A DNA stretch of 53,446 nt, the filler included, from Diploschistes diacapsis (lineage: Eukaryota), in assembly GCA_023645945.1 (NCBI GenBank). It is 3 parts of 3 records of this genome, joined end to end, with 100 filler letters (N's around TTAATTAATTAA, not from the genome) between each part and the next. Parts side by side here need not be neighbours in the genome. Positions count along the whole stretch, not along the records: positions 17,890 to 35,622 come from JALAIB010000438.1; 2 more parts are not named here. One strand, given 5' to 3'. A model generated the notes under the pieces. It worked only from the letters and a program-made list of their open reading frames with translations. It was not told the origin of the DNA and made no database searches. The position numbers and the translations under genes are program-made. Every line of letters starts with the position of its first letter. Position 1 is the first letter of the stretch. Of the stretch, positions 1 to 53,446 are shown in pieces.

Positions 1-2421
1 CCCTTTTCCCATCACGCCTCCCGTGCCCCTGTCCAGCAGGAACAGTCGCGAAACTCGATTCTGGAAACGTGGCAGCCGCCCCCTCAAAAAAAGACTAAAC
101 TGGGTCAGCGTTCAATCCGTACTTGTCGCCATTTCCACAAAACCCACGTGGCCATGTGCTTCTGCAACGTTGATGGTCGTGTGGCGTGTCGCAGCTATTG
201 TGGGAGTGGGAGGGGCTTCGGGCGCATGGCAATGGGACTGAGATGGAGATTGGGAGTCTGGACGCACAAAGTACGAAATAATACAGTAGTCATACTGAGG
301 TAAATGATATGGTAGCAACGACATTAGAAAAAGGGAGAAAGTCTGCCCCCTGCCTACTAGCAAACAGACGGGTCCTGCTGCAGCGTCTTGCTAGCTGGAT
401 TGGCCATGTCAAGGGCTATCAGTAGCAGGAAGCGCGTTATGCAGTACCTATTCTCGGCGGAAAGACTCTGGGTTTCGCTTTTGCAAGGCAAACAACCAGA
501 CGGCAGAGGCGAAGCGATGCCAACTCGCTGTACAAGCTTTGCGGGCACATGTATCGCTTATGACAAATGCCCAGAAAAGTATTTAAGCGAACGTCAGCTG
601 TCAGAAAGGGGCGCGACCGTTGACCGTTCCTACTTCGAAGTGCAGATCCCGTGGCCAAGAAAATGCGAAGCGAACGTGAATGTCTCAGAGGCCACGAGGG
701 AGCAAGGGAGAGGGGGGTCTCGCACCGAATCCCCATCGGCTTGAGTTAGCTCAGAGTTGTTGTTCTTGGAACAGAGGGTTGCAACGTTAAATGGCTTCTG
801 CATGCTTTCCTCGAGAGCAAGCGAAGTGGTTTCAGCAGCAACGATGGTAACCCAGTCCTGGCGGATAGCATCAATGTTGTTGCCGCCACGCAAGAAAGCA
901 TGGCTTTCTGATGCCCTTCGACCCTGTTCCTGCCCCTTCCACTGGATGAGCAGAGCGCTATCGGATCACGACCGCATACAACGTACGCAAATGTAAAATC
1001 ATAGTAACAGGCTAACAGCCACAATTGGCCTATATTTAAGTTGTAACGAGGCAGCGCATGGGAACGGCGATAACTACTCCACTGATGGTAAGTCAACTCG
1101 AGGCATTTTCTGCTAACGAAACAGCCCCGTCGAAAAGGCTTACAAGGCGCCCCCTTCGGCCCTCTCGCATGAAACGGACAGCACAGAACAAAATACAGGA
1201 GTTGCGGCCACGCGCGTGGCATGGCTTGCATTGGATCGTGCGTTGCTGCAGTAGCGCCGTACCCCGAGGCAGTGTAGCAGGAAGCACCATCCATCTTCGT
1301 AGAGAGATCGATGCCATCTCTGCCAGTATCTCCGTGCCGGTCTCCTGGGTACAACGACATGCTCCGTACGTCTGCTTTGCGAGGAAGAGGTCACGTCTAG
1401 TCTAGTCTGGACAATGGTCCCTCGCCCAGATTTTGGGGCGTGCCTCATGCTCCAAGCCATCGGGCCTGTTGGAATACACATTCGAGCCATGGGGTACGAC
1501 TCTGCTCTGTCAGTAGCAAAATCTCTTCTTTGTGGCTTGGAAGGAGTGCAAGTTTCTATCGGCTGTATTATTCTCACCTTCTACCTTGTGGAGAGATTCC
1601 CGGGTCCATGGGTTTGGAGAGCTTCAGATCCTTATTCACTTCCTGCTCCCACACAGGTAAAGTACAGTATTGTATTACATCCGCAAGCTTAGTCTATGCG
1701 CCCAGCCACTAAGGGACTTTTATTTTTATCTTTATTTTTATTTTCTTTATTTCTAAGGTAGCACTGTATTTTCCTGTACTACCTTCCCAAAGATTACAAT
1801 CAATGTCAATGCAAATAATCAAGCATGCAGTAGCGCCCTACTCCGTCCGCGAAACGGGTCAGCAGAGTCGCAGAAGGTCTACCTGACGCACGCTTCTCAG
1901 CTCGCCCAGGTCGCAAAACTCCGAAGAAGTTCCTGCACAAACACAAGCGGCGAATATACTGTCTTCGAGCCTCAAGGGGTGTGTGGTGTGAATCCCGCAC
2001 AAGGTTGCGATTGATTGATTGATCGAGAAACACTGTTAGGCGTGCATATGGCTCTGCTGCCTCGGCGACCTATAATCCTGTGATGCTCGCGATTCATACT
2101 ATCTCTCCATTTACCTATTGCAACGGGCATGGCCACGGCCGTCTAATCAAGCATACAGGCCGTACCTTGGCCATGCAGCCGGGCGCATCAAAGTAGGAAA
2201 ATATACGTCAGCGCTAGAATTGGTTGTTATGGATTTTGGCATTTGCGCAAAGATACTGTTCACTGTTAACTGTTAACTGTTAAACTGTTTAAGGAGATTA
2301 TGCCAAAGAACTTTTCCTGGTTGGGAAAACAACAAGGTTTGCTAACGTTGGCCGGATACGGATACTGAGCTTTCCCGGACCCGAGCAGCAGGTTCAAAAG
2401 GTCTGACCACGCAAGAGAAGA

Positions 2422-2447
2422 AGTAGTAGTAGTAGTAGTAGTAGTAG
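2422..2447. repeat. (GTA)n microsatellite
   Basis: About 8 perfect gta/tag units. Confidence 0.9.
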
Positions 2448-5400
2448 CAGTGGTAGTCGGCCATCTGGACCCAGCAGACCGGGCGCCCGTTGGAAATCAG
2501 GTGCCCGCCCATTGCGCTGGGTTTATTATTAATAATGTTGCCGGAACTTGGTCTGGCCGTCCCTGCTTGGTCTGGTCTTTCTTGTCTATGAGAGTTCCCT
2601 CGTTCCCCCCAGGAGACCTCCCCAGCCGGGGCATTGGAGGGTGTGGCTGGGCATGCCGAGCGCCACCTTGATTGTGCTTGGCATCCCAAGTAGTCTCCGT
2701 TCCAGTTCCAGTGCGAGTCGAATGTTCAAAACTACTTGCATTAGAGACAATACATACCGGTGAATAGGGCGCATCTCCGTATGATCCATAGAGATGTCAA
2801 AACTACAACAGTCCTGCTTTGTGCTCCAGTCGACTAGGGGTGCGTCAACAGCCACGGCCAAAGTAAAACATGTTGCCTGAAGGCCTGATTCGACAAGCTG
2901 GAAATGATCTGTCCAGGGTTCCTTGGGCTTTGACTAGTCCGCATATAGTAAAAACAGACGAAGTGACAGGCGCTATCTCGTCACAGGCTCACAGCGCCAA
3001 CCCACCGGGTCTGCATCTGTTCAACGTTCAAGGCCCCGTCAGTTGTTTCTGGCATGCCTACGCACACGTAGATCCCCTGATCCATGGCTCTTGGCCTTCG
3101 ACAAACTGGGCTGTGTTGCCTCTGGGCTCCAACACAAACGCTGGATTACCTGTCAACGCATGGCAGTCTTGTTGTCTTCGCAGCACAACGTCGCAAGCGG
3201 CTTTCGAAGTAATACAATAGCCAGTCTTATGTAATAGCAGAACTGTATCTGTAGTAGTGCCGGGAAGTATAGCCCTTCCGATCCCTTGGTGCTTGCTGCG
3301 ATGACTTCGGCGAGGTGCCAAGCTCTGTGCAGCCAGACGTCCCCGCAAGTCTTCGCTAAGTCACTTGTTATCCGAGTTTGTACTGACGACCTCGGATGCG
3401 CCATGGTTTCTCGTAATTGCAGTTCTTTCGGGGCATCGCAAATTGTGTACATCTGGAACTTATCATTGAGCCTGGCGGGATTTTGAACGTGACGTTTCTG
3501 TGAAGCTAAAACGCATTTCTGCAGCGGTTGGCCAAGTCATTCTTAAACACTCGACTAAGCTAGTCTTATCACGGCTAGATCATCTCGACTCGAACAATCT
3601 GGTCATAACAAAAGTCAAATATTCGCGACACCCCCAGTCTTACCTTTCTAAGGCAAGCTGCCGCTCAACGTCTCTTATTGACACGGGCATGAAGCAAGGG
3701 TGTTTTTCGAGTAACTGTTAATGAAGCCGACCGGAGAGACGCAGTGGACGGAGGAGTAAAATGCATAGGCTATCCCCCTGAGTCCCTGGACAGAAGAACT
3801 AAATCCCTTTTCCTTGGAGGCAAAGGGTGCTGAAGTTGCCCAAGGGGCTCGGAGTGATCACATCACAGTAGATGAATGTAGGCGCTCTGTTGCAATGCCT
3901 ACCGGATCTCCCCGTACCGCATACATGTATCTCCATGCGAGAGCCTCGAATACCTTCCTTGAGTGGGCTATTACCATTTGCTGTGTAGCAGCACATGGGC
4001 TCGGTTATCGTAATGTATCGTCATGCCTGAGATCTACAAGAGATCTGGAAAGCAAGACTACCACGCGGGAGCATCTCCGAGATGAAAGCCGCTTACCCAA
4101 TTGGGCATGAGATGATTCAAAGTTTTATCACGAGCACTGTCTGTATCCGTTACTAGCTCGAAGATGTCAACAGTTCGCAAATAGTCTAAATTCGTCTCTC
4201 AACGGTCGAATACTACCTGAAGATGTCATGGAATGCGTCTTAGGCCTCTTTAGGGAGTGACAACCAGCGCTCATACTAGGAAGGATTGGTCGACAAAGTC
4301 CAACATGGCTAGGAAAAACGGAGGGGAGTTGCGAAGCCAACTGGCGCTTCCCTAATCACGAATCAACATGAACCTAGTCGTTCCGGGAATTGCACTGGAG
4401 ACTTGTCGTGTTTATCAACAGAACGGCTTGTGCCGTTCTCGTCCCCTTCTCTCCCCACCTGTAATTTATGGCTGCATCGTCAACGTGGCAGCCAGCACCA
4501 CCCTTTTTGCAGTAGCTCAAAAGACTCCAGGGGGATCAACGAGAGGACAACAACGCGCCCGTCAGGCAGCTTATATAAGCGAGGAACCATCTCTTGGCGA
4601 CACCCTCAAGCACTGAAACTCTCGAACGACTTAATAGTCGGACAACCATTAGACTGGAGACTCGTTTCTTAGAGCCTTCAGACAGGGGAAAGCACCCGCG
4701 CATGATCCTTGCTCAAGATCTGACATTAAAAAGTTAGATAGATCGACGGGTCAGACTGGGTCGATGCTAGCGCCTGTTATACACAAGCTAAGGCAAATCA
4801 GAGATTATGCTTTGAATTATTCGAGGAGCATCGCCGTGCTGCAGGTTTCTCTACTTACAATATACAGGGTCTCGTGACAACACCGTCGAGGCATAAGTAC
4901 GAATGCTCGAGGCGCACCAAGGTTCCATGAGCGAATAACACTCCGGAGACTTACGGTATGTGCAAACACGAAGCATGTCCTATGCTCTCCGATTGGGTCG
5001 GGAGATCGAGCGCATGGCCTTGCATGCCTGCTCTTACTACTGCTGAGCTTGCATGAACGTGAGATCGCAGGACGGCACACCAGGTCGCATCAGATCTTGC
5101 AGGATCCGTCGTGCTTTTCGTCCAGATCTGGGAAGGAACACCAACACACGAGTGGACCAATGACTTCAACACTGATGCGGCTTAGCCTTCCCCCAGCTCA
5201 CTAAAGCCCAATATCGTTGCTGTCGCGTCGATAGTCGAAGTGCAGGTGATATTATAGAGCCGGCGACCACTAGAGGCAGTCTGGGTCGACCGGGACGCTC
5301 TGCTTCCAGGTATATTGCGAGGACTTTTGCGCATCGCGATACAATGTCCACTTGTTGAGGAGTGCTTGCGAGATGGAAGAAAGAGCCCTACTTCTGCACT

Positions 5401-6095
5401 TGATTAGAAACCTTCCCTGACTATGGATCTGTAGAGGTCCTCCAATTCGGGATGCCTGAAGTATGAACAACATCCGATCAGTCGCAGGGATCTCCTAAGG
5501 TTCAGATCTGTTCTAGAAAGTATAAGCATGTTTGCTGAGTATGTATCGCTGCAGCTGGTGCCGTGACATCTTCTGTTTCGATGACATCTTCAAGAAAGAA
5601 CTTCCCCTGGCCTCGTTAACAAGGATTGAGAGTAGATTAGAGTTGCTTTGTTACAAGGCTCGGAGATAATGAAAGCCACGATGGTGGAGACTGGATCCTT
5701 CATGTACGCGCGCACGTACCTACCTAGTGAACGAGATCTCCTGCACAGGAGTGAAATATTACAGATACCAGGGGTGTGTGTAAGCGTACGGGAAAGCCGT
5801 AATCTACTAGAGAGACAGTCTCCATAGTAGTGATACGTACATGACATGCTTGCTTTGCTTACATCTTACTAATGTCCCGTAATTATCAAGTTCTTACTGG
5901 GGGCGGATTTGACCCCCTGAGGCTGGGCACAAGTGGCTGCTCTCCCCCCACCCCCCCTTGCCCTTTGCTTAAGCACTAACTAGACACCGCCACTATCTAC
6001 ACCCACCCTGGTCTCTTTAGCGAACTTTCTGAAATTTTGGCACTTTCCCTTCTGGGAAAATGCTAAGCACCTTCTCCCACCCATCACCAACTTGT

Positions 6096-6158
6096 CACCA
6101 CCACCACCACCACCACCACTACCACTACTACGCACTATGCACTACGCACTACGCACTA
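6096..6158. repeat. (CAC)n followed by (CTACGCA)-type heptamer repeats
   Basis: caccaccaccaccaccaccaccactaccactacta followed by cgcactatgcactacgcactacgcactat. Confidence 0.85.
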
Positions 6159-7351
6159 TTCACCCTGCGCGCTCTCGTAGATCTAGCGTTGAATGTGCGT
6201 GTCCCAACCTACAACTTATACAAACTACTGGGCTAAAAGCATTGTGGACTATTCTATACACATCCCCATGCTGCATCTAATGTTCTACTACTCAATTGCT
6301 CCATCAAAGGAATGCGGCCTTTCCCCCCCCCCCCTGTTGCGACATGCTCGCCCTCGTACCTCTTCCCACTCTCACCAGCGCTACTGCATCTGCTTTTCCA
6401 CATTTTTTATATCCCCCGTTGCCTCTCTACAAAGACACGATGCTTCCCGACCATATGTTTTCCGAGCCTCCCTTGCCCTGAAAAAGCTCAGCCACAGGCT
6501 GGCCAAAGTATTAAGACCAAACAGCGTTGTCGTTACATCGCTCCCTTTGGGTTCTCACCTCGCTTTCCCGCCATTCGACTGCAGAGACCTACGGGCGATT
6601 GGTAACAATAATCACAAGATTAGGATCAGGGCTACGAGTTGACAGAACGTTCCCGTTTCCCGGAATAAGCTAATATTGGTACTCAATCTGGCCCTCATAC
6701 CCTAAAAAGGTGCTAGTCCTGCCTTCCCTATCGACTTGGTCTCCTTGTTTGGGTCAACCTTCACTTATCTGTCACGGTCCCGCATCATCCCACAAAAAGC
6801 GGTCTTGCACCTCTGGTTCTGCTCCCTTCACCATCATCGTCTTCTTTACTCTTGCATACTATATCTCCACAGAAATACCTCTTAATAACCTCAAACCATC
6901 CGTTCATTGTCTGTTGGGACTTGAGTCTGTGGTTCAGAGTCCATCCAGGTCTGTCACTGAGAGCGATACGCAGTCAACACCGGCGCAGCATCTTGACAGG
7001 AAACCGCAACATTGAAAGAGGCTTCCCCAAAGTAGTAAAAAGACACAGGGTGACTTGGCATCGAACGCCGCTGTGGTACTTTTTGTCGCGCTTGGACTTG
7101 GCGGGCACTGCGCACCGATATCAATCAATTGCCCTAATCCGGTCTACAGACCCAGAGAAGAGGACTTGGCAGGCCACTTGAAAACTTCTTAAACTCACTT
7201 CCGTTACACTCTCCGTTGCGCTTCTGCAACTGCTCACTGTCTCCTGTTTCAGCTATCAACAGCTATATCACCTGCCTGGAAAGGAGCCTCACGTTACATC
7301 GGTTGTCCAACAGCCAGCTAGCCAAGTTTCTATCAGCAGAGCATCTTTACC

Positions 7352-8494
7352 ATGCCTGTTCATCGTACCAAGAAGGGTCGCTGGGATTCGGAGTCATGCA
7401 GCGCCGCTCAGCAGAAGAGAGGACCGTGGAGTACTGCCGAGGACGAGAGCCTCAGAGACCTTGTCAGGGAGAAAGGCGCCGGAAAATGGGTGCAGATATC
7501 GGACGTCCTGAAGACCAGGTCGCCAAAGCAGTGCCGTGAGAGGTGGCACCAGAACCTCAAGCCCGAGCTTAACCACGAGCCTATCTCCGAGGAGGAGGGC
7601 AGGAGGATCGAAGAAATGGTCAAGGTGATGGGCAAGAAGTGGGCTGAGATCGCCCGCAACATGGAGAACCGAAGCGACAACGCCGTCAAGAACTGGTGGA
7701 ATGGCGGCGAGAACCGTCGCAAGCGAGAACAAGCCAGAGCCAACGAGGGCGCTCACGCTCACATATACGGCGATCCATATCGCGCAGCCCTCGCAAACCC
7801 ATCATACAGATCGCACAACGCTGACGCCATGCTCTTCGACCGCCAGATTCTCCCTCCACTCCGTGGCATTGATCGCGGCACCCTTCCACCACCTCTCCAC
7901 ATCCCAGAGCCCCGCCACTACGTTGACCCAGCCGAGCCCTCGCCCCTGACCGGTGCCACGCCCTCTCTCATCTCAGACACCGGCACCGAACCGTCTCTCC
8001 AAAACGGCTACTACTCCCGCCACTCGAGCTTCACCATGTCGCATCCCCGCTTTACCCACTCCTCCGTCGACATGCACCGCACCCCCAGCAACGAGTCCTA
8101 CGGCTACTCCCCCAAGCAGTGTCACTACAACAACGTCTCCCACCGTGGCTCCCGTGGCGGTGGCGGCGACAACAGCCCCGTCGTATGCCCGCAGATCAGC
8201 CCCGTCCTGCGCTCAGAGATCAGCCCCAGGGTGCGCCCCGAGATGATCCAGCAGGTCAGGAGGCGACCCAGCATCACCGACTTGGCCGAGACGGCGCTGC
8301 AGGACGCGGCTTGTTCCTCGGTGGTGCAGCATCAGCGCTTCGCTTCGAACAGCAACGCCTTTCCAGCGAGCCCCAACGCAATGAGCCCGCCTCGACCCAG
8401 GCCCTCTCCCCCGCGCGAAACGAGCTTCCGTCATACGTCGAGCGGGCCCGAGGAGAGCAAGGCGAAGATGTCGGTCCACAACATCCTCGGCTGA
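7352..8494 (+). CDS. flbD: FlbD/RCA-1-like two-repeat Myb transcription factor, 380 aa, no intron seen
   Basis: Two Myb repeats: KRGPWSTAEDESL...W..IS..L..RSPKQCRERWHQNLKPELN and PISEEEG..IE.MV..MGKKWAEIAR.M.NRSDNAVKNWWNG, matching the recalled Aspergillus FlbD domain; low-complexity S/P-rich C-terminus; C-ending codon bias. Confidence 0.88.
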   Translation: MPVHRTKKGRWDSESCSAAQQKRGPWSTAEDESLRDLVREKGAGKWVQISDVLKTRSPKQCRERWHQNLKPELNHEPISEEEGRRIEEMVKVMGKKWAEIARNMENRSDNAVKNWWNGGENRRKREQARANEGAHAHIYGDPYRAALANPSYRSHNADAMLFDRQILPPLRGIDRGTLPPPLHIPEPRHYVDPAEPSPLTGATPSLISDTGTEPSLQNGYYSRHSSFTMSHPRFTHSSVDMHRTPSNESYGYSPKQCHYNNVSHRGSRGGGGDNSPVVCPQISPVLRSEISPRVRPEMIQQVRRRPSITDLAETALQDAACSSVVQHQRFASNSNAFPASPNAMSPPRPRPSPPRETSFRHTSSGPEESKAKMSVHNILG

Positions 8495-11400
8495 TGCGGA
8501 CCGCGCGTCTGCGTCTGCCTCTCTTCCGCTCGCTCGCTTGCCCACGCCTACGGAGTTTTCTTTTTCGGGATTATGGGATCTGGGGGAACACCTTTTAGCG
8601 AGCGATGGCGCTGGTGGCTTGCTACTTTTTACTCTTTCCTTTTGTTTACTTTTACCATGCCTTGCGCTTGACAGGGTTTGGGATGGATGGGCTGCGGATT
8701 TTGGACACACTGCCTACCCCCCAGTTTCGGGTATTGGAGATGGGAGTACGGTGCTTGCTAATGGCAGTGTCGGTTCGAGTTCTTACGACGACATAGTTTG
8801 CCGCGTTCTTGTTTGGGGAGATATGCGTGTTTTACTACTAGTTACTTGGGCCGGGTGAGCTTCCCGATTCGATCGATGGGTTTTGGTTTGGGAAGGGAGG
8901 GGGAAAAAAGCTACGCGGAAAGAAAAGACAAGAAAAGTATCGCTTGATGGCCGAAGAGGGCTTTGCGAGATATAGGGATGTGCAGAGAGAAAAAGTTCTA
9001 GTATGTAATTGTAATAGTATAGACGCTGCACTTGTGCTGGCTCTGCACTGTTCCGCCCAGTGTGGCCTTTGGAATCATAAAAATTAAAAAAACAGTTCAA
9101 ATTTTGTGCTTGTTTGTGCCAGTCTACTCTACGTGGTGCTTTGCTATGCTCTGCGAAGCTGTGCAATTCATCGTCTTCCCTCGCTGAACGGCTATCATTT
9201 TTGACTCGAGCTGTCAGGCTGTCGCGACCGCCCAAGGCCTGACAGCTTGTGTCTTACGTGTACGTGTACGTTTCCAGTCCAGAGTTCCCCTGGGGGAGAA
9301 AGTGAAACGAGGAACTTCGCTCGGGGGTGGGGGGTCCTTGTCTGGCTGTCTGTCTGCTTACCTGCCGTCACTGTCTCTCGTATCTACTTTTCACCAAACG
9401 CCGCTCGCTGTTGGGAGCCCAGCGAATAAGCCGAGTGCTATTGGACATTTCTTCGTATTGTGAGGTACCGATGCATCGATAATTATGCTGCTGGTACATC
9501 AAGGTGAATTGCTCCTGGTGTCCCAACTAGTTGCGCAATTGCGGATAAAGCTTGACAGGGACACGCTGAAGGGTTTATTTTACTCGATGCGGACGAGCCC
9601 TCGTTGAAAACTTCAAATAGCTTCTTCGGTGCCTGCACAATTTGCTCAGTTCGAGCTCCCTTCCCATGGTACATGCTCTTTCATAAGTTGTGGTGGACTT
9701 GGCAAGTGAAGATTTTTCTGCAAAGCACATCCAAGTTCCATACCTCCGAGCGTTCTCTGACAGCGTGAAGAAGGGAAGAAAAGCGCAGGGTAAAAGTTCC
9801 TGCATAGCTTTGCGCTTCGTCCATGGTTCCTAGCTTCGACAGCTTCCTTCTCGTTTGAGAGGGGGAGCTATTGTGCTCTTTGCACCTCGTCCGTGGTCAG
9901 TAGCTTTCGAGAGCTCTTTCTTGTTCAAGGTAGGGAAGGCCAAGACGAAAGTAGAGAATTCTTGTGAAGCATATCCTATGCCAACCCATGGTGCAAGAAA
10001 CGCCTACCGCGGAACGCAGCTTCCGGTTGAGGTTTGTGTTGAGCAAGTTCTCGACCGCCGGGTCCAGGGTCCTTTGTGCCTGATTCTTTCAAGCTGTTAA
10101 TGTGCAAGTAGCTTTGCCGTCTAACTATTCAACAGACTTCGAGAATCACGCCATCAGACTGTGGTCCGTGCTGGGCAGATTCGGATGCTATAGGTCTGTA
10201 GTCGTTGGCCTGGAGATCGTTATGTGCCAGGTAGCTTTGCTACATCTCCCTCTCCCAAAGCAGTAGTCCTTTCAAGACATCAGCGATTATTGAAGGGTTT
10301 CCTTTGAAGAGGTAGCTAAGCCATACTCACTTGGCGGTGGAAGGGATGCCAAGCGTTGTTCAGGTACGATGGAAACTGCTCATTCTCGTTCCCAGCCGCC
10401 TCTCTCTTCGACGATAGCAGTTCACTGTCAGCTTGAAAGCAGCTTCAATGACTGTAACGCCTTCTCGTTGGATGACAGCGAACGGGACATGATCCATCGC
10501 TACCTGCTGCCATCTCCACTGGTTATCTTCCTTGCTCAGTGGAGATCCAAGGTTTGCATACTAACTTACTCGAGGCCCACTGTCGCTTCGACGCACCGTA
10601 TTTATAACAGACTCTCTTGAAACATACTTCCAATAATACATGTATCTTACAGTTATTTCAGAACATGGACGATACATGTAAAAATGGGCTTCACTACAAC
10701 CAACATTGACTTGAAGTCGAAAGGCTTGGCGGTGACGGAAGAGCCGCAGAACAAGTCCAGATAAGCGAGCAACAAAACCCTACCAAGAGATCTCGAACAG
10801 TAATTTCCTGTATAGGTAATTATGCTTGTAAAGTGTTCATCCGAGCGCAGTCTTTACTTCATAAAATGCATTGGCGTTGGGGGAGGATCAAGGGTTTGGC
10901 CATGAAAGCCTATTGCCTCTAAGGCTGCTCCCTGATTTCCTCCTTCGCGTCTTTTGCTTCAGAGGTAGGGTTCTTTCAAAGTAACAGTACAATAGGCGCA
11001 GCGAAGTTAAGAGCTTGACACAGGATTTCTTTTCATCTCGATGTTGGTTTCTATCAAATTTACATAGCTCTCTCCGCGCTCCAGAACCCTTACGAGTAAT
11101 ATGCGCGTTTTGGACAATAGAAGATATCGAATTTGAAACGCGTTTCTCCAACTCAAGACTGCTTACAACTAATATCAAAGCCCGTGACGGATGGTATGTG
11201 CGTTGCGGACAATAGGAGACGTTGAACACCAGATGAACCTCCGTATTAACTTCTGCCGATCCTCGCTGCGCAGCACAATAGCTTGACAACTACCTATTGA
11301 TATCCATCATGGACTTCTATTCTGAAGCCCCGAGTCATATGGACAAGATGAAACGCCTCAAGATGCTATTGTGCGCTTCCCAACCAGCATATCAAGCTAT

Positions 11401-11670
11401 GATGCTGCAGGTATACAAATCTCGCGGGCAGATATCTCTCTTCTCTTCTTCCTTTCTTCTTCACCACTGCAACTTCTCTTCACGATAGTACGTCTCGTAG
11501 ATCGAACTGTGCTCTCAGCTTCTGCATTGATTGCAATTCTCATACAGCTTCTCCTGCTATCTTCTCTTTTACAACCCTCCCTGCTGCTCAGACGGCGATA
11601 ACTCCATTTTACCTTTGACGAGAGTCCCAGACTTACTAGCAAGACTTTGTGGCGATCGTCTCTTTGCATT

Positions 11671-11884
11671 ATACTGTCAAGCCAGCTTCTCGGAGACCAG
11701 GCAAGTATACACAGACGTCCGCTTGAAGCTCACGTTGTACCTTCCCTCCTTACAGCATACTGTCAAGTCAGCTTCTCAGAGACCAAGCAAGTATACACAG
11801 TCGTCCGCCTGTGAAGCTCACGCAATTCCTTTTTCCTATACAGTGTACTGTCAAGTCAGCAAGTCAGACTCACGCAAGTACACG
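11671..11884 (+). repeat. Imperfect direct repeat, ~86-88 bp period, about 2.5 copies, upstream of the 12080 gene
   Basis: Unit 'atactgtcaagYcagcttctcRgagaccaRgcaagtatacacagWcgtccgc..gaagctcacg' begins at 11671 and 11757; a partial third copy 'gtactgtcaagtcagc...gcaagtacacg' begins at 11845. Confidence 0.9.
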
Positions 11885-12079
11885 ATACTTACTGGTTGAG
11901 TATACACTCCATATCCTCCTCCCCTTTACGTTAGACGGTAGCAAGTCGCAGAGGCGAGCTGCTCTACACATTCCTCAAGCACATTCTCCATATTACATCT
12001 CTTGTACCCCCTTTCTCGCCTCGTCACTATAGCCTAGCTACCACCTTGAGCACACACCTCGAAGTACTTAGCGTTCACC

Positions 12080-14917
12080 ATGAGCGACGTGTCAGATACC
12101 ACATGCCATTGTGGCCGCGTCGAGGGAGATGGAGTAACCTGGGCTGCCTGCGAGGCACCTTGGCACATCGGATTTGAGTGGGAGCATGCCGAATGCACGG
12201 GTTTCAGCAGCGATCAGATTGAGCGCTGGGCAGAGGAAGGAATCACCTATTTTTGTAGGGAATGCTGGTCATGCATGATCCAATGCTCTGAGTTCATTGC
12301 CAACAAGTGTCCGCAGTCCCGAGCATTCGACTTAGTGGCGTTCAAGAAACAGTGCAAAGGGTGCCCGCAACATTGCAACATTCTTGAGCCGCACGCACAC
12401 ACTGAAGATAACACTAATGGCGGGCCAGGCGCAGACGACGAGACTTCTGAGGATGGGAATGGAAAAGAAGAGTTCCATGATGCCAGCGAGCAAACCGATC
12501 AAGAAGGATCCAATGAAACTGATGAGACTCTTAGCGAATATGTAGACGATCAGGATGGTGAAGAGAATAGAGCGGCGGACGGCGAAGATGAAGATACACG
12601 GTGCGAGACTAACGACGCTGAGCAAGCCGAGATGGTGGCGGCTCACCTACAGGATGCTGAATCCAGTGCTGAATATGCTGAGAATCTGGAGGATCCTGGT
12701 GCCCAAAATGTAGAGAATGGAGTTGCCCACGGCGAAGACGAAGACGCACATGGCGAGACTGACGACGCTGAGCGAGTTGAGATGCTACAGAACGTCGGTT
12801 TCAACGCTGAATCTCTTGAGGAACGGGATGATGTTGATGGGCAAAACGTAGACAATGGAGCTCAGTACGACAACGCCGGAGAGCTCAACGAGACTTATGA
12901 AACAGAGCAGGCCATTGCAGCACCTAATCAGCAAAACGTCGAAACTCACCGCACATATCAAGGCACTACAGCACGTCTCCCGTGGACCCTCGAAAGCATT
13001 GACCAGCAGGAAGCGATTCTTGCACAGCAGCTTGGTCCACAAGAAGCTCGACGCATAATCAACAATTGTGTGAGAGGCTATCATGGGTTCCATCGATTCG
13101 AAGAGCGTCCTAATGTTGACATCGCCAATGCAAATCCTCTTGTTAACAACCGCCCCGCAACCTCTCCAGAACGTGAAGGACAGAACGAGTCCAACACCAC
13201 TGACACCCAGCCCGATCCACTCACTAGTGATGACGCTCCAGTCAATGACAACCAAGCAGCAAATACCTCGATAAATGATGTTCAACATGCGACTCCAGTC
13301 GATTCCCTTACTGCCAACGACGTTCTGGAAACAGCAGTTCTCCCACCCCAGACTGATTCACTCCTTCGCAACGACGCTCCGGCCAACGACAACCGATCAG
13401 CAGCTACTCCTTTTACCGATGTTCAGCATGCGCCTCCGTTGGCCTTGCCAGCTATCAACAACTTCGAAGAAGGAGCACTTCCAGCAGTTCTCCCAGCCGG
13501 TACCAACATTGAAGCTGCAGCGTTTGGTCTTTCTGCCGCTGATATAAGCCACTTGTTTGAGGAAGAAAACACCAGATTCGCAGATGCTATGTGGACCGCC
13601 CAAAACGAGACTGCAGTCCAAGAATCTATCAATCCTCGGGAAGTGGAGATGCCTAGGCGCCTTAGCAACATCGATCCTGAGTTTCAACGGATGATTGACG
13701 AAGCATACGAGGGCCTCAATATTCCTACCGAAGCGTCAGACAATAATGGCAATATTAGGACCGATGACTCGAGTATGTTCGAAAGGCTTCCAGTACCACA
13801 GCATCGACTCCCAATGCCTCACCTCGAAGAACCACAAAGAACCCGGGTCATACAGCGTCAACTCCCAGAGCCTCACGTTCAGAACGCTTCGCAAAGTCAA
13901 GTTCGGCCGTCTCAAGTCGCGCCTTATCAAGCGCAAGCGCCTGGAGTTCAAGAGTCGGGAGACTATCAGGGACGATACTCTTACCGCAGCTATGATGCGC
14001 AGCAGAACCAGCGTTCCAACGTCCCGGGCGCTCGCCGTAACTGGGCCTCTATCCAAAATGAGCCAAGTCCTTACAGGGCCCAGGACTTTTCGGATCCCTT
14101 CCCCGCCCTCACAACGGCACAAGGTCAGGTGCTACGGCACAGCGCCCAACTCCCACGCGCTGACTTAGAGCGGATGGAGATGCCACCGCCTCCTCGCCCC
14201 GCCAATTTCACCAGGGAGCAGTACCCGGACCTGCCAATGCCACGGGTTAGGCAGTCCTCGCGCAGGCAGCAGGATGCCGCCGTGGTGTCTCCACCTCGCC
14301 TCGACAACTCCTCCGGGGTGGTGTACCCACAGCTGCCAGTGCCGCAGGCCAGGCATTCCTTGCGCCAGCAGCAGGATGCCGCCCTGATGCCGCCTCCGCC
14401 AAGACCGCAGAATGCGGGTCAAGCTCAGGCTCCGACCGGTCGACCCTCGCTGGACGGGGTGGAGGATCTGGAGTCGGACAGTGAGGAGGGTGAGGAGGGT
14501 GAAGGGGGGCAGCAGCCGGTGAAGAAGAGGAAGCCGCAGCGGCCATGGGCGCTCGACTGGGATTTCATGACGGACGTCATGGTTCGCTCAATTGACGATC
14601 CGAGCCACAGGGGATGGTGCGGGGCCGACCATTATCGGTTGGCCTCAGACGAACTGTACAAGGCGATACAGTATCGGAGAGGGGAGGACTCCGTAAAGAC
14701 CTGGTGGAACCGAGACGGGAGGATACTTGCGGAGGAGAAACTGGGGAGGTCCCTCGAGGAGCGGCGCCCGACCAAAGATGGTAGCGCCAGGCAGCCAAGA
14801 AACTCGTGTCGCCCATCAAAGAGGAAGCTACCGGAGGAAGACCACGGTGACGACGATGACGGCAACGGGAATGGTCGTGTTACCAAGCGTGGTCGTCTTG
14901 GTAGCGCAGGATCTTGA
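12080..14917 (+). CDS. Hypothetical nuclear protein, 945 aa: N-terminal PHD finger, long acidic disordered middle, C-terminal Myb/SANT-like motif
   Basis: Single long ORF with start context CACCATG. C4HC3 spacing: CHC...WAACE...WEHAECTG...YFCREC. Basic NLS-like KKRK and KRK. C-terminal RPW...R.EDSVKTWWNR resembles Myb helix 3. Confidence 0.8.
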   Translation: MSDVSDTTCHCGRVEGDGVTWAACEAPWHIGFEWEHAECTGFSSDQIERWAEEGITYFCRECWSCMIQCSEFIANKCPQSRAFDLVAFKKQCKGCPQHCNILEPHAHTEDNTNGGPGADDETSEDGNGKEEFHDASEQTDQEGSNETDETLSEYVDDQDGEENRAADGEDEDTRCETNDAEQAEMVAAHLQDAESSAEYAENLEDPGAQNVENGVAHGEDEDAHGETDDAERVEMLQNVGFNAESLEERDDVDGQNVDNGAQYDNAGELNETYETEQAIAAPNQQNVETHRTYQGTTARLPWTLESIDQQEAILAQQLGPQEARRIINNCVRGYHGFHRFEERPNVDIANANPLVNNRPATSPEREGQNESNTTDTQPDPLTSDDAPVNDNQAANTSINDVQHATPVDSLTANDVLETAVLPPQTDSLLRNDAPANDNRSAATPFTDVQHAPPLALPAINNFEEGALPAVLPAGTNIEAAAFGLSAADISHLFEEENTRFADAMWTAQNETAVQESINPREVEMPRRLSNIDPEFQRMIDEAYEGLNIPTEASDNNGNIRTDDSSMFERLPVPQHRLPMPHLEEPQRTRVIQRQLPEPHVQNASQSQVRPSQVAPYQAQAPGVQESGDYQGRYSYRSYDAQQNQRSNVPGARRNWASIQNEPSPYRAQDFSDPFPALTTAQGQVLRHSAQLPRADLERMEMPPPPRPANFTREQYPDLPMPRVRQSSRRQQDAAVVSPPRLDNSSGVVYPQLPVPQARHSLRQQQDAALMPPPPRPQNAGQAQAPTGRPSLDGVEDLESDSEEGEEGEGGQQPVKKRKPQRPWALDWDFMTDVMVRSIDDPSHRGWCGADHYRLASDELYKAIQYRRGEDSVKTWWNRDGRILAEEKLGRSLEERRPTKDGSARQPRNSCRPSKRKLPEEDHGDDDDGNGNGRVTKRGRLGSAGS

Positions 14918-15164
14918 GTGGCAGTTTCTCCTCCCTGGGCGTTTGGTGTTTTTTTTGCTTTTGCTTTTGCTTTTTTGCTTTTTGCTTTTTGCTTTTCGGC
15001 TTCTCTTGGCACCCCGGGAATGGCTGGACTTTCTGCCGGTGGTGCTTTTGAGCGGTCGCTGAGCTGAGCGATGTCAGGCCTTTCACTTAAGCTCGACAGC
15101 CAACTTCACTGATAAAACGCAAAAAAATAACTTTTCTCTTTGGTTTTGCAATCCTCTCAGCAAG

Positions 15165-16660
15165 ATGGAGGACATTGATATGGACATTGACTTTGACGAG
15201 CCAATTGAGGCTACAGTGAGATCACCTTCACCTGCTACTGACTGGCTTGCATTGCTAACTTCACGTTTAGGAAGTGCACCCTGACTTCGACACCATTGCT
15301 GTTGAGGCAGTCACCGAACAGCCAGACGACTCAGCACTTGCAACCGATGAGCCGGTTCCAAACAAGATACACATCCGTGGCCTGGATGAGTTGACTACGA
15401 AAGACATCGAAGGCTACTCCGACGAACACTATCCATCTCAAAAGCCAAAGGTAGAATGGATAGACGGTGAGCCTGACCATTCCCATCCTAGACGCAGTCT
15501 TCCTTTTTGCTCACACTGCTCCTTTAGACACATCCGCGAATCTGGTATTCGCTGACCCCGACATAGCGCTGGAAGCTCTCACTTCGCTTTCCGTTACTTT
15601 CAACAGCTCCCTCCCGCATAACCTCCAGCTCCGCAGCGCGAAGCCCTCATCCGCACATCCCTCCTTAGACCTCCAGGTTCGTATAGCCACGACCACCGAC
15701 CGTAAACCTCTCCGCGCGCACGCGCGGTCTCGATTCTACATGATGCATCCAGAGCACGACCCGCGCGAGCATCGCCGCCAAGACTCCTCTACACCTCGCA
15801 CCAACAACTCCCGTCGAAGCGACCGCTCTTCCAGACGCAGGCGCTCCGTGGAACGTAATCGCTTCGACGAGTCCCTCTACGATGACACCTCCGAGGCCCG
15901 CAACCGTGCAACAGCACCACGTGCCCATCATCGCCGCAGCCGACGCGGCTCCCGCTCTTCCATCTCCTCAAACCTGCATTCCTCACGCTCTGACTCTCGA
16001 GCCCGTGACCGCAGCGCCTCTCCCACCCGCGCCAACAATGCCCGCCGCACCGACCGCCGCCGCACTCCCCCACCAATGCGCCACTCCCGCACCAACCCCA
16101 ACCCCGCTACTCAGCGTGAGAACCTTGGCAAAGAGCTCTTCCCCAACGGCGCACCCTCCTCCTCGACTACAACCAGCAACAAGGCCGCCGCAAGCACCAT
16201 CAAGAAAGAGCTCTTCCCGCACCTCAAGTCCCGCTCACACCCCAGCTCGTCCTCATTCCACCGCCGCACACAGTCCATTGACGTAACGCACGATACCAAC
16301 ACCACAACCTCCGAGGCTCTGGCCTCGAGCCTAGCGACAAAAATGGTGACGCCCCTAGTCGACGGCGTTGGTTCCGACGAAGCTTCTTCATTCCCGCTGC
16401 GTTCCGACGGCATGCGGGTAAAGAACACATCTACAAGCACTGATACCAGAAGCAGAACGGTCGCCAGCAGTAATGTGGGATTCAATATCCGGGGCACAGC
16501 GAGTATGAACTCGTCGCAGGGCATAGGCTTTACTATCAGAGGCACGGCGGAGCAGAGGGTCAAGGAGCTTTTCCCGGTGAAGGTGGGGAACAAGGGGAAG
16601 GAGCTGTTTGCAAATAAGAATAAGGGCATGGAAAGGAAGAGGGCGGATATGTTTTACTAA
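15165..16660 (+). CDS. NCBP3-like (DUF2414) RRM protein; exons 15165-15215, 15271-15466, 15528-16660
   Basis: Splicing two GT-AG introns gives KIHIRGLDELTTKDI...KVEWIDDTSANLVF...LQVRIATTTDRK...RSRFY; R/S-rich middle and repeated KELFP motifs. Confidence 0.85.
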
Positions 16661-17789
16661 TTGCTCACCTGTGGTATCAACCTCTTTGATCGAGGCTTGA
16701 TAGGCAGCAGATGGTGGCGAATACTGGGCCGCTGGGCTCTATGCAGGCATGATGGTGATGAAAAGTAGCATGGGCTTTGGCGTCTTAGTTCTCGAATTAG
16801 TTAGTTATTTAGTTTGCATTTTCTGCTTGGTTTTTGGTTTGGTATGGCTTTGGCTTTTGTTCGGCCCTTGATTTGATTCTTGGCTTTTGCCCGACCGCAA
16901 TGATGATACCCCCTCGGCTTTATTTGATTTGGTCTGGCACTGTTACGGGACAACGGGCGTGGAGTTGCATTTGGCGGAAAGAGATGGCGTTGGGTTTTCT
17001 GAACGGATTTGGCCAATATCCGCTTGCAGAGTGCAGAGGCAGCTAGGAACCTTCGAGATAGGAATCGCATCTCTGCTCAAGACTTGGAGATATGATCTGG
17101 CGCTTGTGATTCGTGATCTGTGATCTGTGGCCTGCGCTCGTTCTTGCGCTTCGAGCTTGCACTTTGTGCATTTATGCTTCAGGAAGACGGCGAGAATGGC
17201 GAATGCGTCCTACTATACAGTAGATTTGGAGAAGCTTAGGTACCTAGAGACCCAGGTCCTTTGCCGAGTCGAGGGTCGACATGAAGTTCGAATCGACGGG
17301 GTGTCATTCCTCCCGCACATCCCTGCAGCAATCTGCTTGACCTCCGACATACCATAACAGAGTTGCCGTACATATACGCTACTACGCTACGCACTGTGAC
17401 AGGAGCAAAAGTACTTGGTAGCTAGATACTTCCCATCCAGCTCCTCCGTTAATTGCTATTCTCTCATGTTAAGGTCATATGAGGACCATGTAAATGAACA
17501 TATATCACGGGGGGGTAGCGACCTCGTCGTACAATCCTTTGAGAATTATGACTGCTTGCATACACGTATACTCACGCTTTGAGTATAAAATAACATCGTT
17601 TCGGGAATTCGAGAAACTGAGAGCACGCTTTTGATGGCCGTTATTCACGTTCATGACCACGTTCAGTTCCCCTTACTCCGGGTAGCGGCCCTTCCAAAAC
17701 GCCTTGATCCTTTCCTGTCTTTCCCCTTCAAGCCAACTCCCCTCCTTTTCGTTCTCCTCCACCTCCCCCGACCAGCCTCCTTTCCATCC

Positions 17790-17889
17790 NNNNNNNNNNN
17801 NNNNNNNNNNNNNNNNNNNNNNNNNNNNNNNNNTTAATTAATTAANNNNNNNNNNNNNNNNNNNNNNNNNNNNNNNNNNNNNNNNNNNN
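17790..17889. other. Assembly gap with six-frame-stop spacer
   Basis: 44 N + TTAATTAATTAA + 44 N; fixed 100-nt construct. Confidence 0.99.
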
Positions 17890-18829
17890 AACATCACCGG
17901 CGTCTGTGCCCCCTCATCCACCTGCTTGAACCCCTTCCCATTCGTCATATCCGTCGCCACATAGCCGGGACAGCACGCATTGATCAGCCTCTTCCCCCCC
18001 CTCCCTTCCTCCTCCCTCGCCATCACCCGCGTGAACCCCGTCACACCGGCCTTGGACACCATGTACGCGCTGGCCGGCCAGCCGTCCTTCTCCGTCGTAT
18101 CGCCCGCAACCGACGCCTTGAACGCCTCCATCAGGCCCGTGATCTGTGGCACCGACGTCGCGCCGAGGAACACCTTTTTATGGGAAGCGGAATACTTGTT
18201 GCGCAGGCTTCCCGCCATGCTGGACACGTTGACCAGCCGCCCGTGCGGCTTCAGCAGCGGCAGCAGGACCTCGCTCGCCTCGAGCGTGCCGTAGTAGTTC
18301 ACCTGTAGCGTCTGCTCGACGACCGTGGAATCTGGGGCTCGCGCTCAGCATCAGGTCGCGGGTTGTTTGCATCCATAAGGGGGGAGGAGGAGGAGAAGGA
18401 GGGTGGTACGCACTGAAGCCCGATTTTGCGATCCCGGCGTTGTTCACCACAATGTCGATGCCGTCCGGGTGCTCTTTATTGAGGAAGGCGGCAAAGTCTT
18501 GGATGCTTTTCGTGGAGGAGATGTCGAGCGTGTGGAACGCGATGTCTGTGAGGCCACCGTGCTCGCGCAGAGCGCCGGCGGAGGAGAGCTGCGGGTCGCG
18601 CCGGAGGCTCCGCAGAGCTTCCTCACCGCGGGACTGGTCGCGGGCGGTGAGGTAGACGAGGAAGGGGCCACTGTTGAGGCTGGCTTTGGGATACTGCAGG
18701 GCGAGGTTGCGGACGATGGCGAGGCCGATCCCCTGGTTCGGGCTGATTAGTGACATTACTCGCATGATGGAAGCTGAGGAGAGGTACCTTGTTCGCGCCT
18801 GTAACGACTGCGACGGTCTTGTGAGACAT
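17890..18829 (-). CDS. Classical SDR, carbonyl reductase (CBR1)-like; exons 18829-18788, 18732-18414, 18331-17890; C-terminus lost in the gap
   Basis: Spliced product contains VTGANK|GIG, NNAG, VNYYGT, VNVSS, catalytic YMVSK and [10 protein letters not shown]; both introns are GT-AG and preserve frame. Confidence 0.93.
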
Positions 18830-19515
18830 GTTCTTGGAATGGATGGTATAGTATTGAATGCAGAATTAGCAAGAAGAACGTAGTCGGAGACCTGAATAGA
18901 TACTGTTACCGTATCTTCCAGTCCATGAGGCTAAAGGTTAATTGGTAAGAATCAAGGACGTCATGCTAACAGGGTGACTTCGCGCCTGCTTCTACAGTAC
19001 TAGGCTAAAAGTAGGAATCAAAAAAGTTTTCGTCTAGCCTTTATATCTCTGCTGAAGTGTCCTTAAAAATTCGGAAAAAAATCCTAAGCTTTTTAAAGCT
19101 TTGATTTAATTCTCCTAATTTTTCTTTATTTGTATGTATAAAGTTGGGTCGATTTCGGAAACGGGGGGATCTAATTACTTTTGGTAGTATACCTTACCGT
19201 GGATCTCGGGAGCACTTCCGGCCTCTACCAGATCCCGATGCTAAAGGCGCCGCTCTTGATTGGCTTATCCCCCTGTGATTTCGTCTCGTATCTCAAGAAG
19301 AACCGAAAGGCTTGACAGCTTTTCTTCTTGAAAACATGTTACATGAGACGGAGATTTCCCGTTCTGAGGTTCCAGGGTTGTGTGTATCGGGTCAGAAGAG
19401 CACGTTAGAAGGACACCAGAAGGATAAATGCACTTCCAACACTTCGCAATAAATCATCAATACAATGTTGCCGCTGCAATATTTTCACGCCCCTTGACCA
19501 AACTGTACCACTTCA

Positions 19516-20022
19516 GATGTCCTTCTTGAGATCCTTCACATCATTCGTCAGCCATCTTTCGAGAAGGTGTGCTGGACCTTGTTCTCAAGCCCTTTGATCG
19601 GGTCTGACAGCATCATGGGTCCGCTTTTTGGATGAGGCAACGAGTTTCCGACCTTTGGCTTGTTCTTGCCCTTGACGTACGGATCCATCTGCTTGATGGC
19701 CTTGGCTCCTTTGTCAATGAAGTCGCCCGGACTCTGCTTCATAGCCTTCAATATGCGTGTCTGCAGCGCGTGCGCACCAGGATATCGTCGCCTAGCAGGT
19801 CACTGGCTCGTAGTTGCTCGATGCAGTACTTCGCTACCGGGTCGGTAAAGGCGTCCGCTGAGCGAGCGCAGAGGCCGAGATCGTTCATTGCGGTTAGGCG
19901 TCGGCAAGGTAGGCGTCCCGAGCGCAGAGGTCGTAGCCATAGCCGTCGTCGTAGTAGCTGGCAGCACCGAGAGAGATGTTGCTGGAGAGAATAGCGAGGG
20001 CGAGAGTAGATGTGAGACGCAT
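19516..20022 (-). pseudogene. Probable disrupted small secreted (prepro-peptide-like) gene
   Basis: Signal-like MRLTSTLALAILSSNISLGAA followed by YDLCARDAYLADA* (stop at 19894); a second LCARSADA in another frame; a Lys-rich segment ILKAMKQ...FSKDG* in a third frame. Confidence 0.45.
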
Positions 20023-21632
20023 TTTGGAGGCTTTGGCTGATCTGCTTTGGAGGGTATAAACAAGGGATAGGATGGGGCTTCGATGTCTTGTGCTCTCTAA
20101 ATTTGTATTCTTAGGTTTTTTGATTGATATGGTTCTAGTCATTCATATGCTGGACAGCTGCTTTATCTAAGAGTCACAATCCTAATAGTGGTTCTAGCGC
20201 AGACCCCATTGAGCAATGAGTGCTCTGGGAAACAGGCCGGTCCGCATGCCATACCGAACCTGAAGTGAGTTGCATCCTGTTGTTGGGAGTTTGTATACGC
20301 ATGCGGCCCGAAGGACCCAACTTCGGGCAAGCTTTGAACCTGTTCCTTGTTCGTACTGTCCGGGCTGAGCTTCAGTTTCGGCTACTTGGTTAGTTGTAAA
20401 AGATTTCCTCAGATTGAAGGCTTGAGTGTCTTTGTATGATGTTGTTGGTCATTTCTGTATAGGAGTGGGGTGAAGTTGCATGAGGATCGAGGCGTGCTTG
20501 GTATCGCCCAGATTCCTATAAGGAGGCAAATGAAACCTCTCGACCTCGATGAGACTTGACCGTTATCTTTGACCAGCCCAGCGCGTCCTATCTTCAGTAC
20601 TGCTTTATTCCAGATTTCCTCTTCATGATAATTTTTCAGTTGAATGGTTGGTATACATGGCATTAAGCATCGACGTCCAGGTATGACATCCATGGCTCAC
20701 TCACGGTGCTTTTTGCGCAAAGATGCTCTAAAGACGAACGACGCACCAACTAAGCAAGGCAATAGCATCCAGGAACCACTGCCATGAGTCGTTAAACATC
20801 TCGTAAATAAGGATCAGGAACGTCTGTTGTACCTTGTAATCAAAGTCCTTCCGAAGGTTAGCCGGACCTCAACTTACCTTCTTCACCAGCCCCTTGGCTT
20901 AGTGTACCGTGACTGATTCAGCAAAAATGAGTTATGGATGCTTTCCTTCCTAGTCAGCAAGGTTTCGATTACGCATGGCCTGAAGGAAGACCCCTAAATT
21001 GCTTCGGAAGGGGGGAATGAATATTCCCGTCGGTCAGAGGCGCTTTATTCGGAACTCTTGGGTTCAACCTGTCGATCTCGAGTAACAGACAAATGTTGCG
21101 GTATTGGACGCTACAGAGCGCGCCCATCACACTGGGCGTTGTTCCAGGCTGTAGACGATAGCAATGACATAGCATGCTGAAATCAGGATAGGCGAAAATG
21201 AAGGAGTCCAAGTACGTAGTTGGCGATGCAAGTCTTCCTAACCTTCTTACCCAAGATCTCTCTTCCTAGATCTCAGAGCCATGTGCTGAACCAATCTCTA
21301 GGGATGTGTAGTGTCCCAAGCATGGACTCAACCAGCGCAAATGCTGTTCCGAGCATATGCTTCCGTAGCAAAATCGCAGTGTCTCCGCAAGTATAGTCTC
21401 TCACTAGAATTTATAAGCTTCGCCTACTTATAGTTGCCGATTCTCCTGCCAATCTCTTTATACCGAGGAATCGCCACTTTTTACACACTAGAATTGGCTC
21501 ACAACGCCATTTTCATAAGCTTTGAGCAGCGCCAAAAAGACAGCCGAGAACGCACGTAGTAAAGTCAAACATCAAGCCCAGCGATTGCATGGAGGATATC
21601 GAAGCAGCTCTCCATACAGGGGCAGCCATGAC

Positions 21633-24600
21633 CTACGTTATAGACCATTTGAGGTAAAATGCAGGCATCAGCAGCGCCCACAGCGCCGCAATAGATCCGC
21701 ATATACCCGTTGCACCCTGCACATCGCCTGACGCACTCAAATACGCCACAGAAACGGTCATGGCGACTGCTGCTACAAACATTGTAGCCCAGAAGATAGC
21801 GCTCCGATTTGGCCCCTCGACGATGCGGATGCCCCAGCCCTCGGTGAGGGCTTCCTCAAAGCCGCCCTGCCTGCGTGGGCTTGAAGATACGGTGGAAATA
21901 AGGTGGATGCTCGTTTTGAGCTTCGTGGGAAGACGACTGAGCCATTTGCGCTGCCTGTGCTCTTTTTGGGAGTTCAGATAGTGTAGGAAGACTTCCTTTG
22001 GCATGCAGGGCTTCTCAAAGCCATAGAGCTGCCCATTAATCGCTTCTGAGGACGGACAGCTTGGCTCGGCGAGGATGCCGACGAATTGCCGCTCTTCTAT
22101 ACAAAACTGTTTCCCGTCAGTATCGGGCTGCCTCGCCAAGCCCAGCTTACATACTTTAATGTATGAAAGATTCACCGGTTTGAGCAGGAACAACCATCGT
22201 CGGAAACCGCGGAGCTCGTAATAAGCTTTGCGGATCGCCTTAAAGAGTGCGCCATCGTTCTGGATCTGGCGAAGGTGAATCTCATTAAGCTTCACAACGT
22301 TCTCGCCCTGGTTAATGCAGAGCTCCAGGAAAGAGAGTTGGGGAGTGCAATGCCTAAGTATTGATGCTGCAGTCTCTGGGTCGGAGGTGCTAGAAGATGA
22401 GCTAATCGAGGTAGCTCCCGTAGACTTGCTACTATCACTTCTACTGCCTACGGATAAAGATTCCGAGTCCTCATAAGAGCTTGACGATAGAATTGAATCC
22501 TGCAAGCGAGGCGGTTCTGCGCTTGCACTAGGCGCAATGGTGCAGCCGGTCGCATTTGCCTCGGTAGCATCAATACCTTTGGCAAGGCAAGGGGACTTGT
22601 CCAGTTCACTCACAAGGTTTTGGAACGCCATAAAATCTCTCTTTGGAACGTCTACTACAAGAACTTCTCCACATTCCTATATATGGTTTAGCTTCATTAT
22701 TCATATGCTGGACTAGGGTTCTAACACATCGCCATCTTATCCTTCGGAGGCCAGGTCCAACCGGCCTAACAATATCGTAGACAGTCCGAGACAGCCTCTG
22801 ATATTTGCAGCATAGAGCTTCCATGAGTGGTGCGTGTGCCGTAGTCTTGTCGTTCGAACTACTCGCGGTAGTATCCAAAGCCTTAGTCTGATCTCTGGTA
22901 CCCTCTCTTGTAGGATCCAAGGTTTCTGATTCGATGCTCTCCTGTCCGCAGTCTGTTTCACTATATCCTTCAGCTTTCAGTCTGTATCGATCAGACATAT
23001 CCTTAATGTCTTCACACATCGCTTCAAACGGCCCGTCCTCAAGCAACAAAGCTTGTATTGCTTGCAAGGCGCCTGGGTCTAACCGCTGTCGCGGGGACTC
23101 CGGATCCGGCAGTAGGTTCGACGACGAAGGTAACTTGTATGTGCCATGTATAATCTCTCGAGGCCCGATTATTTTTATCTGATCTTGTTGCCCTCTGAAG
23201 CAACTAATAATCTCTCTGACAATCCACTCCTGCCATTGCTTTATCAAGTCAAGGGGTACCAAAGGTCGAATGTTGCTATTATTAATAGAACTAAATTTTG
23301 GAAACTCGAAATTGAAGTTGTTGCTAAAGTCCCGATTCGCACTAGAAGAGAATGGTTGGCCGATGGTTTCGAACGTGGGGGAGCTTCCGTTCGTGCTTGT
23401 CTTCAAGGCCACATGTTCTGGATATTCTTTGACCTCCACCTGGAGTTGATCAATCTGTGCTCGTCGCAAGAGGCCGTACTCATGGTTTGAGAATTCTGAT
23501 GCCTTTTCAAGCTCTTCAACTGTCTCCTCAAGATCTTGCAAGTGCTTTTCTATACGCTCCCGGAAAACAAGCTGCGCAGCTTGGTTTTGAGCTTTAAGTT
23601 TCTGCGTCATCAAATCAGTATTCTGATATTGAGAACTCGGTAGCTAGGAGCTTACAGTGGTAGGTTTAGACGTAAGAGGCTTGCGATCAGGCTTTGGTGT
23701 CTGTACTGTGCTGTTTCTAGCCTCGGTGTCCTGTATCTTACTTTCTCCATCATTTCCATCAGGATGGTCAGACTTCATCCAATTATCCCTGATGATTGAT
23801 TCTTCCGCCTTGTTTTCAATTCTATGAATATATAGATTCAAAATCTCTGTCAAGGCTGGGACGAAGTCTTGAGCAAAGGCGTATTTGAAAGCTTCCTTGG
23901 TTGAAGTTAGGAACCTGCCATCGTCTAAGAAAATGGCCAAGATCTCTTGGCCTATATCCCTATCGACAGCAGTGTCGAGACCGTAGCTCGTTTCACTAAG
24001 GCTTGATTTGTTGTTCAATAACATCTTCTGACGCGCTTTTAAGAGAGCATGGCCCGCATTCTCAGGCAACAGCGTCTGCTGGGGGTGTTGTAGAGGCTTG
24101 TAACGAAGCGCTCGTTTTTTGCCATTCAGACCGAGTTCAGACTCTTTCCCTCCATTCAGTGTTGCTTGAGACATCATATTGTGATCCTCACCAGCTTGCT
24201 TGTCGCCCTCGTGTTCTGCGTTTGTAGGTGTCTTGGGCAAGACTCTATCGCGGTAGGAGTTGGCTAATTCCGTTTGCAGTCTTGTTATTCGGTCCCTGTA
24301 AGTAACGCTCTACTTCGTTAGCAACTCAACTTCAACAGATGTTAGTGGCTCACAATCGCGCTCAACTTCTCTTCTTCGCTGTGCCCGGGAGGCAGAACTC
24401 CTTGCAAAAGAGTGCAGGCTGTAGCATATGCTGTGATTGCGCCCTCAAAATCGCGATCGTTGTCTAAAGATATAGCTCGATTCGCTTGATCAAGAGCACG
24501 AGACAGTAGTTTCTTCCGAGAGGACGTTGTTTTTGTATGGCCTTTATTCCGGACCTCCTTGGTTGAGACAAAAGTATTGGGTATAATTGAAGTAGATTTT

Positions 24601-26041
24601 TGTAGCGATGCCCGAAACTCACCGAACGGTTCCTGCGTATCTGGCAAAGCATTAGGAGATTCCAGAGTATCTCCATTAAGCGTGTCTCCATGAACCGAAG
24701 CAATCCTCTCTTCCGAAGATACTGGGAGCTCTCGAAGCCGCCAAGAGTCTGAATGCAAGGATGCTTCTGATTTCTTCGTGGAAAGCTTCTTTTTGACTCC
24801 TTGTTCTAGTGTATCGTAGTCGTATGGTTCCCGGGTTGGTTTATCAATTTGGGTGGAATATTCTGTACCTTTCTGCTCTTCCTGCAACATACTTTCAAAT
24901 TGCGCAACGCAGAGCTCTTGAAGAGTCTCGATCTTAACCGGATCTCTTCGCGCGGATACCGTCATCATCAAAGCATGTAAATCTACTAATGGAGCATCCA
25001 GAAGAAATTCTTGAATTGCCTCTGCCACTTTGGGTCTGTCACTCAAATGGTGCGATATATATATAAGCTCATCTTTAAAGGTTTTCAAGGTAGGCAAGTC
25101 TGGGTCAGTCGATCTGAAAAGCACAGATTGATGATCTATCGCTTTCGACAGCACCTCGTTGTGGGTAGGAAGTTGGATCTCGGCGCGATGATTCATTGCT
25201 GCTTGACGTGAGCTTCCGTATATAGCTTTATGTTAGGTGATATGCATTTACCTAGAGGCTTCGTCTTCTTTTCCGACATGATTCGAGGGCTTCGCAGTTC
25301 CTCCATAGAACGAGGCGGAAGAGCTCTTGTGTTCGTGTGAGGACCCTCATCCCAATCCATGCTCAAGCCTTCTAACCCTCTGGCATCATCAGGCAGCTCC
25401 GCAAGATCTCTTACCAGTGGCATGGTAGAAGCTTCCATGAGTGAATGAAGTTCCTTCTCCTGAGATCGTAGTCGTCCCCATGGTGTCCATCTGCTCAAAC
25501 GGAAGTCGAATCTCCTGTTGGTTGTTCCCTCCACTTCCGATCCCTTTTTGCGCTGTCTCAGGCCCATCCTGCGCGCGACCGGGACTGCGGGCTCAGCAAG
25601 CCCTTTCGTAATAGATGGAAACTTGGTTCTGCTGAAATTGTTTGGATCGTGAATCGGACTGTCGCCTTTGTAGGAATTTGGGTCAAGTGTGACGGCGTGA
25701 ATTGATTCATCATAAACATACTTAGCGGTTGGGTGTATGCCATCGGCCAGCGCAGAGTCATTAACTGGCTTCCAAATTTCCGCAAAGGCGTCGCTCCCGT
25801 GTACGACCGAGCAATGTCCTTGGAAATCCTTATATTCTCGGAACAGCCTCCGACGGCACTCTTTAGCAGGACAATAGAACCCATCAAACTCCTCGAACTC
25901 ATCCTTAACAATGCCTTTCCCAGACTCTACACTGGGCAATGATCTTCCACTAACTGTGGATCCCGGCTCTTGGGGAGTTACAACGTCAAAGGATTCGGAG
26001 TACTCTTTGGCGAGATCATTTGGGACGCGTCTCTTTGGCAT
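21633..26041 (-). CDS. Mosaic ~1386-aa protein: C2H2 finger, MIT-like domain, degenerate Yap1/AP-1 bZIP fragment, uncharacterised C-terminal module with two TM helices; exons 26041-25252, 25198-24354, 24309-23656, 23601-22726, 22676-22155, 22106-21633
   Basis: Five consecutive same-strand ORFs are joined in frame by 44-54 nt GT-AG introns with branch-like motifs; exon sum is 4161 nt. Junctions read PL(A)MNH, AI|SVTYRDRI, KPTT|KLKAQN, RWRC|ECG, YIK|FCI. Confidence 0.82.
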
Positions 26042-26318
26042 GTTGAAAGCGTAATGGAGGATACTAAACCAGAAACAGCAAGCTCAGAAGGCGAATACTC
26101 AGATAATCCTAGAAGAGCGCGTAAAAGCACATGCGCAAATCGCAACATTCACATAGAAGCATAAGATGACAGACATGAGGTTATCGACAAGAACATAAAG
26201 CCACCTACCAGTCATCTCATTCGATACCTTCTAAAACTCTACGCACTGCCCAAGGCTACATTTTGAGGCTCAAAACGAAAGTGAAAAAACGCCTCGCTAA
26301 CTGCAACCCTAGAACGCA

Positions 26319-26339
26319 GTCACATGATCATCACGTGAT
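26319..26339. promoter_or_regulatory. Tandem E-box-like sites ~290 bp upstream of the mosaic gene
   Basis: GTCACATGAT immediately followed by the palindrome ATCACGTGAT (bHLH-type core). Confidence 0.35.
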
Positions 26340-27312
26340 TGATTCCTAACCTTGCACGAGGAAACGGTTTTGTTATCCACGACCTTGAAGGGCAACTACC
26401 TGAATCCAAAAATTGTAACGCCCCCAACCGCAGAAAGACTACCGAGTATATCAGCTCTCCCTCTCCTTAAGGCGTCCCCATTCAGCACCGCCTCACGAAT
26501 AGCAATATCGCGCAGCATCAATCTCTCGTAAGCTCCCAACGGCCCAGCCACGCCCTACGCACACGTGTTACAACTTACTCACACCTTTCTCATATCCCAC
26601 GTTGTCGCGATCCTACCATACCACCGTCCATCATCCACCATCTCCGACAGTCTCCTCGAACCTCACTTCCTATTTTTCGCGCAAGAACAGCCACTTACTT
26701 CGCTTGGCTGTGAAGTCAACTGCCTGCAGCTGAATATTGCCGGTGGCATGCGCATTGCGGCCCCTATTTAACGGACTCCGTGTGCTGTGCGGGGCTTACG
26801 GTCGTAACTTCTGCAGCCGAGGTGGGTGGGGGCGAGTTTATGTGTGTTTGCTTCGGATGCGAGATGGCATCGATATGGAGAGTGGAATGGGATGTATGCA
26901 TTCTGGGAGGGAGAAGTGATATTATTCTCACATAGGATAGGCAACAGAAGGCAGCTCAGGAGTGAGAATAGGCAACCGGACATCGAGAATATCAGAGCTG
27001 CTTCAATTACTCAACTCCACCGTGAAGCGGCGTCATTGAAGCATCGGTAAGGAAGAAACGGTCTAGAACGGTCCTTTCTGCGGTAACAGTAGAAAAATCC
27101 CTAAAGTTCTGTCCAGCTAGATACCCTGCGCCTGTAATGACATGAGCGACCCTGGTAATAATAATAATAATACGCCAAGTTTTGAAGACAATTGGAAAGA
27201 AGCTCAACAGACCCATAACACCGCATATAGAACCGCCTATAACACCGCCTATTATATTCCATGCTTCGTAAGAGCAGTCTATGCCGACATGAAAAATCTC
27301 ATGCCCCAAAAA

Positions 27313-29358
27313 TTAGTCCTCACGCATCCTGATCATCCTCAGCCCAGAGTCAATCTGGTTGACAAAGTTATTCTGGGTAAATTCGCTCCATGTAGTGCAC
27401 GTCTCCGGGAGGATAGCTGGGATGCTGGTGTCATTTGTATAAATGCCCTGAGGCTGCTCCAATAAGTTGACGTAGAGGCCAGCGCTGACATGCCAGGCGA
27501 TGTGGCAGTGGAAGGGCCAAATGCCAGGGTTGTTCGTCTCGTAACCAAGAACGATATAAGATGGTTCAATCACGGTGCAATCCTTATTTTGACAGATGCC
27601 GGGTTCGAGGACTTGCACATCGCGGCGCTGCGGGTTTGAAGGGTTCTTGACGTTATAGCTACCGTCCCATGTACCGTTGCCAGCAGCAAGAACCCAGAAA
27701 TTGTGTCCGTGCAGATGCATAGGGTGGGCGATGGGGGATGAATTGATAACGTGCAGTAAAACAGAGCTGTTTGTGCCAAAGTTGTAAACGTTGCGTTGGG
27801 GGTCGAAATTGAAATTGCCGTTGTAAGCGTCAAGAAGGATAGGGTCGTTGTAGTCCGTGCGAAAAGTCTGACCGTTCATGTAGAAGAGTTCGTTGCACGT
27901 TGAGTTATCGCCGACGGTGATGTTGATAACCTGCTCAGTAGCGAAGGTGGAAGGAGGTGTCATGGAGAAGGCAGGCTCGGCTAGGTCTAGCTCTCCGGAC
28001 AAGCCGGAAGTTTTGCACAAGTCTGTGACATTCTGTGGGTTATTGCTAGGTACTGAGTGTGTATCTGCATTCGGATAGTAAATTGCGGCCAATCCTGTTC
28101 CTTGCTGAGCAGCTGAGCAGCCAGAGCTGGCATTGGCGCGCATCCAGTAAGAACTACCAGCATCGCCGGTACCAGAAACCAGAATATCCATTCTTTGTCC
28201 GACTCCCAGGGTAACAAAGTTTGCTGTGTAGGGTTGGATAGGAACGAAGTCATTGGCGATGACAGTCAGGTTGTGTTGATCGATCGAGAAGTATAGAATG
28301 GCTTCTGCACTAGGGTTTATCAATCGCAGCAAGTGAGTCTTTCCCGTTTGGAAACGGAATTTCGAAAGGCCAGCATTAGGACTACAAGTATGCTTTTCGA
28401 TATCAACTTCAATAAGAGAGCAATCGTAGTCCATCTTGCCATTGATTAAGGTGTTATTCGAGAAAACAATAGGCTGCGTGGGCTCAACAGCCTGCTCCAC
28501 TAGACGGTAGTAGTCTTGATGATTCCAATCACTGATCATCACAGGGCCGATGTCAATGTCATAAGGAGCGCTGGAAGGGCCGTGGATAATCATTGGTCCG
28601 AAGGATCCACCAGCGTACTGGGCCGAAAAGTGGGAATGATACCAGCTGGTGCCATAAAGATCTGCTGAGAAAGTATATACAAAGTCCTGCTCCGGTGCGA
28701 TTGGACATTGCTGAACGCCAGGGACTCCGTCAAAGTACGGGGTCTCCTTCTGAAGTAGACCATGCCAATGCAGGGAAGTGCCCTCCTGATCGACAGGAAT
28801 GCCATCCTCAATCGCGTTTGAGATGGCGTTGTGGACCGTAACTTGAATCGTATCGCCCCAATTTGCCTCGATCAGGGGTGCGGGAAACTGATCGTTGATG
28901 AGCAACATCGAGCGATTGACACCATCTGGGCTCAGCACGCCCCGAGAGATGGTGAAGTCGTAGAATCGAGTAACTCCGGTGTCCGGAGGAATCTCAGGAT
29001 TTGTATTACCGACGGTTGCATTACCCCAAGGAGCAGTGGCATGACGTGGAATGTGCCGAAACGGAACGGAACCTGTCGTATTCTAGGTCTAAGTTAGAGA
29101 AAATTCACAAATTCTCTTCAATCAACATACCTTTGAAGGTAGCCACTTTGGTAGGCCCGGGAATCTTAAGGTTCCAAAGGTCGATTTGCCATTGGTCTGG
29201 GTTTGACTTAGGCTCGCAGTCAATGAGTTTGACGAGGTAATGTTAGCGATCAAAGAAGTATTCACTCGCTGCACCTGTGGGGCGGGAGGGCAGGTAAAGT
29301 TGGATGGAAGGAGTGTGTAGTTCGTCGCGCCAATGCTAGCTGCGAGTGAAACAGCCAT
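27313..29358 (-). CDS. Multicopper oxidase / ascomycete-type laccase (AA1); exons 29358-29131, 29082-27313
   Basis: Copper motifs HWHG, WYHSH, HPMHLHGH and HCHIAWH-x4-L (Leu axial position); DTGVTR.YDF N-terminal motif; C-terminal DSGL plus short extension; 48-nt GTATGT..CTAAC..TAG intron. Start codon uncertain. Confidence 0.96.
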
Positions 29359-32300
29359 TTCGAGACCCTCCAGGAAATAGAGCAGAAATATAGACCCAGG
29401 TCCACTCGACGTTGCCCAGCTAGGGAAGTTATTATTTGCGTTGAAGAGGTGCTTGAAGGGCAAAAAAGAGAAGTTCCCGTAGGTTTAAATACACTCCGAG
29501 GGTTTGGATCCTCGCTGAGGCGTTGCTTTGGTTTCTCCAGTTCCTTAAAATCTTCCAAATATAGCCCAGTCAGCCACTGACCGATTGCTAACGTTTTCAG
29601 CCATTCTTTGCCGTCTGCTCTGCGGCACCGCTCGAATGGCATACTGGCCGAGGCTTCGTCCACGTCAATCTAAGGGACTGTGATTTTTGGTCCGCGTTGG
29701 AAACATTTCAGGAGGGTAAGCCGCCACAAAAACCAATAGCGATGGCAAGACTGGGAGTAACGTGAGGTGTCAGATGGCCATGGAAAACATTTACAAGGTA
29801 CTGTGACTGCTTCTTCTCCGATACTTTTCAAGCATAGTTGTAAAGCTCATGAACTCGGGCACGGTCCCTTACAGTGTCCACGGCCTCGGGCATAGCTGCC
29901 ACGTGGAATACCCGAGATTGCGGTCCAAGACCGTAGGTGATCTGTCGAATCCAGTTCTTTCAAATAACATGCGTTTACGGGTATATTCATTCACAAGTAA
30001 GCTGTACGCAAAGGCGAGCCAACCAGGTAGGATTTCTTGGGAACGCAACATGATTGAGTGGAGGCGGGATTGAATCAACGAAGGAGTGGACTGCTCCTCG
30101 CTCAAAAGGCCTGCTACGGTTCGAACAAGGACTTGGGAAGATTCCGTAACCCACGGGTCCGAGAAAACATGTTGAGAGTTGCGCTCAAATCCGGTGCGAA
30201 AGCATTGTGCTATGGGCCCTCCTGCGAAGAGATAAGCATCAGTGTAAATGGGGTCGATTGATCCAATATCAGACGATGATCTTACCTAAACTCAGAAATA
30301 TTCAGCCTCTGCGAAAACTCGGCGAAATTGACCCAACGCAACACGAGATGAGTCGGCGACAGAATGATGTGGTTGTAGAACGTAAGGCTGCGGGGATGGA
30401 GACCGGCTAAGGAATCGGTCATCGGCAAAGCATTTCACGTGAGCTTTCCTACTACGTTCAGTAAAACTATCTCCAGAATAGGGTTTTTCAGTATCTGCTA
30501 CATCGTATCGCACCGTCCGCGACCACTGCCTTGGCTTTGGCTTTATTGCTCTTGTCATATCATCATTCACACATGTTTCCTTTTTTGGCCTCTGTTTTTG
30601 CTAACAGGAATAACCGACAATAACATATTTCATATTTAGACGAGATGTCGGATTGGGAACCATGAGACTCCCCTGCCGGGCCTGTTGTGCTTGTAAGTTT
30701 GCTTATTCCAAGATGCAGCTGCAGTTGAGGTCGCCCACTATGCGGGCCTCTGCATTACGTATCAATGGAACAAGTGTATAGGGCAGGCTCGGCTTCTGTT
30801 GAAGTCCATCTTGTATTTTTTATCTGAACTTCCTAGGGCCTCATCGCCTTGATCTCTAACAAGTGTCTGCTTACTCACAACATCGGCTGCAGCTTTTATG
30901 TGCGCACGCTGTACGTAAGTCAACTTTATGTGACTTACTCAGTTTCGCCTCATCTTTCTTGGCATTATATCGTCAATAGATGCCGATGCCGAACCTGTTT
31001 CGCAAGCCTCAGTTCACCTTAGGCGCATAACAACCCGCTTCTCCTTAACGTGCTAGGCAGAGCTACAAATGCTTATGGGTCGTTTGCCACCATTCTCGTT
31101 GTCCGTTGTTGCACTTCGGGAGGTAATGCGTATGTTCGTCGTCCGAAGTTGTTGCAACCCCGCCAGACGGACACCTGTGACCTGCCAGCGCGGACATTAG
31201 AGGGACATAACGTGCACGAAATTTCATTGGCCGAGCTTCTAAATATAAGAATCCGGAAAGTCGGATACAGCTGCACCTGGCCCCAATACAAGATTCCGGC
31301 GACAACGAGATCAAAGTGGAAACGAGGTTTGAGTGCAAACCACGTGGGCCTCATGACAGCTGCATTGCAAGGAAGCTTAAGGACCAAACGGCAGCCAGAA
31401 TACGCATGGGACTACTTCTAAAATACCTAGCAAGCTCGTTGGCTCTCTAAATGGTACGAGTCTTTTCTTTGAGCCCCCTGATTGTGGCCCAGCTAAAGCT
31501 TTCTCTCGCTTGGATCAATTGGACTTCTTACGACTTGTGAGGGTCGCAAGCTGCATCACATACGATGAGACACTATATCCTCATCCCATCCTTCACCTAC
31601 CGTTATGTTCCCAATCTGAGATTCCAGGGTATATTGCTCAGCTCCGGCACGGATTGCAGCAAGGTATCTCTTGGCTTGTATTGCTCAAGATACTTTAAGC
31701 AGTTCAATCAGTAAGCATGAAAGGCTAGTAACTAGGAAAAACCAACTTTAGGCGGTCAAGTTATCCAGAGTGGTGGTTCTCGGGGCGTTGGTCTTTGCGC
31801 TAGATGCTAAGACCTAGAGGATCCGGTCCAGGACCTGCGCCCACATTCATCACCAATACTATAATCAGAACTGTGAAACTCGATCACTACAATCGGCTGT
31901 GTCACTACAAAGTCGAGTTAGAGTGACTACAGTTGAAGAAAATGCACCTTACTCCTGTTGCTACGACGCCGAAGATAGCATAGCGCAGTCTTCCTCAAAT
32001 GTCCTCGAGGACACAACTTCTATTAATAAGGACGACTGTGATCAGTCTGATATTCGCAAATCGTACGGAAGAGCATTCGGTGGGTCAGGCGATTGCAAAC
32101 TTATCGCTGGCACGCCGGAAGGTCCAGGTCAGATGGGACAATATGTGCATCTCGCCAACTCTTCATGGACAATTTGCGGGCACATGGCGAAAAAACTAAA
32201 GATGGATCAGAGCCACCACGGAAATGCAGAAAAACCAAGGGGTTTAGTGCAGCTGCAGGCTACTGCAACGTGGACATATTGCTCAGACTCGTTTCTTAGC

Positions 32301-34251
32301 TGGTTTGGATGTGTCATTCACTTAGCAAACCTGTGCCCTACTAGCCTCTCTACTTTCGCAGAGTCTGAATTCTTGGCAAGGCACTGCCAATGAAAGTTCA
32401 TATGGGTACAGCTTCTCGTTCCCACAATAGGCAACAAATTCCGACAGGCTGCAAGATCTACCTTCATCCAAACATGAGCCATTAAGCTTAAGATACTTTG
32501 CCAAAAGACTCAAATTCTAGGCGCTGCATATTGCCCACTACAGGTGTATCATACCACTTTTCGGGTCAGTCAAGGGACATAGCAAGAATAGGCTGTCGCC
32601 GGTTATCGTCGTGTAGTTTATCAAAACACGAGGTTGCACCAACTACAAGGATGCTCTAGGGTCGCATGAGGGCCCGCAGAGTTGGCTCTGGCTAAGACCC
32701 GTCAGCAATGCCGTCAACTGATAATGCATGGACATGTTCGCGAGCGTGGCAGAGTGCGCATGGAACAATGTAAGACGAAGTCCTTGCACACTAGTGGCAA
32801 AATCCTTGTGAGGCGCCGCGAACAACAGGAGCGTCCATTGATGTATTGTTCTACTGAGGTTTATTAACATGAGGTATATTGATACATACGCAGGACATGT
32901 ACAATGGCCCCATCTGATTTTGCATCGCCACTCAAGTGGCTAACGCAACAGTTGCGGCTGACCTGGCAAGCCATTTATTGGCACCTCGCTTATCGAAGCG
33001 CAAGTTGCAGTCAGCAACTGGCCATGCGAAACCCTCAAAAGACAACCTGATCAAGTTTCAGCCGATACGAACTATAAACAGCACTCTGATAACGAGTACA
33101 CATGATTTAGTGGCTCAAACGATAGTTTCCATAAGTTACCGAAACACAGCCCAAATCAATTCACTATTCTACCACTAATAATCATGATTCCGGAAATCGA
33201 CCCATAGACACCAGAAGCCTGAGGAAGGTTTGGTGCCAGGATTTCATATAGATCCACCATGCACCCTCATCCGAAATATTTATTGGAGGCTAGGAGGTAA
33301 GCAGTGGCCCATGGAGATGTATGGGAAAAGCCCTTACAGAAAGTTGGGGCGTGATTAGAAGATTGCCACGCACCAGCGTAAGAAGGCTTTGATCGCCGGG
33401 AGCAATGACTTCGAGGGCTCCGAGATACTGCAACGCCGAAAAATCCCCGTCACTGTATCGTAACAACTTGAAAGAGGGAAATCCGCTTCTAGGAATGTGG
33501 TTTGAGATAATACCCAGGCTACATAGGACTCTTGTAAGGTCTGGTATGGCAGAGAAGAATCCTTCCAACACCGACGGATGCAGACAAAGATTAGGAGAGC
33601 TGGCTATGCAAGAAACGGAGGATAAGAACCTCCTTTTCGCCTTTCAAAGCACACATTTTCAGCCCATTCGAGTCTTGATCTCGTTTCGATCCACTGCGCG
33701 GTAGAGATGAAATAAAATACGAGGTCTATGATGGATGGATGGCTTCTTTTCTTTTGCGATGGATTTGCGTGAAGTCATGCATCTCTGTGATGATTGGCTG
33801 TGTTTGCAACAGAAGACTTGGAAGATGGACTCATGTTTTAAATCAGAGCCACGACTTTTTCTTCTTCTTTGATCCCTCTTTCTGTTGTCGAGGTGCATTT
33901 CCTTTCCTCCTCGTCCATTCAATCAACCTACGCTTATGTTCATCACTACGGTACGTTGGAAAGAGATGATCTAGCTACCGGGACTACTTGTTGTTGGACG
34001 CAGGGATGATCTACTGGCAAGACTGGTTTTATCATACTATTGATTATAAGAATGCCTGGCTAATCTACCCGATGATCGCTCAATCTTCCGAAAGCCTCCT
34101 TTCCTAGCGATGCGTTATTCGTCCCCTCTATTGCTGCAGGTTTACCTAACAACTTAACCACTACCACCTACCATCTCCAATCTCACATCCCTCATCTCCC
34201 CTTCCTCTTCTATCCATCAACCTAAAAACTACCCACCCGAATCTGAAAACC

Positions 34252-35831
34252 TCAAACCCAGCTCCTCCTCCCCCTGCTTCCTTCACTCTCCGTCTCGATC
34301 TTCCTCTCCATCTCCATATCCATCTCCATCCTCCCACCCCTCACGCCACGCCCCGCTCTCGGACTGCCCATCGGACTAGCACACTGACCACTACCCTGAC
34401 AAACACCCCGACCCCGAGCCACCATCCTACCGCCCCCAAAGTACGTCTCAACCCTCTCCCGCGATCCAGGGCTAGGGTGCACCTCGATGCGCACCACGTC
34501 CTCCACGTCCTGGTCCATTGTCAGTACCACCTTCAGGCCCTTCTCCCTCTCTCGTTCCGTTTCCTTTTCGGCGCGGTCAAAGGTGCCATCACGGCCGTCG
34601 TATCTTTCCTCTACAGCTGCAGATCGACCTTGTGGCGATAGATTCGGATACTGAGCGCCCTTCCGCCATCCACGTGGAGAACTGGTCTGCGTCTCGTGGC
34701 GTGCGTAGGTTGAGCTTCCACACTCGGAAGCAGTACTTGGAGGCGGTGTCAGCGGATCACACTTCCCCTCTCCATACCCTTTGATCGCGCCAGGAGCCGT
34801 CGCTCCACGCAGGCCAACAACAGGCTTCGGAATGCGGGACGTGCTTCTCTCCGCCGCACGCGGACTGAGGTTCAGACCCGACGAGATGCGCACGTCGATG
34901 GACTTGCGCTTTTCCTTGCCCTTGCTCTTGTCTATCGCTTGCCCCTGCTCTGCGCTGTGACTATGTAGATCGGCGTCAACAGCGGCAGCAGCAGTGCCCT
35001 TCACGACTCTAGCAGCCGGCAACCTCGCACCTTCCCGCTCTCTGCCAAACAGCTTCTCGAATTCGAACACCGGCAACTGCATCCTCTTACCCCCGTGATC
35101 TTTGGGGACCGGCATCGCCATCTCAAAAGGCATCGCCAGCCTCAGCGGGAGTCTTGCCATTTTCTTCGGTGTCGGCAAGTGCAGCTTCTCTGCTCTGTTC
35201 TCCTTGTCCCCTTCTTCTACCCTCTCTACTGTAGATCCAATCTCGTCCCAAGGCCCGCCCTTGGCTAGAGCGCGGTACGAGTACAACAGCTCCTCCGTGT
35301 CTTCGGACATCCGTTTCCCATCGCGGCCGTAGGCGCGCCTCTTGTGCTCGAAGACGCTCGTGGCGCGAGAAGCTGCAGTCGACGAGGATCGCGTGTCGAA
35401 GGTGCCGTCGCCGCCAAAGGCTGGTGCAGAGAGTAAATCGACTGGTGCCCCATCTCCTGTTTCAAGTTCGATATCCGCCGAAGAAAACCTCGCGCGCCAG
35501 TCTTCTATCCCTTTCCTCTCTCTCTCCGCTTCTCTTGCTCCTTCATCCCCATCCCCATCATCGTCCTCTGTCCTGGCAGCAGAATCAATAACATCATCAC
35601 CACTCACTCCCCCAACCCCATCNNNNNNNNNNNNNNNNNNNNNNNNNNNNNNNNNNNNNNNNNNNNTTAATTAATTAANNNNNNNNNNNNNNNNNNNNNN
35701 NNNNNNNNNNNNNNNNNNNNNNGGTCTTTAGGGGGGTTTAGGCTGGAGGAAAGGGAAAAGAGAAGAGGAAGGCAGGAGGGAGAGGAGAAGGTGGCGTACA
35801 GGGCACTGTCGAATTGGGTGTCGGAGGACAT
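34252..35831 (-). CDS. Hypothetical low-complexity protein, probably spanning the 35623-35722 gap
   Basis: 451-codon open frame with G-ending codon bias runs into the gap; on the far side GCCATG at 35831 opens a frame (MSSDTQFDSALYATF...) that stays open to the gap. No domain recognised; the join is inferred. Confidence 0.6.
35623..35722. other. Assembly gap with six-frame-stop spacer
   Basis: 44 N + TTAATTAATTAA + 44 N. Confidence 0.99.
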
Positions 35832-36361
35832 GGCTGCTGTGAAGGGTCCGGGGAACGTAGGTGGATAATGAGGCCAGGAATAGTATGAGACTGCGGAGGA
35901 ATCTCGAAGTTGAATAGAGGGGGCTTTAGTAGGACGAGATTAAAAAAAAGAGTTAAGTTAGATTGCGTGTAGGTTGTGCCATGCAATTCGCAATGCTATG
36001 GAAGTTTTGTTGTAATTGGATCTTTGATATTGCAACGCTATGTAGAAAGATCGGTGGAATTCTTCAGAGATTTATGGCGGAGTGCCGATGCCAGCAGGAG
36101 CACTTTGCCATCTCTTAAACATCACAAAGTGTCGTTCCTTAAAGGCTCTAGAAAAGCACTGCGTGTTGGTCACAGTCTGGCTTAAAAGTTGGCAAGGAAT
36201 TCATAAATTTGCCGCGAGAGGAGCATCGCAAGTGCCGTTAACCAGAAGGATTACTCCCCATGTTACTTCTATTATAACAGGAAAAGCACAAGGACCTTCT
36301 CAATAGTATGTACAAGTTCACGCGAGTTGCCGCTAAACGCCTTGCTCCAATACCAAAGCCC

Positions 36362-38871
36362 CTATCTTACATGCTTTAGTCTCCAAGTCGCATACGCCGC
36401 GCCTAATGAACTCAACCCTCCAATGAACATGCAAACACCAATCGCATTCCATCCTTGTGGCCCATCATCCGCATGGTCTCTTCGCAAAAGCATCATCCCA
36501 AATGCTTCTGTTCCGCGGCTGCTCTCAGTTGCATTTTCAACTCCGATGCCCCCACCAAAAATTCCAGTATCGTTATGCGCGTGGCTGCTTTCGCCCCCGG
36601 CCAGCTCTCGACTTTTGCCTGGCTCAACGATGGCAAAGACAATGAAGTTGATAAGGGTGCCGAGCAACTGGGGAGCAGCAGCGTATAGGTTGAGGATACC
36701 CAGGTACACACCAGCTGTTTCACCGGTAGAGGCATCTGCCGTGAGAGGATCTTCGCTCAGTAAAACCCCATTCGGGCCTGTGCTAGAAGCCAGGTCGAGC
36801 CCGTTTAGCTCAAGATCGGGCTCTTCCTCTTCTTCTTCTTCATCCTCCTCTGGCGTAGTCGCTTCATTCGGTGAGTGCAAAGGAGTGTGTTCGTGATTGT
36901 AATTAATGTAGAGCTCGATTGGAGATGCAGGCTCGGGAGAGTGCGCCAGTTTCGACTCCTCTATTATCATGCCGTCAGCACCATCCTCGTCTTCGTCGTC
37001 ATCGTCTTCGACCCGCGCGCGATGATACGCTGCGCCATTGGCATTAGCCAGCGCAGTGCCATCTATGGCGACAGAGTCGGCAGCATCCGGTGTGGCAAGG
37101 CGATTGATTTCGACGCCCATAAACGAGAAAGGAGCCCACGTGGCCAGAGCCCAGGGGATTCCTGATAATGATACTACCGTTGTGGCGAGTTGAAGAGAGG
37201 TAACGAATGGAGCAAGGAGATTGGCACCTGCAAAGATAAGGTGGGAGACGAGCCAGGCATTCAAGAGCGATGGCTTGCGATCATTGAGATGCTTCAGAGA
37301 AGTGACGAGAAAAGCTGGAATGTGCGATTTCTTCGACGAAAGAGCTTTGGGATTGGAACTCGACTCTGGGGAGCGGATGATGGGTGGGAGGATAACGGCA
37401 GCGGCGAAGGATATTATGGAGAAAATGACGAGCGAAAAGGAGCCGATACGCCCAATAGCACCAAGTTTATCGGTTATACCATGAAGCTCTTCGGGGTCGG
37501 TATAGCTAAGAGAATGTTCAGCCGCTGGGCGAAATTGGATGATGATGTGGGGTCTTTTTCATACCGAAAGTAAGTTTCACCAACCCAAGTTGGACTGTAG
37601 AACAGGAAAGAAAACCAGCCTTTTTGATATGTTAGACTTGAATGTTTGGGCAGAAATGCTTGATAAAGTACCTATCCACGCCCAGAATTGAACCCAGCAA
37701 ATTGCTTGTATTCGATTTGGTAGGTGGAAACATGTCTTGAAGAGCTCAATAAGAACGCGCAAAGGGCCCGAGCCCTTTTCATCAATCCTAACAGCTTCTC
37801 AGCATGTTGAACCGTCATGGTTATGCCTCAATTATCAATGGGTATGAGACTTGTCTGACCTTGGAGAAACCAGTACGCGCTCCTGTGTTGCCCAGGCTGT
37901 GAGACCGCAGCATCCTGTGAGGAACAATGCGGCTAGTATGCATAATTGCTTGAATTGGGTATTACCAAGCCAATCGCCCCATAGACCTGGTAGGTCCAGT
38001 GTTCCAATAGCATAGCCTAGCAAGCTCCCAATGCTTGCTAGTCTGCTAGCTAGAAACTCTCAGATCTCCTCAACCGGCTTTAGGAAAGCGTTCTTACCCC
38101 AGGCAGATCCAGATTGCTGCTTGGCGATCGGCAATGTATCCACGATGAGACTTCGACTTGCGGCCATGACTTGCAGATCCAGATTAGCCCCATGCACATA
38201 TGCAAGGCTTCTCGACGGACTCACCGGCGTTGATTGAGAAATCGACCGCGTAAATCATTGCAACAGCAACCACAATTGCCCAAAAGCCGGCCTGTCGCTT
38301 TCTGTAAGCCCACGTCGAACACTTTTTTTTTTGCACAATTCCTCATACCGAATCATGGTCTTTGTTGAACAATCTAACGATCTCGGCAGCCCATGCGAGG
38401 ACAATAAGGCAGGCGGATACAAAGATTGACCCGCCCATCATGAATGGCCGTCTCCTACCCCATTTCGACATCGATCGATCCGCAATTGCGCCCACAATTG
38501 GCTGAACTATTATGCCAGAAAGAGGTCCAGCGACCCAGACTGCAGACGTTTTGCTCTTCGTGAGGCCAAGCGACAGCAGATACGGTGTACCATCTGCACA
38601 GTATTACTTAGTGCTCGTATACGATGGATACGGGAACGCAGGTATCTGCAGGAAGCGACGAACATGTCATTTCGACTCCCCATGTCAACCTAAGAAACAG
38701 AGCAATCAATGTTAGCCTCAGAAGCGTTTCATGTGGTCAGCCGTTAAACGTTTAGGCTAATTGAGCAACTTACGAGATGCCGACCATAGAGAATGTTAAC
38801 AAGGTCATGCGAAGAGCCTCTGTAGAGCCCTTGATGGAGGGCGTACCCGACCATGACGCTTCCTGAGGCAT
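36362..38871 (-). CDS. Sut1-like sucrose/alpha-glucoside transporter (GPH family, MFS), multi-exon
   Basis: Exon translations include W.GTPSIKG..EALRM.LLT, VWVAGPLSGIIVQPIVG.IADRS.SKWGRRRPF, RSLIVDTLP..QQ.GSAW, QFWAWIG, WAPF.FMGVEIN and AGVYLGILNLY..PQ. Confidence 0.92.
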
Positions 38872-39388
38872 CGCCTCATTTATAGTCGTAGGAAGAGAGC
38901 GAGCGAAAAGTGTTGTCAAGTTACTTTTCGAGATGTGGCAGAATTTCATGATTGATGTAATCGGGGCTTTTACCGGGGAGACCGCGCCGGAGACTGCTGA
39001 TTGGTCAGTTGCTTTAAGCGAAGCTTTTGGAGCCTTTTTGTGCCACGAGGCGTGACGGAATGTCGGGGGGCTTGGACTCCTTGAGTTGAGTTGCACGCGG
39101 CTGGCACGAGGCTTCAAAGTGCTCCACAAGTCCACACACGTTAGGCAAGGGGGAATCTTATATAGCGTTTGGTTGACGGGATTTTTAACGTCTTGCGTAC
39201 CTCTATCCTAAGACCTCATGCGGCAACACAGAATAACAGCTTGGAGTGTCATCAGATTAGGTCGTGAAATCCTTTACGCACTCTATCTATAACGTGAAGA
39301 CTCCAAACTCTGGCTTCCCTTTGAAATTGACATTGCTAAAACAAACGTCACGAGCTAAACGTGCTTCGGATGGTTTTTCATAAGTCGT

Positions 39389-41224
39389 TTACAATTTCTG
39401 TGGCGTCGCCTGAGTTATGGGCCACTGATATCCAGCAGGGTCCGAGAATCGGTAGCCATACGACCCTGTGAAATCATCGAGGACTGCAGGACCTCGGGAT
39501 CCTATACATTGTTAGTTGTGAGACTCACCACAAGCAAATTATGCACTTACCGTATGGATATTCCATTGGTTGGATCTCCTTGTTGTTATCAAGGTAATGT
39601 AGTATGGGGGTAAAGATCCTCCAGCTAGCGTCTAGCTCATCGTTCCTCACAAAGTTGGAGTGATCGCCTTTCAACGCATCCAGCACCAAAGACTCGTACG
39701 CCTCGGGAATCTTTAGGTCAGAGAAGCGCCGACGGTAAGTCAAATCCAACTCAGTCTGTACCGTCTGCATCGTCAGGCCGGGAAGCTTCGAATTCATCTT
39801 GATGTACACGGACTCGTTGGGCTGGATTCGGATGACCAGCTCGTTGCGCGGAATGTTTTGGAAGATACCAGATGTGACGTCCTTGAATTGGACTCGTACT
39901 TCGGTCTTTTGCTCGTTGAGGGCTGCCCTTCTTTAGCACAACCATATCATGGGTGCAGCACAATTACCTTTTCCAGCCTTCAGTATAAATGGGACGCCGT
40001 CCCACCTTTCATTCTTGATGAAGCACGCCATTGCACAGAACGTCGGACAACGCGACTCCTTCGGTACGGTGTCGTCCTCTTTATAGCCAGGTTTGGTTCC
40101 ATCTAGCGACTTGCCATACTGGCCTATGATGACATTTTTTGGCTCTATGGCTGGCATACTCCTAAGAACTCGAACTTTCTCATCTCGAACGTCTTCGGCA
40201 GAGAAGGAAATAGGTCTTTCCATAGTGAGGAGGGTGAGGATCTGGAGAAGGTGGTTCTGCATAACGTCACGAACGATACCAAATTCGTCAAAATAACCTC
40301 CACGTCCCTCGGTACCGAAGGGCTCCTTGAAGGATATTTGAACATTGTCAATGTAATTGCGGTTCCACGTTGCGCCCAAAAAGGCATTACCGAACCTCAG
40401 CACCAGCATGTTCTTAACCATCTCCTTCCCTAGATAATGGTCGATACGGAAGATCTCCTCCTCTTTCCAGATTGGATCCAGCGACCTCTGCAGCTCCCTG
40501 GAGCTAGCTAGATCCTTACCAAAAGGCTTCTCGATGATGACACGAGCAAGGCCTTGCTTAGGATAGCAGTTTCGTTTTACGTGCTCTGCGACTGTAGTGA
40601 AGACGCTGGGTGGTAGAGCCATGTAAAAGACTCTGTTTGTCTCGGATCGACCCTTCTCGAACTGTTCTAGGTGCTTCGTTAAGTTGATGAAGGAATCATC
40701 TTCATCATACTGGCCGGAGACATAGGTGGTGATTTTGCAAAATGACTCTAGCTGCTCTTCCATTTCTTTGGTCGGCGTCTTGATATATGACTTGACCCTT
40801 TTGAGGTATTCCTCATGGTCCATCTTCGTTCTCGCATAGCCGACAATCCTGGCATCTTTGGGGAGGAACGAATTTCTGTACTATAAGACCATAGCACAAT
40901 CAGTTATCTTAGTCGAGTACATGAAAGCTCAACGCTAGCGTACCAGACCGAACAAGGCCGGGAACTGAACAACCGTTAACAATCACAGAAAGCGGTATAA
41001 TGAAGTTCAGAGGATCGCACGGTTTTCTTCTTTGCAAGGTCGCCCGAAGCCCCGAACACTACTATGATGGTATTTTCCTTGAGCTCGATGGTGCTGTGAT
41101 GGAACGTTCAGCACAAGCTCTCCGGCTAAGAAGACTTCCCTCGGTTTCTAGATCCGCTCACTTGGGCAGAAGGAGCTTACCCTGCGTTTTGAGGCTCTTG
41201 GGCGTCATCATGTATTTCGGCCAT
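39389..41224 (-). CDS. ZWF1: Glucose-6-phosphate 1-dehydrogenase, multi-exon
   Basis: GASGDLAKKKT, YMALPP, EKPFGKD, RIDHYLGKE, GRGGYFD, RDVMQNHLLQ, RWDGVPFILKAGK, NELVIRIQP and PEAYE signatures. Confidence 0.98.
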
Positions 41225-41966
41225 ATTGACAGAGGCAGGTAAGGTCGAATTAGAACTCCGAATTAGTAGTTCTATCAAGAGCAAAAGAATTAAAGGAAAG
41301 AAGCTTGAACTGAAAACTGCTCTTATGGTGGGGTGAGTAGTCGAGCTCCGTTGGGAATTGATACTACTTGACGACATCGGCCTTTGGGGTAAGCCTGCGC
41401 TAGAGCTACGGGAAGCCTCCGGACATTCGACTCAGGTGCATGACATGACACGAAAATGAAGCAGCGTTTAATAATCGGCAAAGGACCGCAACGTACGGAC
41501 GCTCCGAATTTACTCGCAAAACCTTACTGTTGTTACGGAGGTATGAAAGACTTTGGTCCATATCCTAATCTCAGGTATCACATTATTGTTGTTTTGCATA
41601 GGTGGACAGTTGAAAGCTTGGAGAGAAGATAGTAGAAGATAGATTGGTTAAGCAAGGAACATGCGGGTTACCGCTCGGAGTTAGCGACGCCCGGTAGGCT
41701 TTTTTTGAGATCTCCGGAAGAACCAAGAACCGGGCGATTCCAAGTTGCCTTATCTTATATAGCCCTATTAAGCTCGTAAGCGAGTTATCTATACCGTTTT
41801 GAGATTAGCGTTTCTGCTTCCACACTTCATCATCAGGTATATCCTATATCCCCAAACTTGTACGGAAAGTCTGAGATCATCTTCGCAATTAACTCTACCA
41901 TTCCCCCAATCCCACAGCGTGGAATCACCCTTCTTTTTTAGAGATCGCTGAGGTCGCGTTGTCAAG

Positions 41967-42674
41967 ATGTCGGGATCCGGACACCGATGTGAGTTTTCCC
42001 CAGCAGCTGCGGCCACCTACACGGTTTTGGACCTGAGATAGGTACGCAAAGCTCTAGATAAATCATTTGCTAACCTTATGGATAGTATACGTCAAGTACG
42101 TTAGAGCGCTGTGACTCCCTTCGCCTTCAATCCCAGCCCTTAAGAAGACGGCCGCTCTCGGCTACCACTCCTTTGCAAGCCGCGATTAGCGTGCAGGACT
42201 GACAAGAAGCTTGCTGCAGAGGCCGGCATCTGAGCTATCAGCGTGGCAAGCGCAACACAAATCCCGGTACCAGGTGTGTATCGCTGAAGCTGAGAGCTGC
42301 AAAAGTTCGAAATATTTAACAGGGACTACAGCTTGATCAAAATCGAAGGTGTTGATGATCCCAAGGCAGCTTCGTAGGCTTAGCGGTATACCTTTCTTCT
42401 TCTACATTTTCCTAACAGCTGAATCAGTTTCTATCTTGGCAAGAAGGTCGCTTTCGTCTACCGGGGGAAAAGGGAAATCCGTGGAACAAAGATTCGCGTG
42501 ATATGGGGCAAGGTTACCAGGCCACACGGTACGGGTGGTTCGAATATAAGATATCGAGAAACTCACCGGTGCATAGGCAATTCTGGTGTTGTTAGGGCAC
42601 AATTCCGCCATAATCTCCCCGCGAAGTCATTTGGCGCATCGGTCAGAGTCATGCTTTACCCATCCGCGATATAG
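41967..42674 (+). CDS. RPL33: 60S ribosomal protein eL33 (L35a); 6 exons including a 10-nt micro-exon at 42086-42095
   Basis: Manual splicing gives [56 protein letters not shown]...[44 protein letters not shown]; absent from the ORF track because the exons are short. Confidence 0.97.
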
Positions 42675-43436
42675 GAAGTCATTAAGGGGGAACCTTCCTG
42701 GCCGCGACATGGAGGGGATTACTGTTGTTGATTGAGCATTTGCAAGTTGAGGAGTTCTGTCACAAGTACGATATCCTCAGTAGCAGGGCAGGCAATTAGA
42801 AATAAATCATTAAAACCCTCAAAAACACTGCCCTTTGCTTTGCAGTTGCCGACAACTCGTGTTGCACCCGCTGAGCCTCCCAAGTGTGCCAGACCCACAT
42901 AACAAGCCTGCTTCTCCTATAACAGAAACCTTGAGGTTAACACGGAAGGGCTTTACTGTGGACACTGAGTTATTTGGACTATGCCTACGCCGCGCACAAC
43001 TTGTTTAAACAATTCTCAACCAGCAGATAGCTCAAGCTTGATAAGCTCATCCCGGGGTCGAACAGATCAATCTTTTCATCTTACGATACTTGAATATCCC
43101 CCCAAATGGTGCCGCAGTGTGTGTACCTTGTCAGAAACGCTACCAATCGCCCATTTTCCCAAACTGTATATGAAATGCCGAGAAGGTTGTTCTAGCATGA
43201 TCATGTGGTACTCACAGGCTCTATGAGCATCTTCTAGGTTAGTGCTATATGGGGAAAGTTTGTTATACCAAAGTCAAGGAAAGAGCTAACCCCAAGCTTC
43301 AATGGAGCTAGGCCCAAAAAGGCAAGTTGTTGACCGTTTCGTCATCTCTGTTATCTTCACGCTTCATAGAGTCAAGATCTGCGCTATGTTCCGCCTTTAA
43401 AACCAGCGCTGGATCTAATGGAGTAGAGTATATAGA

Positions 43437-45275
43437 ATGGCCGATTCCTCTTTAGGTTTGTGCATTTCTTGGTTTTATCTTGTAATCGTGCTTCTTATGA
43501 TGTTCGTGCTTTTGATTACTGCTCTTGTTTGGATTGCTCCAGTGCTCTGCCAATTTCTTTCTCCGCCTACTGATTTGAAGAATGTGACCGGCTATGCAAA
43601 TGTGCCCGTCCGCTACAAGGAGGTTCCCTCCGGCATCTGTGAGCTCAATCCCAAGATCAAGAGCTATGCCGGCTACAGCGAAGTCGATTCAGACCAATAC
43701 ATCTTCTGGTGGTTCTTCGAAACGCGTAACGGCGACCCCACAACCGCTCCTCTGACAATATGGATGAACGGCGGCCCCGGCTCCTCGAGTATGATCGGCC
43801 TCTTCCAAGAGAACGGACCCTGCTTCATCGACATCAACGGCAACCCCTACAACAACCCCTATTCCTGGTCCAATGCCTCCAACATGCTCTACATCGACCA
43901 ACCCGCCCAGACGGGCTTCTCCTACTCCGTTCCCATTCCCGGGTACATCAACAATGACGACGGCTCCATCACAGAACTGAAAACGGAGAACTGTCCGAAA
44001 GCGCAAGAAGGCAATTGCGGCACCTTCCCCTTACCCAATGTCAAAGATACGGCCAACTCCACCGCCAACGCCGCGCCAGGCTTCTGGAAGACATTGCAGG
44101 GCTTCATGGGTGCGCTGCCCCAGTACAGCCGGCATGGAATCCACATCACAACCGAGTCCTACGGCGGGCATTACGCGCCCGTCTTTTCCTCGTATCTCGA
44201 GGCCCAGAACGCGGCCAAGGCCGGGCACGAGATCCACCTGGAAAGCGTGCTCATCGGCAACGGTTGGTACGATCCGCTGATCCAATACCAGGCGTACTAC
44301 AACTACTCCGTGCGCGGTGCCCCAGGTAACACATACGACTTCTACCCCTTCAACGCCAGCGTCGCACAGCAAATGCACGCCAACCTCTACAGCCCCGGCG
44401 CCTGCGTCGACCAGATCGAGAAGTGCTACGCGCAGCGCACCAACGCCGTCTGCAACCTTGCCGATAACTTCTGCGCCAACAACGTCGAGTCTCTCATCTA
44501 TCTGGACCGCGACTTCGACGACATCCGCGAGCTGGACCCGGACCCCTTCCCGCCCGAGTTCTACGTGGATTACCTCAACACGCCGAAGGTCCAGCAAGCG
44601 GTCGGCGCGTTCGTCAACTACACCGAGTCCTCCTACGCCGTGTATGTGGCCTTCAACAGCACCGGCGATGATGGACGCAGCGCACACACGGTCGCCGACA
44701 TGCAGGATCTCATCGCGAAGGATCTGAACGTGGTCATGTACACGGGCGACGCGGACTACAACTGCAACTGGCGCGGCGGGCAGGCCGTCAGCGAGGAGAT
44801 CTCGCCCACGGCATTCTCTTCCTCCTCCTCCTCCCCGTCTTGCGCGGACACCGATGCGGATGGGAAGGTCGGGGCAGGACGCGCGGGATACGCGAACGTC
44901 AGCACGAGCGACGGCGCGGTGCGCGGGCAGGTGAAGCAGTTCGAGAACTTCGCCTTCGTGCGGGTTTACTACTCGGGCCACGAGGTGCCGTTTTACCAGC
45001 CGCTGCTGGCGCTGGAGATGCTGGAAAGGGCGATCAACGGCCGGGACGTGCAGACGGGAACGGAGGAGGCGAGGAAGGGGGGTGGATACAGGACGGTGGG
45101 CACGGCGGAGAGTGTGTTTTATGAGGGGAACGGGACGGTGCAGAGGGTTGTGGTGCCGGTGGGTGCGACGTACAATACTACCACCGGGGCGCCGAATCCG
45201 TACAAGGGGGAGGCGATGGAGAGGAGGGAGGCGGGGACGGACAGGAGCTGGAGGAGGAGGTGGAGTTGGATATAG
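43437..45275 (+). CDS. Secreted serine carboxypeptidase (peptidase S10, carboxypeptidase S1-like); true start may be Met at ~43498-43501
   Basis: WMNGGPGSSS, ENGPC, YIDQP..GFSY, catalytic TESYGG, GDADYNCN and SGHEVP; hydrophobic N-terminus. Confidence 0.96.
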   Translation: MADSSLGLCISWFYLVIVLLMMFVLLITALVWIAPVLCQFLSPPTDLKNVTGYANVPVRYKEVPSGICELNPKIKSYAGYSEVDSDQYIFWWFFETRNGDPTTAPLTIWMNGGPGSSSMIGLFQENGPCFIDINGNPYNNPYSWSNASNMLYIDQPAQTGFSYSVPIPGYINNDDGSITELKTENCPKAQEGNCGTFPLPNVKDTANSTANAAPGFWKTLQGFMGALPQYSRHGIHITTESYGGHYAPVFSSYLEAQNAAKAGHEIHLESVLIGNGWYDPLIQYQAYYNYSVRGAPGNTYDFYPFNASVAQQMHANLYSPGACVDQIEKCYAQRTNAVCNLADNFCANNVESLIYLDRDFDDIRELDPDPFPPEFYVDYLNTPKVQQAVGAFVNYTESSYAVYVAFNSTGDDGRSAHTVADMQDLIAKDLNVVMYTGDADYNCNWRGGQAVSEEISPTAFSSSSSSPSCADTDADGKVGAGRAGYANVSTSDGAVRGQVKQFENFAFVRVYYSGHEVPFYQPLLALEMLERAINGRDVQTGTEEARKGGGYRTVGTAESVFYEGNGTVQRVVVPVGATYNTTTGAPNPYKGEAMERREAGTDRSWRRRWSWI

Positions 45276-45643
45276 GGGACCATATCATGTGCAGATCCAT
45301 TGTGAATCAAGGGAACGGCATAATGTTTTCCATTTTGGGTTCGAGATCAATTGAGTATAGTGATTGGGATGAAAAATGCTGTTTGCACAAGGTTTCAAAT
45401 AATCTCCTTGGGGCCAAAACGATCTAGGAGCTCGAAAGCAACTGCTAAATCCAAGCCTTGCATGGCTCGCTATCCACTGCAAGCCCGCCGCGTATGACAC
45501 CAGGAACAAGTAAACCCTCTGATTTCGAAATGACACGAACTTCGCTATCACTGAATTCCACCCGGCACGCAAGTAACGACAGGAAAACGAAATCAAGCGC
45601 GCAAGTAAATCACACCCAATCCTAGCAACATCGCTCGATCAAA

Positions 45644-46320
45644 TCAACCCTTGAATTTGCTCTTGACCCAGTAAGCCACTCTATCCCCCAGCCCATCATG
45701 GTCTGGCGGCGGATTCTGCTCCCTCCACTCGGCCCGCTTGCGTTCCTTTTCGGCTTTCTTCGCTTCTTTCATACCGGCTTGTCCTCCCTGAGCGCTGCTT
45801 GTCATGTGAGTTGTCGCGGGAGCAATAGCAGATGCAGATGCAGCAGTGATAGCGCTTGTCTCGGCAGCGGTGGCCGGGTTAGACGACATGGTTGAGGCGT
45901 CGATGGTGGGTGAATGCTTAGTTTCGGGGCTGGTGCTTGTGCTGGTCGTGTCTTGAGTGCTGTTTGGGACTTGGTGGGGGGGCTGTGAAGAGGGAGGCGG
46001 TTTTGCGGCTTTCTCGGTCTCTCCAGGAGCAGGATCGGGCCCGGTGTGCCTTGAGTTTTCGGGATTGATTACAGCCTGTATGGCCTTGTCTGTGGCGACT
46101 TGGTTCTCTTTACGGATGTTGCCTTCACCCCCGCGCTGCACAATAGTATGAGGAACGATAAGAAAATTGTAGCTGTAAGACTTACCCCTGTATGGTAATT
46201 GTCGTACTCTGTCCTGATAGCCGTCTCAGGGACGACGTCCGTATCGCCAGGTATCCCCGTTGGTTTCAGGCGAGGGGATCCTATGTTCCCCGTGCCACCG
46301 CGCTGTACAGGAGGAGACAT
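45644..46320 (-). CDS. Small hydrophilic RGGxGNI-repeat protein (DUF3602-like); exons 46320-46186, 46135-45644
   Basis: RGGTGNIG and, across the 50-nt intron, YHTG|RGGEGNI; C-terminal GL.DR...K motif. Confidence 0.8.
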
Positions 46321-47559
46321 ATTAGACAAGATCCCGCTAGTTTTACTAAGGAGGGAGAGGGGGATGGTGAGGGAAGATAGCAGTATTCTGCTCCTTGTCC
46401 TCTTAGATGGTGAGCTCATGGGAAGTAGCTTTCGTGGTCGTGTTGCTCATGTGTTTGGTTGTAGTGACTGTAGTTTCTGTGCTAGTCTTGACTTTCCCAC
46501 GCTGATGGCAAAGGACCGTCGGCTGTGCGAGCAGGTTCGACCATGAGGAGTACAATATTAAACATGAGGTTCCAGCATGGAGTTTAAGGAAGAAGAGAAG
46601 AGAAAGAGGCGATTGGAAGTGCACAGATTCTTAATAACAAGTCAGACACTTACCCCCGCTGAAAAGGCTCCAGTTCCTTGATCACCCTCGTCGCCTTCAC
46701 GAACTATTGACCCATCAATGTAAGTCTTATCGTCCGGGCTTATGTTGGCAGCGCCTAGACAGCGAACTGGTCAGGGAAGTTGTCCAGGAGCGCGCTCACG
46801 TATAGCAAGCAGAGTCAAGAAGAGTGGGATCGAAGTCTCACCACCACGCCCATGAGATACCTTCTCCATATTCTCCGACTCTTTAAGATCTAGCAAGTCG
46901 GATTATCGGTAGTTGACTAACTAGTGTTTGGATGTACGTCGGCTTACAATGAAACTCGCATATGGAACTATCAAAGAAAGATCGCAAAACATCACGAGCA
47001 CAGGATTTCGAAATATGAATGAACGGAACTGCAAAAACAGCCCTAGACTTAATGACCTTCAAGAAATAAATCTACATAATCAACTGGCGTGAAGATTGAG
47101 GCTCAATGACGTCTGCCATGTTATGTGGTACAGTATGTAGTAGTTAGTACTAACTCACCTTTGGCCCTTCCTGATCCCCATGAAGAAGTATCCTTTTTTG
47201 AAATGATTTGGATACGCCTAATGATTTCCACAGACCGTTGGATCCTCAGCTTTTGTGGGCTGCAAAGCTTCAATATTTGATTTACATGTACGATGAGGTC
47301 ATTAACCATTGTTCGTCTTCAAAAGACAACAAGATTTCAAGAGCATGTTGATACTTGGCTGCTGGAACTTTATAACAACCCAAAGCGCATCCAGCCTGGG
47401 CAGAGGCGCACCTCTATGAAATCGTACATTTAAATTGCAAAAATGCACCGGATCACTCATAAAGCTTTGAACAATACATAAGAGTTGGGATGATGTGCAT
47501 ATCAAGAGTAGTTGGTTTTCCCCAGAAGGACACGTCTACAATTCCTCCCCTCTCCAATC

Positions 47560-48965
47560 CTACTTCAGTGGAGCTGGCGCGGAACCGCCTGTCGTTGGGA
47601 AGCCCATAAAACTAAACCGATTAGCCCATGGGCACATGGACACACATGAGTCATGACGGAACTCACATCTTGAAGCTATCGTAAATCATCCATTGCAGAC
47701 CGGTCAAGGTTCCGATCATCACGATTCTACGCCAATATCAGGTTTCCATCGTCAGACAAGTGCCCGCGTACTCACCTGATTGGGAGACCGTTCCATAGTC
47801 CGCTGAAGCCAATACTCTTGTAGATCCTACTGGTAGCCGCACCGAAAGCTTCTCCAGGCTGTCGGTTGGCGTTGAGCTTGCTGACCATGACATCGGCGGG
47901 ATGCGAGACGATAGCGCAGAGGATACCAGCGATATAACCACCAGCAAACGATACAGTGGTCTGAGCGGACTTGCCGTAGTCGGACTTTTGGCCAGGTAGG
48001 CGATCGTATATCATCTCGATCACGTTTTCAAACGAGGCAAACTTCATCATAGTGTATGGGACTTGACGACCCCATAGCGGATACAAACCCTTGTAGAGCC
48101 TAGCGGAAAGGAGTCAGTGAGCGTATACTGGGGACAGAGAAGTGCCAGAACACTTTACCCAGCAGTGCCTTCAGTAGAGGTTATCTTAGGAATACCATCG
48201 AACGTGCCTTTGGCGAAGGGAGGAATAGTGGTTTGAATGCGAACTTTGACGGCTTCGAGCGGGCACAGACCGATATCTGCGATGAACTCGGCCGAAGCGC
48301 TTGCGGCAAGGTAGAGGGACGTCTTGTATTTCTGCGCGGCTTCCTCGCCAGCCAGGTCGGCATAGAATTTCTTGAAGTACTCGTAGCCGCCATACTTGAG
48401 GCCTCCTTGGATCTGAATTCAAATCTGTCAAAATTAGATAGCGGCTGACTTCAACGTAGGCTTACAGAGTATCCAACAAAAGTCGGACCCCATCCGGTGA
48501 AAATACCGCGGATACCTTCTGCTCTGCCAATCTTGCCCCAAGCCTCAAGGTTGCCCTTGTACATCTTGGCGTCGACCTGTCGACGGCATTTGACTAGATC
48601 GAGCGGCGTAACCGCAGTGTGGGTGAGGCCCTAATTGGACTCAGCGCTCAGCAAGCCGGCTGTTTCTAATGTGTCCTTACACAAGCCACAACTCCACCAG
48701 CAATGCAAGCAGCATAGTATTTGCCCGAGTAGAGTTCAATCTTATTTGCCTTAGCTTGGGCTACCCCACTCGCTTTCGAGTACTCTCTTTGAGCCTCTAC
48801 GCTGAGTTGTGAGGCTTTGCCCTTCACGTCGTCTGCAGCGCTCCACGTCTGGAACGCATCTCTGGGATGCCTATTGACGGGGTTTGACTGCGCAGGCCTG
48901 GAGACAAAGGGCGAGGTTTGGGTGAAGCACTCTTGCAAAGCGTTGTGATTAGGGAAAAGCGCCAT
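47560..48965 (-). CDS. PIC2: Mitochondrial phosphate carrier (Pic2/Mir1 family, Pic2-like), multi-exon
   Basis: THTAVTPLDLVKCRRQV, CPLEAVKVR, PLWGRQVPYTMMKF, SHPADVMVSKLN, MIGTLTGLQW and GLPTTG; IELYSGKYY N-terminal region. Confidence 0.92.
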
Positions 48966-49201
48966 GGTGCTTTAGTCGTGAGCCTTCGCTTGGGCGCGAG
49001 AATGTTCGATTTCGACCACTTCGGCTGCTGGAATGAGTAAAGTTAGACAACCGACTGTGGAGAAATTAATGCATGCGCTTCCATATGGAATTGATTTGAT
49101 GCTCAAAGTGGACGCTTACAAGAACAAGCTACCAGGACTTAATGTCGAGTGAAATATGCTATGGAAATACTGAGGGCAAGCTGATAGGGGGAGCTGTTTG
49201 G

Positions 49202-49260
49202 TTTATACAGCTATCTGACCTTGCACTTCTTTAACGCTCACGAGCTCCCACCCCACGTGC
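49202..49260 (-). promoter_or_regulatory. TATAAA plus Pho4/NUC-1-type box upstream of the phosphate carrier
   Basis: Minus strand reads GCACGTGGGG (49260-49251), then TATAAA (49207-49202), then a probable 5'UTR intron (GTAAGC at ~49118 ... CTAAC ... CAG). Confidence 0.5.
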
Positions 49261-49436
49261 TTAACTCCGAATGTTTATGGCTCAAAAACTCGGAGATAGC
49301 AACCACTGGGACCGTTATCTCAATTTACTGATCTAACAAAGGATTACTTCTTCTCAGATCTAGCAACTCTTTAAATCAAGTGCCCAGCACGGCGTTTTCC
49401 CTTGTTTTCATCGGTGCCATAACAGGGAGCCCCCAA

Positions 49437-50004
49437 ATGGCAACCACGGCCACAAATTACACATTAGAGGCGCAGAAATTGCAGGCTGACCACGGAGCTC
49501 GCTCGATACCGCCTAGCAAATACCGCGGGGTACCTGAGCCTCAAACCAGTAGCTATATCTTAACATATTGACGATGCAAAGGCAACGGTGGAAGACCTCG
49601 ATCCTCCCCCAGCACTATCATGCAAACCAGCAGACCCGATATCACTAGCGATGCAAAATGCATACGAACGAGACTATAGCCATCTGACAGTCATCTCCTC
49701 GGACACAAGAGCACTGCTTGGCTATCTTAGCATACCGCGGCTGAAGGAGCTGTTAAAGAATGGCACAGTCTGCGACGGCGACCCAGTCGAGAAGGCGATG
49801 CAGCGGTTCCGGCGGAAGGGTAATGTTTATAAGGTGATCACAATGGACACGGCTCTTGAGGAATTGGAGGAATTCTTCGAAGGAGGCGCGGATGGTAGCA
49901 AACAAGACTTTGCGGTGGTGACGGACTGGAATAGGAGGTTCGTTCTCGGGGTAGCCACAAAGTGGGATCTGGAAGAATTTGTCAGAAGAAGGCCACCGGG
50001 ATGA
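49437..50004 (+). CDS. Small CBS-domain protein; exons 49437-49529, 49582-50004
   Basis: Spliced KYRG|ATVEDLDPPPALS..P.DPIS.A...AYERDYSHLTV, LLGYLSIPRLK, Y.VIT.DT.LEELE.FF, FAVVTD...RFVLGVAT..DLEEFV; tandem CBS-like pattern. Confidence 0.82.
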
Positions 50005-50624
50005 TGTTAGAGTGCTTGTACAGAGTAACAGTGATTACCACGTTTGTGCCTATGTAGCTGTAGTAAGTAGAAGACGTTTGGCAGAGAATGACGCTTACTA
50101 AGCCCTGACGATGCTGCTAGTGCGGAAACGGTTAGTTAGAAGAATTACATGTCAATCGGTCAGGTCACTGTTAATGGCACCGAACGGCCGACCTCGAACT
50201 TCTCTCAAAGCTACTACCAGCCGCCCCTCTCGGTGCTGTCTTTCACCATAATCACCACACCGACACGCTTCTTCCTTTTTCCTCTTTGTTTTCCGATTTC
50301 GACTGCCTTTATCCGGGGTATTCAGAGTGTCGAGTGCTCTTTATCCGCTTCGCACCACCTAGTGGGCTTCGACACCTCGCCGCATCTTTCGAGCTGTCGC
50401 GCTACCTTCCTGCGACTGGCAGGAGAAGTTCCGTCAATTTCATCAAGAAGTTTATTGAGAAGCTGATAAGGCCAAGCGTGGCTTCAAGGGCTATTCAACC
50501 TGAATCGTTTCATCTCAAGCCGGCTTGTCGCAAGCAATTGCATTTGCGACCAAGCCAGTGATTGCTGATAAGCACTGCATCCCGCACCCGAAATTGCTCG
50601 CCTCTTTGTTTCACGTCGCACACG

Positions 50625-51978
50625 ATGGCGAACAAACGGAAACGCGTGAGCGAAGTCGCATCGCAGCGCGAAGAGACTTCGGAAACGGCATCGACGGACA
50701 TGGACACCAACAACGGCGTGATACCGGTCGCCGACAAAGTCTTCGATATTCAAGTATACAAGGACAGCAAGTCTACGCCGAAAAAGCCACGCTCAAAAAA
50801 TTCTTCAGATATGCTGGAAGAGAAGGCCTGGAGGCCCAACGACAAGCCGATTCTCTATCGAATCACTCCAGGTCCCAGGTGGGAGAGGATGAAGAAGTAC
50901 AAGAACTTTGTTGGTGAGTTTTTCCATCGATAAAACGCTCTCGTACACACGCGCTCACGCTGCCCAGTCTCTACAAAAACCTTTGGGACTGGCGACTATG
51001 TCTACATATACCATGGCAATGAAGCGCAGGGGGCCAATCTGGACCCGGCAAAGGTGGGCGACTGCTGGGTAGCCAAGGTGCTCGAAATTCGCGCAGAAGA
51101 TTCAAGTCACGTCTTTCTGAGGGTCCTGTGGTTGTACTGGCCCGAGGAGCTTCCGAAAACTGGTCGCCTTCCGTGTCATGCGTCCTCGGAGCTCATTGCT
51201 TCCAATTACATGGAGGTCATGGACGCCATGACCGTGACAGATAAAGCCGAGGTCGCGTATGTCACGGAAGAGTATCACGAGGCGCCCGCCGAGGGTTTAT
51301 TTTGGCGTCAAACGTTTGATTTTCTTACAGGCAAGCTCTCTGTCCGTTCTCCCAGCCTGTTCTTGCAGACTCATGCCTTCCTAACCCCGACCACAGGAAT
51401 TGCGCCCGGATTGCATATGCGAAGGCCCCAATAATCCAGACCGAAAACTCATCTACTGCCAGGGCTGCGGAAAGTGGCTTCATGAGGGCTGTCTTCTTAA
51501 TGACGCACTGAATCGATTCTCATCGAGAAAGCAGAAGAAAGGTGAGGAGGAAAAAGCAGCAGAGGGCCCAGGACAAGAACAGGAAGAAATCAAAGATGAT
51601 GGGGGCTCAGACACGATAATGGTCAACGAAAAGCCCGAGGCCGAGGAATCGCCGGAAAAAGAGAAGGAGAGCGCGCCCGCCAAGCAAAAGCTAGCACCAA
51701 AATCGAGGAGAAAAGCTCGCAAATCTTCCCTGTCAAGTGCAAAGGCAACAGAAATCAAGCCAGCCTGGGAGGGCACGCTCGAAGCCCGGCTGGAGATGAA
51801 GACCGACGAGCAGGGCGAGGAGACGGACGACGCCACCGGCAACGTGATAATCACGGACCTTGACGGCAATGGCGACGGCGAGCACGAGACCTTCAAGGAA
51901 GAGTTGAGGTGTCTCTGTTGCGAGGCTTCGCTGGCTGATCAGCCTGATCAGGCTGGCCAGGCCGAGCAGCCGGAGTAA
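50625..51978 (+). CDS. BAH-PHD chromatin reader, EPR-1/BP1 (plant EBS/SHL)-like; exons 50625-50913, 50968-51341, 51397-51978
   Basis: BAH: F.TGDYVYI...WVAKVLEIRA.D..HVFLRV.WLYWPEELP..GR.P.H...ELIASN.MEV; then CIC..P.NPD..LI.C..C.KWLHE.C with the last Cys pair (CLCC) far downstream. Confidence 0.87.
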
Positions 51979-53100
51979 ATTCTTCCGGTGAGCCTCATGG
52001 AGGACAATCTTTTCTTCTTCCAACGCGAATGCGGTGCTTGACTTAGTAGGATATACCCCATTTTCCTGTTTGTGGCAGTAGTAGCACGTGGCATGCCATT
52101 TCGCAGACGGTTCTCTCTTCAGAAAGCTCTTTTTGCTATGCTGCAGAACTCATGCCTTTTTCGTTCCAATTTGGAAGTTAGCTGCAAAGCGCTATTTCAC
52201 CGCCATTCTTCTAGGTTCCAGTAGCGTGGCTTCTAGGGCTCACGTGCACGCTATTTTGTTCCAGTCTCCATGTCCGCCGAGCGCAAGGAAGGGGGCATGA
52301 TGCGGCATCATCAGGCTGACAGACGCCCTTGAATATAAAAGCTTTGCGCCTTTAGAGTTGCGGAGCAAGGAAACTCCCAGAATCATTCCATCACCTTCCG
52401 TCTTCTACCGCTCGAACGATCCCACGACTCTCGCGACGACGATATGCAAAATCCTTTTCAAGGTTCAGCTCAGAAACAACCAACATCGTTGTCCCAATTC
52501 CATTCCATCTCACACCATTTCAGAGCAATCACCCACGCCATCTGTATGACTAAGAAAGATCGCTACATGTTACGCTCTGCTAGTCCATCTCTATCCGAAA
52601 ATCTTCCTTACATTCTTCCTCTGATTGCCGCAACGGAAACAAAGGACAACAAACCAGCATGTCCTCTTCCACCGCGCTAAAATTCCTGCTGGAGGAGACA
52701 GAGGGGAGAAAGTGATTTATCTCCCAAACCCGTAGTCTCTATCCGCAGCCCAACGCTGGGAAGGGGGGCGGAAGGGAAAATGAAGCGAAATAGCGGAACA
52801 AGAACAAAGCTCATGTGAGCTGCAAGGGAGACAGACAGGGAGAAAGAGAGGGGAAAATCAACTGACTAACTGACTTCTCTCGCGCCCCGGCAAGGCAAGA
52901 GAAGTGTATGTAGCTAGATAGATAGACAGGCAGGCAGGGCAGGCAGGCAGCTCTGTAGGACACAGATAAATCCAGAGTATTCGATGGAGCTCGCAGACAG
53001 TTCTCGTAAATCGAGAGGCGAACAAATGGGACGGGGTGTGAAACGTTGAAGGGGTGCAGGGAGATGTAGGTGTGCAAAAACGGACCATCTCACCAACCCC

Positions 53101-53137
53101 CTCTCTTTCTCTCTCTGTGTATGTGTGTGTGTGTGTG
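53101..53137. repeat. (CT)n(GT)n compound microsatellite
   Basis: ctctctttctctctctgtgtatgtgtgtgtgtgtgtg. Confidence 0.85.
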
Positions 53138-53446
53138 GTGTCAGTCCCGATCTGACACCAGTACGATAGAAAAAACCCACGTACCGACCCAGAACGCGAG
53201 CAATAAGGAAGAAAAGGGAGACTATAACGAGAACCGTGAAAAAAGCGAATGCGAGAGGATGAGGGTACGGAGAAGAACAGACGCTAGTCTACCCCTGATG
53301 TAGTTATACGAATGACCCTCAAAAGAACAAAAAACACACTTCCCTACCTAATACCAAACAATAAGATCAAGGAAAATCCCTCAGCAATCTCCAGCCGTTG
53401 TTTCCCCCTTCCTCCTCCTCCCCCTCTTCCTCTTCCACCCCCTAAG

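Follow-up and report, generated by a model that had tools for sequence, protein, structure and literature searches.

The stretch of DNA analysed here (the window: 53,446 nucleotides, filler included) comes from Diploschistes diacapsis and carries, on its minus strand from position 26041 down to 21633, a predicted gene of six exons. The coding sequence amounts to 4164 nt and comprises 1387 codons and one terminal stop, with no internal stop, in agreement with the in-frame run of about 1386 codons noticed in a sequence-only reading of the locus. The five introns measure 50, 44, 54, 49 and 48 nt, and all display GT..AG borders and CTRAY-like branch sites. Independent support, from the features listed in Table 1, exists for every junction except the one between exons 1 and 2, so for four of the five. 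GC1 exceeds GC2 throughout, as in the known genes of the window, and RIP indices are not RIP-like. The window harbours no second copy of either yap1 or the C-terminal module described below. A transposon-type capture was considered and rejected, as the region 19000-29000 is devoid of meaningful direct or inverted repeats.

Table 1. Features of the predicted Diploschistes diacapsis gene (positions along the window)
Feature	Position	Strand	Description
Whole predicted gene	21633..26041	-	six exons, 1387 codons + stop; GC1 > GC2 in every exon
Exon 1	25252..26041	-	opens with the start ATG (26041); no family detected
C2H2-like pattern, residues 57-81	25799..25873	-	pattern C-x4-C-x13-H-x4-H only
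Exon 2	24354..25201	-	first ~230 residues without detectable relatives; MIT helices 1-2 at end
MIT domain, split by intron 2	24247..24506	-	PF04212
Intron 2	24310-24353	-	splits MIT domain
Exon 3	23656..24309	-	gene model
Yap1-derived segment	23278..23694	-	end of exon 3 (13 codons), intron 3 and beginning of exon 4 (108 codons)
Intron 3	23602-23655	-	splits Yap1 homology at conserved yap1 intron site
Exon 4	22726..23601	-	first 108 codons Yap1-derived, residues 109-~270 in between, last 18 codons start module
C-terminal module	21633..22779	-	Cys motif, Ser-rich linker, beta-grasp-like domain, transmembrane hairpin; holds introns 4 and 5
Module start, RP.GPG.RRIRWRC	22726-22779	-	last 18 codons of exon 4
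Intron 4	22677-22725	-	splits family motif RI.W.C|.CG, uninterrupted in homologues
Exon 5	22155..22676	-	gene model
Juxtamembrane soluble domain	21807..22379	-	high-confidence model (pLDDT 84.6, pTM 0.80); ends in GWGIRIVEGPN strand
Intron 5	22107-22154	-	in frame; some predicted homologues translate straight across an insertion at this site
Exon 6	21633..22106	-	gene model
GWGIRIVEGPN strand	21807-21839	-	end of juxtamembrane domain
Transmembrane helix 1, residues 1332-1357	21726..21803	-	hydropathy 2.02; modelled helix 291-316 of 347-residue query
Transmembrane helix 2, residues 1362-1382	21651..21713	-	hydropathy 1.75; modelled helix 319-346; follows short GDVQGA loop

Most of the long N-terminal part has no recognizable ancestry. 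The lone C2H2 finger that had been proposed near its start turns out to be a mere pattern: its spacing departs from the canonical C-x2-4-C-x12-H-x3-5-H, and no zinc-finger profile of Pfam, PF00096 included, matches the exon translations at E ≤ 1. The MIT domain is confirmed by Pfam: the PF04212 match (E 3.4e-7) scores 30.7 bits against a gathering cut-off of 30. Of the 66 profile positions, exon 2 accounts for 1-44, and the third helix was recognized by eye where exon 3 begins. Searches with exon 2 against PDB sequences and against proteins of 155-494 amino acids returned no match and hence no donor gene for the MIT domain. Nor did the exon 2 protein search or the Atlas search with exon 1 (best score 0.88, at most a lead; no detectable family) reveal a source for the other ~850 N-terminal residues. 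The six exon translations give no Pfam match to NACHT, NB-ARC or any other NTPase, nor to LRRs or sensor repeats of other kinds.

The bZIP segment corresponds to residues ~154-272 of Yap1 and comprises the basic region, the zipper and the FEFPKF motif, whose spacing is unchanged. In the exon 4 part 59 of 108 residues (55%) are identical to an AP-1-like factor, as are 10 of the 13 residues upstream in exon 3; the Pfam match to bZIP is weak (E 0.056), whereas the homology to AP-1-like factors is clear (E 1.3e-20), and the Yap1-type assignment made at first sight holds. The closest solved relative is Pap1 (1GD2). The site and phase of intron 3 are common to 38 of 80 yap1 loci. Since the homology crosses this intron at the shared position, comparison at the sequence level shows the piece to be a DNA-level copy: ~410 bp of yap1, native phase-0 intron included, lodged between the MIT region and the module. 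The notion of a mosaic gene is upheld, the Yap1 piece being a captured fragment.

The copy is degenerate in a selective manner. Among 32 positions that are at least 90% conserved, 24 are kept, with the reservation that positions 1-10 were fixed by the search pattern and only position 11 onward constitutes free evidence; six of the eight lost positions are lysine or arginine. The first 23 residues contain five such basic residues, compared with a minimum of nine among 71 Yap1 segments. The base-reading residues of NxxAQxxFR and four zipper heptads are retained, and the equivalents of Pap1 Arg82, Arg87 and Arg91 are lost together with three further conserved lysines. The portion of PMC7261193 consulted assigns DNA-contact roles to these three arginines and gives RxxxNxxAQxxFR as the subfamily signature of Pap1 and Yap1. 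In the Diploschistes diacapsis piece the leading arginine of that signature is replaced by leucine, and the Arg87 and Arg91 equivalents are glutamine and leucine. The four heptads run in register and are followed by a one-residue insertion that may block pairing. The cysteine-rich PAP1 domain for redox control and export (PF08601), present in true Yap1 relatives, has no match in any exon at E ≤ 1. The terminal branch of the piece is 0.74, whereas Yap1 sequences have a median of 0.11, yet the frame is unbroken by stop or frameshift and intron 3 is still canonical; an open frame at the end of so long a branch suggests that selection has acted to preserve it.

The protein ends in a module whose motifs, already picked out in the sequence-only reading, prove to be conserved family-wide. 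Across 30 full modules, 28 columns reach at least 85% identity, and the Diploschistes diacapsis copy retains 27 of them, with the reservation that W, C, C and G were fixed by the pattern used to select modules. The copy also bears the family motifs (RI.W.C.CG, ELC.N, F.H, RLP.KL, GWG....EG and D.QG) along with the two terminal helices. The two anticipated transmembrane segments are borne out, and they are the only hydrophobic helices in the protein. Comparison of the modelled soluble domain gives beta-grasp domains as the best, weak match (Z 4.3), the model of the whole module resembles generic helical hairpins only (Z ≤ 7.7), and Foldseek searches with the module models yield no match at E ≤ 1e-3. 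The predicted fold is a beta-grasp-like domain followed by a transmembrane hairpin, the beta-grasp likeness being weak. No pore-forming fold, with which a structural comparison had been suggested, appears among these weak fold matches, and Pfam detects no pore-forming or cell-death domain (HeLo, HELL, SesA, gasdermin-like) in the gene. In the Atlas, the module retrieves hypothetical clusters from Ascomycota, of 270-390 amino acids, with scores of 0.95-0.96 and low recognition.

Homology searches with the module recover 405 representatives at E ≤ 1e-3, 101 of them at E ≤ 1e-10, and the match invariably occupies the C-terminal end of the protein; in 86 proteins, a median of 68 residues follows the GWG motif. 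Named members, all annotated as 'hypothetical', belong to Lecanoromycetes, Sordariomycetes, Dothideomycetes, Leotiomycetes and Pyrenula. The module thus defines a real, unnamed Pezizomycotina family. What precedes the Cys motif varies widely in length: across 45 proteins, up to 60 residues are found in seven, 61-200 in seven, 201-500 in 18 and more than 500 in 13, so that 31 carry over 200. Pfam domains are recognizable in 14 of 49 long members (three NDT80, three Myb, one C2H2, four ankyrin, two CorA and one HET), while the other 35 show no recognizable N-terminal domain; half of the 14 possess a DNA-binding domain (NDT80, Myb or C2H2). One relative displays a sub-threshold SesA match (E 0.013). 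The front-end domains are often whole, as exemplified by full-length NDT80 and by an intact-looking bZIP basic region in Trichoderma, where a bZIP+Myb architecture of 781-799 amino acids recurs in four annotations; two further named members of the cluster are shorter (593 and 467 amino acids). All these architectures come from automated annotation, which may have fused separate genes in some cases. Several paralogues with differing front ends occur within one species, for example in Trapelia coarctata, Elasticomyces elasticus and Trichoderma. The homologue collection and its tally of N-terminal domains accordingly sustain the picture of a constant module behind variable N-termini, with no fixed architecture.

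The first ~980 residues of the Diploschistes diacapsis gene are shared by none of 151 module proteins, and a search for an orthologue of the same architecture among longer proteins gave only one 26%-identical Trapelia protein with the module as query and only three canonical Yap1 factors with exon 4; exon 4 has no match in metagenome contigs. Judging by titles and the opening lines of abstracts, no paper apparently describes the module. In a 2026 paper, fungal proteins that combine NDT80 with transmembrane segments are put forward as a previously unrecognized class of membrane-bound transcription factors (PMC13294678); an accession look-up in one of its supplements disclosed no link to the module family.

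A membrane tether for variable regulators appears to be a better reading of this family than an immune decoy, a view to which we attach an even chance. Relatives carry different front ends, often DNA-binding domains, which makes the module look more like a regulator tether, and the fact that these domains are frequently whole fits membrane-tethered regulators better than the degenerate baits that had been envisaged. The module, from the RI.W.C.CG motif through the linker, the beta-grasp-like domain and the GWG....EG strand to the two-helix hairpin that terminates the protein, would anchor the chain in a membrane. As there is no other hydrophobic helix, the whole long N-terminal part would then face the cytosol or the nucleoplasm. 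Tethered front ends might be held inactive until release, as in SREBP, Mga2/Spt23 and MYRF, or might act in place at the membrane; a Pfam search of the exons exposes no MYRF-type autoprocessing (ICA) domain, and no cleavage site or protease-recognition motif is seen in the gene. The front end of the Diploschistes diacapsis gene was built by DNA-level recombination, and the yap1 piece now lies between the MIT region and the module. It is unlikely that the protein operates as a redox-switched DNA-binding factor; more likely the zipper would serve as a dimerization or Yap1-pairing element at the membrane, in a tethered, DNA-binding-impaired relative of Yap1, with the MIT domain as a possible connection to ESCRT-III. 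The ankyrin, CorA, HET and weak SesA matches in relatives fit poorly with a pure transcription-factor reading. The even chance applies to the tethered-regulator explanation as a whole, in which the locus is a single genuine and unbroken gene that represents a lineage-specific member of a family spread across Pezizomycotina.

The gene might alternatively be a young or neutral chimera, formed by accidental fusion of pieces onto a module gene and open by chance or through recent origin, with functionless additions. Exons 1 and 2 and most of exons 3 and 4 have no orthologue or relative in very large databases, GC3 in exons 1-5 (0.42-0.50) lies below that of the conserved genes of the window (0.55-0.79), and disorder-promoting residue types make up ~60-65% of the N-terminal part, all of which would suit such an origin. 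Set against this are the far-diverged Yap1 piece with neither stops nor frameshifts, its canonical intron, the bias of its losses towards basic residues while the base-reading ones are kept, an MIT domain still above the Pfam threshold and the nearly complete set of conserved module columns; a neutral chimera is considered unlikely, with a chance well short of even. More doubtful still is a mis-joined model, in which exon 1 represents a small gene of its own or an upstream ORF and the protein starts at the exon 2 ATG, or in which alternative transcripts omit the module. Intron 1 is the only junction spanned by no domain, its GTAAAT donor departs further from the canonical site than the other four, and without splicing exon 1 would run into a stop overlapping the ATG that opens the exon 2 frame. 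However, abutting same-strand eukaryotic genes without intergenic space would be unusual, intron 1 has GT..AG borders, a CTCAC branch-like site and a typical length and its splicing restores the frame, and each of the four introns between exons 2 and 6 either falls within a domain or leaves the frame continuous, which binds these exons into one unit.

Two further accounts concern what the module does. An in-place tether would be anchored in the inner nuclear membrane or the ER, its front ends binding chromatin or partners without ever being released and MIT recruiting ESCRT-III. Such a protein would resemble those of the nuclear envelope in which a C-terminal anchor accompanies a DNA-binding domain, and the DNA-binding domains ahead of the hairpin in relatives, the MIT domain of the Diploschistes diacapsis member and the lack of a detected cleavage or autoprocessing domain are compatible with it; Pfam and fold searches nevertheless reveal no homology to known nuclear-envelope proteins, and the DNA contacts of this bZIP are weakened, so that this version is deemed improbable. 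The integrated-decoy sensor was the original proposal: the module would act at the membrane as executioner or signalling unit, the degenerate Yap1 and MIT pieces would be baits imitating host regulators that antagonists target, and interference with a bait would set the module off. The part that stood is the constant module with variable front ends, which differ even between paralogues of one species; the selectively degenerate Yap1 copy with its preserved frame and the single relatives bearing HET and a weak SesA match also speak for it. The immune part found no direct support, as the gene is without NTPase or repeat sensor, immune-type neighbours are absent from the window, HET is confined to one of the 49 long relatives and the fused domains of relatives are often complete and functional-looking. 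An executioner of this type is therefore rated highly improbable, and equally remote is its extension to a surveillance system of Pezizomycotina, hitherto undescribed, in which the hairpin module would be the constant output unit and copies of the organism's own regulators (Yap1, NDT80, Myb, ESCRT-binding MIT) the baits, interference with which would be turned into a signal or an event at the membrane, an integrated-decoy analogue free of NLRs.

Should the module prove to tether regulators to membranes in general, filamentous ascomycetes would possess an extensive unnamed family, hundreds of sequence clusters strong, of membrane-held transcription regulators with swappable front ends. This would represent an added layer of gene control, hinted at previously by only one 2026 paper and for NDT80 alone (PMC13294678). 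The gene itself is a clean natural case of DNA-level domain capture with the donor intron retained, in which the DNA-binding helix of a stress regulator has been selectively stripped of its backbone contacts while the frame was kept.

Compared with Yap1 and Pap1, the gene shows the identities given above across the basic region, zipper and FEFPKF motif, keeps NxxAQxxFR and has the intron site and phase of many yap1 genes. It differs in that only ~120 of the ~660 Yap1 residues are present, the N-terminal region and the PAP1 domain being missing, in the loss of the three arginines and three lysines, in the residue inserted in the zipper, and in the setting of the piece inside a predicted 1387-residue membrane protein. 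Vps4, PalB and others are MIT-domain proteins; the MIT domain described here passes the Pfam gathering score but is located mid-protein and does not adjoin an AAA ATPase or calpain domain. Plant NLRs with integrated decoys likewise combine a constant part with variable gene pieces, one of which is here a degenerate regulator copy. In contrast to NLRs, the gene has no nucleotide-binding domain, LRR or other sensor repeats, its constant part is a membrane hairpin module, and there is no genetic link to immunity. In SREBP a hairpin anchor leaves the entire soluble part on one side of the membrane, and the same arrangement is predicted here. SREBP, Mga2/Spt23, MYRF and, in the consulted part of PMC13294678, the proposed fungal NDT80-plus-transmembrane class all join a regulator or DNA-binding part to membrane helices in one chain, as do module relatives with NDT80, Myb+bZIP or C2H2. 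No homology to any of them is found in the gene, which lacks the MYRF autoprocessing domain and whose bZIP, with three DNA-contact arginines lost, is probably impaired. A further comparison is provided by the Trichoderma proteins annotated as 'BZIP domain-containing protein' (T. simmonsii) and 'p53-like transcription factor' (T. citrinoviride): their front ends (bZIP+Myb or NDT80) are intact-looking and unrelated to that of Diploschistes diacapsis, whereas the C-terminal module, 37-38% identical, is the same in its motifs and in the way it ends the protein.

The predicted gene at 26041–21633 is a real and unusual mosaic, built on an uncharacterised, widespread fungal C-terminal module. An ORF scan of the window revealed five successive long open frames in 26083–21633 (minus strand), which upon joining at canonical splice sites give six exons with 1387 codons and one terminal stop. 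The five introns measure 44–54 nt and are characterized by GT..AG ends and CTRAY-like branch sites. Intron 2 divides an MIT domain, intron 3 divides a stretch of Yap1 homology, and intron 4 splits, between RI.W.C and.CG, a family motif that is contiguous in homologues. Intron 5 (48 nt, 22107–22154) is in frame and lacks a stop, and in the module alignment several homologue predictions harbour extra residues at exactly this site, as if the same intron had been read through. The proteins with 13–25 extra residues there are database entries P0005, P0009, P0012, P0023, P0041, P0053, P0065, P0077 and P0103. Many public gene models of the family probably retain intron 5 by mistake, and many also start only past the intron downstream of the W.C motif. 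GC1 exceeds GC2 in all six exons, a pattern shared with the window's recognisable genes, and GC3 is lower (0.42–0.62 versus 0.55–0.79). The mosaic gene of six in-frame exons put forward by the sequence-only reading is borne out by the stop-free codons, the canonical introns and the homology-based support for introns 2–5; resting on sequence logic, the model is fairly strong.

Exons of the mosaic gene, its conserved parts and other features of the window
Feature	Coordinates	Strand	Basis or remark
Exon 1	26041-25252	-	canonical splice-site joining
Exon 2	25201-24354	-	canonical splice-site joining
Exon 3	24309-23656	-	canonical splice-site joining
Exon 4	23601-22726	-	canonical splice-site joining
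Exon 5	22676-22155	-	canonical splice-site joining
Exon 6	22106-21633	-	canonical splice-site joining
Yap1 piece	23278-23694	-	exon 3 end, intron 3, exon 4 start
C-terminal module	21633-22779	-
Three-domain multicopper oxidase (laccase-like), upstream neighbour	27313-29082	-	open 589 codons
Two-repeat Myb DNA-binding protein gene, 13 kb away	7322-8494	+	Pfam
Long open frame, 955 codons	12050-14917	+	no Pfam family at E<=1e-3
Long open frame, 398 codons	15464-16660	+	no Pfam family at E<=1e-3
Long open frame, 472 codons	34252-35670	-	no Pfam family at E<=1e-3
Long open frame, 398 codons	36362-37558	-	no Pfam family at E<=1e-3
Serine carboxypeptidase S10 gene	43419-45275	+	GC-rich stretch (0.62)
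Open frame opposite S10 gene, 417 codons	44031-45284	-	open frame; probably a by-product of composition

When the 347-residue C-terminal translation was searched against 1.84 billion representatives, 405 proteins were retrieved at E<=1e-3, 101 of them also passing E<=1e-10. In every case the match ends at the C-terminus, in proteins of 98–1517 residues, and the window copy retains 27 of the 28 columns that are at least 85% identical among 30 full modules. By homology, the module is a real, unnamed protein family: Pfam holds no model for it, no description was found in the literature as judged by titles and abstract openings, and the named members (Lecanoromycetes, Sordariomycetes, Dothideomycetes, Leotiomycetes and Pyrenula) are annotated as 'hypothetical' or called after the fused domain. 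AlphaFold predicts the conserved parts with confidence, giving a pLDDT of 75.8 for the whole module (>90 across most of residues 110–347) and of 84.6, with a pTM of 0.80, for the soluble domain alone. In the models a domain of mixed alpha/beta type closes with the strand GWGIRIVEGPN, from which the chain passes into a hairpin of helices; the two terminal helices are the only ones shown by hydropathy. The module's conserved C-x-C, Cys and His residues may together make up a metal site. Foldseek returned no significant match for either model. In other fold searches the whole module matches generic hairpins only, and the soluble domain resembles beta-grasp/ubiquitin-like domains at Z<=4.3. No pore-forming fold, a possibility raised earlier, appears among these matches, which are too weak to amount to an exclusion.

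The architecture of the family was sampled in 151 module proteins, 45 of which display the W.C..CG motif. This motif is preceded by at most 60 residues in seven proteins, 61–200 in seven, 201–500 in 18 and more than 500 in 13, a distribution in which long front ends predominate for complete models; many of the short 'stand-alone' entries seem to be fragments starting after the conserved intron. A Pfam survey of P0001 and 48 proteins of at least 400 residues among the matches listed identified domains in 14 of the 49 and none in 35: Ankyrin in four, NDT80/PhoG and Myb in three each, CorA in two, and C2H2 and HET in one each. With thresholds relaxed, an intact-looking bZIP basic region emerges as well in the Trichoderma Myb members, and one module protein has a weak SesA match (E 0.013). 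The Trichoderma architecture recurs at 781–799 residues in four annotations from different strains or species, and the cluster has two further named members of shorter length (593 and 467 aa). The first ~980 residues of the window gene are common to none of the 151 proteins. The survey upholds the earlier proposal of a constant C-terminal membrane unit joined to variable captured front ends.

The Yap1 piece is, on sequence grounds, a genuine DNA-level capture. Residues 1–108 of exon 4 share 55% identity with a 665-residue AP-1-like factor bearing bZIP_1 and PAP1 domains, and of the 13 residues that close exon 3, ten agree with those immediately upstream in Yap1; as both sides match, the homology crosses intron 3, and the Yap1-type bZIP segment of the sequence-only reading stands. 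Among 80 yap1 loci taken from metagenome contigs, 38 have a phase-0 intron exactly between ..PTT/S and K(R/K)KAQN, agreeing with intron 3 in both site and phase; no intron interrupts the remaining 42 there, many of which are ~2.5-kb contigs that may be transcripts. On yap1 contigs longer than 10 kb the intron is present in 13 of 16. It is absent from loci L033, L041 and L048, on long genomic contigs, and is therefore lineage-specific within yap1. In 64 of the 80 loci a FEFPKF motif follows 91–102 residues further along the same exon, and the window gene has it at equal spacing. Since the yap1 exon continues for hundreds of codons past FEFPKF, the 3' breakpoint of the capture falls inside it. 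No repeats suggestive of a transposon vehicle were found around the window gene, and its RIP indices are normal.

Compared with 71 unique Yap1 segments, the captured copy retains 24 of the 32 positions conserved at 90% or more, positions 1–10 being fixed by the search pattern so that free evidence begins at position 11. Six of the eight lost positions are Lys or Arg, and the first 23 residues contain five basic residues (K+R) versus a minimum of nine among the 71. Among solved structures, the Pap1 bZIP (1GD2, E 3.7e-4) is the best match. As described in PMC7261193, Pap1 reads bases through Asn86, Ala89, Gln90, Phe93 and Arg94, contacts a flanking guanine with Arg82 and the phosphate backbone with Gln85, Arg87, Arg91 and Arg96; alanine in place of the Yap8 residues that correspond to Arg82 and Arg87 impairs binding. 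All five base-reading equivalents are kept in the window copy, and alignment to 1GD2 reveals R->L, R->Q and R->L at Arg82, Arg87 and Arg91, as well as one residue inserted in the zipper. The PAP1 redox/export domain was not detected by a Pfam search of the exons.

The MIT-like domain holds up as a Pfam match above the cut-off (E 3.4e-7, 30.7 versus 30 bits), with one third of it beyond intron 2. The lone C2H2 finger does not: it is a bare C-x4-C-x13-H-x4-H pattern that gained no zinc-finger profile match in the Pfam search. For exon 1 the best score in an Atlas look-up was 0.88, and no relatives of exon 2 turned up among proteins of 155–494 residues or in the PDB. By these searches, ~850 of the first ~1050 residues are untraced in origin. 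Elsewhere in the window, GC skew is strongly negative at 6001–7000 (-0.32) and 34001–35000 (-0.31), unlike the remaining 1-kb bins. Myb, the domain type encoded at 7322–8494, is also among the front ends that the module carries in other fungi.

Several readings compete. The first exon might be mis-joined to the gene: junction 1 is the only one that neither a domain nor homologues support, and with intron 1 unspliced the exon 1 stop overlaps an ATG opening the frame of exon 2. Alternatively, the whole could be a neutral young chimera. In a tree of 77 segments the terminal branch of the captured copy is 0.74 versus a median of 0.11, and such divergence without stop or frameshift argues, in our own reading, that its frame is under selection. 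The integrated-decoy immune model, in which captured fragments serve as bait, is not borne out: Pfam finds neither an NTPase nor sensor repeats in the window gene's exons, HET occurs once among the surveyed relatives, the neighbours (multicopper oxidase, short-chain dehydrogenase and others) are not of immune type, and among relatives whose front end is recognisable, half carry a whole DNA-binding domain there. A further candidate is a tether acting in place at the nuclear envelope.

For this predicted gene the mechanism is what we infer and no more. The tethered part would comprise a DNA-binding-impaired Yap1 zipper and an MIT domain, and instead of a conventional factor the protein may therefore be a membrane-held one that dimerises or pairs with Yap1 and possibly connects to ESCRT-III. 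In the simplest model, the module would act as a membrane tether for regulators, by analogy with membrane-bound transcription factors; fungal NDT80-plus-transmembrane proteins, not necessarily of the module family, were independently proposed in 2026 as a new class of such factors, as presented in PMC13294678.
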